DNA from: Nitrospinales bacterium
Lineage (GTDB): Bacteria > Nitrospinota > Nitrospinia > Nitrospinales > VA-1
Length of the DNA: 64,000 nt
Reading direction: 5' to 3'
NCBI GenBank assembly: GCA_965262115.1
Contig: OZ253496.1
Location: 416,001-480,000, forward strand
The position numbers and the translations under genes were made by a program. Shown one piece after another: positions 1-64,000 of the stretch. The notes under the pieces are model-generated. The model ran no database searches. It was not told where the DNA came from and saw only the letters and a list, made by a program, of their open reading frames with translations. Position 1 is the first letter of the stretch. The number at the start of each line of letters is the position of its first letter.

Positions 1-523
1 CATGCTCCCATCTTCCACTAATACTCGAAGTCCCCGTGAAGCGTCCCGCGGTAAACTGTCAGGGAGGACTCAGGAAATCCAAAGACTCATCGGCCGCTCA
101 CTGCGTACGGTCATCGACCTTGAGAAACTGGGTGAGCGCACCATCTGGCTCGACTGCGATGTCATTCAGGCGGATGGCGGCACCCGTTGTGCTTCCATTA
201 CAGGAGCCTTCATGGCAACCGTTCTGGCCTTGAAAAAATTGAAAAAGGAAAAGTTGATCGACGAACTTCCGATCAAAGATTATGTCGCCGCGATCAGTGT
301 CGGCATCGTCAATGAGAAAAAAATGCTCGACCTGGATTACTCGGAAGACTCCACCGCTGAGGTCGACCTCAATATCGTCAAAACCGGGTCCGGAGGATAT
401 GTCGAAATTCAGGGAACTGCTGAACAGGAACCCTTCGACGATAAACAATTGGAGGGCCTTCTCAAACTCGCCGATAAAGGCATCAAAGAACTCATTGCCC
501 TCCAGAAAAAAACCGTTGGCTAG
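1..523 (+). CDS. rph: Ribonuclease PH (5'-truncated by window edge)
   Basis: Motifs [49 protein letters not shown]. Confidence 0.97.
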
Positions 524-590
524 CCACCACTAGGCGTGGAGCCAATGAGCCATAGCGTTAATGATCTGGCAAAGAATTGTCTCGGCTTAA
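520..590 (+). repeat. ~70-bp dispersed repeat, copy 1, beginning at the CTAG that contains the rph stop
   Basis: ctagccaccactaggcgtggagcca...ctggcaaagaattgtctcggcttaa; aligns by eye with 895-1002 (reverse strand), 4700-4768 and 5702-5762. Confidence 0.8.
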
Positions 591-615
591 CCGGCGATCC
601 ACTAGGGGAAGATCA

Positions 616-661
616 TCCTCTCCCCTCATGGGGAGAGGTAAGGCGTAGCCGCGGTGAGGGG
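616..661. repeat. REP-like GC-rich palindrome
   Basis: cctctcccc-tcat-ggggagagg hairpin followed by ggtgagggg. Confidence 0.6.
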
Positions 662-894
662 TTGCTATTATCCCCCATTCATCTTCCAGCCATCGCCCAC
701 AAGGCCGGGCTACTCCCTCTACTCGCCGTAGCGATAGTGTTCATTTCCTTGGCCCAGGCAATCCAACATCCTCACATAGTTAACTTCCCCTGGTTGAGTG
801 GACAGTTAGTTAAGAGGCATTAGCCTTCATGCCCGGAACGGGTACTTCGTAGAATGGGGAGCAAACCACCCCCTCTCAAAAACAGTGAGTTTTA

Positions 895-1002
895 TTAAGC
901 CGAGACAACTCTTGCCAGCCAATAAAGGCTATTTACCCCTGCGGGGCACGAAGTTTAAGGAAGAATATTACGGCTACTGGCCCCACGCCGAGTGGCGCCT
1001 AG
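895..1002 (-). repeat. ~70-bp dispersed repeat, copy 2 (inverted to copy 1), interrupted by a 39-bp insertion
   Basis: Reverse complement without 934-972 reads ctaggcgccactcggcgtggggccagtagc|aatagcctttattggctggcaagagttgtctcggcttaa; starts at the CTAG containing the nth stop. Confidence 0.8.
934..972 (+). mobile_element. 39-bp micro-element, copy A
   Basis: tacccctgcggggcacgaagtttaaggaagaatattacg; ungapped 39-nt match to 8379-8417 and 8476-8514(-). Confidence 0.7.
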
Positions 1003-1649
1003 CGGTGTTTGACCACACCAATTTTCGGGCAGGTGTCGGCAATGGTGCAGGACCCGCAAAACGGCGAGACCGGTTTGCAGATGTTCTGGCCAAAGGTCAC
1101 CAGCAAATCGTTATAGCCTTTCCAGTAGCGCCGGGGTAGTTTGTTTCTCAATACCATTTCGGTTTCGTCTGGTGATTTAGTTTTGACATAACCCCAGCGG
1201 TTGGAAATGCGGTGGACGTGGATGTCCACGCAGATTCCCGGTTTGTTGTGTCCCAGAATCAAAGTCAGGTTGGCGGTTTTGCGCCCCACCCCATTCAGCT
1301 TTAAAAGCTCTTCCAATTTATCGGGAACCTTCCCTTCGTAATTGTCCACCAGGTCTTTACAAAGTTCCTTTAACGATTGAGACTTGTTGCGAAAAAATGC
1401 CGCCGGATAAATGGCCTTTTCTATTTTTGCGTTGGAAAGCTTCATCAATTGGGCCGGATTTTTCGCTAGTTTAAATAACCGGGCCGAGGCGGGTTCGGTG
1501 ACCTCATCCCGGGTCCTCAGGCTGATGATGCAACTGACCAGCACCGTAAAAGGATCGTTCTTCTGGCTGATGACGGTTACACTTGGAGTTCGAAAATCAC
1601 GAACTGCCTTCTTCACCCTGACTAAAACCTCGCTGATGGGAAATTCCAT
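999..1649 (-). CDS. nth: Endonuclease III (HhH-GPD, 4Fe-4S)
   Basis: LNGVGRKTAN HhH, VDIHVHRISNR, C-terminal CKPVSPFCGSCTIADTC; start taken at MEFPIS. Confidence 0.93.
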   Translation of the reverse strand: MEFPISEVLVRVKKAVRDFRTPSVTVISQKNDPFTVLVSCIISLRTRDEVTEPASARLFKLAKNPAQLMKLSNAKIEKAIYPAAFFRNKSQSLKELCKDLVDNYEGKVPDKLEELLKLNGVGRKTANLTLILGHNKPGICVDIHVHRISNRWGYVKTKSPDETEMVLRNKLPRRYWKGYNDLLVTFGQNICKPVSPFCGSCTIADTCPKIGVVKHR

Positions 1650-1795
1650 GAGTATCCTCGCAGGCCCACTGTTTTTGCCCTGAAAAGCAATTCTTATTAG
1701 TAAAAAAGCGTTGATTTTGCTAGTATAAGAGCTTTTAAAAAACCCATCCCCCCACAAGCGGTTAGGGTGAACCTTTAAACCCGGATTTTAAGAAA

Positions 1796-2284
1796 ATGCA
1801 GCATACCATTTCTGTGTTATTGAACAACCGTTTCGGTGTTTTGTCTCGCGTGTCAGGTCTTTTCAGTAGCCGTGGTTTCAATATAGAAAGCCTGAATGTC
1901 GCAGAAACTTCCGATCCAACAGTTTCCCGCATGACCATAGTTACCATCGGTGATAATGCCAAGATTGAGCAGGTCACCAAACAACTTAACAAACTCGTTG
2001 ATGTAATAAAGGTCATTGACCTGACCGAGGAAAGTTTTGTTGATCGGGAATTATTGCTGATCAAGATGAACGCGGAAGTCCGGGTCAGGGAAGAGATCCT
2101 CATAATCGTGGATCTGTTTCGGGCCAAAGTTGTCGATGTGAGCCCCAGCACCTACACCATTGAGATCACCGGCGACGAAGGAAAACTAACTGGCTTTCTG
2201 GATATGTTGAGTCCTTTGGGAATCAAAGAAATCGTCCGGTCTGGAAGAATTGCTATCGGTCGGGGAAACAAATCGATCAATTAA
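1796..2284 (+). CDS. ilvN: Acetolactate synthase small (regulatory) subunit
   Basis: GVLSRVSGLFSSRGFNIESL ACT domain, KQLNKLVDVIKV. Confidence 0.96.
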   Translation: MQHTISVLLNNRFGVLSRVSGLFSSRGFNIESLNVAETSDPTVSRMTIVTIGDNAKIEQVTKQLNKLVDVIKVIDLTEESFVDRELLLIKMNAEVRVREEILIIVDLFRAKVVDVSPSTYTIEITGDEGKLTGFLDMLSPLGIKEIVRSGRIAIGRGNKSIN

Positions 2285-2311
2285 TTTTGCACTAAGATAA
2301 GGAGAACCGTT

Positions 2312-3313
2312 TTGTCTAAGATTTTTTATAACAAAGATGCGGACATCAAAATCTTAAAGAAGAAAACCATTGCCATCATTGGTTACGGCAGCCAGGGGCA
2401 CGCCCATGCCAGAAACCTCCACGATAGTGGAATGAAAGTGATCGTTGGCCTGAGAAAAGGTAGCGCTTTCTGGAAGAGAGCCCAAAAGGATGGCCTGAAT
2501 GTCATGACCGTCGCCGAGGCCACTAAAAAAGCCGATATCATGATGATCCTGATTCCCGATGACAAACAAAAAGCCATGTATGAAAAAGATATTGAGCCTA
2601 ACTTAACAAAAGGTATGTCTCTGGCGTGGGGACATGGATTCAATATCCACTTTGGACAAATTGTTCCGCCGAAAGATGTCGATGTATTCATGATCGCCCC
2701 AAAAGGTCCTGGTCATCTGGTCAGGAGAACCTTTGAGCAGGGCGCAGGCGTTCCCTGCCTGATGGCGGTTCACCAGAACGTTACCAAAAATGCGAGAAAG
2801 ATAGCCCTCGCCTATGCCAAGGGCATCGGCGGGACCCGTGCAGGTGTTCTGGAAACTGATTTCAGGGAAGAAACCGAAACCGACCTGTTTGGAGAACAGG
2901 CCGTATTGTGCGGAGGTGTTTCCGAATTGATCCGCGCCGGTTACGACACTCTGGTCGATGCCGGATACAATCCGGATCTTGCTTATTTTGAATGCCTCCA
3001 TGAACTAAAACTGATTGTCGACCTTATCTACGAAGGTGGTATCGGCAATATGCGTTATTCCATCAGCACCACCGCCGCCTATGGCGACGTGACCCGCGGA
3101 CCACGAATCATCACTCAGGAAACCCGTGCGGAAATGAAGCGGATTCTGGGCGAGATTCAGAGCGGAGCCTTCGCCAAAGAGTTTATTCTGGAAAACCTGG
3201 CCAACCGCCCACTGTTTAATGCACGACTGGCACAGGATAAAAAACATCGTATCGAGCAGGTCGGAGAAAAGCTCAGGAAAATGATGCCTTTCGTTGGCAA
3301 GAAGGTGCAGTAG
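2312..3313 (+). CDS. ilvC: Ketol-acid reductoisomerase
   Basis: [41 protein letters not shown] start after AAGGAG. Confidence 0.98.
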
Positions 3314-3319
3314 AAACCC

Positions 3320-3952
3320 ATGCACATTCCTATTGCTAAAGAGGGGTACATGTTCATCCTTCCCCTCGCTGTTTTAACGGGTGTTTTCTGGGCTTTGTCC
3401 TGGTTGTGGGCCGCCGGACTTTTTGGTGGACTCTTCCTCTTCGTCACCTGGTTTTTTCGTGACCCTGAAAGAACTATTCCCGAAGACCATAATGCCATCG
3501 TTTCACCGGGGGATGGCAGGATCGTCGAAATTGTGCCAGAAAAGGACCCGCTACTTGAGAAAGACGGCTATACACGAATCAGTGTTTTCCTGAATGTGTT
3601 TAACGTTCATGTCAATCGGGTACCCATCGCCGGGAAAATTCAAGCCTATCGCTATAACAAAGGAAAGTTTTTCAACGCCGCCAGCCACAAGGCTTCTATG
3701 GATAACGAACAAAGCGCTATCCTATTGAATAATGGTCATGTTACAATTTTAGTGAAGCAAATCGCCGGATTGATCGCCCGTAGAATTGTATGCTGGGCAA
3801 AAGAGGGCGATGAGTATCAACGCGGACAACGCTACGGCTTAATCCGTTTCGGCTCACGCATGGATGTTTTTGTGCCCGAAGGCACTGACATTAAAGTCAC
3901 AGTTGGCGATATTGTCAGCGGTGGAAGCTCCGTCATTGGATATTTAAAGTAG
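3320..3952 (+). CDS. psd: Phosphatidylserine decarboxylase (short type)
   Basis: FFRDPER, FNVHVNRVP, IRFGSRMD (GS cleavage site); next to pssA. Confidence 0.93.
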   Translation: MHIPIAKEGYMFILPLAVLTGVFWALSWLWAAGLFGGLFLFVTWFFRDPERTIPEDHNAIVSPGDGRIVEIVPEKDPLLEKDGYTRISVFLNVFNVHVNRVPIAGKIQAYRYNKGKFFNAASHKASMDNEQSAILLNNGHVTILVKQIAGLIARRIVCWAKEGDEYQRGQRYGLIRFGSRMDVFVPEGTDIKVTVGDIVSGGSSVIGYLK

Positions 3953-3959
3953 GAAAGGC

Positions 3960-4703
3960 ATGGAACCTAAAAAAGGCATTCATATCCTCCCCAGTTTGTT
4001 CACCACGGGAAATGTATTCTGTGGATTCTACGCCTTTGTCGCGGTACTGAATGAGCAGTTTTATTACGCCGCCTGGGCCATCGCGGTAGGAATGATTTTT
4101 GACGGACTCGATGGCCGCATCGCCCGGCTGACTAAAACCACCAGCGCTTTCGGCGAACAATACGATTCTTTGGCAGACATCATCACCTTTGGCATGGCCC
4201 CTGCCTTCCTTGCCTACTCATGGGTATTAAAACCATTCGGTCGGTTGGGTTGGATGGCAGCTTTCCTGTTTCTGCTTTGTGCCGCTCTAAGACTGGCCCG
4301 GTTCAATGTGACCAAACCAGAAATTCGCAGTCATCATTTCATCGGCTTGCCAAGTCCGGCGGCAGCGGTGGTGATCGCATCTATCGTTATTGCTTTTGAA
4401 GACCTGTTTGCCACACGCATGAATCCGTTCATCATGGTGATGGTGGTTTATACTCTGGCGTTTCTTATGGTCAGCAATATTAAATACCCCGCCTTCAAAC
4501 AGTTTGACTTTAAAAAACGGGTGGTGTTTCCCCGTTTCCTGTTCGTGATTTTATTCATTTATGTTCTGGCAACCATACCGCGGGTTGCATTGTTCATTCT
4601 TGGTATCAGCTACGCCGTTATGGGCCCGATTAGCTTATTGTTAACAAATAGAAAACTGGCGGCGGAGTCCAATGAAACTTCTCCTCCTGTTAACAACCAT
4701 TAG
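3960..4703 (+). CDS. pssA: CDP-diacylglycerol--serine O-phosphatidyltransferase
   Basis: DGLDGRIARL...FGEQYDSLAD motif, RLARFN, FIGLPSPA. Confidence 0.95.
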   Translation: MEPKKGIHILPSLFTTGNVFCGFYAFVAVLNEQFYYAAWAIAVGMIFDGLDGRIARLTKTTSAFGEQYDSLADIITFGMAPAFLAYSWVLKPFGRLGWMAAFLFLLCAALRLARFNVTKPEIRSHHFIGLPSPAAAVVIASIVIAFEDLFATRMNPFIMVMVVYTLAFLMVSNIKYPAFKQFDFKKRVVFPRFLFVILFIYVLATIPRVALFILGISYAVMGPISLLLTNRKLAAESNETSPPVNNH

Positions 4704-4768
4704 TCCACTGGCGTGGAGCCAGTTGCAATCACTTTATCTGGCTAGCAAAGAGTTTTGGCGGCCAATAA
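4700..4768 (+). repeat. ~70-bp dispersed repeat, copy 3, beginning at the pssA TAG stop
   Basis: ttagtccactggcgtggagccagttgcaatcactttatctggctagcaaagagtt... Confidence 0.7.
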
Positions 4769-4808
4769 GCTCTTGCTAGTTCCCTCTCTCGAGAGTGAGG
4801 ATTTGTAG

Positions 4809-5705
4809 ATGTCATGGATAGATAAAATCAAAGCCGGGATCGGCGGAAAAAAAACCGCCAAGAACGAAGATCTCTGGGCCGAGTGCAAAAAATGCAAGGG
4901 GCAGATCTATATTGCCGAACTGGAAACCAACTTGAAGGTCTGCCCCCACTGCGATTGCCATTTTCGTCTGGAAACCCGCCAACGTATCCATCAACTCATA
5001 GACCATGAATCGTTTAAAGAACACGATCAGAGTCTGACCGCCTCTGATCCGTTAAAATTCAAAGACACAAAAAAATATAAGGACCGTATCAAATCATCAG
5101 CTAAAAAAGGCCTTTCCAGCGATGCGGTGATCACCGGATCTGGAACTATTGAAGGTCTACCCATCGAACTCTGCGTCTTCGACTTCAGTTTCATGGGAGG
5201 AAGCATGGGTTCGGTAGTGGGAGAAAAAATCACCCGCGCCATCGAACGCGCCATTGAAAATAAATCAGCCCTGATTATTGCAAGCTCTTCCGGCGGCGCA
5301 AGAATGCAAGAGGGCATTTTTTCTCTTATGCAGATGGCTAAAACTTCTTCGGCTCTCAGCAAGCTGAGCAGCCAGAAAATTCCTTATATCTCCATCTTGA
5401 CAGACCCCACCATGGGCGGTGTCTCGGCCAGTTTTTCCATGTTGGGGGATATCATCCTCGCCGAACCGGGCGCACTGATCGGGTTTGCCGGACCGCGTGT
5501 CATCGAACAAACCATCAAACAGAAACTCCCTGAAGGATTCCAAACCGCCGAGTTTCTACTGGACCACGGTCTCATCGATAACGTCGTCCATCGTAAAGAC
5601 CTGAAATCCAGTCTCGCACTATTGCTCAAGATGCTGAAAAACAACCCCGCCGAAGAGTATGAAGAACCCACTCTCACTAAACCCCATGAATTCCTCGGCG
5701 CCTAG
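4809..5705 (+). CDS. accD: Acetyl-CoA carboxylase carboxyltransferase beta subunit
   Basis: N-terminal C4 zinc finger, FMGGSMGSVVGEKI, SGGARMQEG, GFAGPRVIEQTI. Confidence 0.97.
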   Translation: MSWIDKIKAGIGGKKTAKNEDLWAECKKCKGQIYIAELETNLKVCPHCDCHFRLETRQRIHQLIDHESFKEHDQSLTASDPLKFKDTKKYKDRIKSSAKKGLSSDAVITGSGTIEGLPIELCVFDFSFMGGSMGSVVGEKITRAIERAIENKSALIIASSSGGARMQEGIFSLMQMAKTSSALSKLSSQKIPYISILTDPTMGGVSASFSMLGDIILAEPGALIGFAGPRVIEQTIKQKLPEGFQTAEFLLDHGLIDNVVHRKDLKSSLALLLKMLKNNPAEEYEEPTLTKPHEFLGA

Positions 5706-5762
5706 CTACTAGCCGTAGGGAATGGCTTTTATTGGCTGACAAATAGTCATCTCGGCTTAATA
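5702..5762 (+). repeat. ~70-bp dispersed repeat, copy 4 (degenerate 5' half), beginning at the accD CTAG stop
   Basis: ggcttttattggctgacaaatagtcatctcggcttaata matches the 3' half of copies 1 and 2. Confidence 0.65.
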
Positions 5763-5767
5763 CAGCC

Positions 5768-5926
5768 TTACTGAAAAGCAGGGGTCGCATCGTAGTCAGC
5801 AAGTAATCTGGTGATTTCGTTTTGGAAGGTCACAAATGGCCGGGTACCGCTGATGAGCATTCCAGTCACGGAGTTATCGGTGGTGTAACCCAATACAAAA
5901 GCCGGGGTACCCCTTCCTGCGTTCGC
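5768..5926 (-). pseudogene. 3' remnant of a DsbA/thioredoxin-fold gene (no start, no CxxC)
   Basis: Manual translation ANAGRGTPAFVLGYTTDNSVTGMLISGTRPFVTFQNEITRLLADYDATPAFQ*; GTP cis-Pro loop and G..P...F...I..LL C-terminal pattern. Confidence 0.6.
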
Positions 5927-5928
5927 GG

Positions 5929-6888
5929 TTAGCAGCCGAGGCTTTTGATGGTATCTTCGATCGACATGGCGATACAGGTGAAGATGGGGGTATCCTCTTT
6001 CACATACCGGCTTCCTTCCGTTTCTCGCAACTCCTGAACCAGGTCTAGGAAATCGTCCGGAGAATCCGATTCGAAAGCCACCACGAACTCATAGTCATCG
6101 ATGCCAAAACTGTAGGTCGTGTTCAATTTGACGGTGGGATATTTGTTGCCAATATAAATATGCTCGTCCATGATCCCCTGACGGGTGAACTGAGTCAGCA
6201 GATACCACTCGCGCGTCTTGACGAAAGGATAGATGAAAAGATATTTCGCCTTGCCCGGAATGATATGCGTACGGTCTTCTTCATGCTCCGGATTGATGAA
6301 GTCCATATACATCGATCGCTTGGTCATGGAAAGATAGCTGTACTGAACATTCAAATATTTCCCCAATCCGGTCTGCAATATCCGGGTGGTCATTTTCTGG
6401 AACTCTTCCATGCTGTAGCAGATGCGCCATATCATGATATCGACATCACCACGAATTCCGACCATGGAATAACACAGTAGAATCATGTCTGAACTGTTGT
6501 CATATTCCTCAAGAATATCGATGAACTCCTTCACACCTTTATCGCGCTCTTCCTGAGGCAATCTGCGAAAAGCAGGGTCGAGCTTGTAAAACGTGAAACT
6601 AACGTATTGACGTTGGACGGGTGGTTCACCACCATTAGCTTTCTGTGCTTCTTCTCGCTTTTTGCGAGCGGCTTCCATGGCTTCGCCTTCGCGTTCCTGA
6701 CGGGCACGCGAAACCACTCCATCATCCACCACCGCGATGCTCTTGTCCTTGGCATACTGCTCGATACCGCGCACCACACTCTTGCGGACAAAAAACGGAA
6801 CATTCTTCATGCGGGTCTGGGCCTCATCGGTCCATTCCAGCTCCAACTCAGGCATGAATTCTTCTAATTCTTTATCGTCAATACTCAT
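5929..6888 (-). CDS. Chlorite dismutase/coproheme decarboxylase (ChdC/HemQ)-family protein with N-terminal PCP_red-like domain
   Basis: N-term WTDEAQTRMKNVPFFVRKSVVRGIEQYA; C-term IYPFVKTREWYLL, proximal MDEH, VKLNTTYSFGIDDYEF. Confidence 0.85.
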   Translation of the reverse strand: MSIDDKELEEFMPELELEWTDEAQTRMKNVPFFVRKSVVRGIEQYAKDKSIAVVDDGVVSRARQEREGEAMEAARKKREEAQKANGGEPPVQRQYVSFTFYKLDPAFRRLPQEERDKGVKEFIDILEEYDNSSDMILLCYSMVGIRGDVDIMIWRICYSMEEFQKMTTRILQTGLGKYLNVQYSYLSMTKRSMYMDFINPEHEEDRTHIIPGKAKYLFIYPFVKTREWYLLTQFTRQGIMDEHIYIGNKYPTVKLNTTYSFGIDDYEFVVAFESDSPDDFLDLVQELRETEGSRYVKEDTPIFTCIAMSIEDTIKSLGC

Positions 6889-7067
6889 AGTTTGTTCTCA
6901 ATATAAATGGGTTTCGGAAGCCGACATTATATCTAAAACTCCATGAAAATAAAAGCCCTATTCCCCACCCCTCAAGGTGGCACTATTTCAAGGTTGCACC
7001 TAGCGAAAGCGCTTTTTAAGGCCTAAGTTAGTAGTGAGTAAATATCAGGATAAATGAGGGATTTTAT

Positions 7068-8303
7068 ATGGACTCTACCACTACCTCTTCGAGTGCACAA
7101 AGCTTTATCGACCTCGAAAATGAGTTTGGGGCAAACAACTACAGGCCTCTTGATGTCGTATTAGCCCGGGGCCAGGGCGTCTGGGTCTGGGATGTGGAAG
7201 GTAAAAGATACATGGATATGCTGGCATCGTATTCCGCCCTCAACCAGGGGCACTGCCATCCCCGCATCCTGAATGCCCTCACCGAACAAGCCAAAAAGCT
7301 TACCCTGGTTTCCCGGGCTTTCCGTAACGATCAGTTGGGTCCCTTCTATATAGAAATCTGCGAGATGACCAACTCACACAGCGTTTTGCCGATGAACAGC
7401 GGTGCCGAGGCCGTCGAAACCGCCCTCAAAGCCGCCCGCAAGTGGGGCTATAGGATTAAAGAAATCCCCGACGACATGGCCGAGATCATCGTCTGCGCCA
7501 ATAATTTTCATGGCCGGACCACCACCATCGTCGGCTTCAGCTCCGAACATCAATACCGGGACGGGTTCGGCCCCTTCGCGCCCGGATTCATCACCATCCC
7601 CTTCGGGGATGCGGAAGCCCTGGAATGGGCCATCACCCCCAATACTGTAGCCTTTCTGGTGGAACCCATTCAGGGCGAAGGCGGTATCATCATCCCACCC
7701 CACGGTTATTTGAAAAAAGTACGCGAAATCTGTGACCGCAATAACGTTTTGCTCATCCTCGACGAGATCCAGACAGTGCTCGGCAGAACGGGCAAACTTT
7801 TCGCCGAAGAACACGAGGGCATCGAGTCCGACCTTACACTGGTAGGCAAAGCGCTCTCGGGTGGAGTCTACCACGTCTCCGCCGTGCTCTCTAATAAGGA
7901 GGCCCTGGCCGTTTTCGAGCCCGGGGACCACGGCAGCACCTTCGGCGGCAACCCCCTCGCGTGCGCCGTGGCACGCGAAGCATTGGCAGTCATAGAAGAT
8001 GAAAATCTCGTTGAAAGATCCCTATTTATGGGGCATTACCTTAAGGAATCTCTCAGGAATATTATCTCACCTTACGTCAAAGAAGTGCGCGGCATGGGAC
8101 TTCTGATCGGGGTCGAACTGAAGAAATCCGCTGGCGGTGCAAGGAAGTTCTGCGAAGCGCTGATGGAGAAAGGCATCCTCTGCAAAGAGACGCAGAAACA
8201 CGTGATCCGTTTCGCCCCACCACTCACCATCACCAAAGAAGAACTCGACTGGGCCCTCGAACGCATCGAGAGTGTATTGACCCCCATCAATAAACACCGA
8301 TAA
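7068..8303 (+). CDS. rocD: Ornithine--oxo-acid aminotransferase
   Basis: [57 protein letters not shown]. Confidence 0.95.
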
Positions 8304-8378
8304 CAAAGAATAAATCCCTCCCTTGGTAAGGAGACCTTTGCGTAAGTCAAAAAATCGAAGAATCGAGATGCTTCGACA

Positions 8379-8417
8379 TACCCCTCCGGGGCAAGAAAGC
8401 AATGGTTAAATATCACT
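8379..8417 (+). mobile_element. 39-bp micro-element, copy B
   Basis: tacccctccggggcaagaaagcaatggttaaatatcact. Confidence 0.65.
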
Positions 8418-8475
8418 AGCTCAGCATGACAATACTGGGCCATTTTGTCATTCTGAAGAGCGTACGCGATGAAGA

Positions 8476-8514
8476 CGTGATATTTTTCCCTAACCTTCGT
8501 GCCCCGGAGGGGTA
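8476..8514 (-). mobile_element. 39-bp micro-element, copy C
   Basis: Reverse complement tacccctccggggcacgaaggttagggaaaaatatcacg. Confidence 0.7.
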
Positions 8515-8705
8515 ATCTCGGGTTATGCAAAGCTCTCCTTGTCAGGGGAGGAGCTTTTTAAATTATCCCAATTCGTACTTGTGGTCAATCATCCCGGCCC
8601 ATGCTTGAGGTAAATCACCCCAGCCCTTGTGATATTCCTTCACCAGTTCTCATGCCCGGTACGGGTACTTTTAAAAGAAGGGTTTTTATCTGTGTCTATC
8701 TGTGT

Positions 8706-10820
8706 TCATCGGTGGCTGAATTGCGGTATTTGTGGCAGTTTTTTCCATTTGTTGAAGTAGTAGCGGATTCTGCCGTCTTTGGTGGGGTAAATCCTTTCAT
8801 ACCTTTTCTCACCACCCTCTTCTGCCTCAACTATCACGATCTTTTTGTCGAGAAGTTGGGTGGATTTCGCCACATAAAGAAACGTATAAGGCTGATCGTG
8901 GGCGATCATGCGATGCAGTTCCCGCGCCATGGTGATTTGCTTAGTCCGGTCATATTCCCGGCGGATTCTTGTGATCAGCCTGTCCGCCTCCTCATTCTTA
9001 TAACCGACAAAATTCAACTGGCGGGGTCCCGCCTGGCTCGAATGCCAGATCTGGTACAGATCCGGATCGATGCCCATGCTCCACCCTAAAACCAGTGCAT
9101 CGTATTTGAGGGCATTCACAAAATCTTTGAGGAACACGGCCCACTCGAAAAGCTGGGTGTTGCATTTGATACCGATCTTGCGCCAGCTTTCCTGCACGAT
9201 GGTAAGGATATTTTTGCGCACCGGGTTGCCGCTGTTGGTGATGAGGTTGAACTCGAAGATTTTACCGTCTTTTTCCAACCATCCCTCTGCATTCTTCTTC
9301 CACCCTTTATTGTTGAGGATCGCCAGTGCCCCTTCGGGGTCGTACGCAAGTGGTTTTACTTCGGCGTCATACCAGTCGGTGATTTTCGGGTAAGGTCCGG
9401 TCACCCTCTCGCCTTCGCCGTAAAGGATGTATTGTATGATCGGGTCAATGTCTATCGCCATACCGAGGGCCACGCGTATATCTCTATCCGCAAACAAGGG
9501 ATTGCGCAGGTTATACCCTATATAGGAATAGAAATAGCCGAGGCTGGAAAAGCTCTGGTATTTGTCTTCTTTGGAAAACCGCGCCACCTGATGCGGCTGC
9601 ACGGAGTAGTTATCGACCGCCCCGGCATAGAACTCCATCTCGGACGTCAAACTATCAGGAATGATGCGCATGACATATTCTTGGTATTCGGGTGCGCCGT
9701 CCCAATAGTTATCATTGCGGGTCAGACGTATCTGCTCGTCAGACTGCCACTCGGCGAACTTGAAGGGTCCGGTTCCTATTGGATGTCGGCCAAAGTTGCT
9801 GTCCCTCATGATGAAGGCTTCGGCATCGCGCCCTCTTTCGTTGGCTTCGGCGAGGAGTTTTTGTGGGTTGAGCAGATGTTCGGGCAGGATGCCCATGCTC
9901 CACGAGTTGATCGCCGGTGAGAACAGGCGTTTGTAAGTGAAGCGGATTTTATACGGTCCCAGCACCGTGGCATTTTTTACCGGTTCGTAATCGGATTTCC
10001 GTGGCGAGGTTCCCTTTGGGTTCATGATTGAATTATAGGTGAACAACACATCGCCGGAATCGAACGGGTGGCCGTCGTGAAAGGTGACGTCTTTTCTGAG
10101 CTCGAAAACGATGACCGGGTTGTGTTCGGTGAGCGGCAGTATTTCTTTGTAATGGGCTTGCAGTTTTTCCTGGTTGGCCGGTTCGTCAGCGCGGATGAAT
10201 TTATCGTAAGGAAACTTATTGAAATAGTCTTCGCTCAACCATTGCTGGATGGGAGTGAAGAAATCCTGATCGATTTTTTCGAGGGTGAATTTCAGTCGCG
10301 GCGGCTGGTGCACGGTGTAGGGGATTTTGCCCGGCTCAGCTTTTGGGTCCGATTGAGGCAGTTTAATTTCTCCCTGCACAATTTTTCCGGGGATGACTTC
10401 GATGGAGCGCAGGTTTTTGGTCCATGCCTTGTTGTGCTGAAGTGCGGCAAGCAGGGTGTTGGGCCAGTCTGCCACGGTGTCGTCGATAGTGCCTCCGGGT
10501 AAAAAGGTGGATGTGTTGAGTGTCAGGGTGGCTTCTTCGAATTGGGTCCATGATTTGGCAAGCCGGGGGCGATATTTCAGGTTTTGGTCGAGGTCAATGA
10601 GTCCGTCAAAAACCAGATCATTGATGGAACTGGAGGAGGTATCGGCGCTTAAAATCGGGTTTAATAGATGCGCATCGCCGCTGGAGCCCTGGACATATTT
10701 GACCAGCCGGGCCGGGTTGCCCACTGCCTGTTTATCGTATGTGGGCACCCAGAAAAAGGATTGCAGGAGAAACAGGACCAGCGCAATGGGGAGATAGATA
10801 AGAATTCTTTTGACAATCAT
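8706..10820 (-). CDS. Peptide/oligopeptide ABC transporter substrate-binding protein (family 5) with a large internal insertion
   Basis: LVFDGL..RLAKSW, LRKDVTFHDGHPFDSGDVLFTY, PIGTGPFKF, YIGYNL; N-terminal hydrophobic anchor. Confidence 0.9.
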   Translation of the reverse strand: MIVKRILIYLPIALVLFLLQSFFWVPTYDKQAVGNPARLVKYVQGSSGDAHLLNPILSADTSSSSINDLVFDGLIDLDQNLKYRPRLAKSWTQFEEATLTLNTSTFLPGGTIDDTVADWPNTLLAALQHNKAWTKNLRSIEVIPGKIVQGEIKLPQSDPKAEPGKIPYTVHQPPRLKFTLEKIDQDFFTPIQQWLSEDYFNKFPYDKFIRADEPANQEKLQAHYKEILPLTEHNPVIVFELRKDVTFHDGHPFDSGDVLFTYNSIMNPKGTSPRKSDYEPVKNATVLGPYKIRFTYKRLFSPAINSWSMGILPEHLLNPQKLLAEANERGRDAEAFIMRDSNFGRHPIGTGPFKFAEWQSDEQIRLTRNDNYWDGAPEYQEYVMRIIPDSLTSEMEFYAGAVDNYSVQPHQVARFSKEDKYQSFSSLGYFYSYIGYNLRNPLFADRDIRVALGMAIDIDPIIQYILYGEGERVTGPYPKITDWYDAEVKPLAYDPEGALAILNNKGWKKNAEGWLEKDGKIFEFNLITNSGNPVRKNILTIVQESWRKIGIKCNTQLFEWAVFLKDFVNALKYDALVLGWSMGIDPDLYQIWHSSQAGPRQLNFVGYKNEEADRLITRIRREYDRTKQITMARELHRMIAHDQPYTFLYVAKSTQLLDKKIVIVEAEEGGEKRYERIYPTKDGRIRYYFNKWKKLPQIPQFSHR

Positions 10821-11117
10821 AATGAAATCATATCAAATCAATGGAGGAAACAGGGTTAATTTTCGCCAGAAAGCGCCGATAAAGGAGACAAGTTAGTTTC
10901 TTGTAAAGCTTTGTGGATCAATGGTGAACCTGTGGTTTTTCAAGGGCATTTCCAATTCGGGCTGTTTTCCAAAAAAAACTTGACTTGCTCTGAAATTGAC
11001 TATAGTTTGGAGCACCTTTAAGAAAACGGTTGCACTTTAAATTTAAAACGTAATTTTGCGGTTAACTATATAATTCAGTTCTTTTGAGATCACTAACCAC
11101 TTAGAAGGAAAAACAAG

Positions 11118-11444
11118 ATGTCGACACTTATCACTGACGAATGTATCAATTGTGGCGTATGCGAACCAGAATGTCCTAACACGGCGATCAGCGAAGGCGA
11201 AGATTTTTATGAAATCGAAGCGGATCTTTGTACCGAGTGTGTAGGGTTTCATGGCGAAGAAGCCTGCCAGGAGGTTTGTCCGGTTGACTGTTGTATTCCC
11301 AATGAGGAACATAAAGAGACAGAAGAAGATCTGTTGGAAAAAGCGAGGAAAATTCATCCTGATGAAACTTTTCCGTCAACTGATGAACTGACCAACGAGA
11401 CTTCTCTTTTCCGCAATCCAGATCGGAAAAACGCAAACCTGTAG
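11118..11444 (+). CDS. 2[4Fe-4S] ferredoxin, YfhL-like
   Basis: CINCGVCEPECP and CTECVGFH...CQEVCPVDC. Confidence 0.93.
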   Translation: MSTLITDECINCGVCEPECPNTAISEGEDFYEIEADLCTECVGFHGEEACQEVCPVDCCIPNEEHKETEEDLLEKARKIHPDETFPSTDELTNETSLFRNPDRKNANL

Positions 11445-11583
11445 TTCTCAAACATGCGGGCTCTGGGCTTGGGCAAGTCCCCCAAAAGGCCCGTTTCTTT
11501 TCTTCAGAAGATGCAGTGTTGGGCCTCTGGCGCTTGACAACGCGTCTCACATCAGTAATAGTTCAATAATTATTCAGTATCGT

Positions 11584-11660
<77 letters not shown>

Positions 11661-11671
11661 ATATTATGAGG

Positions 11672-11704
11672 CATCTATGGGAATCAACCCGTAGGTGATT
11701 TTTT
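11672..11704 (+). terminator. Putative intrinsic terminator after tRNA-fMet
   Basis: catctatggg/cccgtaggtg stem (with G-U pairs) followed by a T-run. Confidence 0.6.
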
Positions 11705-11803
11705 GCTTTCGGATTCTACTTGCCAACTTGTTGCTAAAGTTTTTGAAACAGAAATAAGGCAAATAATATGTGATAGGCTATTTAAAAAAGACGGTTTTTT
11801 ATT

Positions 11804-12333
11804 ATGACAGAAATAATAACTTCATTATCTTTAGCTGAACTGATTGCTTCATTGGCTTTACTTGTTGCGCTAAGTTCATTTTCTTATACGCGACGTGCCA
11901 TTAAAACCTCGTTAAAGCCCGATCTGGTTTTGGAGCATGACTTTAAATCGCCGGAAAAAATGCGAATCCGGGTAAGAAATGATGGCATAGGGCCAGCAAA
12001 AATTATTAAAGTTAAAGTTTCTTTAAAGGGGTTTTCAAAAAACATAATCATGATACCGGGTGGAAATATGTTACATACCAACGGAAGCCCTTGGGAGTTG
12101 AGTTTGACAACTATGGGCTTAAACCGGGAGACACTCTCATTTCCAGAAAAGAAATAAGTTTAATAAAGTTAAGCACCAGTGGTGCCCTGGGGAAGATTGA
12201 GAAGGAAGTGAAGAACTTTCTCCTATATGCAAGCGATCTAAAGTTTGAAATAAAATATTAATCCTACGACAAGGGAATGCAGGAATCCGTAACGTGGGAT
12301 GGCCCAAAAAAAAACCTGTTTGGTAAATTTTGA
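11804..12333 (+). pseudogene. Decayed AT-rich membrane-anchored hypothetical gene (frameshift near 12120, in-frame stop at 12259-12261)
   Basis: ORF 11804-12157 (N-terminal TM, RNDGIGPAKI) continues in another frame as KPGDTLISRKEISLIKL...DLKFEIKY*SYDKG...GKF*. Confidence 0.55.
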
Positions 12334-12654
12334 TCTCCGTTTCGATGTAGTTATATAAGTAACCCTTTATATTAAAGGCCAAAAAGAGGACGATAAGGAT
12401 ATAGAGATTACCGACCTCGAAGGCTTCTCTCCCCGCACATGGACAACCGTGGATTATGAAGCAGGAGGCAGATACTCGGCCTATTACCTCCCCCACCTGA
12501 ATTTCAAGGCTCTCATCACATCCATACAATGGGGAAAAGGCCCACAATCGGGAAGCAGTCCATGAAATTCACTATATGGGAATAAACCTGTTTAAATTCC
12601 TATCATTTTATTGAGAGATATTTAAGGAGCGGCGCATGGCTCGTATAGTTGCGA

Positions 12655-12912
12655 TTATGAGTCAAACTTTAGTTTCATAACCAGAATTGTTAAAGCTAAA
12701 ACCAAAGTGACCGCGTTCCAGAATATCATGGGAGTTTCCTGAAGTAAAAACCCATAAACCAGCCAGCACATTACCCCCGCACTAAAAACAGAAAACATCC
12801 CTAAAGAAAGGTCAGAGGCCGATCTGCTTTTCCATGTCTTCATCACCTGTGGCAGAAAAGAAATAGTCGTTAAAAATCCTGCGAAATACCCCAATATAGT
12901 GGTCGTTCTCAT
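12655..12912 (-). CDS. SemiSWEET / PQ-loop transporter
   Basis: LTTISFLPQV PQ motif, DLSLGM, WLVYG, three TM helices. Confidence 0.9.
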   Translation of the reverse strand: MRTTTILGYFAGFLTTISFLPQVMKTWKSRSASDLSLGMFSVFSAGVMCWLVYGFLLQETPMIFWNAVTLVLALTILVMKLKFDS

Positions 12913-12936
12913 TTCATTAAGCCTCAAAATTTCAAG

Positions 12937-13380
12937 TTAATTTCTTCGAATCAAAAAGAATCCGCCAACCAGCAAAAAGACACCAAGCAGTCGGACTGCA
13001 TTCATTTTTTGTACGGGAAAACCGAGCCATCCATAATGGTCGATCAAGACCGAAGCGATTAACTGGCCAGCAAGCAGTATTCCGATCAGAGCGAGCGCTC
13101 CAATTTTTGGACCAGCAATTATGGAACCCAAAACCACCGCGGCACCTATGAGGCCTCCTGTCCATAGCCAGACAGGCATGGCGGCAATTGGCCCAACCGC
13201 TGGGAAAGGGACTCTTAAAAACACGACACTTGCTAAAAGGCATATTGCTCCCACAGCGAATGAAATCAATGCCGCCAGCACCGGGCTGTTGACAAACCGA
13301 GCCAGTTCCGCATTAATGCCGACTTGTACGGGCAACAGGAACCCCACAAAAAATGCCAGCGAAGTATAAAGATAATTCAT
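12937..13380 (-). CDS. DMT-family (YdcZ-like) inner-membrane protein
   Basis: QVGINAEL, WLWTGGLIGA, GQLIASVLIDHYGWLG. Confidence 0.9.
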   Translation of the reverse strand: MNYLYTSLAFFVGFLLPVQVGINAELARFVNSPVLAALISFAVGAICLLASVVFLRVPFPAVGPIAAMPVWLWTGGLIGAAVVLGSIIAGPKIGALALIGILLAGQLIASVLIDHYGWLGFPVQKMNAVRLLGVFLLVGGFFLIRRN

Positions 13381-13408
13381 AGTGCCTCCGTCAAAAAAAC
13401 CAGTTTTG

Positions 13409-13732
13409 CTATTCTTCCGCCAACTCTTCTGCCAGCTCAATGATCAGCTTGAGGAAACCTATAAGGCGCAGTCGATCATCATCACCCTCGTCATTGTCAT
13501 CGTCATCCATATCCTTCAGCCAGTTTTCATAACCATATTGCACCAGTTGAGTTCTTCCTGAGAATCCATTTCCCCGGTCAGCCTGAAGATCGCTCAGGCA
13601 TAAAAATTCTTCCTTAGCCTGGTTACTGACTTCGGAAAAACTTTCAGGGCCATGGATATATCTATAAACCGTAGAGGTTTTGGGCAAGTGTTGTGACAAT
13701 TCAATTAAAATGGGATGCGTTTGAGAATTCAT
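13409..13732 (-). CDS. Hypothetical protein (acidic C-terminal patch)
   Basis: Protein-like ORF co-oriented with the two downstream transporter genes; no recognised motif. Confidence 0.6.
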   Translation of the reverse strand: MNSQTHPILIELSQHLPKTSTVYRYIHGPESFSEVSNQAKEEFLCLSDLQADRGNGFSGRTQLVQYGYENWLKDMDDDDNDEGDDDRLRLIGFLKLIIELAEELAEE

Positions 13733-13864
13733 GATATATAAAGGTAATAGGTTGTAATGAGTTAAGGTATTCTTCGACTTAAGTTGCAAGAAAAAAAATT
13801 TAAACCATTATAGGGCACTTTTATTTCCAAGGCCTTCCTATATTTCAATGAAAGGGCTAAAAAT

Positions 13865-15217
13865 ATGCTGGCACGAAACAGAACCTTGAATCACGACGAA
13901 TTTATGGAAGGATTGATCAAAAGAAATCCTGGAGAAATTGAATTCCATCAGGCAGTTGAAGAAGTTGCCGCCAGCGTTATTCCTTTCATCAATGATCACC
14001 CTAAATACATCGAAAATCAAATTCTCGAGCGAATGACCGAGCCGGACCGGACGATCATTTTCCGGGTTTCTTGGGAAGATGATGAAGGGCATATCCGTAC
14101 CAACCACGGTTACCGAGTACAATTCAACAACGCCATTGGACCTTATAAGGGCGGCCTCCGCTTTCACCCCTCTGTCAACTTAAGCATCCTCAAGTTTCTG
14201 GGTTTTGAACAAACATTCAAAAACAGCCTGACCACTCTTCCCATGGGCTCAGGAAAAGGCGGGTCGGATTTTAACCCCAAGGGGAAGTCCGAGCGGGAAA
14301 TCATGCGCTTTTGTCAGGCATTTATGACAGAACTCTCCAAGCATATCGGTGAAAACGTGGATGTTCCTGCCGGAGATATTGGGGTGGGTGCAAGGGAAAT
14401 CAGTTTTATGTTTGGTCAATATAAGCGTCTGCAAAATGAGTTCACAGGGACTTTGACCGGAAAGGCCCTTGAATTCGGAGGAAGCCTGATACGAAAAGAA
14501 GCCACGGGCTATGGTTGTGCCTATTTCATGGAGGAAATGCTGAAACATCAGGGCGACTCCATCGAAGGAAAAACCTGTCTGGTCTCAGGCTCCGGTAATG
14601 TCGCACAATTTGCTGCTCAGAAAATAATGCATTTGGGAGGAAAAGTCGTAACCCTTTCCGACTCCTTGGGGTTTATTCACGATCCTGATGGGCTCAATGA
14701 AGAAAAGCTGGAATACATCATCGATTTAAAAACCAACCGCCGGGGAAGAATCTCTGAATACGCTGAAAAGTTCAAATGCAAATTCTATAAAGATAAAAGA
14801 CCTTGGTCCTTAAAGGGAGACCTGGCATTTCCTTGTGCCACTCAAAACGAAATCGAATTAGAGGATGCCAAACATCTGGTAAAAAATGGTTTTAAGGCCC
14901 TCTCGGAAGGTGCTAACATGCCCACCACTCATGAAGCGGTTAAGGCCTTGCTTAAAGCTAAAATCATCTTCGCGCCGGGAAAAGCCGCCAATGCGGGAGG
15001 CGTTTCAGTATCCGGACTCGAAATGACGCAAAACAGCATTCGCCTGGCATGGGAACGGGAAGAACTGGAGGAACGCTTGAGAACTATCATGCATGCTATC
15101 CACCAGCAATGCATTGACTATGGAACCGAAAAAGATCACGTTGATTATGTTAAAGGAGCCAACCTTGCAGGCTTTGTAAAAGTCGCCGACGCAATGGTTG
15201 CTTATGGCGTGATCTAG
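13865..15217 (+). CDS. gdhA: NADP-specific glutamate dehydrogenase
   Basis: GPYKGGLRFHPSVN, DVPAGDIGVG, EATGYG, SGSGNVAQ, PGKAANAGGV. Confidence 0.97.
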   Translation: MLARNRTLNHDEFMEGLIKRNPGEIEFHQAVEEVAASVIPFINDHPKYIENQILERMTEPDRTIIFRVSWEDDEGHIRTNHGYRVQFNNAIGPYKGGLRFHPSVNLSILKFLGFEQTFKNSLTTLPMGSGKGGSDFNPKGKSEREIMRFCQAFMTELSKHIGENVDVPAGDIGVGAREISFMFGQYKRLQNEFTGTLTGKALEFGGSLIRKEATGYGCAYFMEEMLKHQGDSIEGKTCLVSGSGNVAQFAAQKIMHLGGKVVTLSDSLGFIHDPDGLNEEKLEYIIDLKTNRRGRISEYAEKFKCKFYKDKRPWSLKGDLAFPCATQNEIELEDAKHLVKNGFKALSEGANMPTTHEAVKALLKAKIIFAPGKAANAGGVSVSGLEMTQNSIRLAWEREELEERLRTIMHAIHQQCIDYGTEKDHVDYVKGANLAGFVKVADAMVAYGVI

Positions 15218-15288
15218 TTGTAAAACCGTAACCCAATTCATTAAGCCACGTTTCAGCTATTCAAACATCAAAATCAGGACTATCACCT

Positions 15289-15792
15289 ATGGCCTCCAAA
15301 AGTTCATCTTTTGACATTGTTTCCACAACCGATATGGCAGAGGTTCAAAACGCCTGCAACCAGACCATGCTTGAAATTAGACAGCGATTTGATTTCAAGG
15401 GAAGCAAAAGCAAGGTCGACCTGGATATGAAAAAGGCCCAGGTCACCATTCTTGCAGATGATGGCCACAAACTTAAATCTGTCATCGATATTTTGCAAAG
15501 CAAGCTGATCAAAAGAAAGGTATCGATTAAAGCATTGGAATATGGAAATGTTGAACCCGCTTCAGGAGATACCGTCCGACAGGTCATTACTATCCAACAG
15601 GGAATTCCTCAGGATAAGGGAAAGGAAATCATGAAATTTATAAAAGGCCTGGGCTTAAAAAAAATCCAAGCTCAGATAACGGATGATCAGGTTCGTGTGT
15701 CTGGAAAGGATAAAGATGACCTGCAATCGGTCATAGCAAATCTGAAGGAGAAAGACTTCGGAATCGATATGTCATTCACGAACTACCGATAA
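15289..15792 (+). CDS. yajQ: YajQ family nucleotide-binding protein
   Basis: [31 protein letters not shown]-terminus. Confidence 0.95.
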
Positions 15793-15800
15793 AGCGCAGT

Positions 15801-16370
15801 TCAAACAAAACCTAAAAGTTCCAGGATTTTTTTGCCAAAAATTTTTCCACCGGAATCCTCCCCAGCAGTCACAATTTGATTTGAAAAAATAAGTGGTTCT
15901 TCAACAGCAACAACCCCCGCATCTTCCAGTTCTCGGATACAACCTTCGTGGGCTGGGGCCGATGCCTCTTGGCGGGTAAGCAATCCAGCCCGAGCCAAAG
16001 AAACGACTGATAGGCCTAAGGCACCCACCACTTTACCAGCCCGAAAATGATCGGTTAAAATTTGCGGAAGAATCGGGTCATTCCATATTGAATTTTTAGC
16101 ACCCTTCCCTCCCACCACCACCACAGCATCGTATTTTTTATTTGGCAAATATCTTTTATCCCAATCCGCTAAAATCCCATCGGGAATCAACCTTGTTTTC
16201 ATTTCCCCGACAGCCTCCTTTCCCGATTTTGAAAGGATAACCGTTTTCAGCGGTATCTCTTCAAAAACAGCTTTTAAGTCTAATAATTGCTGATCACAAA
16301 AACGATTTTGAGGAATAACCAGCAGGATAATTTTGGATTCTGGATGCACCACTTCCGTTCTAATCTCCAT
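15801..16370 (-). CDS. DJ-1/PfpI family protein
   Basis: YDAVVVVGGKGA, LARAGLL, IVTA motifs; lacks the usual nucleophile Cys. Confidence 0.8.
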   Translation of the reverse strand: MEIRTEVVHPESKIILLVIPQNRFCDQQLLDLKAVFEEIPLKTVILSKSGKEAVGEMKTRLIPDGILADWDKRYLPNKKYDAVVVVGGKGAKNSIWNDPILPQILTDHFRAGKVVGALGLSVVSLARAGLLTRQEASAPAHEGCIRELEDAGVVAVEEPLIFSNQIVTAGEDSGGKIFGKKILELLGFV

Positions 16371-16550
16371 CCATACTGCAATAATTAATTAATTTACTTG
16401 GAGTTACGATTCTAGGTCCAATTTGATCATAAAACTTGCACACCAGAGTAGTCATTTAAAAGACAGCACTTGCATCTTTGTTGAGTCTTGACAAGATTTT
16501 TAAACCTATGTTAAAGAACGATTGCTTACCATTCTTGGAAAGGGCGCACG

Positions 16551-16751
16551 ATGTCAAATGGAAAAGTAAAATGGTTCAGCAACCAAAAGGGTTATGGCTT
16601 CATCCAAACCAGTGAAGGAGAAGATGTGTTTGTGCATTTTTCCGCAATTCAATCTGAAGGATTCAAAACTTTGGGCCAAGGACAGGAAGTAGAGTTTGAA
16701 ATCGGAACGGGTCCCAAAGGCCCACAGGCTGAAAATGTTGTCGCCAAGTAA
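16551..16751 (+). CDS. Cold-shock protein (CspA family)
   Basis: GKVKWF, KGYGFI (RNP1), DVFVHFSAI (RNP2), GPQAENV. Confidence 0.97.
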
Positions 16752-16771
16752 ATCGGCAGTTCCTCTATAAC

Positions 16772-16797
16772 CCGGCAGAGTCCTCTGCCGGTTTTTT
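16772..16797 (+). terminator. Intrinsic terminator after the cold-shock gene
   Basis: ccggcaga-gtcc-tctgccgg followed by tttttt. Confidence 0.85.
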
Positions 16798-16848
16798 CAT
16801 TTTTGTCCTATAATCCAGATACCATTCCCCATTTTCTAAGGAGCCTTT

Positions 16849-17157
16849 ATGCCAATTCTAATGACAGCTCGCTACCAGGTCCGGCCTCATGCTGTTGACC
16901 GTTGTAAAAAAGCGATTCAGCTTTTAGCTGACCATGTTAAGGAAAATGAGGAAGAAACCCTCTTCTATATGGCGCAACAAGAAGTATTAAACCCCTATGC
17001 CTTTTTACACATTATGGTATTCAAGGATGAAGTGGCTTTGACCATGCACCGTTCTTCGAAAGCGGCCGAACATTTTGTCAACGTCCTATATCCTGAAACG
17101 ATAGACCCTCTTGAATTCAAGGAATATAATATGGTTGGCACAAACTTCAATTTTTAA
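16849..17157 (+). CDS. Antibiotic biosynthesis monooxygenase (ABM)-like dimeric alpha/beta barrel protein
   Basis: Size and pattern (ARYQV...NEEETLFY...FKDEVALTMHRSS); AAGGAG RBS. Confidence 0.7.
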   Translation: MPILMTARYQVRPHAVDRCKKAIQLLADHVKENEEETLFYMAQQEVLNPYAFLHIMVFKDEVALTMHRSSKAAEHFVNVLYPETIDPLEFKEYNMVGTNFNF

Positions 17158-17432
17158 ATATCATTAATATCTTTTAGAAGGCCTGCCAATTCTTCAAGGT
17201 TGCCTTCAAGACCGGGAGGAAGATTCATTTCACCCGGTTCCATATCCAAAAAATATTCACGTAGCTGATAATGCCGGTCAACCCGAATCCATCTTTTTCC
17301 GTCACCGGAAAGCTCGTCGGTTCCAAGCAGAACTTTTTTCCTGATGAAGGTGATCAGGTTCTCCGAGGACACATTAGAGACTTTGCTTGTGCCTCGACGA
17401 ATCATTACTACTTTTAGAGGTTTAGCGGACAT
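17154..17432 (-). CDS. Hypothetical protein
   Basis: Last ORF of the ileS-lspA run; DELSGDGKRWIRV is weakly GYF_2-like. Confidence 0.6.
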   Translation of the reverse strand: MSAKPLKVVMIRRGTSKVSNVSSENLITFIRKKVLLGTDELSGDGKRWIRVDRHYQLREYFLDMEPGEMNLPPGLEGNLEELAGLLKDINDI

Positions 17433-17457
17433 GGACAGAGAATTAAAAAACAGAGGA

Positions 17458-17970
17458 TTAAATAATATTAACCGAGGAGTCAGGGCGTGACTCCCCACGA
17501 AACAAGTCGGCGACCATTAAGGCTACGCCAATGGTTATGCAGGAATCGGCAACATTAAAAGCCGGAAAGTGATGTCCATTAATGAAAAAATCAACAAAAT
17601 CGATCACTTCACCGTGAAGAGTTCTATCGATCAGGTTGCCAATCGCTCCACTAAATATCAAAATCAACCCGGTTTGGACCAATTTTTTTTCTTTGGGTGT
17701 CTGGTGAAATATTACGAGGATCGCTATAATCGCAATAGTAGATATGGCTATGAACATCAGGACTTTGTACTCGAATTGCCGGCTCGCAAACAACCCAAAC
17801 GCCACCCCGGAATTTCGGATATGGGTCAGGTTAAAAAAGTCTTCAACCACCTGTATCGAATAATTGAGCGGAATATGAAGTGAAACCATGAACTTGGTAT
17901 ATTGATCCACTACGATCAAGGCACCGGATACAAAAAATAGCACAAAGTATTTATTTCTCAAACCTCTCAA
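17458..17970 (-). CDS. lspA: Lipoprotein signal peptidase II
   Basis: DQYTK, NSGVAFG, GAIGNLIDR, VIDF, FNVADSCI. Confidence 0.96.
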   Translation of the reverse strand: MRGLRNKYFVLFFVSGALIVVDQYTKFMVSLHIPLNYSIQVVEDFFNLTHIRNSGVAFGLFASRQFEYKVLMFIAISTIAIIAILVIFHQTPKEKKLVQTGLILIFSGAIGNLIDRTLHGEVIDFVDFFINGHHFPAFNVADSCITIGVALMVADLFRGESRPDSSVNII

Positions 17971-20756
17971 GCTCCTGCGGCCTGAAGGTGATCCTCACAA
18001 CGCAGGCAAATTTCACCATTGGCTTTACCTGCCTGAACATCAGGTGCATAGTAATGCCAGCAACGTTCGCACTTTTTCCCTGGATGCATTTTTGAAAAAA
18101 CTTTTACCCCCGGCATGGAATCACTCTCATAGACATTCTCTTCCGCACTCAGGTTATCGACCAACTCCACTTCGGAAACGATAAAGATATATTTCAATTC
18201 ATCACTTTTAACAAGGCTCTGGTATTTTTCAGGCAACTCCAGTTTAACAATGGAGTCCAGGGAGTGACCAATCACCTTTTCTCGTCGACTCGTTTCCAGG
18301 GCTTTGCTCACTTCTCCTTTCAAACCCACGAGAAACTCCCACTTTCCAACAAAGGCATCATCAAAACCCACGTTCTCGGGTTCCGAAAATTGGGAAAGGT
18401 GAACACTTTCTTCATCCACGCTTTTTCTGGGAAGGTGTGACCAAATCTCCTCAGAGGTGAAGCTTAGAATGGGTGCCATCAATCGCACCATCCCCATCAT
18501 AAGAATATGCAGGGCAGTTTGGCCCGAGCGCCTTCCATGCGACTTAACCGGATAGGTATAGAGCCTGTCTTTGATAATATCCAGATAGAATGCACTCAAT
18601 TCAACAATACAAAAGTTTGAGAACGAATGATAAAACACATGAAATTCATAGTTCTCATAAGCGGTTAATATTTTTTCCCGCAAAACATTAAAGCGATAAA
18701 GAATATACCTATCCAACTCGAACATTTCATCAACAGGCACCCGGTCTTCCTTGTAATCGAAGTCATGAAGATTTCCCAACAGATACCGGAAGGTATTGCG
18801 GATTTTCCTATATGACTCCGTCAAGCGCTTTAAAATCTCATTGGAGATTCGGATGTCTTCGCGGTAATTTTCCGAGGCGACCCAAAGGCGGAGTATTTCC
18901 GCCCCATACTGATCGATGATTTTTTCAGGAGCGATCACGTTGCCAGCAGACTTGGACATTTTCTTACCCTTCCCGTCCACCACATAACCATGTGTCAGCA
19001 CCGCTTTATAAGGTTCTTTGCCTCTTGTCCCGATTGATTCCAACAATGAACTGTGAAACCATCCCCGGTGCTGGTCACTGCCTTCAAGGTAGAGATCGGC
19101 TGGCCAGTGAAGTTCTGAGTCGTTCTCGATAACAGCTACATGGCTGACGCCGGAATCGAACCAGACATCAAGAATATCGTTCTCCTTAGAAAATTCTTTC
19201 CCTCCACATTGACAGACCGTTCCTTGCGGCAGGAGGTCTTCAGCGTCAAACCAGAAGTCCGCCCCGTGCTTTTCCACCCCTTCGGTAATGCGTTCAAACA
19301 ATTCGCTGGAATTTACAAACTCCCCACAGGCATTACAGGTAAACAAAGTGATTGGAACTCCCCAGGCTCTTTGCCGAGAAACACACCAGTCGGGCCGGTT
19401 TTCCACCATGCTGTAAATCCGCTCCCTGCCCCATTGAGGGATCCACTTGGTGCGGTCAATACCTGCCAGGGCATTTTTACGTAAATCTTTTTTGTCCATC
19501 GAAATGAACCACTGGTTTGTTGCCCTGAAAATAATGGGCTGATGGCAGCGCCAGCAATGCGGATAGGAATGTTTAATCTTCACATCGAGAATTAAAAAAC
19601 CATCCTGCCTGAGTTTTTCTATGATCTCCGGATCGGCCTTCCTGACAAACATTCCACCAAAATGTTCCACCTCCGAGACAAACACACCACCATTATTCAC
19701 CGGATTATAAGGCTCCAGTCCATATTTTAGCCCAACGATATAATCGTCCTGCCCATGCCCCGGCGCGGTGTGGACACAGCCTGTGCCCTGCTCAAGAGTA
19801 ACGTGCTCACCGAGAATGACTTTAGACTCTTGATCTATGAAAGGATGATGGCAAACTGAATTTTCCCAGTCCGCACCTTTACAGGATGCTAATATTTTAT
19901 AATCCTTCAGTTCCCATTCCGATACCAGGGTCGATAAGCGGTCTTCCGCCACAATATAAGTATCACCAGCGTGACTAACCGCAACATAAGTAAACTCGGG
20001 ATGCAAGCAGATAGCAAGATTGGCCGGGAGGGTCCAGGGTGTCGTGGTCCAAATAACCATATAGAGGTTTTCTGGACCCACCCCTGCCATACCTTGGGGA
20101 ATTCCCGAATCAACCGGGAACTTGACATAAATCGATGGCGAAGTGTGATCGGCATGTTCAACCTCGGCTTCTGCCAAAGCAGTCTGGCAGGAAGTACACC
20201 AATGAACCGGTTTCAGACCTTTATACACCAATCCGTTTTCGACAAACTTTCCAAACTCCCGCACAATAGTCGCTTCATAGGAGTAGTTCATCGTCAGATA
20301 AGGGTTCTCCCAATCTGCAAACACTCCCAGCCTTTTAAATTCCTCCCTCTGAATCTCGACAAATTCCTGCGCATAAATCCTGCATTGTTTGCGGATTTCT
20401 GACTTTTCCAAACTCTGTTTTTTTTCTTTAAGCTTTTTGCCTACCTGGTGTTCAATGGGCAGGCCGTGGCAATCCCATCCAGGTATAAATCCCGAATCAA
20501 ACCCTTTCATGTTCATGGTTTTGACAATAAAATCCTTCAGGAGTTTGTTTAAAGCATGGCCCATGTGAATATGACCGTTGGCATAAGGCGGCCCATCATG
20601 AAAAACAAATTTGGGTTTGCCTTTGGCCGACTGGCGGATTTTTTTATAAAGTCCTTCCTTTTCCCAATGAGCCAACATTTCCGGCTCACGCTGGGTCAGG
20701 CTGGCCTTCATGGGAAAATCCGTGATGGGCAAATTAAGTGTGTCTTTCATTTCCAT
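17967..20756 (-). CDS. ileS: Isoleucine--tRNA ligase (type 1)
   Basis: DGPPYANGHIHMGH, GWDCHGLPIE, EGSDQHRGWF, KMSKS, C-terminal CERC..CLRC. Confidence 0.98.
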   Translation of the reverse strand: MEMKDTLNLPITDFPMKASLTQREPEMLAHWEKEGLYKKIRQSAKGKPKFVFHDGPPYANGHIHMGHALNKLLKDFIVKTMNMKGFDSGFIPGWDCHGLPIEHQVGKKLKEKKQSLEKSEIRKQCRIYAQEFVEIQREEFKRLGVFADWENPYLTMNYSYEATIVREFGKFVENGLVYKGLKPVHWCTSCQTALAEAEVEHADHTSPSIYVKFPVDSGIPQGMAGVGPENLYMVIWTTTPWTLPANLAICLHPEFTYVAVSHAGDTYIVAEDRLSTLVSEWELKDYKILASCKGADWENSVCHHPFIDQESKVILGEHVTLEQGTGCVHTAPGHGQDDYIVGLKYGLEPYNPVNNGGVFVSEVEHFGGMFVRKADPEIIEKLRQDGFLILDVKIKHSYPHCWRCHQPIIFRATNQWFISMDKKDLRKNALAGIDRTKWIPQWGRERIYSMVENRPDWCVSRQRAWGVPITLFTCNACGEFVNSSELFERITEGVEKHGADFWFDAEDLLPQGTVCQCGGKEFSKENDILDVWFDSGVSHVAVIENDSELHWPADLYLEGSDQHRGWFHSSLLESIGTRGKEPYKAVLTHGYVVDGKGKKMSKSAGNVIAPEKIIDQYGAEILRLWVASENYREDIRISNEILKRLTESYRKIRNTFRYLLGNLHDFDYKEDRVPVDEMFELDRYILYRFNVLREKILTAYENYEFHVFYHSFSNFCIVELSAFYLDIIKDRLYTYPVKSHGRRSGQTALHILMMGMVRLMAPILSFTSEEIWSHLPRKSVDEESVHLSQFSEPENVGFDDAFVGKWEFLVGLKGEVSKALETSRREKVIGHSLDSIVKLELPEKYQSLVKSDELKYIFIVSEVELVDNLSAEENVYESDSMPGVKVFSKMHPGKKCERCWHYYAPDVQAGKANGEICLRCEDHLQAAGA

Positions 20757-20770
20757 AAGGACAAAAATTC

Positions 20771-21760
20771 CTACTTCAACTTCATGGCTTGTTTCGCCTG
20801 CTCCAAGGTGGCCTTGGCTACGGCATGGGCCTTGAGTGTACCTTCGCGCAGAATCTCTTTCACTCCATCGGGCCGGGTGAGAATCTCCTGCCTTTTTTCC
20901 ATCATCGGCCTCATGCCTTCAAGCATGGTTTGTGTAAGCATCTTTTTGCAATCTCCACAGCCTATTTTTGCTGTCCTGCAATCGGAGTCTATATCATCCT
21001 GCATCGTTTTGGGAGAATAGATTTTATGAAACGGATACAGGTTGCACACATCGGGATCACCCGGATCCTCGCGCCGGGCGCGGGCGGGATCTGTAAGCAT
21101 GGACTGAACTTTTTTGCTAATCTCCTTTTCGCTATCTGAAAGAAAAATGGCGTTGTTATAAGTTTTGCTCATTTTTCTCCCATCCAGACCGCTCAACTTG
21201 GGAGTATCAGAAATTTTCGCGCCAGGTTCGATGAAGACCTTCTTCTTATAGAGCTTGTTAAATCGACGGACGATTTCCCGGGATAGTTCAAGATGCGGCG
21301 CCTGGTCTATGCCAACGGGCACGTAATCCGCTTTATATAAGACGATATCCGCAGTTTGCAGAACCGGATAGCCCAAAAACCCGTAAGAACTCATATCCAC
21401 ATTTTTAATTTCATCCCGCTTTTCCTTGTAGGTCGGGTTCCTCTCCAACCAGGGCACAGGAACCATCATGGATAGAATCAGGTGGAGTTCGGCGTGTTCG
21501 GGAATTTCCGACTGGACAAACATCGTGCTTTTTTCTGGATCCAACCCAGCGCTCAACCAGTCTACCGCCACTTCAAAAGAATATTCTTTAATACGGTGTG
21601 GGTCTTCATAAAGGGAGCTGAGCGCATGCCAATCCGCTATAAAAAAATAGCATTCAAACTCATCCTGCAGACTCACCCAGTTTTTCAGCGCTCCAAAATA
21701 GTTCCCCAGATGCAGTTTCCCTGAAGGCTGCATTCCGCTTAAAATTCTTTTAGTTTTCAT
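20771..21760 (-). CDS. trpS: Tryptophan--tRNA ligase
   Basis: SGMQPSGKLHLGNY, YPVLQTADI, VPVGIDQ, KMSKT. Confidence 0.97.
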   Translation of the reverse strand: MKTKRILSGMQPSGKLHLGNYFGALKNWVSLQDEFECYFFIADWHALSSLYEDPHRIKEYSFEVAVDWLSAGLDPEKSTMFVQSEIPEHAELHLILSMMVPVPWLERNPTYKEKRDEIKNVDMSSYGFLGYPVLQTADIVLYKADYVPVGIDQAPHLELSREIVRRFNKLYKKKVFIEPGAKISDTPKLSGLDGRKMSKTYNNAIFLSDSEKEISKKVQSMLTDPARARREDPGDPDVCNLYPFHKIYSPKTMQDDIDSDCRTAKIGCGDCKKMLTQTMLEGMRPMMEKRQEILTRPDGVKEILREGTLKAHAVAKATLEQAKQAMKLK

Positions 21761-21779
21761 TGAAAATTTTCCATCCAAA

Positions 21780-22433
21780 TCAGGCAAAGCTCGCTCTTAA
21801 CACTTCAATAATCAGAGGGAAAGTTTCCTGACTCAGGAATAAAACCGAGTAATTAATAGGTAACATTAAAACGGTACCGAGAATCCCCGTGTGGGCAAAA
21901 TGATCCAGCAAAAAAATGCCTAAAATCAGAAAAGCCCCGAACCGGTCAAGGTGGGTGAGTTGTTCAGCCACTTTATGAGAAACCATGCCTTTCAGCACAC
22001 TAGACCCATCCAAAGGGTACATCGGCAACATATTGAAGATTGCCAAAGCAACATTGATCCATATGCCATAAGCTAAAACAATAAACAAATAAGAAAACTC
22101 AGGTGATATCAGCCGGATAAAAAAACTACAACCCACCGCCATGGCCACATTGGACAAGGGTCCCGCCATAGCCACATACATCATATCCTTGCGGGGATTT
22201 TCAAAGTTCCGCCAATCCACCGGAACCGGTTTCGCCCAGCCAAATCCAACAAAATAGAAAAAAAGCACCCCAAGAATATCCAGGTGCCGTAGAGGATTGA
22301 ACGATAGCCTGCCAAGGCGCTGAGCGGTGTTATCACCGAGCAATAAGGCCATCCTGCCGTGGGAATATTCGTGCACCGTAAGGGAAAATAAAATGACCGG
22401 TGTCATTAATAACATTAATTGCATTTTATTCAA
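21780..22433 (-). CDS. Site-2 protease (peptidase M50)
   Basis: HEYSH, GWAKPVP, AGPLSN, FNMLPMYPLDG. Confidence 0.94.
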   Translation of the reverse strand: MNKMQLMLLMTPVILFSLTVHEYSHGRMALLLGDNTAQRLGRLSFNPLRHLDILGVLFFYFVGFGWAKPVPVDWRNFENPRKDMMYVAMAGPLSNVAMAVGCSFFIRLISPEFSYLFIVLAYGIWINVALAIFNMLPMYPLDGSSVLKGMVSHKVAEQLTHLDRFGAFLILGIFLLDHFAHTGILGTVLMLPINYSVLFLSQETFPLIIEVLRASFA

Positions 22434-22625
22434 GAAAAAAGCCTCTGGAATTCATGGGTTGGCCTGATGGATTCATCAAGGTAAAACGGTAAACGCAAGG
22501 GGGGCCGAGTTGGGGATAGTTCCTGAAACGGCGAAACCTAAACGCAAGTTCATTTTATCCCAAACCCATCAACCCTGTCATATTTTAATACGCGAAAAGG
22601 AGGGAGAAAACCCGAATCAAAAATA

Positions 22626-23363
22626 TCAGATACTTTTGGTCTTGGCATATTTCAAAAAAGTATAAAACGCAAAAGCCATAGCTAGAAATAACCCTAAAAA
22701 ACCATCCCTAAACCCTTGTCTAATAATATAATTTTTAACAAATGCTGCTGGGGGACGGAGCACCAGATGAGACCAGCTCGCGCAGAATCCTTCGCTCATT
22801 TTCTCACGGGCATAGAGCGTGGAATAACGATTTTGCCGCTCTATATAGTCTTCCATCCCGGAAAATGAATAATGCAGAATCGGGTTTTTCAGGGAACCTG
22901 CATTCTCATCCGGAACCAGTCTTTCGTGCACCTGCGGTTCGGTAAAACTCACCTGCGTTTTGTCATAGAGTCGGCAGATTCGGTCCGGGTACCACCCGCC
23001 ATGGCGAACCCAACGCTGAGCAAAAAAGTTTTTGCGCGGAAATTGATAAACAGGATGCTTTGGCCCGTCCCGCAATACCGCCTTTATTTCTTCAGCGCCT
23101 TCCGGACTGATCTCTTCATCCGAGTCAATATTCAGGACCCAATTATGCCTGGTCCGGTCCGCACATAAATTTTTCTGCTTGCCGTACCCATGCCAGTCCA
23201 CACAAAAAACCTGATCGGTGAACTTCCGGCAAATTTCCACCGTGCGATCCGTACTGTTTGTATCCAGAACAACAATCTCATCGGCCCATTTTACACTCTC
23301 CAGGCTTCTTGCAATATTCTTCTCCTCATTCCGGGTAATGATAGTGACCGATAATTTTTCCAT
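22626..23363 (-). CDS. Glycosyltransferase family 2 (WaaE/KdtX-like)
   Basis: IITRNEE, WADEIVVLD, IDSDE, GWYPD, VHE, GFRDG. Confidence 0.92.
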   Translation of the reverse strand: MEKLSVTIITRNEEKNIARSLESVKWADEIVVLDTNSTDRTVEICRKFTDQVFCVDWHGYGKQKNLCADRTRHNWVLNIDSDEEISPEGAEEIKAVLRDGPKHPVYQFPRKNFFAQRWVRHGGWYPDRICRLYDKTQVSFTEPQVHERLVPDENAGSLKNPILHYSFSGMEDYIERQNRYSTLYAREKMSEGFCASWSHLVLRPPAAFVKNYIIRQGFRDGFLGLFLAMAFAFYTFLKYAKTKSI

Positions 23364-23544
23364 TAATTATTGCCCAATAAGCTAAATATTTTAAAATGCC
23401 GTCCGATTATAACATCTAAGGAGCCTCACAAAAACCTCCCAAGTAATTAATTTTACTGGATTTCTGGATTTTTATGCTAATATTAGGGCCTGAATATAAC
23501 CATGGTGCGATCCTAAAATTTTCTTGTATCTTATCGAGGCTAAA

Positions 23545-23682
23545 ATGCCAAAATGGAAAGTTTTTGACTCTAGTCAGGCAAACCCAACCCTGAATTTAGA
23601 GGAAGGGGCTCCTTATTTAGCAGATAGAAGTGTCTTGCATCACGTTTCTTTTCTTAAGCCCCAACTCACTAAAATAAAATGA
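23545..23682 (+). CDS. Candidate 45-aa small ORF
   Basis: GAGG 5 nt upstream of ATG; its TGA overlaps the next ATG (ATGA); extended -10 TGcTAATAT at ~23475-23483. Confidence 0.35.
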   Translation: MPKWKVFDSSQANPTLNLEEGAPYLADRSVLHHVSFLKPQLTKIK

Positions 23683-25178
23683 TCGAGCAATTTTTGCAAA
23701 CTGCCAAAGAGTTTTTTAAAGAAATCTGGTTCCAACTGGATTCCCAATTCGGTCTGGAAAATACGGAAGCTTTTAAATTCCTCAAACCTTATCTCACTCA
23801 GCTTCAGGACAACCCTCTCTATATGTTAATTTCCCTGGCCGCACTCTTCCTGGTTCCCTATGCACTGATAAAAATCATGAGCATCTCCAAAGAACGCGAG
23901 CGCAAGCTCAATGAGATGATGGAGAAAATGGAGGATGACGAAGATGCCCCTCCTTCCTATATGAAAGTTCTCGATGAAATGAAAGGAAAGGATGTGGATG
24001 AGGACGATTTTGAGTCCGAACAGGAGGAGTTTGAACTGGAATCACCTTCATCTGACAATGAAGAAGCTATCGACCTTGAAGAAAACGCAGAGACTATCAG
24101 TTCACAGTTAACGGAAAATGAATTTGAAAAAGACCGGAATGAGTTCATGTCGGATGATATTGACATGGAAAAAGATGTCGAACTCCACCTCGATGACTTT
24201 GAACACGATCAAGCCATCAAAGAGCTCCAGGAGGACGGCGAATTGATGGAGCTGGATGAACCTATTTCCGACAACGATCCCTTCTCGAACTATTCCGAAC
24301 TCGATGATGATGAGCAAGACCAAGCCATCAAGGATCTTCAGGAAGAAATGGAGCGGACCATCAACAAATTGACCGAGCAAATTGAGGAGCCCGCCGAGCC
24401 CCCAAGCTCAATCAAGGATTTAAGCCAAATTCATATTGGCGGAGATGCCACCATTGATGACGATTACTCCCCTGAAACTGAATCTCCAGACAGTCAAAGC
24501 GAAGCACCTGCCCTTCAGGAAGAATCGCTTTCCATCTCCGAGCTTTCAGACTCTGAAACTCTGGCCTCTTTGGAACCGGAGAATGCTCTTGATCTTGAAT
24601 CAATGCTCGAACCAGAAGCTGAAGCAGAACTTGATTTAGAAACTGAAACAGAACCCGAAACAGAATCCGAAACAGAATCCGAAGCCATTCCCGATACCCG
24701 TGATTATGAACCAGAACCTTCTGGCTTCACCTTTGAAGCGGAGTCTGATATTGCGGAAGAACCGGAATCTGAAATCGCAGATTTAAAGCTTGAAGATGAC
24801 TTCAAACTTGAACCGGAAGTTTCTTCCGAGAATTTTTCTTTTGCGCCAGAATCGATGGCGCTTGAGGAAATCCAGGAACCAGAATCGGATGCCGAACTAC
24901 CGCCATTGACTGATGAATATGCTTCTCCAAGGAATACAGATAGCCTGATAGACCAACTCAAATTTTTGCAGACTCGTTTTGAAAACCGGTGCCAGCCGGT
25001 AGAACGTTCCCCATCACCCATTGAAAAAAATATTCCGGGGAAAAACTATATCTCAAAGAGCTTTATAGAACCCAGACGTTACTCAAGCCCATCAGCAGGT
25101 CTGCCCCCGGGCAGCAAAAAGTGTATGGATTTACTGGAATCGTTTATATTCCTGAAAAACCAGAAAAGGCATAAATAA
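23679..25178 (+). CDS. Single-TM protein with long, highly acidic low-complexity region
   Basis: One hydrophobic segment near aa 47-66, then D/E-rich; duplicated DQAIK(E/D)LQE motif. Confidence 0.85.
   Translation: MIEQFLQTAKEFFKEIWFQLDSQFGLENTEAFKFLKPYLTQLQDNPLYMLISLAALFLVPYALIKIMSISKERERKLNEMMEKMEDDEDAPPSYMKVLDEMKGKDVDEDDFESEQEEFELESPSSDNEEAIDLEENAETISSQLTENEFEKDRNEFMSDDIDMEKDVELHLDDFEHDQAIKELQEDGELMELDEPISDNDPFSNYSELDDDEQDQAIKDLQEEMERTINKLTEQIEEPAEPPSSIKDLSQIHIGGDATIDDDYSPETESPDSQSEAPALQEESLSISELSDSETLASLEPENALDLESMLEPEAEAELDLETETEPETESETESEAIPDTRDYEPEPSGFTFEAESDIAEEPESEIADLKLEDDFKLEPEVSSENFSFAPESMALEEIQEPESDAELPPLTDEYASPRNTDSLIDQLKFLQTRFENRCQPVERSPSPIEKNIPGKNYISKSFIEPRRYSSPSAGLPPGSKKCMDLLESFIFLKNQKRHK
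24645..24683 (+). repeat. 12-bp in-frame tandem repeat (3 copies)
   Basis: gaaacagaaccc gaaacagaatcc gaaacagaatcc, encoding ETEP/ETES. Confidence 0.75.
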
Positions 25179-25216
25179 CCCGAATATGGAGCCCGGCTCA
25201 TTTAAAGCATAACACA

Positions 25217-26194
25217 ATGACAAAGCCAATTAACATAATCGCCGTAGGAGGCGGAAAAGGCGGCATAGGGAAAAGCGTTGTCTGCACCAATCTGGCGGCA
25301 GGAATGGCTTTGAGCGGTCAAAAAGTTATTCTCATGGACACCGATTTTGGCGCGTCCAATCTGCATGCCCTGCTGGGCATCAGCAACCCCGAGCACGGCT
25401 TCCAGGATTTTTTCAATGACGATATTATCGATCCTGAAACGCTACTTCTTGACACCGGCATCAGTAATCTGAAATTTGTCAGCGGGGCAGGAGACAACCC
25501 GGGAAACGCTAACATTGATACCGAGAGTATAGGCACCATAATTTCTTTTATAAAAAACCTGGAGGCAGACACCATCCTCCTTGATTTGGGTCCCGGAACC
25601 AACTACAACGTCATTGATTTTTTTAATATCAGCACCCAGAGCGTGGTCCTGACAACACCGGAAATGACTTCCATCATGAAGACTTTCAGCTTCATCCGGT
25701 CGGCCCTGTTTCGCAAAATATCGCTCACCTTTCAGGTTTATCCGGAAATACAGAAGATGGTGGGTCACTCCAACCCAAGCAACGCCAATATGGAAGCCTG
25801 CACCACCGGACTGTTGCGTTCAAAATTCAAGGAAGAGTTTCCCAACTACTCCGAACAACTCGACACATTAATCAGTGAGTTCAATCCCGGACTCGTGGTA
25901 AACCGCGTGAGAAACCGCAAAGACCTGATGGCCGGAGACAATCTTCTCAAGCTGGTCAAAAAATTTCTGGAGATTGATGTCACTTATCTCGGGTATATCA
26001 TTGAAAGCGACCAGGTGCGGGATTCCATTGATGAAATGATTCCTTTTTTAATCAAGGACCCGCAAAGCAAACCCTCGGAAAACCTCCAACAAATTATCGG
26101 GGCTTTGACCAACACCGACCTGCAGTTTGTGAAAAGAGACGGAAGAATATTTGTCTCAAAACAGGTCCGCCTCTCATCCGGCTGGGAATCCTGA
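25217..26194 (+). CDS. MinD/ParA-family ATPase, FlhG-like
   Basis: Deviant Walker A GGKGGIGKS, DTDFGASNLH, LDLGPG, TTPE.TS, VVNR. Confidence 0.88.
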   Translation: MTKPINIIAVGGGKGGIGKSVVCTNLAAGMALSGQKVILMDTDFGASNLHALLGISNPEHGFQDFFNDDIIDPETLLLDTGISNLKFVSGAGDNPGNANIDTESIGTIISFIKNLEADTILLDLGPGTNYNVIDFFNISTQSVVLTTPEMTSIMKTFSFIRSALFRKISLTFQVYPEIQKMVGHSNPSNANMEACTTGLLRSKFKEEFPNYSEQLDTLISEFNPGLVVNRVRNRKDLMAGDNLLKLVKKFLEIDVTYLGYIIESDQVRDSIDEMIPFLIKDPQSKPSENLQQIIGALTNTDLQFVKRDGRIFVSKQVRLSSGWES

Positions 26195-26323
26195 TTAAAT
26201 CATACCGGCCCGTTTCACCCCTTCCCATGGTTTCATAAGTATCCCTAACATATTTAGAAAACCTACCCACTCAATTTTCTGTACAATAAAATCCTCGTTG
26301 ACCAACAACTTATTTTTAAAACC

Positions 26324-27661
26324 ATGGATTCTTTGACCCAGTCCATCCTGTTAGAGCTTTTGAATTTTTCCTCCAGCCGAAATAAGAAACTTTTTGTGGT
26401 TGGAGGAACATTGAGGGATTACCTCTCCCGGAAACCCTGTTCAGACTTCGACCTGACCGGGAAAAATGCGGCCGACCTCGGAACCGATTTTGCCAATTTC
26501 CTGAGTTTCACCTACGTGTCTCTAGATAAAACCCCCGACCGAAAAACAGTCCGCGTTGTTCTGGACCAAAAACAACATCTCGACTTCACCGACCTGCAAG
26601 GAAGAAATATTGAGGAAGATCTATCGCAAAGGGATTTCACCATCAATGCTATGGGGCTACTCTTATCAGAATTTTTGTCCGGCAGAAAAATCCCCATTGA
26701 TCCTCATAAGGGGCAAGAAGATTTAGTAAATAGAAAGATTCGGGTGCTACCAGGCCCTATTATTTCGTCCGATCCGCTGCGCATGCTTCGGGCTTTCCGT
26801 TTAGCGGCAACTCTGGGTTTTGAAATTGATGAGGACACGTTAACCAAAATCTCTTTACATAAAACCGAATTGAACGAATCCGCTCCGGAACGAATCTGGC
26901 ACGAACTGACCCTGTTTTTTAAATCCCCAAGCACCCTTTTATTGCTGGAAATCATGCACGGCTGTGGGTTGTTGAACTGCCTTTTCCCAATACCTGATGA
27001 AGTCAAAACCCTCACCCAATATCAAAGACTGGAATCGCTCTTAAAAGACCCAGGTAAAATATTCCCCGAATATGCGGATAAGTTCAGCAATAACGCATTT
27101 CTCAGCAAGCATTATCTCTTAAAGCTCTCGGTCTTGCTGAAAGGGCTGAATCAAAGCCCGACATCAGGAGCTGAGACAACAGAGGGTTTTCCTGACATCC
27201 ATAAATTGAATCTCAAGCCCAGCAATGCGGAAATGAAGTCCATGAATCAGGCACTGAACGGGGCCAGATCTTTGGCAGAAATATATTTCAAGGGCAGTCA
27301 CGGACAAAACGAAACCTACGAATTGACCACAAAGATTCATGAAGAACTACTGGCTTCGATAATCTTATTTATCACGGACTTCTCTTTACAAGACAAGTCT
27401 GACGCTGAAAACAAGGTTCTTTTCTGCAGCCGCATGCTCAAATTCTATTATGATCAGTTTCTGCCGACAATAAATAAAAAACCCTTACTGAACGGAGAAG
27501 ATATTATTCATCAATTCAGCCTTTCTCCTTCCCCATTTTTTGGTAAAATTCTGAACTGCATCCAAAAAGCACAAGTGCTGGGCAATATAGCCACCCGGGA
27601 AGATGCGATCACGCTGGCCGGGGATATTATTCAATCACAAATAAAAAAATCAGATGGATGA
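26324..27661 (+). CDS. Class II tRNA nucleotidyltransferase/poly(A) polymerase family, probably CC-adding type
   Basis: VGGTLRD..DFD, EEDLSQRDFTINAM, DPLRMLRAFR, APERI, C-terminal LLNGED. Confidence 0.85.
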   Translation: MDSLTQSILLELLNFSSSRNKKLFVVGGTLRDYLSRKPCSDFDLTGKNAADLGTDFANFLSFTYVSLDKTPDRKTVRVVLDQKQHLDFTDLQGRNIEEDLSQRDFTINAMGLLLSEFLSGRKIPIDPHKGQEDLVNRKIRVLPGPIISSDPLRMLRAFRLAATLGFEIDEDTLTKISLHKTELNESAPERIWHELTLFFKSPSTLLLLEIMHGCGLLNCLFPIPDEVKTLTQYQRLESLLKDPGKIFPEYADKFSNNAFLSKHYLLKLSVLLKGLNQSPTSGAETTEGFPDIHKLNLKPSNAEMKSMNQALNGARSLAEIYFKGSHGQNETYELTTKIHEELLASIILFITDFSLQDKSDAENKVLFCSRMLKFYYDQFLPTINKKPLLNGEDIIHQFSLSPSPFFGKILNCIQKAQVLGNIATREDAITLAGDIIQSQIKKSDG

Positions 27662-28314
27662 CAACCCGATATTCAACCACTGAATGGAATAACAAGAAAG
27701 TCATATTGAGTGAAAGCGAAATCGATCCCGAAAAACCGGTCAACCTTTTAATCGGTTTCCATGGCGCGAGTTCGACTCCTGAAAATATGCTTGTTCAGGG
27801 AAACCGCTTAAAACTCCAGAATGCCCTGATGGTTTTTCCAGAAGGCCCGGTGAGCGCAGGGAACGGAATTTGGAGCTGGTGGGAAGACGGCCCCCGGCAA
27901 AGCGAAACGGTGAAAAGTTTTGTCAGCTATACTTCGCAAATCATCGGTTCCGCCTACAAACATTATTTAAGCAATAATCCTGAAAGAAAACTGAGAACCT
28001 GCTTATGGGGATTTTCCCAGGGAGGAGCCGCGTCCCTGACTTATACCCTTCTTGGAGAGCACACGCTGTTCAAAGTGGCCTCCATTTGTGGTTTTCTTCC
28101 GGAAATACAAGACCCGGTTATTGAGAAGAAAGAATCCCTTCCCATACTCGGAATATTCGGCAGTAACGATGAGGTGGTTCCTTCTTTCCTCGCTGATCAT
28201 GCTCTGGATGAAATGAAAAACCATGGCCATATGGTAAAATCCAAAGAAACCACTCAGTCTCATGAAGTTAATTCGGAAAATCTGCAGGACTTGTGCGACT
28301 TTTTTAATCCCTGA
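27658..28314 (+). CDS. Alpha/beta hydrolase (carboxylesterase/phospholipase-like)
   Basis: GFHG, GFSQGG nucleophile elbow, NDEVV Asp, SHE His. Confidence 0.88.
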   Translation: MTTRYSTTEWNNKKVILSESEIDPEKPVNLLIGFHGASSTPENMLVQGNRLKLQNALMVFPEGPVSAGNGIWSWWEDGPRQSETVKSFVSYTSQIIGSAYKHYLSNNPERKLRTCLWGFSQGGAASLTYTLLGEHTLFKVASICGFLPEIQDPVIEKKESLPILGIFGSNDEVVPSFLADHALDEMKNHGHMVKSKETTQSHEVNSENLQDLCDFFNP

Positions 28315-28333
28315 AAGGGGCGGGTATGAATTT

Positions 28334-29836
28334 ATGAAAGCAAAAACATTGATGATTCAAGGAACCGGGTCCGGTGTCGGGAAAAGCCTTTTGACGGCCG
28401 CGTTCTGCCGGTATTTTTATCAGGCCGGATACAAAGTGGCCCCTTTCAAGGCCCAGAATATGGCTTTAAATTCTTTCGTGACAGAGCGTGGCGAAGAAAT
28501 GGGGCGAGCCCAAGCCTATCAGGCAGAGGCTTGTGGATTGAAACCGGAAGTTTTCATGAATCCTATTCTATTGAAACCTTCTGGGGATAATAATTCCCAG
28601 GTCATTTTGATGGGAAAGCCGGTTGGATCGCGGAACGCAAAAAATTATTATGCACAATATAAAAAACACCAGCAAATCGTGTTATCGGCTCTGGAAGAAC
28701 TGCGGAGCAGGTTTGACTTAATTATTATTGAAGGAGCGGGAAGTCCTGCGGAAATCAATTTAAAAAAAACCGATCTGGTCAATATGTTCATTGCCGAAAA
28801 GGCCGACGCACCGGTCCTCCTTGTAGGTGATATCGATCGGGGAGGAGTTTTTGCATGGCTGAAGGGAACCTATGACCTGCTCACCAATAAAGAGCAGGAA
28901 CGGATACTGGGCTTCATCATAAATAAATTTCGTGGGGATATTGATCTTTTGCAACCGGGTATCGAGCAGTTTAAGGAATTGGTACCCAAGCCGGTTTTAG
29001 GAGTCGTCCCCTATTGCAAGGATCTGGTTATTGACGAAGAAGATTCCCTTCCGCAGGCATCTTATTCGGCGGCACAAAATGCAGAAGGGGTTTTGAATGC
29101 CGTTGTTATCGAACTTCCGCGAATTTCCAATTTTACTGATCTATCCCCGCTTTCTTATGATCCTTCTATCTCAATTCGATATGTCAAGCACCCAGCGCAA
29201 ATGGGAAACCCCGATTTAATCATTCTGCCGGGCAGCAAGAATACCGTCGACGATATGAATTTTTTGAACCAGCAATGCATGACACGGGAAATCCTCAAGC
29301 GCCATGAAGCCGGAGCCATGATCTTGGGGATTTGTGGCGGATTCCAAATGCTGGGAAAAATAATCAGCGATCCTGAAAATCTTGAAAGCCGCGAAAAAGA
29401 AGCAGAAGGATTAGGTTTATTCGATTTTAAAACCACGCTCGTGGCCGAAAAATTAACGCGGCAGGTACAACTTGAAACTGTGAAAAGTAGCATGTTTCCT
29501 GAGGGAGTCTTGTGCGAGGGCTACGAAATTCATATGGGGCGAACCACGTTCGGAACCACTTATCCAACCCTCTTCTCCGCCCCCAATGAAGACAACCCCA
29601 TGAATTTCGGAATCACCAATCAGGATGGAACCGTTTTTGGCACTTACCTGCACGGATTTTTAGACAAAGACCTCTTCCGGGAAAATATATTGCGTTATAT
29701 AAGAAAGGAAAAAGGGCTGCCCGAACCCGCGAGCCAATTCGACTATGCGCAGTTTAGAAACCGTGAACTCGACAAACTTGCGGATTTAGTTAAATCTTCC
29801 ATCGACATGGAAGCGATTAAAAAAAGCCTTCGGTAA
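28334..29836 (+). CDS. cobQ: Cobyric acid synthase (CobQ/CbiP)
   Basis: IQGTGSGVGKS, PFKAQNMALNS, EGAGSPAEINL, DIDRGG, GICGGFQMLG, GYEIH, GTYLHG. Confidence 0.97.
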   Translation: MKAKTLMIQGTGSGVGKSLLTAAFCRYFYQAGYKVAPFKAQNMALNSFVTERGEEMGRAQAYQAEACGLKPEVFMNPILLKPSGDNNSQVILMGKPVGSRNAKNYYAQYKKHQQIVLSALEELRSRFDLIIIEGAGSPAEINLKKTDLVNMFIAEKADAPVLLVGDIDRGGVFAWLKGTYDLLTNKEQERILGFIINKFRGDIDLLQPGIEQFKELVPKPVLGVVPYCKDLVIDEEDSLPQASYSAAQNAEGVLNAVVIELPRISNFTDLSPLSYDPSISIRYVKHPAQMGNPDLIILPGSKNTVDDMNFLNQQCMTREILKRHEAGAMILGICGGFQMLGKIISDPENLESREKEAEGLGLFDFKTTLVAEKLTRQVQLETVKSSMFPEGVLCEGYEIHMGRTTFGTTYPTLFSAPNEDNPMNFGITNQDGTVFGTYLHGFLDKDLFRENILRYIRKEKGLPEPASQFDYAQFRNRELDKLADLVKSSIDMEAIKKSLR

Positions 29837-29921
29837 CCCAGCGCTTACCACGCCAGCCAGAAAAATTAAAATCTTTTCATAAATTCCACCCTTGTAGCAT
29901 ATAAGCAGGGAATCAGGTATG

Positions 29922-30653
29922 CTACTCCCTTTTAACCAGGTCCACTTTCCCGTCATTGTTACGGTCCAGCTCTATTCGGTCAATTTCCCCGAATGAATTG
30001 AAATACTCCCAGCGATCCTTATTTCCATCAAAGTTGGTATCATGCTCAACCTTTTGCAATTGAGTGGAGTTCAAAAAGTACTGCCATTGATCTGGCTCCC
30101 CATCGTGATTGGTGTCAAAAGCGACTGACTCCAAGGACTCATTTTCCCCAAACATTTCCCAGCGGTTAATATTTCCATCACTGGAAATATCATATTCAAC
30201 CCTGTTAATTTTCCCTTCTTCAGAAAAGTATTGAAATACATCTATCTTTCCATCGCCATTTCGATCTATTTCCAATCGAATAATTTTTTTATCTGCATTA
30301 TAAAATTCTCGCCAATCGATCATCCCTGAAAACCGGGAATCCTTTTCAATTTTAATGAGCGAAAATTCCTGGGAATAATGCTGGGCCTGGTCAAAGCTTC
30401 CATCATAATTTCTGTCAAGTTCAACGCGGATCGGTTTTTCGTTGCCCTCATAAATGTCAACCTGATCTACTTTTCCGTCACCATTTCTATCGTATTCAAT
30501 TTTTTCCAGTTTATCGTCATCAGATTTATGATGCCACTGGTCTAGCTTGCCATCGAAGTCGCTGTCCAACTGAGTAACAGATCCTTCCGCGATAGAGGTA
30601 AAAATAAATAAGATTCCGATTAACATAAGCAATCCCGGTTTGATTCGGATCAC
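29922..30653 (-). CDS. Secreted protein with nine 25-aa Dx[DN]xDG repeats (paralog 1)
   Basis: Signal peptide; DSDFDG, DRNGDG, DRNYDG, DSRFSG, DRNGDG, DISSDG, DTNHDG, DTNFDG, DRNNDG at 25-aa spacing; start overlaps the tonB stop. Confidence 0.88.
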   Translation of the reverse strand: MIRIKPGLLMLIGILFIFTSIAEGSVTQLDSDFDGKLDQWHHKSDDDKLEKIEYDRNGDGKVDQVDIYEGNEKPIRVELDRNYDGSFDQAQHYSQEFSLIKIEKDSRFSGMIDWREFYNADKKIIRLEIDRNGDGKIDVFQYFSEEGKINRVEYDISSDGNINRWEMFGENESLESVAFDTNHDGEPDQWQYFLNSTQLQKVEHDTNFDGNKDRWEYFNSFGEIDRIELDRNNDGKVDLVKRE

Positions 30654-31852
30654 GGTTCCTCCAGAATAAAAGAAATAGGGAGTTTGAAAATAATGGAATT
30701 CAACTGGAGAGGTTCCGGTATTTTTGGATAGGGACTGGCATTTCTCACAACATCTAAAGCCGCCTGATTCAAAACTTCATAAGGCGAAGCAACAGCAATT
30801 GAATAGCTCACCAAATTACCATTTTTCCCTACTTGAAATTCTATTACAGGCTTTCCCTCCCATCCTTGATCTTGGGCAATACGTGGGTAATACTTAGCTT
30901 TAGCAATTTTTTTCCAAACCCCCGATGAAAAACCTTTCCTTAGAGAATCTAAATCTATATCGGAAGAATCAACTCCAACTTTTGGTAGATCTGAACTAGT
31001 TGCAGGTTCCAGACTTTCTTCCAATTCCCCCTCTTTGGAAGATCCAACAAATTCTGTAGGTATTGAAGCTAATTGAACTGGTTGAATTTGGTTGTTCAAG
31101 GGAATCCTGGTTTCTCTCCGTACTTCTTGATTTGGCTTATCAGAAACTGCCCAGAAGTTACTGTCATTAGAAATATTTCTTGCTCCAATGTTTGGTCCAG
31201 GAATAGGCCCTTTATAAAATCGGCTAGAGACTTTTGTGATTGTGGCCCTTTGCAATAGCTCTCTATAAGAAACAACTTTTTCAAGCACACGAGCAGGTTC
31301 CACTGAACTGTGAGGTTGTCGAACTGTATAATCAAACATTTCTGTTTGAGCAGGTGAAGGAGAAAATTGTGTTGCGGCAAAATCCAGTTTGGCAACTTGA
31401 ATATATTGCACAGAGTTATTGGGTTGCTGGATTTCTTTTGCAAACATTCCTTTTTGGAAAAATGCTGGCTCAGTCGATTGAGCAATAAAAGGCTTAATGG
31501 GCCTAGGAGTATTAGTTGGCAAAGAGACTAGGGGCTTTGAGATTGATGCCATACTTTTAGCAATAGGTCGAAATCGACTTATTTCGCTACGAGGCTGTAT
31601 CGTTGTGCGCAGAGGTCTATTTACTTTTACAAAATTTTCTTCAACAGGCTGAATTAAATGTGCTTTTTCTACCTTTGGTTTAAGTGAAGATTCATAAATA
31701 ACAGTTTTGATATGAATCGTTTCAAGTTCTGGCACATGGGGTTTGTTGTTGGTTGTCCAATATGCCAGAAACAATAATCCCGCTCCATGTGCAAAGGCAG
31801 AGAGGATAAAGGCATTTTGAAAAAATATATTCTTTTGTGTTCTAAATTTCAT
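30650..31852 (-). CDS. tonB: TonB-family energy transducer
   Basis: N-terminal TM with SAFAH (SxxxH), long linker, C-terminal YPRIA..GWEG..LNQAAL..V..A.P. Confidence 0.88.
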   Translation of the reverse strand: MKFRTQKNIFFQNAFILSAFAHGAGLLFLAYWTTNNKPHVPELETIHIKTVIYESSLKPKVEKAHLIQPVEENFVKVNRPLRTTIQPRSEISRFRPIAKSMASISKPLVSLPTNTPRPIKPFIAQSTEPAFFQKGMFAKEIQQPNNSVQYIQVAKLDFAATQFSPSPAQTEMFDYTVRQPHSSVEPARVLEKVVSYRELLQRATITKVSSRFYKGPIPGPNIGARNISNDSNFWAVSDKPNQEVRRETRIPLNNQIQPVQLASIPTEFVGSSKEGELEESLEPATSSDLPKVGVDSSDIDLDSLRKGFSSGVWKKIAKAKYYPRIAQDQGWEGKPVIEFQVGKNGNLVSYSIAVASPYEVLNQAALDVVRNASPYPKIPEPLQLNSIIFKLPISFILEEP

Positions 31853-31987
31853 TGATGATGCAATTTTATAGAAAATCAGTAAAACAAAAACAGAATAAAA
31901 AAATATCGAGCCAGTAAATTTATATATTGATCACTGAACCAAATTGGATTCAATGAAAATATAAGTTGGAAGCACAATTATAATATA

Positions 31988-33430
31988 CTAATGATTTAAA
32001 AGGCGCTTCCACCCTATAACAACGGCGGTAATGCTAAAGAAAAAACCCACGCTAAGCAGTATCAAGATCAAAACATCCCATAAAGGTCTGTGATTTGCCA
32101 AGCCGGGCAAGTCTAGGCTATGTAAACCATTGAACAACCACCGATATAGGCGCCGACTTTTATCCATGACCGATACTATTTGTCCCGATTCCATATCAAT
32201 ATGTACCCAAGTTTGCTCCGGGTCATCCAATATTACTCTAAGGGTATTTTGAGGCAATGATCCTTCGCGCAGATGCCCATATATATCAGACTCTTCAGGG
32301 TTTTGAGTGGATTGGATTTTTACATCAGGCCAAGCTTTCTTTACTGCATCAATTATTTCTGGCTTTAAAAATTTGGTCGGAGAAAGGGAATCAGGGACCA
32401 TAGGCTTAAATAATTTCATTCCAGCTGGACTTCTTGACATTACAAAGGTTTGTCCACCGGTTGCAAACACCTCAACCTCATTGGAATCGTCCAAGGATTT
32501 TAAAGCCTCAAGAGAAATTTCTTTCACTGCCTGATTTATTGATTTTCCGCGAAATTTTTGTATCTGACTGGTACTAGGACTTGGCTTTGAAAAAATTCGC
32601 CCATGATCCATAGATAACCACCCACTAAATATCCAAGTTAAAATAAATATTCCCGCGAACAATCCCAAAATATGGTGTGTTCGTAACCAACCCTTGAAAG
32701 GGCTGGACATAGTCAATCCAAATTTAATTTTTGCCTCACGAAATCGAACTATGCCCAGATACATTCCAGCCAAAGCTGTTACCACACCAAAAAGGGAAAT
32801 CCACCAGACCACTTGATCCCATAAGGCCCAATTACTGCGTAAGACTGTGGGATAGATCCAATGGGTAATTGCACCGATATAATTCCACATACGCTCATTA
32901 CCTTCGGTTTTTTGCAGAACTTCCCCTGTCCGCGCTGAAACATAATATAACACCGTTTCTTTTTGATCCTGCATGGAAACACGATAAAACGGTCGGTAGG
33001 TATCATAACGGTTCGGCACAATCCATTGGTCGTAATCGAGAGGCCCTTCAACTCTTAAAGCAGATTCCCCGAAAAAATTTTCCGCGACCCTTCCAGCTGA
33101 TCGCGTCTGAAGAAGATCTGACGACTTGCCATCGTGCGCATTCACAACCTTTATTCCACTATTGAGACTATGGAATACATAAATGGGCCACCCTTCCAAA
33201 TCGATCAACCTGAGACGATCCAAGCTAATACTTCCGATGCCCTTGACGGCTTTTGTCGGGGAAATAAGAACTTTTGAAAGATCCACCTCTGGACTACGGG
33301 AAAATCGGTCCGCTTGCGAAAGCGAAGGGAAAGGATGGTAAATCAGAACGGCGCCACTTAAAAACCAAACCGCAAAAAATAAACACAGGACTACTCCCAT
33401 CCAGCGGTGAGCCAGTGTCAGAAAACGCAT
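31988..33430 (-). CDS. PepSY-associated TM-helix protein
   Basis: HRWMG, WFLSG, THW, HHILG, WIFSG, RWLFNGLHSLD with soluble PepSY-like inserts. Confidence 0.9.
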   Translation of the reverse strand: MRFLTLAHRWMGVVLCLFFAVWFLSGAVLIYHPFPSLSQADRFSRSPEVDLSKVLISPTKAVKGIGSISLDRLRLIDLEGWPIYVFHSLNSGIKVVNAHDGKSSDLLQTRSAGRVAENFFGESALRVEGPLDYDQWIVPNRYDTYRPFYRVSMQDQKETVLYYVSARTGEVLQKTEGNERMWNYIGAITHWIYPTVLRSNWALWDQVVWWISLFGVVTALAGMYLGIVRFREAKIKFGLTMSSPFKGWLRTHHILGLFAGIFILTWIFSGWLSMDHGRIFSKPSPSTSQIQKFRGKSINQAVKEISLEALKSLDDSNEVEVFATGGQTFVMSRSPAGMKLFKPMVPDSLSPTKFLKPEIIDAVKKAWPDVKIQSTQNPEESDIYGHLREGSLPQNTLRVILDDPEQTWVHIDMESGQIVSVMDKSRRLYRWLFNGLHSLDLPGLANHRPLWDVLILILLSVGFFFSITAVVIGWKRLLNH

Positions 33431-33449
33431 AAGGGTTATCTCGATTTAA

Positions 33450-35627
33450 TTAAAAATCAAACTGAGCGCTGATTTCAAAGGCCCGTGGAGAACCCAGAAT
33501 TAACTGGTTTTTATAAAACTCGTCTCCCCAAAGCGCATAAGCCTTATCGAACAGATTCGTCAATCTTGCGGTGTACCGACCATTTCCTTTGTAGTAAGTG
33601 GCATGAAGATCCACCGTTTCGTAGGCCAGCATTTTCACTGTATTGAATCGGGTGTTAAAACGGTCCCCGACATAACGAAAACTACCTCCCACATCTATGG
33701 GAAGTCCTGCAACACCGCGATAATTGGTCCAGATATTAGCCACCCATTCAGGAACATTGGAGGGGGTATTACCTGAGACGTCTTCAAAAACACCGAACTC
33801 TGCATCGGTATAGGCAGTATTGGCACCAATCCGCCATTTTGGTGTCACCAGAATTGAGCCTTCCAGTTCAAATCCTGTCGACCGCTGACCTCCATCGCCG
33901 CCCAGAACACTATCGTTTGAATCTTGTATCAGGATATTTTGCCTTTCAATGTGGTAGACGGCCAATGTCATTTCCGCTTTCCCATTCAGGAACCGGGACT
34001 TCAACCCCGCTTCCCATTGTTGCGAAGTAGAAAGGTCAAAGTTTTGGTTACTATTGACAAGAAAAACATCTGATCCCAAAGGATCGGTGCCGGAACTCGT
34101 TTGGGCATAAACGTTCCAGGATGGAGCAATTTCGTAAACCGCGCCCACCCGCCAACTGAAAGGATTATAGGTGCGTTCAAATGATGTTCCGGGAGTGGGA
34201 TCATTAAAGTTGAGCCGGAACAACTCTATATGATCCTGACGCATACCCACAACCAACCTTAATTTCTCTGTAACTTTTAAAGCATCCTCAAAAAAAGTAG
34301 AAACCGTGATGATACGGGTAGGGTTAAGCCTGAAGTTTGTCGGGTTTCCCCCAACGCTCCCCCCGACGGGTGAAAAGGGATCCACAGAACCGGGATTTGC
34401 AAGCGGCTGCGACTTTCTTTCAAAGTCCACATAACTGGCATCGACACCGAAAAGAGATTGGTTCTCCATCCCGGCAATGGTATTTTTGTACGTCGCACTC
34501 AACTGATTACCAACTGTGTTTTGCAAATGGGCCACAAAAAAGGTGTCACGGTCAATCACTCCTGCATTAAATGTATAATTTTCTGAGTTGCGCCATTCCC
34601 GGTCCGCATTGAGAAAGTAAGTATAATTGCGAAACGAGAGTTTATTACTGTGTTTTCGCTTGGCATCTATCGTTGTTAAAATTTGATACGAGTCTGCCAC
34701 CTCATCATCAACATTGTAATTGACAAACCGCATTCGCTCGTCGATGGCCGCTCCAGCCCCTGTCACCACCCCGGTGAGGGGCTGGGTGGCAAATGCTTCT
34801 GTCACGATGGGGGTCCCCCAATAGTTTTGCAGTTTATCTTCCAGGTAATCAATGCCGAAGGTCACATCCAACTGATCATTAGGCTTCCACAATAGCGAAC
34901 CATTGAAGTTTCTTGATTTGGGATCGGCATTATCGACGTATCCATCCGAGCTGTATTCACTGCCATCGATCCGAAACCATAAGTTTTCACTCATTTGCCC
35001 ACCTGCCCCGACACCGAGCTTGACCGTGCCATAGCGACCGTAGGAGGTTAAAAGCTCATAAGAGTTTGTGCTTTTAGTCGTCGGTTTTTGGGTGATCATG
35101 TTCAGGGTGGCACCAATTGCTCCCTGGCCATGCAATACCGAGGCAGTACCTTTGAGGACCTCGATCCGATCCAGATTGAAACCGTTTTGGGGACGTCCGG
35201 TGATCAATGCCGGTCCCAACCAGATTCCGTCCCGTTGAATCATGACCTGATTGGAGGTGAAACCACGCATGGAATAATTGGCAGGCTCTGCGGGAGGATT
35301 TCCCCAAACGAACCCGGGTGATCGCTCGAGAGCTTTTCCCACTTTCTGATACCCTCCACCTTTCAATTCAGAATTACTGATAACGGTTATTGAAGCCGGG
35401 GTCTCAAAAGCCGGAAGGTCCAGACGACTACTGGTATTGAGTGAAAAATCGAAATTAAACACACTTGGAGTAACAAGTAATTCATCCAACTCCAAAACTG
35501 GAGGTGAGGAATTATCATGATTTTTATTAGGAGCATCATTTTGAGCCCAACTCATAGAAAATGCTTGAAACAGTAAAACGAAAGTTGAAACCAATACCAA
35601 AAGAACTTTATTCATGTTTTTTTCCAT
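33450..35627 (-). CDS. TonB-dependent outer-membrane receptor (siderophore-receptor-like)
   Basis: Signal peptide, LDELLVT TonB box, ETPASITVI, DRIEVLKGTASVLHG, NLFDK.Y, terminal Phe; exact start (35627 or 35615) uncertain. Confidence 0.93.
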   Translation of the reverse strand: MEKNMNKVLLVLVSTFVLLFQAFSMSWAQNDAPNKNHDNSSPPVLELDELLVTPSVFNFDFSLNTSSRLDLPAFETPASITVISNSELKGGGYQKVGKALERSPGFVWGNPPAEPANYSMRGFTSNQVMIQRDGIWLGPALITGRPQNGFNLDRIEVLKGTASVLHGQGAIGATLNMITQKPTTKSTNSYELLTSYGRYGTVKLGVGAGGQMSENLWFRIDGSEYSSDGYVDNADPKSRNFNGSLLWKPNDQLDVTFGIDYLEDKLQNYWGTPIVTEAFATQPLTGVVTGAGAAIDERMRFVNYNVDDEVADSYQILTTIDAKRKHSNKLSFRNYTYFLNADREWRNSENYTFNAGVIDRDTFFVAHLQNTVGNQLSATYKNTIAGMENQSLFGVDASYVDFERKSQPLANPGSVDPFSPVGGSVGGNPTNFRLNPTRIITVSTFFEDALKVTEKLRLVVGMRQDHIELFRLNFNDPTPGTSFERTYNPFSWRVGAVYEIAPSWNVYAQTSSGTDPLGSDVFLVNSNQNFDLSTSQQWEAGLKSRFLNGKAEMTLAVYHIERQNILIQDSNDSVLGGDGGQRSTGFELEGSILVTPKWRIGANTAYTDAEFGVFEDVSGNTPSNVPEWVANIWTNYRGVAGLPIDVGGSFRYVGDRFNTRFNTVKMLAYETVDLHATYYKGNGRYTARLTNLFDKAYALWGDEFYKNQLILGSPRAFEISAQFDF

Positions 35628-35680
35628 TTTTGGAATAATAAAATTTACCCCCAGCCTCAAATCTTGCTGGAAAATTAAGC

Positions 35681-35719
35681 AAAAAAAAACCTCGCACCTC
35701 CAAATGGAGGACCGAGGTT
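35681..35719 (-). terminator. Intrinsic terminator, expression platform of left riboswitch
   Basis: Reverse complement aacctcg-gt-cctcc-attt-ggagg-tg-cgaggtt running into a T9 tract. Confidence 0.88.
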
Positions 35720-35794
35720 GATTGCACCCTGTTTACTTGTATCAACATTTTTTGGGCAGACACCAATATTCCGCGACAGGTGGAACCCTTATTG

Positions 35795-35974
35795 TTTCAG
35801 GCAGGTCTTCTGACTCGCGTTCAGCCTACTTTCTGCACCTTCCCAACGAGTAACGTCAGTGGCTTTTTGCAGATTTCGTCACGCTCACAGCGGCGGGACC
35901 GTGGTTGAATTTCACAACCTTCCCTATTATTTCCTGAAAGAAAATCAAATTTTCGCTTCCAGGAAACCTGAAAA
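35795..35974 (-). ncRNA. Cobalamin riboswitch (AdoCbl/class I type), left copy
   Basis: AGGGAA..GTGAAA..CCCGCCGCTGTGA..AAGCCACTG..GGGAAGG..GAGTCAGAAGACCTGCC (B12 box); P1 tttcagg/cctgaaa. Confidence 0.96.
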
Positions 35975-35983
35975 TCTTCCGAC

Positions 35984-36011
35984 AGCATAAACCAAAAAAT
36001 TCACGCGTCAA
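35984..36011 (-). promoter_or_regulatory. Putative sigma70 promoter of the left arm
   Basis: TTGACG-N16-TATGCT just upstream of riboswitch P1. Confidence 0.55.
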
Positions 36012-36653
36012 GTAATTTATAAAAAAACACCCTGCCCGTTATTACAACTGCCTGTTAACCTGAGATATTCACTCTCCCCTGCTCCAGTAAAAACAAGCAG
36101 TTCACCGCCCGCATGAAAACCGAGCACCTCAGAAGGAATTTTTAGTGCCCGGTACTCTCCAAAAGAAAAACCAGTCAGCCTTAGCAAGGTACAGAATATG
36201 TCCTGATAAATATTCATGCTTTGTCTGATACCGCGCTATCTAAATTCTTAATTATCTTAAACAAAGTTGAAAAGGTATTGGGAGTATCGGGTAACCGAGG
36301 CGCAGGAGTTTTCCTTATCCTGCGCCGGTTCGGTTTTTCAAGACGTTCACCTACTGGACCTGCTTCCTCTCGTCCGCACGAAAACCGATATCTCCATAAT
36401 TTTGATTTTCAAGAGCGGGGTTGAAGCCAAACCCCACACCACATTGCGCCTGACCTTAGCCATTGACCCCTTCTCCCCCTGAATATAAGGGTATATCTAC
36501 TGATCCATAACACCTTGAATTTAAGGGACATGAAATCGAAAGAAACGCGCGTTGAAGTTGACAAATAACCAAAAACCAAGGAAATGATTGAAATCGTATT
36601 TATTACTTGTAAATATCTGGAAGTTCTACAATAATGGCGCTTGAAATTATATG

Positions 36654-36814
36654 TTTTAGGTTTCCTGTATTTAGGGAATGAAAAGGGAAGGTTGTGAAAT
36701 TCAACCACGGTCCCGCCGCTGTGAGCGTGACGAAATCTGCAAAAAGCCACTGACGTTACTCGTTGGGAAGGTGCAGAAAGTAGGCTGAACGCGAGTCAGA
36801 AGACCTGCCTGAAA
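36654..36814 (+). ncRNA. Cobalamin riboswitch (AdoCbl/class I type), right copy
   Basis: Same conserved motifs; 36684-36814 is the exact reverse complement of 35795-35925. Confidence 0.96.
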
Positions 36815-36883
36815 TTATAAATATTACCTTTTGGGTTCAAAAGGTAAGTCTATTTGGTTGATTAAGTAAACCAGGGTGCGATC

Positions 36884-36922
36884 AACCTCAGTCCTCAATT
36901 CAGAGGGATGAGGTTTTTTTTT
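36884..36922 (+). terminator. Intrinsic terminator, expression platform of right riboswitch
   Basis: aacctca-gt-cctc-aattca-gagg-ga-tgaggtt running into a T9 tract. Confidence 0.88.
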
Positions 36923-37000
36923 ACCGTTTTTAATTAAGAGTAACTGTTTACCCATATAGATTTGGCCAATTCATTTTAAAATTTAATGAGAGGTTTCGCC

Positions 37001-38191
37001 ATGAAAAAAATAGTAGCCCTTTTTTGCCTCATTGCTTTTCTTAACCCGGTAAATCTTTTTGCTTTTGATTGGAAAAACCATGATTTGTCCCATCTAGTGG
37101 TGGTCACCAATCGCGATGCAGATGAATTGACCATCGTCGACATGACAACAGATGAGGTGATCGGCAAACAGAAAGTGGCACTAAACAGTCAGGCCCATAT
37201 GACGGCCTTTTCTCCGGATGGCAAAAAGTTGGCCATTGCCGCTACCGCGAACAACAAAGTTGCAGTCCTGGATCTGAGTACCAACAAAGTGAGTGAAATT
37301 AATGTGGGGTCCGGTCCCGAGCATATGGATATCAGCAAAGATAATCGCTGGTTGTATGTCGGGAACATTGAAGGAGGAACGGTTTCAGCGATTGATTTGG
37401 ATCAAAACCGGGAAGTAGCCCGTCTGAAAGGTTTTCGTGAACCTCATGGCGCTACCATCATGGCTTCTGGCAATAAAGTTTATATTCCCAACCGCGGCGC
37501 CCAGTTGGTAGGGATGGTGAATGTGTCTGAACAATTTTCTACCAGTGATATTCTCGTCGGATCTCTTACCGGTTTGGCCTCGTTCGACAGAGATCAAGCA
37601 GGAGCTGCCATGCACCGTGAACGATCTATACCAGTAAATGGAGTGGCGAATGTCACCCTGACCCTGGATGAAAAATTCGCTTATATCGCCACCGGTGATA
37701 CAAATTCTGTGACGGTTTTAGATACCGCAACGGATAAAATAGTCCGCACTATTCCTGTCGGCTTGGACCCTTGGAGAGCGTACGCTTCCCCGGATGGAAA
37801 ATATATGGTTGTTCCCAACAACGGCGATCAAACGGTCTCAGTCATTGACGCGCAATCCCACACACTCGTTGCCACCCTCTCCGGAGCGGTCGATATGACA
37901 GGAGTGAATTTTGCCAGCAACAAAGGATATGTGATCAGCCGAGGGTCGAGCCTAGTTTTAGTCTACGATTTCTCGACACTTAAAAAAACGGGTCAACTGG
38001 ATATGGGTAAGAGCGCACGGCTAGAAACCGCAAGCACTTCCCCCGCTGGCAACAAAATTTATGTGGCCTCCTCCTCCAATAATTCCCTTTACGTCATTGA
38101 TGTTGAGTCGGATCGCGTCAAGCAGATCAAGGATGTCGGTAATTTCCCCTGGGGAGTCAGCATTTACAAGGGGCAGAATTACTGCCATTGA
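37001..38191 (+). CDS. Secreted YVTN/YncE-type beta-propeller
   Basis: Signal peptide MKKIVALF..LFA; repeated SPDGK/LYVGN/TVSVID/IPVG.P blades; C-terminal NYCH. Confidence 0.9.
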   Translation: MKKIVALFCLIAFLNPVNLFAFDWKNHDLSHLVVVTNRDADELTIVDMTTDEVIGKQKVALNSQAHMTAFSPDGKKLAIAATANNKVAVLDLSTNKVSEINVGSGPEHMDISKDNRWLYVGNIEGGTVSAIDLDQNREVARLKGFREPHGATIMASGNKVYIPNRGAQLVGMVNVSEQFSTSDILVGSLTGLASFDRDQAGAAMHRERSIPVNGVANVTLTLDEKFAYIATGDTNSVTVLDTATDKIVRTIPVGLDPWRAYASPDGKYMVVPNNGDQTVSVIDAQSHTLVATLSGAVDMTGVNFASNKGYVISRGSSLVLVYDFSTLKKTGQLDMGKSARLETASTSPAGNKIYVASSSNNSLYVIDVESDRVKQIKDVGNFPWGVSIYKGQNYCH

Positions 38192-38267
38192 TTGAGATGC
38201 CCTTTTGGCCTGGTCCGTTTTTGGGTGATCGCCGGATGGGCCAATATGAAATTGTCGAATCAGGAAA

Positions 38268-39215
38268 ATGAACATGGATGAAACTGCGGCTCTGCCCGAC
38301 AATTATGCCATATGTATCGCAGGCCATGGAAGCCGCGATAAGGAAGGCATTCAGGAATTTTTGACCTTGTCCTCAAAGTTCAAGGAAAGAGAGCCTCATA
38401 GAATTGTGGAATGCGGCTTTCTGGAGTTTGCAAAACCTACGATCGACGAAGCCATTAGTAAATGTGTGCAGGATGGGATCAACAATATTGTTGTGATTCC
38501 GGGGGTGTTGATGGCTGCGGGTCACGCCAAGAATGATATGCCCAGTGAAGTCCTGTCCATGGCTCGAAAATTTCCTGCCATGAATATTCAATATGGTCGC
38601 CCTCTGGATATCCATCCAAAAGTTTTAAAAGTTTGCGCTGACCGCATTGAATCGGCCGAAAACTCCTCCGCGCAAAAAACTCTGCGTTCCGACACTTTGC
38701 TCATGACAGTGGGACGCGGTAGCAGTGACCCGGATTCCAATTCCAATATCGCCAAAGTCTCCCGGATGTTGTGGGAGGGAATGGGGTTTGGCTGGTCAGA
38801 AACAAGCTTCATTGGGATCACACAGCCTCTGTTGCCAGACGCTCTGGATAAAGTCGTTAAAATGGGATTCAAACGCATTATCGTCTTTCCCTTTTTCCTT
38901 TTCACAGGCGTGTTAGTAAAAAGGATTTTTTCCATAACCGGTGATTTTCAGAAAAAATACCCGGGCACGGAATTTCTGAAAGCTCCTTATCTGAACTATG
39001 ATGATTTGATCGTCGATGTTTTCATGGAAAGAGCCCGGGAAATTCCTTTTGGCCTGCAGGATATGAATTGCCAGCTTTGTAAATACCGCGAGCAGGTGAT
39101 AGGTTTCGAGGATCAGGTGGGGCAACCCCAGGTAGGCCATCATCACCATGTTCGGGGTATTGATGGCCATCATTTGGACCATGAACATCATAGTCATTCA
39201 GACCATGAGCACTAA
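38268..39215 (+). CDS. cbiX: Sirohydrochlorin cobaltochelatase, long form
   Basis: GHGSR, GFLEF, AGHAKND, GRGSSDPD, MNCQLC motif, His-rich tail. Confidence 0.95.
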   Translation: MNMDETAALPDNYAICIAGHGSRDKEGIQEFLTLSSKFKEREPHRIVECGFLEFAKPTIDEAISKCVQDGINNIVVIPGVLMAAGHAKNDMPSEVLSMARKFPAMNIQYGRPLDIHPKVLKVCADRIESAENSSAQKTLRSDTLLMTVGRGSSDPDSNSNIAKVSRMLWEGMGFGWSETSFIGITQPLLPDALDKVVKMGFKRIIVFPFFLFTGVLVKRIFSITGDFQKKYPGTEFLKAPYLNYDDLIVDVFMERAREIPFGLQDMNCQLCKYREQVIGFEDQVGQPQVGHHHHVRGIDGHHLDHEHHSHSDHEH

Positions 39216-39244
39216 ACGGTTTGATTAAGAAATGAGATACTTTA

Positions 39245-39883
39245 ATGCCCACCTACCAACCACATCCTATTGAAGCAAAAAGTTATGAAATCATAGATGG
39301 ATTGGTGGATTTTTCATGCTACCCCGAGGCGCACAGGGAAATTTTCAAACGCGTCATTCACACGACCGGGGATACCGAATTTATCAAGGGATTAAAAATT
39401 TCAGAAGGCGCCATTCAATCTGCGGTTAAGGCCATTTCTAATAATGCTTTGATATGGACAGATGTGACCATGGTGCAGACTGGTTTGAAGAGAGACCTTC
39501 TGAAAAAGCTGAACTTGAAAACCTGCTGCATGATTCATGATCCGGAAACCTTTCAGAAGGCGGAAGCCGAAAATACCACAAGGGCGGTAGCAGGCTTGCG
39601 GCGTTTCATTGAGCAAAAGGTAGATTCCCCTAAAATCCTGATCATCGGGGATGCCCCCACGGCCCTTCAGGAGGCAGTCGACCTTGCCCTGAACGACCAA
39701 CTTGGTGCTGATTTGATCATTGGAATTCCGGTAGGTTTTGTGGGAACAGAAGCCAGCAAGGATTCATTGAGCCGGCAAAATAAAATCTCATTCATTACTA
39801 ATGCGGGAACCCGTGGCGGTTCCACAGTCGCCGCCTCAATTTTTAATGCCTTAATGATCTGGACTCTCAACGAAAAGGCTTGA
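39245..39883 (+). CDS. cbiC: Precorrin-8X methylmutase (CbiC/CobH)
   Basis: IEAKSYEII, RVIHTTGD, IGDAPTAL, GIPVGFVG, RGGS. Confidence 0.94.
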   Translation: MPTYQPHPIEAKSYEIIDGLVDFSCYPEAHREIFKRVIHTTGDTEFIKGLKISEGAIQSAVKAISNNALIWTDVTMVQTGLKRDLLKKLNLKTCCMIHDPETFQKAEAENTTRAVAGLRRFIEQKVDSPKILIIGDAPTALQEAVDLALNDQLGADLIIGIPVGFVGTEASKDSLSRQNKISFITNAGTRGGSTVAASIFNALMIWTLNEKA

Positions 39884-39893
39884 GGAGATTTGC

Positions 39894-41042
39894 ATGTCAG
39901 CCCCTTTCATTGATTTAACCATCCCGGCTTCAAACGGAATGGCACGAGGCATCACGACGGGTAGCTGTGCTACGGCGGCAGCCAGATCAGCACTCGAATT
40001 CTTGATTTTTAATTCTGAAAAACAACAGATAGAGATTGATTTACCTTCGGGAGAAAAATTACGGGTTCCAGTAAATTTTTGCCGTAAAACGAAACGAGGG
40101 GCGATGGCGCAGGTGACCAAGAACGCAGGCGATGACCCAGATGTAACAGACAAATGCAAGGTGGAAGTGGAGGTGAAGCCTAGTGAGAAGAACAATGGGA
40201 TTCATTTTTATGCGGGAGATGGCGTCGGAACTATTACCGAAGATGGACTCCAGATTCCCAAGGGGGAACCGGCAATCAATCCCATTCCCAGAAGCATGAT
40301 CCGCCAAAATCTGGAGCATATTCTTAAAGACCCAGCAACTCCTGAGGCATGGAGAGATTGCGGTTGGAATGTGGTGGTCAGTGTTCCCGGCGGAAAAGAT
40401 ATTGCCCTAAAGACCTTTAACCCGAGATTGGGAATTGAGGGTGGGATTTCCATCCTTGGTACAACGGGCATTGTTGAACCCATGTCTCTCAGCGCGTGGA
40501 AAGCCTCCGTCGAAATTTATATTGATGTGGCGCTGGCTACGCAATCAGAATTTATTGTATTCAGCCCAGGGCGATGGGGACAGAAATTTTTTCACCAGGA
40601 GAGAGGTATCCCGCTAAACCGCATATGCCTGGTTTCAAATTTTATCGGATTCGCATTGGATCATTTAAAGCAACATTACAATTCAGAAAAAAATCAGGTA
40701 AAAACCCTGGTCCTGGCCGGTCATCCGGGGAAATTGGCAAAAGTGATTGAGGGCCATTGGAACACCCACTCCAGCGAATCCCCCTCCGCACTTCCTGCAA
40801 TATTAAAAATTGCGGAAAATATTTTTCCAACGGACATGAAAGAAATATTGCTATCATCGAGAACGGTGGAGCATTTGATACAACTCAGTAAAAGCAATCA
40901 AATAAGCGATATTTTATTTCAAGTGGTGGCCGAAGAAATATCGAGAACCGTTTCCAAGTATCTGGGGAAAGCCATTCAGGTGGAGGTCTTGTTGGCAGAC
41001 TTTAAGGGCAACTTGATCGGGCAGGCGGCAACTCATGACTGA
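39894..41042 (+). CDS. cbiD: Cobalt-precorrin-5B C1-methyltransferase
   Basis: GITTGSCATAAA, KNAGDDPDVT, NPRLGIEGGISILGTTGIV. Confidence 0.96.
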   Translation: MSAPFIDLTIPASNGMARGITTGSCATAAARSALEFLIFNSEKQQIEIDLPSGEKLRVPVNFCRKTKRGAMAQVTKNAGDDPDVTDKCKVEVEVKPSEKNNGIHFYAGDGVGTITEDGLQIPKGEPAINPIPRSMIRQNLEHILKDPATPEAWRDCGWNVVVSVPGGKDIALKTFNPRLGIEGGISILGTTGIVEPMSLSAWKASVEIYIDVALATQSEFIVFSPGRWGQKFFHQERGIPLNRICLVSNFIGFALDHLKQHYNSEKNQVKTLVLAGHPGKLAKVIEGHWNTHSSESPSALPAILKIAENIFPTDMKEILLSSRTVEHLIQLSKSNQISDILFQVVAEEISRTVSKYLGKAIQVEVLLADFKGNLIGQAATHD

Positions 41043-41775
41043 TCATTGTGGAACATTTATCGGCATCGGTGTTGGACCGGGCCCTGCGGAATACATCACC
41101 ATTAAAAGCCTCAATGCCTTGATGGGGGCTGACAAGGTTTTGGTTCCCCGTGCCAAGGGAGCCAAGGACTCCGTGGCTTTAGCCTGCATAAAGGATATTG
41201 ATGTCCCTCGCGAGAAAATTGAATTTCTCGACTATCCCATGTCCAACGATGAGAATTTACTCAATTCCATTTACCGGGATATTGCCGAAAAGATTATTGC
41301 GAATCTGAAGAAAAAACTGAACCTTGTTTATATTACCATTGGGGATCCCTATATTTACTCCACTTACTCTTATACCGTCCATGCCTTGAAGAAAATGATG
41401 CCGGATATTTCCATTTCAACTTATCCAGGAATAAGTTCCTTTCAGGCATTATCCGCCGCTCTCGATTTTCCCCTGGCCCAAGGTAAGGAAAAAATTCTGA
41501 TTCTCCCCTGCCCCGAAACCCCAGCAGAGTTAAAAGAGCAAATTGAGAGAAACGAAAATATTGTCTTGATGAAAATCGGGGACCGCTTTGATTGGGTTCG
41601 TGAATTATTAAAGGAAATGGATATTTTGAAAAATTGTGTCCTGGGAAAAAGGATTGGCTTGGATAATGAAATCTTGTCCTGTGACCTTACAGGGTTAAAT
41701 GGAGACGACAAACCCGGTTATTTATCCGTAATGCATATCCGAAAAACTCCCCTCTCAGGGAGAAATGGGCAATGA
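41035..41775 (+). CDS. cbiL: Precorrin-2 C20-methyltransferase (CbiL/CobI)
   Basis: GIGVGPGPAEYIT, TIGDPYIYSTY, PGISS, VLMK. Confidence 0.93.
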   Translation: MTDHCGTFIGIGVGPGPAEYITIKSLNALMGADKVLVPRAKGAKDSVALACIKDIDVPREKIEFLDYPMSNDENLLNSIYRDIAEKIIANLKKKLNLVYITIGDPYIYSTYSYTVHALKKMMPDISISTYPGISSFQALSAALDFPLAQGKEKILILPCPETPAELKEQIERNENIVLMKIGDRFDWVRELLKEMDILKNCVLGKRIGLDNEILSCDLTGLNGDDKPGYLSVMHIRKTPLSGRNGQ

Positions 41776-42536
41776 AGGTCTATTTTATAGGAGCGGGCCC
41801 GGGGGATGTTGGACTGATGACCATAAAGGGGAACCGGCGGTTGCATTCCTGTCCCACTGTCATGTATGCAGGTTCGCTGATCAATCCGCAAATTTTATCT
41901 GCCCTTCCCAAATCTACACGGATTCACGACACTTCAAAATTAGACCTTGAACAACAAGTAGCCATATACAGTGAAGCCAAAGACGCGAATCAAGATGTCA
42001 CCCGATTGCAAAGTGGAGATTTGTCTATATATGGAGCGATTGCGGAACAAATGCGGGCTCTTGACAACCTTGACATTAAGTATGAAGTGGTCCCCGGCGT
42101 CTCATCAGTGGCCGCGAGTGCTGCAACTTTGAAAAGTGAACTGACACTTCCGGAAATTTCACAAACCGTCATTCTCTCCAGGGTCAGCGGAAGGACCCAG
42201 GTTCCCCCTGATGAGGACCTTGAAAAACTGGCTTCTCATAAATGTACCTTGTGCCTTTTCTTGTCTATCCACAAAATTAAAGACGTTGTCAAAAAGCTCT
42301 CCATCCATTACCCACCGGAAACTCCGGTCATCGTGGTCTACAAAGCAAGCTGGGAGGATGAAAAAATTATAAAGGGAGACCTCCAGACCATTGCCGACAA
42401 GGTAAAAGAAGAAGGAATCCGTTTGACAGCCCTAATTCTGGTGGGCGCAGTTTTTAACTCTAAAGACTTCGAAGATTCCCGTTTATATTCAAAGGAATAT
42501 TCTCATCTCTTTCGGAATAAAAATGTCAGCAAATAA
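41772..42536 (+). CDS. cbiF: Precorrin-4 C11-methyltransferase (CbiF/CobM)
   Basis: FIGAGPG, YAGSL, RLQSGDLSIYGAI.EQ, ELTLPEISQTVI, SRLY. Confidence 0.95.
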   Translation: MKVYFIGAGPGDVGLMTIKGNRRLHSCPTVMYAGSLINPQILSALPKSTRIHDTSKLDLEQQVAIYSEAKDANQDVTRLQSGDLSIYGAIAEQMRALDNLDIKYEVVPGVSSVAASAATLKSELTLPEISQTVILSRVSGRTQVPPDEDLEKLASHKCTLCLFLSIHKIKDVVKKLSIHYPPETPVIVVYKASWEDEKIIKGDLQTIADKVKEEGIRLTALILVGAVFNSKDFEDSRLYSKEYSHLFRNKNVSK

Positions 42537-43326
42537 TAGAATCGCAATTGTTGTCATTCGCTCTGAAGGTTTAGAAGTTGCCCGGAAACTTCGACAGGCC
42601 TGCCCTTCCTGGGATATTTGGGCACCAGAAACTTCAGGCATCGAACAGGGCGAGAAGGCCTATAACTCAAAATTCAAAGACTGGCTGAGCGAAAATTTCC
42701 AGAACTACGAAGGCTTTGTCTGCATCATGGCCGCCGGAATTGTGGTCCGTGCATTGAGCACAATGATTCCGGATAAACGGACCGGGCCAGGAGTGGTGGT
42801 TTGTGATGAGTTTGGCCGCCATGCAATATCCCTCCTTGGAGGGCATGAAGGCGGCGCCAATGAATTGGCTCATGAAGTGGCTAGCAAGACAGGTTCTGTT
42901 CCCACCATCACTACGGGAACTGAATCCATGAAAAACTATATTCTGGGCGTGGGTTGCAGGAAAAATGCGGATTATGAGTCTCTAAAAGGACTCGTTCTCG
43001 AAGTCCTTAAAAATGCCAAAGTCTCTCCTGATCGAATTAGGCTGATCACCACCATTGACCTAAAAGAGAAAGAACCCTGCATTCTAGAATTATCAGATGA
43101 ATTTGCCTGGCCCTTGTTAATTTTTTCCAAAAATGAAATTAATGCCACTAAAATTCAAGTTTCACCTTCTAGTTTTGTTGAAGAAAATATTGGTGTGCCC
43201 GGTGTCTGTGAACCAACGGCCTTGATGGCTTCTCATTTTGGGGAGTTGGTCGTTCCCAAAACCACAGAAAACGGCTGTGCGGTGGCTCTTGTACAGGAGC
43301 CGGAAATCAAAGGCCGGAGACCATAA
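42523..43326 (+). CDS. cbiG: Cobalt-precorrin-5A hydrolase
   Basis: MAAGIVVR, ISLLGGHEGGAN, LGVGCRK, GVCEP.A. Confidence 0.93.
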   Translation: MSANNRIAIVVIRSEGLEVARKLRQACPSWDIWAPETSGIEQGEKAYNSKFKDWLSENFQNYEGFVCIMAAGIVVRALSTMIPDKRTGPGVVVCDEFGRHAISLLGGHEGGANELAHEVASKTGSVPTITTGTESMKNYILGVGCRKNADYESLKGLVLEVLKNAKVSPDRIRLITTIDLKEKEPCILELSDEFAWPLLIFSKNEINATKIQVSPSSFVEENIGVPGVCEPTALMASHFGELVVPKTTENGCAVALVQEPEIKGRRP

Positions 43327-43330
43327 GCCA

Positions 43331-44071
43331 ATGGGCAGACTCTATTTAGTTTCTATTGGTCCGGGAGCGCTCGATATGATCACTCCCCGCGCCTCTGAAG
43401 CCTTAAAAAAATGCCAAATAATAATTGGCCATCAACTATACCTGGACTTAATTCAAACTCTGATTCCGGGTAAAAGTCAAATCGCAACCCCATGGGGAAG
43501 CGAAATCGAAAGAGTTGATCTCGCAATTCAAAAAACTGCAGAAGGAAATAATGTCAGCCTTATTTCCAGCGGAGACATAGGAGTCTATGGACTGGGTGGC
43601 CTCGCTCTGGAAAGACTTGGGGAAAATGATTTGGCCATCGACTATGAAATCATCCCAGGGGTAACCTCGGCAAATGCGTGTGCGTCCATATTAGGAGCGC
43701 CCTTGGCCCATGATTTTTTGACATTATCTCTTTCCGATTTACTGGTTTCAAGAGAAACAATTTTAGAAAGGGCCGAGCATGCCGGAAAAGGGGGCTTTGT
43801 TTCTGTCCTTTATAATGTTCAGAGTCCGAAGAGAAAAGAGTTGGTGTATGAGGTGCTGGACCAGTTCAAACCTCATCGGGCAGCCCAGACACCTTGCGGG
43901 GTGGTTTCGAACGCTTTCCGGCCGGACGAAAAAAGTAATATTGTGATTTTTCAGGACCTGTTCTCGATGCAGTTCGACATGCTGACAACCCTTGTTCTGG
44001 GAAATGATGCAACACGGGTAGTAAAGAACAAACTGGTCACACAGCGAGGTTATTCTTTTAAAAATGCTTAG
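43331..44071 (+). CDS. cbiH: Precorrin-3B C17-methyltransferase (CbiH/CobJ)
   Basis: VSIGPG, SSGDIGVYG, GAPLAHDF..SLSDLL, DMLT, TQRGY. Confidence 0.94.
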   Translation: MGRLYLVSIGPGALDMITPRASEALKKCQIIIGHQLYLDLIQTLIPGKSQIATPWGSEIERVDLAIQKTAEGNNVSLISSGDIGVYGLGGLALERLGENDLAIDYEIIPGVTSANACASILGAPLAHDFLTLSLSDLLVSRETILERAEHAGKGGFVSVLYNVQSPKRKELVYEVLDQFKPHRAAQTPCGVVSNAFRPDEKSNIVIFQDLFSMQFDMLTTLVLGNDATRVVKNKLVTQRGYSFKNA

Positions 44072-44837
44072 GGAAAATAAAATGCTCTGGCTATTCTCTG
44101 GAACCTCAGATGGAAATAAAATTGCTCAGGATCTAATTTCCCAAAAATGCCATCTAAAAGTATTTGTAGCTACCCAATATGGAAGAAAAGTCGCCGCCGA
44201 AACTTTACCACAACAGGTTATAGAAACAGGAAGAATGAATGAGAGTGAAATTTTTCAGCGTGCAGAACTGGAGGCCCCCGAAAAGGTGATTGATGCGACC
44301 CATCCCTTTGCATTGGAAATCAGCAAGAACCTGATGGAGTTCTGTCAGGCCCGCCAGATCCCTTATATCCGCTATGAACGACCGGAAGAACCTATGGACG
44401 GAGAAAATATCCATATTGTGAATGACATGGAACAGGCATCGGAAAAAGCCAAAATCATGGGAAAACACATTTTATTGACGGTGGGTTCCAAAAATATTGA
44501 ACCTTTTCTCGGCGAAAACTTTCAAGGTCGAATCTATATCAGAATGCTCCCTGACCCACCATTGATTCAACATTTATTGTCGAAAGGAGTCCCTCCTGAT
44601 AGAATTATCGCAATCCAGGGTCCGTTCAGCATTTCAATGAACCGGGCGATGATGGTTGATTTTTCCATCGATTGTCTGGTCACCAAATCTTCGGGGAAAG
44701 AAGGCGGGGTACCCCAAAAGATTGCTGCCGCAAAGGAACTGGGAATATCCGTTATTGTTATTAAACGACCAGAAATAAAGTATCCCTTATTATTTAGTGA
44801 CAGGGATGAAGTGGTAAAACACATCAACAACTCTTAG
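44064..44837 (+). CDS. cbiJ: Precorrin-6A reductase (CbiJ/CobK)
   Basis: SGTSDG, IDATHPFA, RYERP, QGPFS..N, VTKSSG..GG. Confidence 0.95.
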   Translation: MLRENKMLWLFSGTSDGNKIAQDLISQKCHLKVFVATQYGRKVAAETLPQQVIETGRMNESEIFQRAELEAPEKVIDATHPFALEISKNLMEFCQARQIPYIRYERPEEPMDGENIHIVNDMEQASEKAKIMGKHILLTVGSKNIEPFLGENFQGRIYIRMLPDPPLIQHLLSKGVPPDRIIAIQGPFSISMNRAMMVDFSIDCLVTKSSGKEGGVPQKIAAAKELGISVIVIKRPEIKYPLLFSDRDEVVKHINNS

Positions 44838-44855
44838 CGAGGCAGGAACTTAAAA

Positions 44856-45524
44856 ATGATTTATGCTGTGGGGATTGGGCCAGGCGACCCGGACATGTTG
44901 CCCCATAAGACCGTATTATTATTGCAAGAGGCGGATGTTATTTCCGGCTTTGATACAGTTTTAAACCTGGCTGAAAAACACTTTAATCCCAATGCGACTC
45001 GGATATCGATGGGCTACAAAGACCAAAGTGAAAAACTTGGCCAAGTGGGAAAATTATCTAGAGAAGGTAAAACATGTGTGGTTTGCTTTATGGGTGATGT
45101 CAATTTTTCCGGATATGAATACCTGGAAAGAATAAATAATGATTGCCATGAACCCAACCCTGTAATCATTCCGGGAATCAGCTCTGCCCAGATAGCAGCT
45201 TCCAGGACTTTGACAGCCTTTGAAACCAGCGTGTTCCTGACATTTCATAAGCGGGGAGATATTTCCAAAGATAAGGAATTTTTAGTTTCCGCGCTCAAGC
45301 TGGGCAAATCAGCAATCGTCATCCCTCTGCCATGGGATTTTATGCCGGCAGAAATCAGTCACTACCTGATCGAGCAAGGGATTCCGTCCCAGACTAAAGT
45401 AAATATTTTTGAACATCTGACCTGGCCCGAAGAAAAAGCCTATAGTAGAACACTGGATAATTGTACAGAAAAATTCTCTGACGTTTCTATAATGGTCATT
45501 TCTTCCATAAACGCACAATCCTGA
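44856..45524 (+). CDS. cbiE: Cobalt-precorrin-7 C5-methyltransferase (stand-alone CbiE)
   Basis: VGIGPGD, GDVNFSG, IPGISSAQIAASR, FEHLT.PEE; no CbiT domain. Confidence 0.85.
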   Translation: MIYAVGIGPGDPDMLPHKTVLLLQEADVISGFDTVLNLAEKHFNPNATRISMGYKDQSEKLGQVGKLSREGKTCVVCFMGDVNFSGYEYLERINNDCHEPNPVIIPGISSAQIAASRTLTAFETSVFLTFHKRGDISKDKEFLVSALKLGKSAIVIPLPWDFMPAEISHYLIEQGIPSQTKVNIFEHLTWPEEKAYSRTLDNCTEKFSDVSIMVISSINAQS

Positions 45525-45564
45525 AAGTAATTAAAATGGTGACAACTAAAATTAACAGGTGCCT

Positions 45565-47343
45565 ATGACTACCCCCTATTTCCCGTTTTCTGCCATCGTT
45601 GGACAGGAAAAATTAAAAGAAGCCCTGGTGCTAAACGCTGTCAATCCCTCCATTGGCGGAGTATTGATTTTTGGACAAAAAGGAACAGCAAAATCAACTG
45701 CAGTGCGGGGTTTAAAAAACATATTGGGATTGATCTCCTCCAAGAAGAAGGATGTTCCTTTGGTAGAACTTCCCCTGTCAGCCACGGAAGAAATGATCGT
45801 GGGAACCATGAACATACCCAATACCCTGAAATCCGAACAAATTCAGATTGAATACGGTCTGCTGCATAAAGCAAATAACGGAATCATTTACATCGATGAA
45901 GTGAATCTGCTGGAGGACCATCTGGTGGATGTGATTTTGGATGCTGCCGCGATGGGAGTCAATAGAATTGAAAGAGAAGGAATCAGCCATGAGCACCCGG
46001 CAAACTTCATCCTCATAGGAACCATGAATCCTGAAGAAGGAGAATTGCGCCCACAACTTTTGGATCGGTTCGGAATATCCGCAAAAATCAGAACAGAAAC
46101 AGAGGTGGGTATAAGGAAGGAAATTGTTAGCCGTAGACTGGCATGGGAAGAAGAAAAGCAAGGCTTCACAAAAAAATGGCAGCAAGATGAAAACTGCATG
46201 GGTGAGTCGATTGAAAAAGCCAAGCAGCTTCTGCCCAAGGTAGTCTTGAGCGAAAAGTATTTGGAGTTGGCCATAAACCTTACGTTGCAAGCCAATGTGG
46301 AGGGCCACCGGGCCGACATTATTATATCCAAAACGGCTAAAACCCTGGCCGCCTTAGCGGGGAGACTGGAAGTCAATGAGGACGATATCTATCGTGCTGC
46401 CGAGTATGCTCTGAACCATCGCACGGATTCTATTCCCACTCCTCCATCAAATGAATCTCCGGATAAGAAGACGGAAACACCCGCTCAGAATGAAACCAAC
46501 AAAACCCAGTCTGGCAACAAACCTCAATCGTTCCAGACCGAGCAATCCCCGGCCACTCAAAATTTTGAGACTCTCGATATCATTACAAATGCTGCTCAAA
46601 ATAATGTAGCAGGGAGAACCATGGATAGAAAACAAAAGGTTCGGCGGGGTAAAGTAATTGGCTCTATGGATTCGAACACACAAGCAGCAAACCTGTCTGA
46701 AATCGCCTTTTTCCCTACCCTTCTAAAGGGAATTCGAAGAGGAAAAAAGAAACTTTCTGATATTGCTCCCGACGATCTCCGTTTCAAGCGAAGAATTTCA
46801 GGCAGGAAAGAGCTGCATGTTCTTGTTGTGGACACCTCAGCATCCATGGGAACCTTACAACGCCTTTCCTATGCAAAGGGTCTGATGCAAAGGATCCTCA
46901 AGAATGATTATCAAAAGAAAAATTATGTCGCTGTTGTCGGAACTCTGGGGGACCGCGCCAACGTGGTGTTAAAACCCACACGCAATTTTTTTCAGATAGA
47001 TCAGGTCATGGATTCCATCAAGGCAAAAGGGAAGACCCCCTTACTGCATGCTATTGACAGCGCCTTGAATCTTGTTGAAAGCTTCCACAGGCAAAACAAA
47101 TTCCTGACAAATTTACTTGTAATTATATCCGACGGGAAACTGAACGTCCCCTTCCAAAAATCAGTCAGCGAAGATTTACAAGGTCTGGGAAAGCGTATCA
47201 AGAAACTTAATTTGAACAATTTTATTGTCGATTCTAATCAAAAATTCAACCGTTCCTTTCTGTTACAAAAAATGGTCAGCATTTTTGATGGCCGATATAT
47301 GGTTATGGAAGACACCCTTCTTCAAGGAAAGATTTCTCTTTGA
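45565..47343 (+). CDS. ChlI/ChlD-like chelatase subunit (AAA+ plus vWA), probable CobN partner
   Basis: [43 protein letters not shown]; vWA MIDAS DTSASM, GKTPL, ISDG. Confidence 0.92.
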
Positions 47344-47360
47344 ATCTTTATATTTAAAAA

Positions 47361-50300
47361 ATGGCAGTATACTTTTTTGTATCCGTTTCATCGGATTTGC
47401 ATCTCTTCTCCGAGAATATCGATGAGATTAAAGCTCTAGGAATTGAGGCACACGTCAACTACCTCTCAGAGTTTTCCCAGTATGAGTCGCGGTTGAGTTC
47501 AAAGGATGTTGTTGTTTCAAGAAATTTTGGCGGACTTTCTTTTCAAGGCGAGATATTGACGCGCATCAATTCCGTTGCCAAAAAGAACCGCATCCCCTTT
47601 CTCTGCCTTCCCAGTTTCAAGAATGATGATCCATCAGTACTCGCCCTATCCACCGCCCCTCTTGATATTTGCAACCAGCTCCTTTCCTATTACGAATCGT
47701 TTTCGTTCCCGAACCTGAAGGAATCGCTGAAGTATTTGAGTGACCTGTATCTCGGAACATCTTTGGGATGGGTTGAACCTGAGGTTTGTCCTGAATTTGG
47801 TCTGCTTCCTGGATACGAGGACATCCTTTCAAAGTTAAAGTCGGATAAATCCAGGAAAAAAGTAATAGCCATTCTTTTTTACCGGGCCCATTTTCTTGCA
47901 GATGATTTTGAGCCTATCCAAATGGCCATCGACTCCATTGAAAATTCCGGATCCGTGGCCCTGCCCATTTACTGCAGTATGATGAAGCAATCAGACGGAG
48001 AGACACACCCAATTGAAAAAATTCTAAAGAATGATCAAGAGGGATACATCGCAGATGTGGTGATCGATTGTCTTTCCTATGCAACAGCTAATTTATCCAC
48101 CACCGGAAATATAGTGAAGGGCGATAAAGATTCCGATGGCCTGTTCGTAAAATTAAATTGCCCAGTTCTTCACGCCCTTTACAGCTCAGAATCTGAAAGC
48201 GCTTGGCTCCAAAACCCTAAAGGGATGAACCCTCGTGACATGGCCATGAAGGTGGTCATGCCGGAATTTGACGGGAAAATCATCGCCCACCCCATTGGGT
48301 TTGTGGAGCAAGCACATAAAAATGGTAAAACCGTACCTTTATATAAAGGCAATTCTGAACGCATTGAACGATTGGTTTCCCTGGCCAACAACTTTGCTGA
48401 ATTAGCTTTCAAGGACAATAAAGATAAACGGATAGCTATTATCCTGACAAATTATCCCACTCAGAATGCCCGGATCGGCAACGCAGTCGGACTAGACACT
48501 CCCGCATCCCTGATCCGTGTCCTGAATGAGCTTAAAAATAATGGGTACGACATCGATAGCATTCCCGAAACCGGTGATGACCTGATCCATTCTCTTATCG
48601 ATCAGGTCACCTACGACACTGAATTTCTAACGGAAACCCAAATTGAGTTAGCTCCCGCGCAAGTGGATTCAAAAGACTACAAAGATTGGCATGGATCTTT
48701 CCCCAAAAAAAACCAATCGGAAATGGAAAAGGACTGGGGACAACCTCCTGGTAATGTCTACACCCACAAGGGAAAATTTTATTTGCCGGGATTATTTTTT
48801 AAAAATGTGTTTGTAGGCATTCAGCCCCCACGCGGATTCGGGGAGAACCCTGTCGCAATTTATCATAGTCCGGAAATTGTTCCCACTCATCACTATCTGG
48901 CCTTTTACCGCTGGCTTAAAGAGGGCTTTAATGCTGATGCTGTCATTCACATCGGTAAACATGGGAACCTGGAATGGTTGCCTGGGAAATCTGTAGCCCT
49001 CGCAGAAACCTGTTATCCAGACCTTGCCATTTTTGACCTCCCCTTCTTTTATTATTTTATTATCAATAATCCCGGTGAGGGCTCGCAGGCGAAACGCAGG
49101 ACAAATTCAGTACTGATCGACCACATGGTCCCGCCTATGACAAGGGCCGATCTTTATGATGATCTGGCGCGGATAGAACAATTGATTGAAGAGTGGACAT
49201 ATATTCAAAGCGTTGATCCCGACAAGGTTGAAATTGTTCAAAATCAGATATGGGAACTTTGCGAATCCACTCACATCAATCATGACCTTGGGTTTGATTC
49301 TCCCCCTGAACATTTCAAAGAGTATCGAAAGGCCATTAACGGTTTTCTGTGCGAAATTGGTAATACCCAGATTCGGGAAGGCCTGCACATACTGGGCGAT
49401 ATTCCCGAGAGGGATCAACTCATCAACCTGTTTGTCAGTTTGGCACGTATTGATACTCCTCCCTACAAAGGCACGCAGTCTTGCTTTATGGAGGTTTGCG
49501 CCATAAAGGATACCTCTTATTTCATCAACCAAGCTGAGGAATTGAATTGTAAAATTCCCGCAGCCATTCTGAAATTTTACGGAAAACCTGTTGAATCGCG
49601 GGGTGATTTATTACAGATGTTCGACATCCTCTCCTTCGCGATTATCGATCATTGCCTCAAAAATAATATCCACACGCAGGAACTCATTGACGCCGAGATC
49701 GAATCATTATTGAGCGTTCCAATCCCCGACCTGGCCAACACGATCCATTTTCTATTAAAGGATATCTACCCAAAGTTGAAACAGGTCGATGAGGAGATCA
49801 TTCACCTCATGGAAGCATTAAAGGGAGAATTTGTTGAACCGGGGCCTTCGGGAGCCCCCACAAGGGGGATGGCCACCATTCTTCCGACCGGGAGAAATTT
49901 TTATTCCGTCGATATTCATTCCTTGCCCACGACGACTTCGTGGATCATGGGGAAAAAACTGGCTGAAGCTCTATTGAAGCGATATGAAATGGAATCGGGG
50001 AAATTTCCTGAATCCGTGGCGATGATTCTTTGGGGAACATCCAATATGAGAACCAAGGGCGATGACATTGCACAAATCTTTTACTTGTTGGGGGTCAAAC
50101 CGGTCTGGAAACCGGAAAATAAGAGGGTCATCGTGGTTGAACCCATTCCGTTAGATGAATTGAAACGACCCAGGGTGGATGTATGCATTCGTATCAGTGG
50201 GTTTTTCCGAGATGCGTTTCCAAACCTGGTTGAATTGATGGACAAAGCAATAAATTTAGTTGCCCAACTTGACGAGCCTGTAGAAATGAACTTTGTGAGA

Positions 50301-51068
50301 AAACATTATCTGGAATCCAATTCCAAAAATATATTTCGTATTTTTGGCGCCGCACCGGGAAGATATGGGACAGGCATTCTTGAAGCCATCAATTCAAAAA
50401 ACTGGGAAACCAAGCAGGACCTGGCAGACATCTTTGTGAATTGGAGCGGCTTCGCTTACACAACCAATGAATATGGCATAGAAAAAAAAGAGGAATTCAA
50501 ACAACAACTCTCGCGAATGGATGTTGTCTCCCAGAACCAGGACAACAGGGAGCATGACATTTTTGATTCCGATGATTACCTCCAGTTTCACGGTGGATTG
50601 ATCAATGCCGTCAACCAAATAAAATCCAGCCAGGGTAAGGGAAAGGTCCGGGAATATTTCGGCGACTCCTCCAATCCTGCCGCAGTGAAAATCAAGAGTT
50701 TGAAGGAAGAAGTCCGCCAGGTCTACAGGGCTCGTGTCGTGAATCCGAAATGGATTAACGCCATGAAACAACATGGCTACAAAGGGGGGCTGGAAATGGC
50801 GGCAACCCTGGATTACATGTTCGGCTACGACGCGACAACGGATGTCATTGACGACCACATGTATGAAGGTGTTTCGGAGAAATATCTCATTGACCCTGAT
50901 ACCCAGGAGTTTCTAAGAGAAAAAAATCCGTGGGCTATTCGTGCAATGGGAGAAAGATTGCTCGAAGCAGCTAATCGAGGCCTATGGGAAAACCCAGATC
51001 CCGACAGATTGCTTGATATTGAATCCCTTGTTGCCTCTGTGGAAGGGGATACCGAACAAGATCTTTAA
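47361..51068 (+). CDS. cobN: Cobaltochelatase large subunit
   Basis: VVMPEFDG, GNAVGLDTP, HIGKHGNLEWLPGK, LPTGRNFY, RISGFFRDAF, DSDDY.QFHGG, RARVVNPKWI. Confidence 0.97.
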   Translation: MAVYFFVSVSSDLHLFSENIDEIKALGIEAHVNYLSEFSQYESRLSSKDVVVSRNFGGLSFQGEILTRINSVAKKNRIPFLCLPSFKNDDPSVLALSTAPLDICNQLLSYYESFSFPNLKESLKYLSDLYLGTSLGWVEPEVCPEFGLLPGYEDILSKLKSDKSRKKVIAILFYRAHFLADDFEPIQMAIDSIENSGSVALPIYCSMMKQSDGETHPIEKILKNDQEGYIADVVIDCLSYATANLSTTGNIVKGDKDSDGLFVKLNCPVLHALYSSESESAWLQNPKGMNPRDMAMKVVMPEFDGKIIAHPIGFVEQAHKNGKTVPLYKGNSERIERLVSLANNFAELAFKDNKDKRIAIILTNYPTQNARIGNAVGLDTPASLIRVLNELKNNGYDIDSIPETGDDLIHSLIDQVTYDTEFLTETQIELAPAQVDSKDYKDWHGSFPKKNQSEMEKDWGQPPGNVYTHKGKFYLPGLFFKNVFVGIQPPRGFGENPVAIYHSPEIVPTHHYLAFYRWLKEGFNADAVIHIGKHGNLEWLPGKSVALAETCYPDLAIFDLPFFYYFIINNPGEGSQAKRRTNSVLIDHMVPPMTRADLYDDLARIEQLIEEWTYIQSVDPDKVEIVQNQIWELCESTHINHDLGFDSPPEHFKEYRKAINGFLCEIGNTQIREGLHILGDIPERDQLINLFVSLARIDTPPYKGTQSCFMEVCAIKDTSYFINQAEELNCKIPAAILKFYGKPVESRGDLLQMFDILSFAIIDHCLKNNIHTQELIDAEIESLLSVPIPDLANTIHFLLKDIYPKLKQVDEEIIHLMEALKGEFVEPGPSGAPTRGMATILPTGRNFYSVDIHSLPTTTSWIMGKKLAEALLKRYEMESGKFPESVAMILWGTSNMRTKGDDIAQIFYLLGVKPVWKPENKRVIVVEPIPLDELKRPRVDVCIRISGFFRDAFPNLVELMDKAINLVAQLDEPVEMNFVRKHYLESNSKNIFRIFGAAPGRYGTGILEAINSKNWETKQDLADIFVNWSGFAYTTNEYGIEKKEEFKQQLSRMDVVSQNQDNREHDIFDSDDYLQFHGGLINAVNQIKSSQGKGKVREYFGDSSNPAAVKIKSLKEEVRQVYRARVVNPKWINAMKQHGYKGGLEMAATLDYMFGYDATTDVIDDHMYEGVSEKYLIDPDTQEFLREKNPWAIRAMGERLLEAANRGLWENPDPDRLLDIESLVASVEGDTEQDL

Positions 51069-51092
51069 TCGAAAGTTAATAAAAGGAAACCT

Positions 51093-52472
51093 TTGCCTAA
51101 CAAATCCAAATTCTTACCCGGTTTAGTAATAGCCGGAACCCATAGCTCCGTGGGGAAGTCCTCGGTAGCCATTGGTTTAATGCGGTTATTAAAAAATAAA
51201 GGGTGGAGAATAAGGCCGTTCAAGGTCGGCCCTGATTATATCGATCCCGGCCACCATAAAAGAGCGTGCGACGAGCCGAGTTATAACCTGGATACTGTCA
51301 TGTGCACCCCGAAATACGTCAAGGACTTGTTTGGCGATATTATGAATGAGGGGGATATCGCAATCGTTGAAGGAGTGATGGGACTGCATGACGGCGCATC
51401 GCCTAAAACCGAAAAAGGTTCCACCGCAGAGGTCGCTAAATTGCTTGATCTTCCCGTCCTGCTTGTCATTGACGGTAGAGCCATGGCCCGATCCTCAGCG
51501 GCTCTGGTCATGGGATATATGCAGCTTGACCCAAAGCTGAATCTGATCGGCATCATCGCCAACAACATTAACAGCCCCAGGCATGCAGAGTTCATAAAAA
51601 ATGCAATCGAGCACCACACGTCCGCAAAGCTTCTTGCCTGCCTGCCAACCTCTTCAGACTTGAGCATACCCAGCCGTCACTTGGGACTGCATCAGGGTAT
51701 TGAGCAAAAACAGGACATCTATCAGAAATGGGCAAAGCATGTTGAGTCCCATATCGATCTAAAACTATTTTTAAAACTATTCAAATTAAAAAAACCATCG
51801 CGGTCAGCCTCCAATGCCAGGTCAGAGCCTAAGCGCTGGAGAACAAAGTCCAGGCCCTGCACATTTAATATTGCCGTGGCCAAAGACGAGGCGTTTCAGT
51901 TCATTTACCAGGACACTTTGGACTTTTTGACTCATCAGGGTTTTAAAATTTCCTTTTTTTCGCCTCTCCGTGATCCCCATTTGCCAGAAAATATGGACGG
52001 TTATTATTTTCCAGGGGGCTATCCGGAATTACGCGCGGAATCTTTAAACAAAAATCGTTCGCTTTTAAGGGACATCAAAAAGGCCGGATCAGCAGGGAAA
52101 ATGATTATAGGAGAATGCGGTGGACTCATGTATCTGGGGAAACACCTTACCAACCACAAGGGCAAGAAAATACCGATGGTGGGCCTGTTCGACTTTTCCA
52201 CATCTCTGAAAGTCAGAAAATTGTCGTTGGGCTACCGAAAACTAGTCAAAGCCTCAGCCAACAACAAAAAACTAATCCTCCACGGACACGAATTCCATTA
52301 CTCCACCTTCACGATTAATAATGAACGGCCAAAATGGAATAGCATTCATCCTAAAAATGGGGCGGTTTTAAAAGATGGCTTTACCACCAAAAACTGCCAC
52401 TCTTTTTATACGCATATTTACTGGGCGTCCAATAAAGAGTGGCTGAATCATTTAATGGAATCGTATTCATGA
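51093..52472 (+). CDS. cbiA: Cobyrinate a,c-diamide synthase (CbiA/CobB)
   Basis: FKVGPDYIDP, VEGVMGL, SRHLGL, GGYPE, GECGGLMYL, GHEFHYS. Confidence 0.96.
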   Translation: MPNKSKFLPGLVIAGTHSSVGKSSVAIGLMRLLKNKGWRIRPFKVGPDYIDPGHHKRACDEPSYNLDTVMCTPKYVKDLFGDIMNEGDIAIVEGVMGLHDGASPKTEKGSTAEVAKLLDLPVLLVIDGRAMARSSAALVMGYMQLDPKLNLIGIIANNINSPRHAEFIKNAIEHHTSAKLLACLPTSSDLSIPSRHLGLHQGIEQKQDIYQKWAKHVESHIDLKLFLKLFKLKKPSRSASNARSEPKRWRTKSRPCTFNIAVAKDEAFQFIYQDTLDFLTHQGFKISFFSPLRDPHLPENMDGYYFPGGYPELRAESLNKNRSLLRDIKKAGSAGKMIIGECGGLMYLGKHLTNHKGKKIPMVGLFDFSTSLKVRKLSLGYRKLVKASANNKKLILHGHEFHYSTFTINNERPKWNSIHPKNGAVLKDGFTTKNCHSFYTHIYWASNKEWLNHLMESYS

Positions 52473-53023
52473 GAAAACCTTCAGGAGCAGACCCGAGAAA
52501 ACGCAAAGGACTAATCATTGTCAACACTGGAGATGGAAAGGGGAAGTCCACCGCCTCATTCGGCCTGGCCATTCGCGCGGCGGGAAACAAGATGAATGTA
52601 TTCATCATGCAGTTCATGAAGGGGCAATGGAAAGCTGGCGAACGAAAATCTTTCGAAAAACTGGCCCCTTATGTTGAGTTTGTTGCTATGGGAGATGGAT
52701 TTACCTGGGACACAAATGATATCGAGCAGGATAAAGCCACCGCCCGCAAGGCCTTTGAAATCGCCAAAGAAAAACTCTTCAGCAGCAAGTATCAAATGGT
52801 CATTTTTGAGGAAATCAATTACGTTCTTCACTATCAGTTTTTTCCAGAGGAAGAGTTTTTGGAAACATTGCGTAACAAACCTGAATCGGTTCATGTTGTT
52901 TGCTCAGGAAGAAATGCGTCCGAAAAATTGATAGAAATGGCCGATCTTGTGACAGAAATGAAGATGATCAAACACCCTTTCAAAGAACAGGGAATTCCTG
53001 CTCAAAAGGGCATTGAATTTTAA
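52469..53023 (+). CDS. cobO: Cob(I)yrinic acid a,c-diamide adenosyltransferase (CobO/BtuR)
   Basis: NTGDGKGKSTASFG, QFMKG, GDGFTW, ADLVTEM..IKHPF, AQKGIEF. Confidence 0.96.
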   Translation: MRKPSGADPRKRKGLIIVNTGDGKGKSTASFGLAIRAAGNKMNVFIMQFMKGQWKAGERKSFEKLAPYVEFVAMGDGFTWDTNDIEQDKATARKAFEIAKEKLFSSKYQMVIFEEINYVLHYQFFPEEEFLETLRNKPESVHVVCSGRNASEKLIEMADLVTEMKMIKHPFKEQGIPAQKGIEF

Positions 53024-53043
53024 TCTATTAAAATGCGTGCGAC

Positions 53044-53775
53044 TTGAATTTTTTATCCGCCATTGGTTTTTTAACCACGATACCCATACCTGCCTGGGCG
53101 ATCCGCAGCGATGGCAGGCAGGTTCTATACTTTCCTCTGGTCGGCCTGTTCATAGGGTGCCTGCTCTGTGGTGTAGACCAACTGCTGAATCTGGCAGATT
53201 ACTCTGAACTTCGTATAATCGGAGATGTGTTATTTTTAGCCGTTATATCCGGCGCCTTGCATTTGGATGGATTGGCCGATACCGCAGACGGTTTTTTCTC
53301 CCACCGGCCCAGGGAACAAATACTGCAAATCATGAAGGATTCCCGCATCGGAGTAATGGGAGTCCTGGCGCTGTTGTTTTGCATTCTCTTGAAACTCGCA
53401 GGAGTGGCTGGGATAATCCATTCAGAATCATTAATATGGCTGGTCCTGGCACCGGCTCTGGGCCGAACCGCTCAAGTCATGGGGCTGGTTTTAGTTGGCC
53501 ATGTGCCCTCAGAAAAGACGCTGGCGGAACAATTTTATCAGCGGGGAAGCCTTTTTCTTTTAATTTTTTGTCCGCTCCCCTTCGCAATCTTGTTTTATAT
53601 AAACTGGGCCTTGGCCTTGGCAAGCCTAATCATATTTGCCATTCTACTCGCTGGCTTGCTATTATTTTTTAAAAACAAAATTGGGGGCATTACAGGAGAC
53701 ACTCTTGGTGCCGCAACAGAAATTATAGAAACCGTATTTTTATTAATCGGTGGAATGGGCGCTTCGATATTTTAA
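53044..53775 (+). CDS. cobS: Adenosylcobinamide-GDP ribazoletransferase (cobalamin synthase)
   Basis: FLTTIP, GALHLDGLADTADG, IMKDSRIG, GGITGDTLGA. Confidence 0.95.
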   Translation: MNFLSAIGFLTTIPIPAWAIRSDGRQVLYFPLVGLFIGCLLCGVDQLLNLADYSELRIIGDVLFLAVISGALHLDGLADTADGFFSHRPREQILQIMKDSRIGVMGVLALLFCILLKLAGVAGIIHSESLIWLVLAPALGRTAQVMGLVLVGHVPSEKTLAEQFYQRGSLFLLIFCPLPFAILFYINWALALASLIIFAILLAGLLLFFKNKIGGITGDTLGAATEIIETVFLLIGGMGASIF

Positions 53776-53804
53776 GAAGACCATTACTAATACAGGATGA
53801 TTTT

Positions 53805-55064
53805 ATGTCTGGAAAAACTATTTTGGTCACAGGTGGAAGCCGGAGTGGTAAAAGCCGTCATGCTCTCCAATTAACCAAGAATATTAATGCCGCGAAAATA
53901 TTTTTGGCCACCGCAGAGCCTCTCGACGACGAAATGGCTGAAAGAATCAAAAAACACCAGGATGAGCGCGGCAAGGAATGGACCACTATTGAAGAACCTC
54001 TTGATCCAGCAAGTGTATTAAGGGATAAAGGAAACCAGCCCGGTTTCATAATTCTCGACTGCGTCACTTTATGGTTGAGTAATATGGTCATGAAAAACAT
54101 GGCGCGGCAAACCATACTGGAACGGGTCCATGAATTTATCAGCGTATGCAAAAACTGCACGAGCCATATCATTGTCATCACCAATGAGCTGGGTTCAGGA
54201 ATTGTTCCTCTTGAACCTTCTGCAAGAGCATTTCGCGATATCGCAGGCGAAACCAACCAAATTCTCGCATCTGAATTCGATGAAGTGATCAGCATGGTGT
54301 CAGGAATTCCCGTCACTATAAAAACATCCAAAAAAACCCGCGGCACAGACCAAGCCAAGGATAAGAACCCTGAGCATGAGTTTTCGCCAGGAAAAAAGCA
54401 GGGACTCTATGAGGCCATATACAAGCGCCGCGATGTGCGCCACTTCATCCCCAAACCAGTTGATCCTGAAAAATTGGGCCGGGTTTTAGATGCAGCCCAT
54501 CACGCCGGTTCCGTAGGATATATGCAACCTTGGAATTTTCTGGTGATCACCGATCCAGAAGTAAAAAACAAAATCGTCCTGAACTTTAAGACTGCCAATG
54601 AAGAGGCAGCACAAAAATTCAGTGGCGACCAACAAAAACTTTACAACTCCCTCAAGCTGGAAGGCATCCAGGATGCCGCAGTCAATATTTGTGTGACCTG
54701 CGACCGCACACGTTTTGGACCCAATGTTTTGGGAAGAAATACGGTTTTTGAAACAGACCTTTTCAGTACCTGTTGTGCAGTGCAAAACCTCTGGCTTGCA
54801 GCCCGTGCAGAAGGGCTCGCGGTAGGCTGGGTGAGCATTTTATCCAATGACCAGTTAAAGGAAGATTTAGATATTCCCGATCATATTCAGCCGGTGGCTT
54901 ATTTATGCGTCGGCCATACTGAGTCATTTTACCCCAAACCCATGCTGGAAACAGCAGGTTGGGCCCAGCGACTGCCTGTTGAAAAATTGATTTACTATAA
55001 TAAATGGCAGGGACCATCTACAGACTTTAAGGTTCATTTTCCTGACCCTACAAAAAATGATTGA
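53805..55064 (+). CDS. cobU-bluB: Fusion of CobU (adenosylcobinamide kinase/guanylyltransferase) and BluB (5,6-dimethylbenzimidazole synthase)
   Basis: N-half TGGSRSGKS, EMAERIKKH, LDCVTLW, TNE.G.GIVP, FRD.AG..NQ; C-half RRDVRHF, AAHHAGSVGYMQPW, LKLEGI, NLWLAARAEG..VGWVS. Confidence 0.93.
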   Translation: MSGKTILVTGGSRSGKSRHALQLTKNINAAKIFLATAEPLDDEMAERIKKHQDERGKEWTTIEEPLDPASVLRDKGNQPGFIILDCVTLWLSNMVMKNMARQTILERVHEFISVCKNCTSHIIVITNELGSGIVPLEPSARAFRDIAGETNQILASEFDEVISMVSGIPVTIKTSKKTRGTDQAKDKNPEHEFSPGKKQGLYEAIYKRRDVRHFIPKPVDPEKLGRVLDAAHHAGSVGYMQPWNFLVITDPEVKNKIVLNFKTANEEAAQKFSGDQQKLYNSLKLEGIQDAAVNICVTCDRTRFGPNVLGRNTVFETDLFSTCCAVQNLWLAARAEGLAVGWVSILSNDQLKEDLDIPDHIQPVAYLCVGHTESFYPKPMLETAGWAQRLPVEKLIYYNKWQGPSTDFKVHFPDPTKND

Positions 55065-56193
55065 AAATAAAAAGCCAGAAAAATTACAAGTGCCGAATTT
55101 CGCCTACCCCGCGCACGGTGGAGACCCGCGCACTATGGCTCAAATTGCCGGGATTGACCCGGACAAGCTCATTGATTTCAGCGCCAGCATTAACCCTATA
55201 TCCCCTCCCGGTTGCGTGTCACAATTATTACTGGAAACACCACGACTCTTGAGAGAGTATCCGGACCCCCACTGCTCCATAATTACAAAAAATATTTCTG
55301 CAGCCACAGGAGCCCCTGAAGACTGGATCCGTGTGACCAATGGTTCCACCGAAATGATTTATCTCCTGCCCCATTTGCTCAATAAAGGGCAGGAGGTTGC
55401 CATCCTTGACCCGTGTTTCTCAGAATATGATAAAGCGTTTACGGCATTTGGCGTTCAGCCCCGTTCGGTTCCATTAAAAGCCGAAACAGGATTTCAAGCC
55501 GATCCTTCCCTGCTATTTTCTCAACTAGATAGCATCCAGCAACTCGGGGCCATTGTTTTTGGAAATCCTACTAGTCCTACAGGAAAACTCTATAGTGACT
55601 TCCTGCCTCATCTGCAGGGATATTGCAAGGAGCGTAATGTTATTTTAATCATTGATGAAGCTTTTATCGATTTTTCTTCTCCCGATAACTCTGCCTGGAA
55701 TTTGTTGAAGAAGAACTCAAACCTGATTCTGATTCGATCCCTGACCAAGTTTTACTCTCTTCCTGGACTTAGAATTGGTTACGGAATCCTGCATCCGAAA
55801 AAAATCCTAAAAATTGCTCCCCATCAATACCCCTGGTCGGTGAACGCTTTGGCCCAGGCCGTTGGCGCTGAAGTCATTTCAGATAGATCTTTCCAGGAAA
55901 AGACGCGTGATTGGACCCTCCGTGAAAGAAGTTTCATGTTTCAGGCATTAACCTCTATCCGCCAAATCGAAATTTTTCCTTCCGATGCCAACTTTTTCTT
56001 AATCCGCATTCGAGGCAATGGCGCGCCTGCCGGTCTATATCAACATTTATTATCTCAGTCTCTCCTGATAAGAAACTGTGGTAATTTCAAGGGGCTTGAC
56101 GAAAGTTTTTTTCGGATTTCATTAAGAGAGCGGGAAGAAAACCAGAAACTGGTGGATTCAATTTCTGAGTATTTCTCATCCTGCAAGACTTAA
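55057..56193 (+). CDS. cobD: Threonine-phosphate decarboxylase
   Basis: HGGD, DFSASINP, YPDP, NGSTE, DEAFIDF, RSLTKFYSLPGLRIGY, IRNC.NF.GL. Confidence 0.94.
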   Translation: MIENKKPEKLQVPNFAYPAHGGDPRTMAQIAGIDPDKLIDFSASINPISPPGCVSQLLLETPRLLREYPDPHCSIITKNISAATGAPEDWIRVTNGSTEMIYLLPHLLNKGQEVAILDPCFSEYDKAFTAFGVQPRSVPLKAETGFQADPSLLFSQLDSIQQLGAIVFGNPTSPTGKLYSDFLPHLQGYCKERNVILIIDEAFIDFSSPDNSAWNLLKKNSNLILIRSLTKFYSLPGLRIGYGILHPKKILKIAPHQYPWSVNALAQAVGAEVISDRSFQEKTRDWTLRERSFMFQALTSIRQIEIFPSDANFFLIRIRGNGAPAGLYQHLLSQSLLIRNCGNFKGLDESFFRISLREREENQKLVDSISEYFSSCKT

Positions 56194-56197
56194 AAAA

Positions 56198-57148
56198 ATG
56201 AGCCTGACGTTTCAAATCGTCATCGCTTTCATCGCCGACCTGATACTTGGAGATCCTAAAGGCTATCCTCATCCAGTAAAAGTCATCGCGCGCCTGGCCC
56301 ATAGTATCGAAGAGGTTTCCCGTAAATTTTTGTCCAGCCCAAAATTGGCTGGGATCATCACAGTCCTTACCGTTATCGCAGCCTCTTTTTTAACAGTATG
56401 GCTAATTATTCGCGGATTGAACTATATTCATCCATGGCTGGGTTTGACCGCTTCGATTTTTTTCATTTATACCACCCTGTCCGTTCGAAGCCTCTTTGAA
56501 GAAAGCCGCCCAGTATTGCAATACCTTAAGGAAGCCAATCTCATTAAGGCCCGGGAAAGCCTGTCAAATATTGTCGGCCGCGACACCGCCCATCTAGAGG
56601 AACACGAAATCGTAAGAGCCACTGTGGAAACGGTTGCTGAAAGTACTGTAGATGGAATCATCGCCCCTTTATTTTTCGCTGTGCTAGGTGGAGCTCCATT
56701 GGCGATCACTTACAAGGCCATCAATACCATGGATTCGTTATTTGGCTATAAAAATGAAACTTACCGGGACTTTGGTTGGGCTCCTGCCCGTCTCGATGAT
56801 CTGGCGAACTGGTTTCCAGCAAGACTGGCATTACCTATCATTGCTGTAGGTGCAGGCTTTTGCGGGTTGAGTGGCAAGAACTCAATGGCGGTAGCGATTC
56901 GAGATGGCTCCAAGCACACCAGTCCCAATTCCGGGTTTCCCGAGGCGGCTATGGCAGGGGCCCTGGGCATCCGTCTTGGAGGAACCAATTTTTATTCGGG
57001 GAAATTAAATGAAAAACCGTTCATCGGAGACAATTTGCGGGAACCGGAATTATCCGACATCACTCAAAGCCATAAAATCATGTTTACAACGTCAATGTTG
57101 GCATTGATGGTGGTGATTATGGTTGAAATGTTTCATAAACTTTTTTAG
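56198..57148 (+). CDS. cbiB: Adenosylcobinamide-phosphate synthase
   Basis: GDP...HPV, IVGRDT, VETVAE..DG, YKAINTMDS..GY, ARLDD, SPNSGFPEAAMAGALG. Confidence 0.96.
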   Translation: MSLTFQIVIAFIADLILGDPKGYPHPVKVIARLAHSIEEVSRKFLSSPKLAGIITVLTVIAASFLTVWLIIRGLNYIHPWLGLTASIFFIYTTLSVRSLFEESRPVLQYLKEANLIKARESLSNIVGRDTAHLEEHEIVRATVETVAESTVDGIIAPLFFAVLGGAPLAITYKAINTMDSLFGYKNETYRDFGWAPARLDDLANWFPARLALPIIAVGAGFCGLSGKNSMAVAIRDGSKHTSPNSGFPEAAMAGALGIRLGGTNFYSGKLNEKPFIGDNLREPELSDITQSHKIMFTTSMLALMVVIMVEMFHKLF

Positions 57149-57206
57149 CGTAAAAAAATGCTATTCGATTAGATTTAAACCTTCTATTTCCTTTATACTA
57201 GTGGTC

Positions 57207-57946
57207 ATGACAACGACCCGACTGAAAAAAAATACTTTTTTGCCGGATTCCTCTTTTTCACCCTGACTTCGCTTGCGGAAGCCGTGGTGATCCCGGTGGA
57301 TAGCAATTCCGATGGCAAGCTGGACCAATGGCAGCATAAATCGGAGGACGGCCATCTGCTGAAAATTGAATACGATAAAAACGGGGATAAGAAGATCGAT
57401 CAAATTGATATTTTTAAGGGTAATGCAAAACCTATTCGCGTTGAACTGGACCGCAATTTAGACGGAACCCTGGATCAGGTTCAGCATTACTCCAAAGACT
57501 TTATCCTTGAGTATGTTGAGAAGGACTCCAAATATTCTGGACTGATGGACTGGCGTGAAGTATATGGCCCGAACAATAAAGTGACGCGTCTGGAGACCGA
57601 CGAAAACCAGAACGGTAAAATGGATGTCTTTCAATATTTTTCTGAAGATGGGTACATGGAGCGCGTGGAGTATGACACTTCCCATGACGGACAAATTGAC
57701 CGACGGGAAACTTTCGGGGCCAATGAGGCCCTGAAATCGGTCCGCTTCGATACCAACCAGGACGGAAATCCGGACCAGTGGCAATATTTCAAAAATTCCA
57801 CGCAATTACAAAAAGTGGCCCACGATACCAATTTTGATGGCAAGCCAAATAGTTGGGAATATTTTGACGATTCCGGAATATTGGAGCGTGTCGAAATAGA
57901 CGATAACTATGACGGTAAACTGTACATAATTAAAAGGAGACCATAA
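57207..57946 (+). CDS. Dx[DN]xDG-repeat protein (paralog 2); signal-peptide region out of frame at an A8 run
   Basis: Ungapped alignment to 29922-30653 (130/200 identical by manual count over 8 repeats); ATG 57207 is out of frame with the body. Confidence 0.8.
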
Positions 57947-57955
57947 TTCCCGCCC

Positions 57956-58348
57956 ATGAAACAACTCCCTATTCTTATATCTCTCTCTGTTATTTTTACT
58001 TTTTCATGCACTCCGAAACCCACACTGGAAGTGCCGGAACCTTATAAAAAGGGGCAAGAGTATTTTCATAGAGTCTGCTCCAATTGCCACGGCCCAGATG
58101 CGATGGGCAAACATACTCAGGCTCCCAGGCTTATTGATGAGGAATACCTCACTGATAATTTCTCCGATGCAGATATCAACGAGATCGTGCTGAATGGCAC
58201 CGATAAAATGCCTCCACAAAAAAAGAATGTGACGCCTGAGGAAATCAACGAAATCATCAAATACCTGCGTTATTCGCAAAAAGCCGCAGGACTCGAACCG
58301 GAAGAAGAGGATGAAGAGGAAGAAGAACACGCTGCTAATGAGAATTGA
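57956..58348 (+). CDS. Monohaem cytochrome c, probable lipoprotein
   Basis: FTFSC lipobox-like signal, CSNCH, distal KMP, acidic tail. Confidence 0.9.
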   Translation: MKQLPILISLSVIFTFSCTPKPTLEVPEPYKKGQEYFHRVCSNCHGPDAMGKHTQAPRLIDEEYLTDNFSDADINEIVLNGTDKMPPQKKNVTPEEINEIIKYLRYSQKAAGLEPEEEDEEEEEHAANEN

Positions 58349-58373
58349 TGGTTTATCAAACAACGAGTGAGCC

Positions 58374-59438
58374 ATGCTTGATATTATTCGTGACACCATG
58401 AAATCGATAAAACCCGTTCCGCCACTTCGACTGAAGAACGCCCAAGCCCATCTTGATTCCCTCACAAAACCGCCGGAAAGCCTCGGCCTCCTGGAGGACC
58501 TGGCCAAAAAATATGCCGCTATCCGCGACACAGATCATCTTTCCATAGACAGAAAATCGGTCATTATATTTGCGGCAGATCATGGAGTCACTGATGAGGG
58601 CATCAGCGCTTATCCTGCTGAAGTCACTCCACAAATGGTTCAGAATTTTCTCGATGGAGGAGCCGCAATCAACGTTTTGGCAAGACAGCAGAACGCAGAA
58701 GTATTGGTGGTAGATATTGGCGTTAACCATCGGTTTGGCCCACATCCTGATTTGCTGGATAGAAAAATAGCCTTAGGAACCCGAAATCTGGCAAAAGAAC
58801 CCGCCATGACCCGAGCCGAGGCCGAGGAATCCATCACCATTGGTATTCAGATAGCGACAGAACTGGCTGATAAAGGTGTCGACCTTCTGGCTACCGGGGA
58901 GATGGGAATCGGCAATACCACAGCCAGTTCCGCGATATTTTCTGTATTGAGCGGACTTCCCTCAAGCCAGGTTACTGGTCGGGGAACAGGCATCGATGAC
59001 AAGACTCTGCAAAAAAAAATCTCTGTGATTCAGCAGGCGCTGGACAGGCATACTCCAGATCCGGAAGATCCCATAGACATTCTCGCCAAAGTGGGTGGCT
59101 TCGAGATTGGCGGAATTATCGGTCTTCTGCTAGGCGCCGCTGCAGAAAGTATTCCTGTCGTCATTGACGGCTTGATTGCCAGTGCCGGCGCATCCCTGGC
59201 CATCGTGCTGAATCCATCGGTAAAGGATTATATTTTCCCTTCTCATCGTTCAGTAGAGCCTGGGCAGGAGGTATTTTTTAATCTCATTCAGGCACCTCCC
59301 CTTTTTGATTTAAAAATGCGGTTGGGGGAAGGAACGGGTGCGGTACTGGCTTTTAGCCTAATAGAAGCTGCTGTAAAAATTTATTCTGAAATGGCCACTT
59401 TCCAAAGTGCCGGCATTTCAGACCGTGCCGAAGCCTAG
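58374..59438 (+). CDS. cobT: Nicotinate-nucleotide--dimethylbenzimidazole phosphoribosyltransferase
   Basis: LTKPP.SLG.LE, AADHGV, GEMGIGNTT, GRGTG, GGFEI, MRLGEGTGA. Confidence 0.97.
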   Translation: MLDIIRDTMKSIKPVPPLRLKNAQAHLDSLTKPPESLGLLEDLAKKYAAIRDTDHLSIDRKSVIIFAADHGVTDEGISAYPAEVTPQMVQNFLDGGAAINVLARQQNAEVLVVDIGVNHRFGPHPDLLDRKIALGTRNLAKEPAMTRAEAEESITIGIQIATELADKGVDLLATGEMGIGNTTASSAIFSVLSGLPSSQVTGRGTGIDDKTLQKKISVIQQALDRHTPDPEDPIDILAKVGGFEIGGIIGLLLGAAAESIPVVIDGLIASAGASLAIVLNPSVKDYIFPSHRSVEPGQEVFFNLIQAPPLFDLKMRLGEGTGAVLAFSLIEAAVKIYSEMATFQSAGISDRAEA

Positions 59439-59496
59439 CAATTTATCAGATTCCCTTTCCTGGTTTTCAAGCTGCGAAAAAATGGTTTTGAACGGC

Positions 59497-59525
59497 TTGA
59501 CAGGGGTCATATTTTTGGCTAGATT
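59497..59525 (+). promoter_or_regulatory. Sigma70-type promoter of dapL
   Basis: TTGACA-N17-TAGATT. Confidence 0.7.
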
Positions 59526-59580
59526 GAGCCCTTCTTTTAAACCTTAATTAAATTTTCTTCATTATAATTTGGAGTTTCGG

Positions 59581-60819
59581 ATGTCAGATGAAAGCTATAT
59601 TCAATCCCTCTTTGCAGACCGCTTAGGTGGCAGCCAGTTTGGGAAAGATACCAAGATTTATAAATTTGAAAAAATAAAAAGAGCAAAACGCGCGGCACAG
59701 GATGCAAATCCAGGAAAAATATTATTCGATATGGGAGTAGGAGAGCCGGACGAAATGGCCGATCCCGGTGTTATAAAAACCCTGCAACTGGAAGCAGAGA
59801 AACCGGAAAACCGAGGCTACACCGATAACGGTATCGAAGAATTCAAAATCGCCGCCTGCAAATATATGAAAGATGTTTTTGGCGTCAAAGGGCTGGAACC
59901 GGGAAAGCATGTCAACCATACAATTGGCTCCAAACCTGGTCTGGCAATGGCCCCGGCAATCTTTATTAATCCCGGGGATATCACCCTGATGACCGTTCCC
60001 GGTTATCCTGTTATGGGGACCCACACCCAGTATCTGGGAGGAGAAGTTGTAAACCTTCCTCTTACAGAGACCAATCATTTTCTTCCCGACTTAAAAAGCA
60101 TCGATTCGGCCACCCTTAAAAAGGCTAAAATTTTGTATTTGAACTACCCCAATAACCCGACAGGCGCAAACGCCACTCGTGAATTTTATGAAGAAGCCAT
60201 TGAGTTTGCCAAACAAAATAATATTATCATCATCCAGGATGCGGCCTATGCAGCCCTGACCTATTCCGGAAAACGCGAAAGCTTTCTTTCGGTACCCAGA
60301 GCCATGGATGTCGGTGTTGAGTTTCACTCCCTTTCCAAAGCGTATAATATGACAGGATGTCGCATCGCCTTTATTGTCGGCAATGAACTCATTGTCAAAG
60401 GCCTTTCCCATGTTAAAGATAATGTCGACTCTGGCCAGTTCGCGGGCATCCAAAAAGCAGGAATCTATGCCTTGGAACACCCGGACATCACAGACCGAAC
60501 CGTGGCCAAGTACAAGCGCCGACTAACCATGCTGGTTGAAATCCTAAACTCAGTCGGGTTCAAGGCAAAGATGCCCGGAGGCTCGTTTTTTCTCTATGTC
60601 GGCGCACCTAAGGGAATCAAAGGTGGGCGTCGGTTTGCCAATGGTGAAGAGTTTTCCCAGTTCCTGATTACTGAAATGTTGATTTCAACAGTTCCCTGGG
60701 ACGATGTCGGTCATTACGTTCGGTTTTCAGCAACCTTTGCGGCCAAAGGTGAAGAGGAGGAAACCCGAATCATGAAAGAAATCAAAGAACGCCTTTCCGC
60801 TGTCGAGTTTGAATTCTAG
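59581..60819 (+). CDS. dapL: LL-diaminopimelate aminotransferase (class I/II PLP enzyme)
   Basis: FADRLGGSQFGK..IYKFEKIK N-terminus, GSK, LNYPNNPTG, DAAY, FHSLSKAYNMTG. Confidence 0.85.
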   Translation: MSDESYIQSLFADRLGGSQFGKDTKIYKFEKIKRAKRAAQDANPGKILFDMGVGEPDEMADPGVIKTLQLEAEKPENRGYTDNGIEEFKIAACKYMKDVFGVKGLEPGKHVNHTIGSKPGLAMAPAIFINPGDITLMTVPGYPVMGTHTQYLGGEVVNLPLTETNHFLPDLKSIDSATLKKAKILYLNYPNNPTGANATREFYEEAIEFAKQNNIIIIQDAAYAALTYSGKRESFLSVPRAMDVGVEFHSLSKAYNMTGCRIAFIVGNELIVKGLSHVKDNVDSGQFAGIQKAGIYALEHPDITDRTVAKYKRRLTMLVEILNSVGFKAKMPGGSFFLYVGAPKGIKGGRRFANGEEFSQFLITEMLISTVPWDDVGHYVRFSATFAAKGEEEETRIMKEIKERLSAVEFEF

Positions 60820-60918
60820 TGGAGTACCTCCACAGGTAATGAGCAAGTTCCTTTACTTGAGAGCAAAATTTATTGCCCATTACCACCGGGCGTTGCCCGG
60901 CCATGGCTAGTGGTTTTT

Positions 60919-61416
60919 ATGAAATATAAAGCCTTCATTGGAATCGGTTCAAATTTAGGGGTCCCGGCTGAAAACTGCGAGAAAGCGATTTGCCTTCTCA
61001 GTGCCTCACCGGGAATTGAAGTCGTAGCTCGGTCCAGCCTCTACGAGTCAGAACCCGTTGGTAAAACCGACCAAAACTGGTTTGTCAATACTGCTGTTGC
61101 CATACAAACTTCTCTGGCCCCGGAAGCATTGCTCGACGCAATTTTTGAAATTGAAAAGGCTTTCGGAAGGGAACGGCGAGAAAAATGGGGCCCGAGAATT
61201 ATCGACTTGGATTTACTGGCTTATGAGGACCGCGTGCTTCACTCTGAAGCTCTCACACTCCCCCACCCGGAAATGACAAAAAGGCGCTTTGTCCTTTTAC
61301 CGCTCAGCGAATTTGCCGGAGATTATTTGCATCCGATAGAAAATAAAACCATCCACAGACTTTTAAAAGAACTTCCGGAAATTCCTCAGGTCAGGAAAAT
61401 ACCATCGACTTCATAA
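60919..61416 (+). CDS. folK: 2-amino-4-hydroxy-6-hydroxymethyldihydropteridine diphosphokinase
   Basis: IGIGSNLG, WGPRIIDLDLL, LPHP...RRFVL.PL. Confidence 0.96.
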   Translation: MKYKAFIGIGSNLGVPAENCEKAICLLSASPGIEVVARSSLYESEPVGKTDQNWFVNTAVAIQTSLAPEALLDAIFEIEKAFGRERREKWGPRIIDLDLLAYEDRVLHSEALTLPHPEMTKRRFVLLPLSEFAGDYLHPIENKTIHRLLKELPEIPQVRKIPSTS

Positions 61417-62598
61417 ATCATCCACTTTAATGATTTCCATCCGGGCAAGAGCGTTATCGCTTAACTCCTGCCAGGGGATTTTTTCCTCATCCCTTTCCAG
61501 AAAAGGAATCTTGCTCCGGGTGACGGGATTTTTGGGCATAAAAACTGAACAACAATCAGGCTGTGGCTCAATACTGACTTCATAGGTTCCAATTTCTTTT
61601 GCCCTCGTGATGATACTTTCTTTATTCATACCGATTAAGGGTCGAAATACATTTAAGGAAGTGACGCAAGAAACGGCGGCGAGATTCTCCAAGGTCTGTG
61701 AGGCCACCTGCCCCAGCGATTCACCGGTGACCAATGCCATGCACCCCTTACTACTAGCAATTTTCCCCGCAATGCGATACATCATCCGCCGATAAAGAAC
61801 GATCCTGTTTTCCTCATTGCAATGATCTCGGATGGCCCCCTGCATCTCCTCGAAGGGAACCACATACAGGCTTGCTCTCGCCTGAAAACGATTGATCTTT
61901 TTTGCAAGGCTTAAAACCTTGTCATACCCTCCCCTGCCAAGAAAAGGTTGGTTATCAAAAAATACAAAATGAACCCGGCACCCCCTGCATGCCATCATGA
62001 AAGCGGAAACAGGGCTGTCAATCCCACCCGATAGGAGGCAAAGTACATTCCCGGAACTGCCGACAGGGAGCCCACATAGTCCCCGCTCACGATTATCAAA
62101 GACTACCGTTTCTGAACGTCCAATTTCTATTTCAAGAACATATTCCGCCTCAGTAATATTTACCGTTAATCCCCTTGCGCTTAATTGTTTCATGATACGC
62201 GATCCCACCTCAAAGTTTACTTCGGGTGAGGTTTTGGGAAATGACTTTTCGGAACGCCGGGTCCTGACGCAAAACTTCAGGGAATCTGTGGACTCCAATT
62301 TAGGTTCAATCCATTGAATCCCTAAAGCGGCCACCGCATCGAAATTAGGACTCATTGAAATACCAATACTGAACGAGGCAATACCAGGAACGGTCTTCAG
62401 TCTGACCGAACATTCTGGGGCAAAACCTAAAGGGATATCCAAAAAAATCCTGCCCCGGGGTGAACTATAATGAACATCATCTGTGCCCGAAAGCACACGT
62501 TTGATATTTCTACGGAGATATTTTTCAAAGAACTTCCTGTTTCGTCCTTTGAGTCCGATTTCGTCATAACGGATTAAGACTGTTCTTCTTTCCGTCAT
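61411..62598 (-). CDS. thiI: tRNA 4-thiouridine synthase (short form, no rhodanese domain)
   Basis: RYDEIGLKGRNR, THUMP domain, LLSGGIDSPV, TGESLGQVASQT, DCC. Confidence 0.95.
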   Translation of the reverse strand: MTERRTVLIRYDEIGLKGRNRKFFEKYLRRNIKRVLSGTDDVHYSSPRGRIFLDIPLGFAPECSVRLKTVPGIASFSIGISMSPNFDAVAALGIQWIEPKLESTDSLKFCVRTRRSEKSFPKTSPEVNFEVGSRIMKQLSARGLTVNITEAEYVLEIEIGRSETVVFDNRERGLCGLPVGSSGNVLCLLSGGIDSPVSAFMMACRGCRVHFVFFDNQPFLGRGGYDKVLSLAKKINRFQARASLYVVPFEEMQGAIRDHCNEENRIVLYRRMMYRIAGKIASSKGCMALVTGESLGQVASQTLENLAAVSCVTSLNVFRPLIGMNKESIITRAKEIGTYEVSIEPQPDCCSVFMPKNPVTRSKIPFLERDEEKIPWQELSDNALARMEIIKVDDL

Positions 62599-63788
62599 CG
62601 ATGTTCAGCTTTTTGCGAAAAGGTGGGATAAAGGGTCTGGTAGGCTTTCCCAAAAGCCTCCAGAAACTGGTCAATTTCTTCTGGGATGTTATTCCGGGAA
62701 AAAGAAATGCGCAAACTACAACGCGCCTGTTCTTCGCTCAACCCGATTCCCAAAAGAATCTTGGAAGGTTCCTTAGACTGGGCACTGCAGGCACTCCCCA
62801 GTCCGACAAAAATATCTTCTGCCTCCAGATGGTGGAGAATGACTTCTCCCTCGACAGGAGGAAAGGAAAAATTAACCATCCCCGGTGATTGGCGCGTGCT
62901 ATCTGCATCAACCAACGAGTTAAAACAAATCTTCAATTCCGGTAGCTGTTCCTGTAGATTTTTCAGTCCTTGAATTAAATGCCGGGAAAGACCTTGAAGA
63001 TGAGTTTGAGTTTGCTCGATTTGGGTCACGGCATGTTTGATGGCTGTTTCCAGTCCCATTATCAGCGGTAATGGAAGCGTACCGGAACGGACTCCGAATT
63101 GTTGCTTTCCTCCATGCATCTGCGGACTAAGAACCAGCTTTGAATCATAGATCAGCAGGCCAATGCCTTTTGGCCCATGAATTTTGTGACCCGAAATCGA
63201 ATAACCGCCGAGGCCCTTCCACATCTCCGGGTCCAACCTGAGCTTACCGACAGCCTGCACCCCGTCCAAAAATAATCTGGTTTGTGGAGATTTCTTTGCT
63301 AAAGCAGAAATGATTTCCAAGGGATCGTTCACCGTGCCCAACTCATTATTCACATGAGAGAGGCAGAGAAGTTTCACACGGTTTTCCTTAAAAGCAAATA
63401 TTGAACCCAAGTCGATCCGACCTTCCCTTTGAAAAGGAAGCAGAGAAAACGGCTTATTTCCAAACTGACTGAGGAATGCCAGACTCTCGGTAACGCTTGG
63501 GTGCTCCAGCCCCAGGAAAGCGGTTTTCTTATCGGGAAAACATAACCCCTTAATAAAAAGATTATTGGACTCTGTGCCCCCGCTGGTAAACAGAATACGA
63601 TGGGTTGAGGGTATCTGGAGAGTTTCCGCAATGGATTCCGCCGATTTTTCAATGAGGACTTTCGTATCCAGCCCTATTTTATAAGGCGTGCCACTATTCG
63701 CGAACAGATCGCGCATGGCTCCATGCATCCGTTCCAAAACTTCCGCATCCATAGGGGTGGTGGCGGCATTATCGAGATAAACCATCAC
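62595..63788 (-). CDS. Cysteine desulfurase (NifS/IscS-like)
   Basis: YLDNAATT, FTSGGTES, SGHKIHGPKGIG, RSGT, GSACS; overlaps thiI start. Confidence 0.93.
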   Translation of the reverse strand: MMVYLDNAATTPMDAEVLERMHGAMRDLFANSGTPYKIGLDTKVLIEKSAESIAETLQIPSTHRILFTSGGTESNNLFIKGLCFPDKKTAFLGLEHPSVTESLAFLSQFGNKPFSLLPFQREGRIDLGSIFAFKENRVKLLCLSHVNNELGTVNDPLEIISALAKKSPQTRLFLDGVQAVGKLRLDPEMWKGLGGYSISGHKIHGPKGIGLLIYDSKLVLSPQMHGGKQQFGVRSGTLPLPLIMGLETAIKHAVTQIEQTQTHLQGLSRHLIQGLKNLQEQLPELKICFNSLVDADSTRQSPGMVNFSFPPVEGEVILHHLEAEDIFVGLGSACSAQSKEPSKILLGIGLSEEQARCSLRISFSRNNIPEEIDQFLEAFGKAYQTLYPTFSQKAEHR

Positions 63789-63791
63789 ACT

Positions 63792-64000
63792 TTAAGGTTC
63801 ATAGGGTTTAAGAAGGTTCTGCTCCATTCCCAACTGATCCAGAATTCGAGCGACAACAAAATCTACCAGACTGTCAAAGCTATCTTGTCCCTGATAAAAC
63901 CCGGGCGATGCCGGCAGGATCATAGCCCCCGCCTGATCGAGGGTTAAAAGATTTTTCAGATGAATGGTGCTGAAAGGAGTTTCACGCGGAACAAGAATCA
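63792..64000 (-). CDS. ubiX: Flavin prenyltransferase, 3' part (truncated by window edge)
   Basis: Manual translation [33 protein letters not shown]...[13 protein letters not shown]. Confidence 0.9.

Follow-up and report, generated by a model that had tools for sequence, protein, structure and literature searches.

A mobile repeat of 39-41 bases nested within other repeats of a Nitrospinales genome, with altered target bases on one side

Copies in the window and their host repeats

The window, a stretch of 64,000 nucleotides from a Nitrospinales bacterium (assembly GCA_965262115.1, contig OZ253496.1), carries four copies of a small element, A to D, together with a truncated copy, several of them lying inside repeats that also occur empty. 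The features are as follows, with positions counted from the start of the window and a slash within a flank sequence marking the insertion joint here and below.

519..591, minus strand: copy A's host repeat in an empty, paralogous form
818..844, minus strand: head without tail, a truncated copy with head plus 9 nt of linker
894..1003, plus strand: host repeat of copy A, a genus-specific repeat of ~70 bp ending GGCCCCACGCCNAGTGG, interrupted by copy A
934..972, plus strand: copy A, 39 nt; hairpin arms 934-948, loop 940-942; base 16 is C at 949, then a purine-rich linker; the tail's last base, G at 972, complements base 16
973..980, plus strand: 3' flank of copy A, GCTACTGG; the orthologous empty site in the relative G013 is GCTAATTGG
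4700..4768, minus strand: another empty paralogue of copy A's host repeat, more diverged than that at 519..591
8365..8431, plus strand: hairpin repeat hosting copy B, gagatgcttcgaca before and agctcagcatgaca after the joint; exact empty form 25 times in the genome
8379..8417, plus strand: copy B, 39 nt; base 16 is A, last base T
8447..8519, plus strand: TGTC/CGTC-type hairpin repeat hosting copy C, gtcattctgaag...gatgaaga/atctc; exact empty form present
8476..8514, minus strand: copy C, 39 nt; base 16 is C, last base G
8628..8667, minus strand: copy D, 40 nt

A first-pass annotation of the window had described copies A, B and C as a 39-bp element. All three lie exactly where it placed them and align without gaps at 89% column identity, but the length, correct for these three, is too narrow for a family that ranges from 39 to 41 nt genome-wide. 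Copy D, which has a variant CCCG/CGGG hairpin (a compensatory change) within an aaag/agggctgggg repeat, and the truncated copy were absent from that annotation, as were the base pair spanning the end-to-start junction, the altered target bases and the nesting of the element in itself, all described below. As it had stated, no duplication was found flanking the copies, and removal of copy B or copy C leaves continuous repeat sequence (cttcgaca/agctcagc and gagat/tcttc, with empty forms found 25 and 38 times in the genome). Removal of copy A had been said to restore the ~70-bp repeat; the resulting sequence matches it roughly (scores of 97 against 520-590 and 77 against 4700-4768, with shuffles reaching at most 48), but the restoration is not clean. 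At this locus the orthologous empty site in G013 reads TATTT GCTAATTGG and the filled site reads TATT, the element and GCTACTGG, the empty site having one extra T before the joint. Copy A is also present at the orthologous site in another relative, G019. The annotated 5' hairpin of CCCC and GGGG arms exists, but the structure belongs to the strand opposite to that drawn, which for copy A makes the minus strand the folded one.

Fixed ends, empty sites and a folded minus strand

This genome (G000) contains about 324 copies of 39-41 bp, representing 226 distinct sequences, and its 324 element heads compare with 2 in an equally large sequence generated by an order-4 Markov model. We counted 362 copies in G013 (2.4 Mb of its 2.86 Mb), and about 60 loci of G019 were compared. 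The element occurred in 20 of 22 genomes of the same genus and in 0 of 18 other genomes. According to a rough gene caller, 14 of the 324 copies fall within ORFs. Orientation was unbiased with respect to neighbouring genes (72 vs 82) and to replichore strand (155 vs 169, p = 0.47, with origin and terminus placed from an irregular GC skew). Searching viral contigs with the full pattern yielded 4 loci, spread over 2 contigs, and with the head alone 26 matches, mostly chance ones in coding DNA; one locus set compared alongside them partly overlaps the other genomes used and is not independent. Rfam held no match for the element, literature searches (supplementary files lying outside them) returned no publication on it, and a preprint on non-coding sequence space does not mention Nitrospina in its main text.

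On the minus strand the element folds into a hairpin with a G-N-A loop, with a G.T pair present in 396 of 430 distinct copies. The middle base of the loop is free and the outer bases are fixed (plus-strand T in 167/168 and C in 157/168), pair 6-10 is Watson-Crick in 391/430 with three pair types, and the foot of the hairpin on the folded strand reads TTC-N. A 20-nt tail with a fixed end follows, and the element's ends, TACCCC and ATCACN, are not inverted repeats. Base 16 complements the last base in 378 of the 430 distinct copies (at most 220 in 2000 shuffles), and this pair is retained over three pair types. On the reverse strand it would lengthen the hairpin over the junction of end and start, consistent with a single-stranded intermediate. 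Circular folding kept the junction pair in 301/430 minus strands vs 230/430 plus strands, and the energy model gave the predicted circle a stability that is only marginal (mean -0.25 kcal/mol). With its own flank a head pairs less than with permuted flanks (z = +4).

When tabulated genome-wide, as the first-pass annotation had proposed, the element showed fixed ends and empty counterparts in both paralogues and orthologues. Restoration was exact in 78 of 97 paralogous matches, and among 25 unique filled-versus-empty ortholog pairs (from G000, G013 and part of G019) the six bases after the joint were identical in 13. Its placement inside palindromic repeats was borne out as well, with 202/259 junctions within 25 nt of a genome-wide repeat vs 323/1000 random intergenic points, and the idea of a tiny non-autonomous element without target-site duplication is supported. 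Insertion was exact in many unrelated hosts, one of them an IS3 gene, and copies nested in other copies sit at fixed positions; there are also 22 head-to-tail joints, chimeric copies and deletions between tails. Near-identical elements also occur in unlike flanks, and joints on contigs from sequencing runs mix paralogous repeats. No fixed dinucleotide or target word was seen at the joints; a weak motif, NSYNC, follows the joint, its best position being C in 113 of 180 unique sites. Abundance of the element does not simply track that of host repeats, with 104 hosts and 8 elements in G003 and 8 hosts and 78 elements in G007. The linker was rejected as a coded guide: its pairing with the element's own target was not above permutation, single positions reached z of 4-7 without lining up into an evident helix, and even the diagonal of greatest consistency (L21-25 with +6 to +2) was paired in just one-third or so of the sites.

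Replaced target bases beside the element

Target bases on one side of the element, copy A included, are often replaced. Among self-insertions between bases 9 and 10, 18/23 read NGCTCA, with CT at +3,+4, while empty heads in the genome comprise 147 with GGGGCA and 0 with GGCTCA. CT stood at +3,+4 in 5/7 self-insertions of two relatives and no empty form was found in five relatives; sequences loosely resembling an empty GCTCA head (3 in G013, 22 in G000) were not elements. At site 1074704 the ortholog is empty and reads GGGG. Ortholog pairs show TGGGG becoming TGCTG at 2081146 and at locus L379, GCCGTC becoming ACTACT at 1335846, and GTTGTT becoming GCCACT at locus L354. Some flanks were seen only in filled form: TT/RCTACTGG (4 filled and 0 empty in each of two genomes, in G000 as ATT/RCTACTGG) and TTG/RCCCCAGCG (2/0 and 3/0 in two genomes, vs 0/31 and 0/15 for RGTCCAGCG). 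A single change lies on the opposite side, with cttcgaGA/ filled 22 times and empty 0 times.

The replaced tract is confined to one side and to at most ~6 nt, and in self-insertions it stops within 2 nt of a base that is still host-specific. Similar elements in unrelated hosts share bases in the five positions on each side of the joint (means of 2.17 vs 1.63 and 1.79 vs 1.40 out of 5; 0 of 500 permutations as high), and more distant bases after the joint are not shared. At changed positions, close relatives agreed with the new flank more frequently than with the old one in 10/10 cases, these having been picked as changed sites and the relatives lying mostly within the same host family. Over all ortholog pairs the excess of changed flanks is borderline (8/25 vs 5/45, p = 0.052, the control still containing reciprocal duplicates), and paralogous hosts showed no general rise of mismatches at +1 to +5. 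One lineage has CT at +3,+4 in each of two hosts that differ at the remaining flank bases; there are also two cases in which +1 is still the host's base. Simple copying of six bases from the donor does not account for these observations.

Candidate enzymes and possible mechanisms

The genome's IS110 is tied to the element in another way. Each of its 26 copies lies within the element's hairpin and splits the element at a CT core, their right ends adjoining the GGGGC half in 26/26 and their left ends following CCCT in 25/26. Its transposase matches IS621 (E 1.5e-30) and ISCro4 (E 2.4e-33). The left end of the IS110 folds much like a bridge RNA, with a predicted target loop that spells the element's hairpin. 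The IS110 donor sequence, ACAGTTG-CT-TGTA, is unrelated to the element, which matches the predicted target loop and not the donor loop. The nesting extends to IS110 within a micro-element that itself lies within IS3, and four IS110 copies have a common downstream insert and different host tails. IS110 was found in only 6/23 genomes of the genus; G013 and G019 have only short frames (123 and 154 aa) and G007 none. The IS110-type mover suggested in the first-pass annotation is not supported, as IS110 inserts into the element: it is a parasite of the element, not its mover.

No mover was found among the families examined. The HUH enzymes (Y1, RAYT) also suggested at first gave 0 matches in G000, which is 93.9% complete; Y1 occurs in 7/22 genus relatives, one of them lacking the element, and no element head lay within ~1.5 kb of 10 Y1 loci from relatives. 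The Y2 search gave no match and is uninformative, because control genomes gave none either. Reverse transcriptase (RT) matches were present in 7/22 genus relatives but in none of the element-rich G019, G007 and G018, and the only RT-like match in G000, in its first 51 kb, is broken. DUF559, alone in standing out among ORFs flanked on both sides by repeats, was rejected on distribution (none in G007 and G004), as was GIY-YIG, with small REP-flanked genes in most genomes and only UvrC in G004. None of Y1, RT, IS110, DUF559 and GIY-YIG follows element abundance. The phage-integrase family has three full matches and a fragment in G000. No gene recurred beside the element in 136 loci, and heads without tails appeared decayed or rearranged, contrary to the proposal that the element is the scar of a larger one.

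Among known systems, the small dispersed repeats (SDRs) that Elhai and colleagues reportedly described in 2008 from Nostoc and other cyanobacteria are said to be very small mobile repeats of 21-27 nt without duplication, nested in other repeats, with compensatory changes that keep their structure and no known mover. Our element, also under 50 nt, would resemble them in mobility, nesting, absence of duplication and compensatory changes, but is longer (39-41 nt) and comes from another phylum. In the REP, BIME and REPIN literature, single-strand cleavage and circle models have been proposed for BIMEs (PMC3333891, PMC8266576, PMC3733652, PMC3116915). Like those RAYT-linked repeats, the element is a high-copy, lineage-specific extragenic hairpin and an IS110 target; unlike them, it lacks a GTAG or CGTC tag at the hairpin foot and a fixed C/T joint, carries a 20-nt tail whose end is fixed, is not itself a REP but inserts into REPs, and resides in a genome with no RAYT gene. 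It shares with 'peel and paste' IS200/IS605 derivatives the lack of target duplication and a base at the hairpin's 5' foot that pairs with the element end, resembling a guide sequence (PMC8266576), but has one hairpin instead of two, a weak target motif instead of a fixed 4-5 nt, changed flank bases, no TnpA (Y1) in the genome and no lagging-strand bias apparent from the replichore counts above, which rest on irregular GC skew. As in IS91/Helitron elements, a hairpin ends the minus strand (3'), no duplication is made and head-to-tail joints occur; no fixed target word or Y2 match was found, the Y2 control being likewise silent. A MITE would have terminal inverted repeats and target duplication, and a non-autonomous IS110 element would have a core dinucleotide at both ends and ends matching the donor loop of the bridge RNA; ours has none of these.

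The reading we favour, at about even chances, is a mobile element, non-coding and 39-41 bases long, that makes no target duplication and is copied into new sites in the form of a folded single strand by a cut-and-join enzyme acting in trans. The base 16/last base pair and a neighbouring C-G would extend the hairpin across the end-start joint, so that both ends abut as they do in a nicked helix. A small single-stranded circle, or the substrate of a one-step strand transfer, would be expected to have this shape; HUH-like chemistry is our best guess. The hairpin end would be joined exactly, whereas at the other end a few donor-flank bases may come along, anneal imperfectly to the target and, winning in part of the events, overwrite up to six target bases. 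Such annealing would explain why element lineages return to the same kinds of host repeat, and IS110 would then use the element's hairpin as a landing site. Against this reading weigh the lack of an identified enzyme, the apparent absence of replichore bias and the borderline overall flank excess, along with the flat mismatch rate across paralogous hosts, the CT and +1 cases that simple copying does not explain, near-identical elements in unlike flanks, the one change on the opposite side and the marginal stability of the predicted circle. Possible, if doubtful, is a fuller version in which a genus-specific, hitherto undescribed enzyme writes the 40-base element as a folded strand and the dragged donor-flank bases both choose and overwrite the target. 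This would amount to a flap-based editor that occurs in nature, makes heritable changes to as many as six bases and yields a product that a bridge-RNA recombinase is in turn programmed to target.

Spread without a dedicated enzyme, by gene conversion or template switching among host-repeat copies after rare first insertions, is unlikely in our judgement yet deserves weight. Changed flanks would then be founder alleles carried along, or later conversions that survive by preventing flank-hairpin pairing, in keeping with the weak pairing of heads with their own flanks (z = +4); chimeric copies, tail-tail deletions, the downstream insert common to four IS110 copies, the 20-30 nt of homology offered by abundant host repeats and the failure to find an enzyme also fit. 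It leaves unexplained the base 16/last base pair over three pair types, the fixed G-N-A loop and exact insertion into many unrelated hosts, the IS3 gene included. The changed tract of self-insertions, ending within 2 nt of a host-specific base, is too short for ordinary homologous recombination. Copying from RNA, with a reverse transcriptase primed at a target nick and a new 3' flap overwriting the flank, would suit the one-sided overwriting and the 226 distinct sequences, but is quite improbable given the distribution of RT set out above, the even orientation relative to genes and the lack of an Rfam match. The conserved loop, moreover, is a three-base G-N-A, which is stable in DNA.

We regard as improbable a tyrosine recombinase that acts on the folded strand in an integron- or Tn916-like manner, with cuts staggered by ~6 nt and donor coupling sequence left beside the element as heteroduplex. 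It would account for the short one-sided tract, and phage-integrase-family matches are present. In Tn916 the integrase needs no homology between coupling sequences and forms heteroduplexes, and, as here, a few bases beside the element can differ from the target after integration (PMC5812530); Tn916 is large with its own integrase, however, whereas the micro-element replaces target bases with no net gain. Unchanged sites likewise lack a net gain of coupling sequence, and no attC- or dif-like boxes were seen on inspection by eye. A double-stranded circle of 40 bp is not plausible, which also counts against this mechanism. Derivation of the element from IS110, whether as scar, as donor joint or as a non-autonomous form, with movement by the IS110 recombinase, is very improbable and largely refuted already. 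The tight association of IS110 ends with GGGGC and CCCT and the single-stranded circles that IS621 can release, according to a preprint (bioRxiv 10.64898/2026.08.31.748434), would favour it, but the donor sequence is unrelated, the element matches the target loop, and IS110 is restricted to 6/23 genomes and missing from G007.

The means by which REP-like and SDR-like repeats spread is a question of long standing. This family brings to it hundreds of insertion sites, orthologues that are empty, compensatory variants that arose naturally and a replaced-flank footprint that any mechanism must reproduce. With these, models become testable with 60-mer oligonucleotides once a candidate enzyme exists. 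As in the IS621 case with its REP target (PMC11208160), IS110 here works through a CT core and inserts into a small hairpin repeat, but the landing pad is itself a mobile micro-element; with its predicted bridge RNA aimed at the element, this IS110 offers a ready example from nature of a recombinase redirected towards a different mobile element. If the mover needs only the 8-pair hairpin joint and leaves no scar, it would make a useful insertion tool.

Copies, range and mobility of the micro-element

The micro-element is real and mobile, and its footprint is unusual. The window corresponds to C1:416001-480000 of the genome labelled G000. Copies A, B and C were recovered at the positions and in the form given by the first-pass annotation, together with a fourth copy and a cut-off head (window positions):

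934-972 (+), copy A
8379-8417 (+), copy B
8476-8514 (-), copy C
8628-8667 (-), copy D
818-844 (-), cut-off head

Judging by gene names read from translations, these would sit between housekeeping genes: after rph, beside an endonuclease III-like gene and after an aminotransferase gene. At 8304-8705, the gap between the same two genes is wholly different in content in the orthologues of two same-genus relatives (G013 and G019), and the whole repeat cluster with B, C and D is therefore recent.

Scanning the Nitrospinales genome (G000) for the head, the hairpin part of the element, gave 324 matches versus 2 in a simulated genome, and 263 of the 324 had a tail. When copies were removed inside-out (n = 324), 168 elements were 39 nt long, 64 were 40 nt, 83 were 41 nt and 9 had other lengths. 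The strict pattern was present in 20 of 22 same-genus genomes versus 0 of 18 other relatives (reversed-pattern control, 0), and G013 held 362 elements in the 2.4 Mb read. Among the 80 loci listed, named genomes with the pattern are nearly all Nitrospinota, and the 2 loci with other phylum labels are possibly misbinned. One 50-kb contig of a viral collection, of phage or host provenance, carries at least seven heads (L041, L042, L044, L210-L212, L218, L219, L232). At G000:C1:814839-815060, a tandem inside another copy is made up of four identical copies of 39 nt plus a fifth that differs from them.

The earlier claim of insertion without target-site duplication, with empty counterparts, is upheld by exact paralogous and orthologous empty sites. 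In G000, 97 of 201 unique sites have an empty look-alike, with the commonest gap exact in 78 of the 97; there are 25 empty and 13 filled instances of the host repeat of copy B, and 38 and 12 of that of copy C. Comparing orthologs across G000, G013 and some 60 G019 loci yielded 31 clean filled-versus-empty rows, or 25 once duplicates and rows below 85% identity were dropped; in these 25, the six bases after the joint of element and flank were identical in 13, differed once in 4 and differed at two or more bases in 8. Of 259 junctions, 202 have a genome-wide repeat no more than 25 nt away, versus 323 of 1000 random intergenic points. The element also enters its own copies, at fixed positions (behind base 9, 20 or 29, or reversed at 17) and head to tail, and each of the 17 IS3-family copies found in G000 (e.g. 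C1:410906-412451) has a 41-nt element where orfA ends. Minus its element, the IS3 frame reads ...KAAVIFSKGSQ-stop, overlapping the orfB ATG. At G000:C1:2388860-2388895 (-), a tRNA-Glu-like 5' half stops just before a micro-element and seems inverted at the anticodon arm; ARAGORN places two intact tRNA-Glu genes elsewhere in the genome.

Fold and overwritten flanks

The plus-strand layout is TACCC-N6-T-N-C-N10-GGGCA-N16-GAA, a C-poor linker of 11-13 nt (C at 347 of 5476 linker positions), and ATATCAC-N. Among 430 distinct sequences from two genomes, pair 6-10 is kept in 391 (on the minus strand C-G in 300, G-C in 69 and T-A in 21), and in 378 base 16 is complementary to the last base, versus a mean of 191 and a maximum of 220 in shuffles. 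Reversed self-insertions between CCTT and CATG in several genomes are a consistent exception to the latter rule, the inserted copy having T at 16 and a final G (L072, L099, L106, L109, L110, L120, L151, L154). Loops of the GNA type are exceptionally stable in DNA. It is the minus strand that folds, since there the loop is G-N-A and bases 2 and 14 make a G.T pair in 396 of 430 sequences, where the plus strand has A.C. The intermediate would be a circle of single-stranded DNA, or a nicked-helix substrate equivalent to it, mainly because the pair of base 16 and the last base, with a neighbouring fixed C-G, prolongs the stem only when the two ends of the element are joined; circular folding predicts the former pair in 301 of 430 minus strands, at marginal energy.

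The target appears often to be overwritten beside the element. After insertion behind base 9 of another copy, the expected host continuation is NGGGCA, and 18 of 23 cases across host lineages read NGCTCA; empty heads in G000 read GGGGCA 147 times and GGCTCA 0 times. Relatives show the same change in 5 of 7 self-insertions, with 0 empty GCTCA heads in five genomes, and an ortholog of one such site reads GGGG without the insert. In other hosts, ortholog pairs change from empty to filled as TGGGGC to TGCTGC, GCCGTC to ACTACT, GTTGTT to GCCACT and TACCCT to CCCGCC, where polarity is assumed for any single pair. Copy A is a further case, because the empty G013 site reads TATTT GCTAATTGG and the filled G000 site reads TATT, the element, then GCTACTGG. 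Against this reading, one change precedes the element: cttcgaGA before the joint is 22 filled and 0 empty (7 and 0 in G013).

Words found only or mostly filled recur in both G000 and G013; after GAGAT at the joint, G013 has TCTAC in 15 filled and 2 empty sites versus TCTTC in 75 and 200. Against overwriting, some of the filled-only words may represent founder alleles carried by a composite moving as a unit, the pooled ortholog test of changed flanks was borderline (p = 0.052), and a general rise in mismatches at the flanks of paralogous hosts was looked for and was absent. As for the source of the overwriting bases, related elements in unrelated hosts have joint-adjacent bases in common and close relatives of changed sites usually have the new flank, which points to the donor flank as the supplier of the bases that would replace those of the target. 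However, one lineage has CT in two different hosts with host-specific surrounding bases, which a donor flank does not fully explain. The linker was rejected as a guide.

IS110, candidate movers and known systems

G000 contains 26 IS110 ends of each kind; the GGGGC half of the element abuts the right end in 26 of 26, and CCCT precedes the left end in 25 of 26. IS110 also lies inside the element in 10 of the 17 IS3 copies. The transposase matches IS621; the match is split in about 7 of 26 copies, likely by frameshifts, and two contain a stop. The left end is predicted to fold into stems with an inner loop carrying TTTACCCCT and TCCCGAAG, which match the sequences on either side of the element's CT core, in the manner of the target guides of bridge RNAs (PMC11208160). 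The left end of this IS621-like IS110 (26 copies, e.g. L004:700-1900) is a predicted bridge-RNA-like structure aimed at the micro-element hairpin. IS110 is a parasite of the element. The first-pass suggestion of an IS110-type mover fell, since IS110 occurs in only 6 of 23 genus genomes and none was found in G007, a relative with 78 strict copies.

The element works like cyanobacterial SDRs. Membership of REP/RAYT, IS200/IS605, MITEs and IS110 failed on the features tested. Comparison drew on PMC3116915, PMC8266576, PMC3333891, PMC3733652, PMC11208160, PMC5812530, bioRxiv 10.64898/2026.08.31.748434 and bioRxiv 10.64898/2026.10.21.760802; the guide-like pair of IS200/IS605 and REP substrates (PMC8266576) resembles that of the element.

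No mover of the element was found among the candidate enzymes checked in G000 and its genus relatives. GIY-YIG and DUF559 genes with flanking host repeats exist and may move those repeats. CCCTCTCCC-type and CGTC-type hairpin repeats, whose pairing with small DUF559 and GIY-YIG genes may mark the repeats' own movers, and the A-type host repeat, named after copy A, lie as follows:

window 610-670; G000:C1:1582279-1582653 and 2573218-2573433; locus L191: CCCTCTCCC and CGTC hairpin repeats flanking small DUF559 and GIY-YIG genes
window 519-591, 894-1003, 4700-4768 and 5700-5762: A-type host repeat

G000:C1:1-51000 differs from the remaining genome in its long tandem repeats and its broken reverse-transcriptase-like match, and is possibly foreign DNA in the assembly.

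The A-type host repeat ends in GGCYCCACGCCNAGTGG, sits next to gene ends and was detected among 21 of the 22 genus relatives, versus 0 of 18 others. The genus-restricted range that it has in common with the element may reflect a machinery, specific to this genus, for handling small hairpin modules.

Follow-up and report, generated by a model that had tools for sequence, protein, structure and literature searches.

The window analyzed here, a 64,000-nucleotide stretch of a Nitrospinales contig, contains two cobalamin riboswitches that point divergently, one (U) into a TonB-receptor operon and the other (S) into a cobalamin synthesis operon. The aptamer of U occupies positions 35783..35986 of the minus strand and matches the cobalamin riboswitch family RF00174 with 120.4 bits, while that of S occupies 36642..36826 of the plus strand and matches with 125.1 bits. 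Both matches span model positions 1–189, far above the gathering score of 31.5, and the covariance model hence recovers at full length both riboswitches proposed in the original prediction, which had been made from the letters alone. The unequal 5′ stems described there are also present, P2 being long in the left copy (U) and short in the right copy (S). No further RF00174 match occurs in the 2.68-Mb single-contig genome, which is 93.86% complete. The pair resembles other members of the family in its full-length scores, its B12 box, its position upstream of cobalamin synthesis and TonB-receptor genes, and its predicted P13 and terminator-like stem, but differs in that two copies stand back to back with identical cores.

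Each aptamer is followed by a predicted expression platform. That of U (35681..35746, minus strand) consists of a GTTGAT/ATCAAC hairpin, the predicted P13, with CAGGGTGC in its loop, followed by a terminator-like stem (35690-35717) and a T run, and that of S (36857..36922, plus strand) likewise has a predicted P13, a terminator-like stem, and a T run. Hairpin, stem, and T run are conserved in 23 aligned copies as judged from predicted folds; a simple terminator scan listed neither stem, and minimum-energy folding of the whole aptamers yielded no clear antiterminator. The G-C to A-T pair change reported earlier for the terminator stem is indeed there (CCTCG/CGAGG on the left, CCTCA/TGAGG on the right). 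Each RNA would sense B12 and stop transcription at its own terminator. Directly upstream of each copy lies a promoter-like site that is conserved in relatives, the two sites facing opposite ways: a predicted sigma-70-type promoter for U at 35984..36011 on the minus strand (TTGACG, 16 nt, TATGCT; TTGAC in 10 of the 12 aligned U copies), and another for S at 36607..36635 on the plus strand (TTGTAA ... ACAATAAT; TTG(T/A)A in all 9 aligned S copies). The sigma-70 scan is weak alone, with 3 sites found against 2.3 expected by chance, and the conservation was read from an alignment of relatives.

The first gene behind U is a TonB-dependent receptor (33450..35615, minus strand, with a likely ATG at 35615), followed on the same strand by a PepSY-TM protein (31988-33430), TonB (30650-31852), and an ORF of 243 aa. 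Import of B12 by this receptor is an assumption, because its score reaches the cut-off of no NCBIfam family, not even that of BtuB. In three relatives (G007, G014, and G021), U is followed instead by a beta-propeller paralogue. The U module (window 29922-35986) is mobile, with a varying gene behind it (loci L053, L055, L058, L060, L067, and L078); L078 lacks it beside cobQ, and a genome of another family (G047) has a close U-type copy with 12 core differences from the window. Behind S, the YVTN-type beta-propeller (37001..38191, plus strand) is followed, up to position 55064, by cbiX-like, cbiC, D, L, F, G, H, J, and E genes, a chelatase subunit, cobN, cobB, cobA, cobS, and a cobU-bluB fusion. 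The latter is a single ORF (53805-55064) that joins a CobU-like kinase/guanylyltransferase (residues 4-174) to BluB (residues 193-395). Between 38268 and 51068, genes of the anaerobic route (cbiX-like chelatase, cbiD, and cbiG) stand alongside cobN and the ATPase subunit of a chelatase, and two cobalt-insertion systems thus appear side by side in the synthesis operon. Elsewhere in the window, a tRNA with a CAT anticodon lies at 11584-11657.

An exact inverted repeat spanning both aptamer cores

The core of U on the receptor side (35795..35925, minus strand) is the exact reverse complement of the core of S on the synthesis side (36684..36814, plus strand) over 131 nt. The match is maximal at both ends, and together with the RF00174 matches it confirms the earlier observation that exact arms cover the aptamer core through the B12 box. 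The exact tract extends from AGGGAAGG, which follows P2, across the B12 box and as far as the P1 3′ strand. When mismatches are allowed the arms reach 151 nt at 95% identity, and a second, weaker block of homology joins the two platforms (35681-35746 and 36857-36922; 66 nt at 79%). The probability that two independent copies would be identical by chance is roughly 10^-10 even when conservation of the aptamer is taken into account, a figure based on 47 variable and 90 invariant columns out of 137 among 14 chosen copies, with the columns treated as independent. There are eight cases in the genome of exact inverted arms of at least 100 nt within 10 kb of each other, and the riboswitch pair is the only one of them whose first 25-mer occurs just twice. 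Other repeats of the genome lie outside the window: three near-perfect palindromes of ~0.7 kb (G000:C1:10826-11517, 21160-21833, and 24241-24994, the latter two related), and two perfect arrays of a 6-nt unit, ~295 nt each and 34 kb apart (G000:C1:4252-4546 and 38268-38561). Many 1.2-kb repeats are dispersed through the genome.

The 758-nt spacer between the arms (35926..36683, assigned to neither strand) holds the 5′ arms of the two aptamers and the two promoter-like sites without a recognized gene, and has the same orientation in relatives. An ORF at 36409-36750 has no NCBIfam or Pfam match. A hidden gene or gene remnant was considered and rejected, since among the compared loci and in the genome itself only orthologous spacers match, apart from a weak 55-nt match in L092.

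The original prediction had named collapse by the assembler as an alternative explanation, in which two similar copies were merged or polished into one consensus. Contig building can erase small bubbles, and runs X1–X3 may be source samples of the window assembly. However, in run X1 the core forms a 131-nt contig with a depth of 463.5, compared with 247.3, 221.7, and 226.8 for the left flank, spacer, and right flank, a ratio of 2.0x where a single hidden central mismatch would give ~1.7x (arithmetic assuming 31-letter words); all 23 runs consist of assembled contigs, whose depth is no copy number and from which rare variants are dropped, and the comparison covered eight of these runs. In run X3 the core reaches only 1.4x (14.8 versus 13.1, 6.8, and 11.4) at low depth. 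Run X4 confirms the left copy only (35320-35925, 0 differences), and the cover from X4, X9, and X11 is partial, of low depth, or mixed. The assemblies of relatives G019, G007, and G014 are not collapsed, because they retain 1, 3, and 8 differences between their two copies, yet they display the same concerted pattern as the window, and a further strain with that pattern (X5) comes from a different study. Collapse of the two cores is therefore unlikely, and we assign it very little probability.

Old paralogues with concerted cores

The ancestry of the pair was assessed from trees of 24 copies (14 U and 10 S) from 14 genomes, including the one studied here, and two metagenome contigs. The tree of the 5′ arms splits U from S with a support of 99/100, and that of the 3′ platforms does likewise (99/98). 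The tree of the cores (23 rows, the decayed S copy of G021 being left out) instead requires 7 label changes, the same number as when the labels are shuffled, and an S clade is rejected (p-AU 0.004), although this tree rests on a short core of 131 columns and many of its forks are unresolved. The same partition is seen in individual columns. When the window is compared with G019, G007, and G014, the core columns shared within a genome number 9, 11, and 16 and those shared between orthologues 0, 0, and 0, whereas in the flanks the corresponding numbers are 0, 0, and 2 within genomes and 52, 44, and 39 between orthologues. The two copies of a genome differ in the core at 0 positions in the window, 1 in G019, 3 in G007, and 8 in G014. 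Cores within one genome are thus closer to each other than to their orthologues in the window genome (G000), G019, and G014, and partly in G007; this is not the case in G012, G005, and G020.

Strain-level data point the same way. Strain X5 is ~96–99% like the window in its flanks, with 12 differences over 1024 nt of the left flank, 24 in the spacer piece, and 42 in the right flank. A single 112-nt contig serves both of its copies, with a depth of 215.2 against 116, 105.9, and 105.5 for the flanks, and differs from the window core by 5 substitutions and a 2-nt deletion. Concerted evolution of the cores follows from the presence of all these changes in both X5 copies, and the sequences indicate that both copies have changed together since the X5 and window strains parted. 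Run X13 contains a comparable contig of 130 nt that has the 2-nt deletion together with 7 substitutions, although the depth ratio is weaker (72.6 versus 39–59, ~1.5x). The X5 allele is also found in the core piece covered in X8 and X11, which makes the window allele the exception within its clade. The window allele resembles those of more distant lineages, and it may have been imported and then copied from one riboswitch to the other.

Two explanations of the identity dispense with ongoing exchange. According to the first, selection alone keeps the cores alike. The aptamer core is strongly conserved, with 90 of 137 columns invariant in 14 copies, but among the changes common to both copies are loop bases and a 2-nt indel, which vary freely between strains and species. 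Two copies cannot credibly have fixed the same 5 substitutions and indel in parallel, and G012, G005, and G020 tolerate at least 13 differences between their cores. We therefore consider selection alone, which the shared indels already contradict, very improbable. According to the second, the core underwent one recent inverted duplication or insertion, for which the perfect identity in the window and the movement of the receptor module among relatives, and into another family, could be taken to speak. Against it, both copies exist genus-wide with their own diverged arms and platforms, and the window, X5, G019, G007, and G014 have distinct core alleles, each common to both copies, so that several separate events would be needed. 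Strain-specific shared alleles have already largely refuted such a duplication, which we regard as extremely improbable.

The reading we prefer, and hold to be very probably correct, is that U and S are two old paralogous riboswitches whose cores have been homogenized by repeated non-reciprocal copying (gene conversion) without crossover. This agrees with the original proposal of an old duplication that was recently homogenized: the flanks group by orthologue, the cores do not, and changes are shared by both copies at the level of strains.

Direction and mechanism of the proposed copying

The original prediction suggested the left copy as the donor, on the grounds that the shared P1 3′ strand pairs perfectly only with the left 5′ strand. 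Pairing is indeed perfect on the left, but the right P1 pairs as well, by way of a G-U wobble, and the predicted duplexes are of similar stability (-10.3 kcal/mol on the left and -9.3 on the right). In the less-converted genomes, the P1 3′ strand is mostly CCTGAAA in U copies and mostly CCTGGA(A/G) in S copies. In the window, either copy shows the U state, in agreement with a left donor at this site in its lineage; the claim does not extend further, because in G019 and G014 either copy shows the S state. Copying would thus seem to be recurrent and to run both ways, judging from this one site and from an insertion in G014 that is shared with the S copy of G012.

We envisage repeated copying between the cores without crossover, with the donor alternating between events and each tract ending where homology ends, that is, after P2 and after the P1 3′ strand. 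The riboswitches would tolerate such copying, since each 5′ arm can pair with both 3′ strands; the predicted swapped P1 duplexes (-10.4 and -12.5 kcal/mol) are as stable as the native ones. At the edge of this scheme, the U terminators of three loci (L056, L057, and L073) have S-like 5′ arms of their own, which hints at an occasional second conversion block in the platform.

Intact recA and mutS genes are present in all five genomes searched (mutS of G014 is split over two contigs), so RecA-type conversion would be available. Loss of mismatch repair was considered as a cause and rejected, mutS being intact. A local, replication-linked template switch may nevertheless have produced the copying in preference to RecA-type break repair, and we lean slightly towards it because homogenization was observed only in pairs within ~2 kb and no inversion has been retained. 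In Salmonella, rates of RecA-type conversion did not track distance at the chromosome scale (PMC8262849, PMC5485169), which is why the restriction to ~2 kb tips the balance towards a template switch. The missing inversions would be accounted for just as well if the flipped state were selected against. Template switching can homogenize the arms of inverted repeats through clustered multi-base changes, and the spacer need not invert (PMC8604942). The likeness to the present case is that the arms become identical without inversion, whereas the system described there concerns yeast genes with arms of 7–16 bp and spacers of up to 70 nt, compared with 131 nt and 758 nt here. Another parallel is tufA/tufB of Salmonella, for which concerted evolution by gene conversion is described (PMC5485169, PMC8262849). 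There, too, the paralogues are inverted and lie on a single chromosome, the background is recA+ mutS+, and copying is non-reciprocal, with inversion as a possible by-product. It affects a whole gene, however, instead of a 131-nt non-coding RNA core; the arms here are 0.4–2 kb apart, and no inversion has been retained.

Orientation of the spacer and occurrence in the family

The original prediction further proposed that a crossover between the arms would flip the 758-nt spacer, as a possible switch between making and importing B12. Core crossovers would have to invert the spacer often enough for the two operons, that of the receptor and that of synthesis, to be switched or tuned heritably. The inverted geometry permits such events, the flipped riboswitches are predicted to keep P1, and recA is present. 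At Salmonella inverted repeats, the proportion of selected conversions accompanied by inversion ranges from 8% (5/59) to almost half (PMC8262849, PMC5485169), and rare flips could accordingly be expected as a by-product. Rare flips are therefore plausible, given the stable swapped P1 duplexes and these Salmonella inversions.

The arrangements actually found speak against a switch. None of the 24 copies combines the 5′ arm of one type with the platform of the other, and none of the seven same-contig pairs is flipped (G000, G019, G007, G012, G014, G005, and G020), the spacer being colinear where alignable; these relatives, being kin, count as roughly four to five independent lineages, and only the majority form is visible in an assembly. 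None of seven loci found in a metagenome scan is flipped either (two G012-like, two on one G014-like contig, one G091-like, and two new ones, L073 and L078); records of a genome scan that repeated genomes of the set were counted once. The contigs of the runs break at the repeat, such that either orientation of the spacer yields the same pieces, but on one X8 contig the spacer, core, and right platform are joined in the window orientation. No serine recombinase (PF00239) was found in the 93.86% complete genome, and the nearest of four tyrosine-recombinase (PF00589) matches lies ~154 kb away. Moreover, the length of the spacer ranges from ~0.4 to 6.4 kb among relatives, and the right aptamer has been deleted or has decayed in some lineages. 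A flip would not give an on/off output, because both promoter-like sites are conserved; at most it would be expected to swap the strengths of these two sites, with both operons staying under a B12 riboswitch. The proposed make-versus-import switch thus finds no support in 24 copies or seven same-contig pairs; on sequence grounds the spacer is unlikely to act as a flip switch, and an invertible promoter cassette of this kind has a very low probability in our judgment.

Known invertible elements, such as the RecV-dependent flagellar switch of Clostridioides difficile, which has a riboswitch in the same leader, and the invertible promoters of Bacteroides, combine short repeats with a site-specific recombinase, both orientations, and an on/off output. 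The riboswitch pair shares with such recombinase-driven elements the inverted repeats around regulatory DNA, but a linked recombinase, both orientations, and an on/off asymmetry were not found in the genome and relatives examined. A more elaborate variant would have the cores double as recombination arms, with copying between them matching the B12 set-points of the two operons, while a minority of cells flips the spacer and trades promoters and P1/P2 arms, which would amount to an invertase-free make-versus-import tuner. If it existed, such a tuner would be hidden in consensus assemblies, both riboswitches staying functional; we consider it improbable to the same degree as the cassette.

Returning to homogenization without crossover, its frequency was surveyed across the family. 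RF00174 matches are present in 56 of 70 genomes, and 34 genomes with at least two matches on one contig provide 46 within-genome pairs, pairs split over contigs being left out. Four of these 46 pairs (those of G000, G019, G014, and G030) are closer to each other than to any copy in another genome, and two (G007 and G079) are borderline. The G030 pair is direct, 85% identical, and without close orthologues in the set. In G012, the gap between the Rfam matches is among the shortest (412 nt), yet the cores differ at 16–23 positions and share at most a short tract (49 nt exact). In G005 and G020, where the copies lie 6.4 kb from each other, the cores group by orthology (9 columns versus 0). Those of G050 (33 kb apart, direct) differ at 20 positions and those of G041 (on separate contigs) at 14, no fewer than when compared with the copies of other genomes. 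Proximity alone was rejected as a cause, given four divergent pairs of different subtypes that are 119–2013 nt apart and only 62–71% identical; those separated by merely 119–161 nt are ~63% identical. Residual homology would thus be needed for homogenization, and closeness seems to help, a trend that rests on few lineages because G005 and G020 probably represent one event.

The locus constitutes a natural case of concerted evolution that acts on a regulatory RNA module rather than on a gene. A change in one B12 sensor would be copied to the other, so that the sensors of the two operons co-evolve while their promoters and terminators do not. Riboswitch trees may consequently group by genome without any recent duplication, and repeats of this kind break short-read assemblies. 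Gene conversion and concerted evolution are textbook processes, and both the parts (cobalamin riboswitches) and the process (compare tufA/tufB) are already known. The new elements are the evidence from individual strains, the polarity in both directions, the comparison of partitions, and the control across the whole family. No publication on gene conversion or concerted evolution of riboswitches, or on riboswitches of Nitrospina, was found in a search of titles and the starts of abstracts, with most subscription papers outside its range.

Some synthesis-side leaders have lost their sensor or carry a decayed one. In G091 (L066:5350-5800) and in L073 (1770-1885), the leader has no aptamer core but contains a promoter-like site, a short P2, and a remnant hairpin joined to a terminator-like stem, and the core was apparently lost by deletion between two TCAACC motifs. 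In G021 (L061:5046-5225), the synthesis-side aptamer has decayed to a score of 43.1 bits, with 31 differences from its paralogue.
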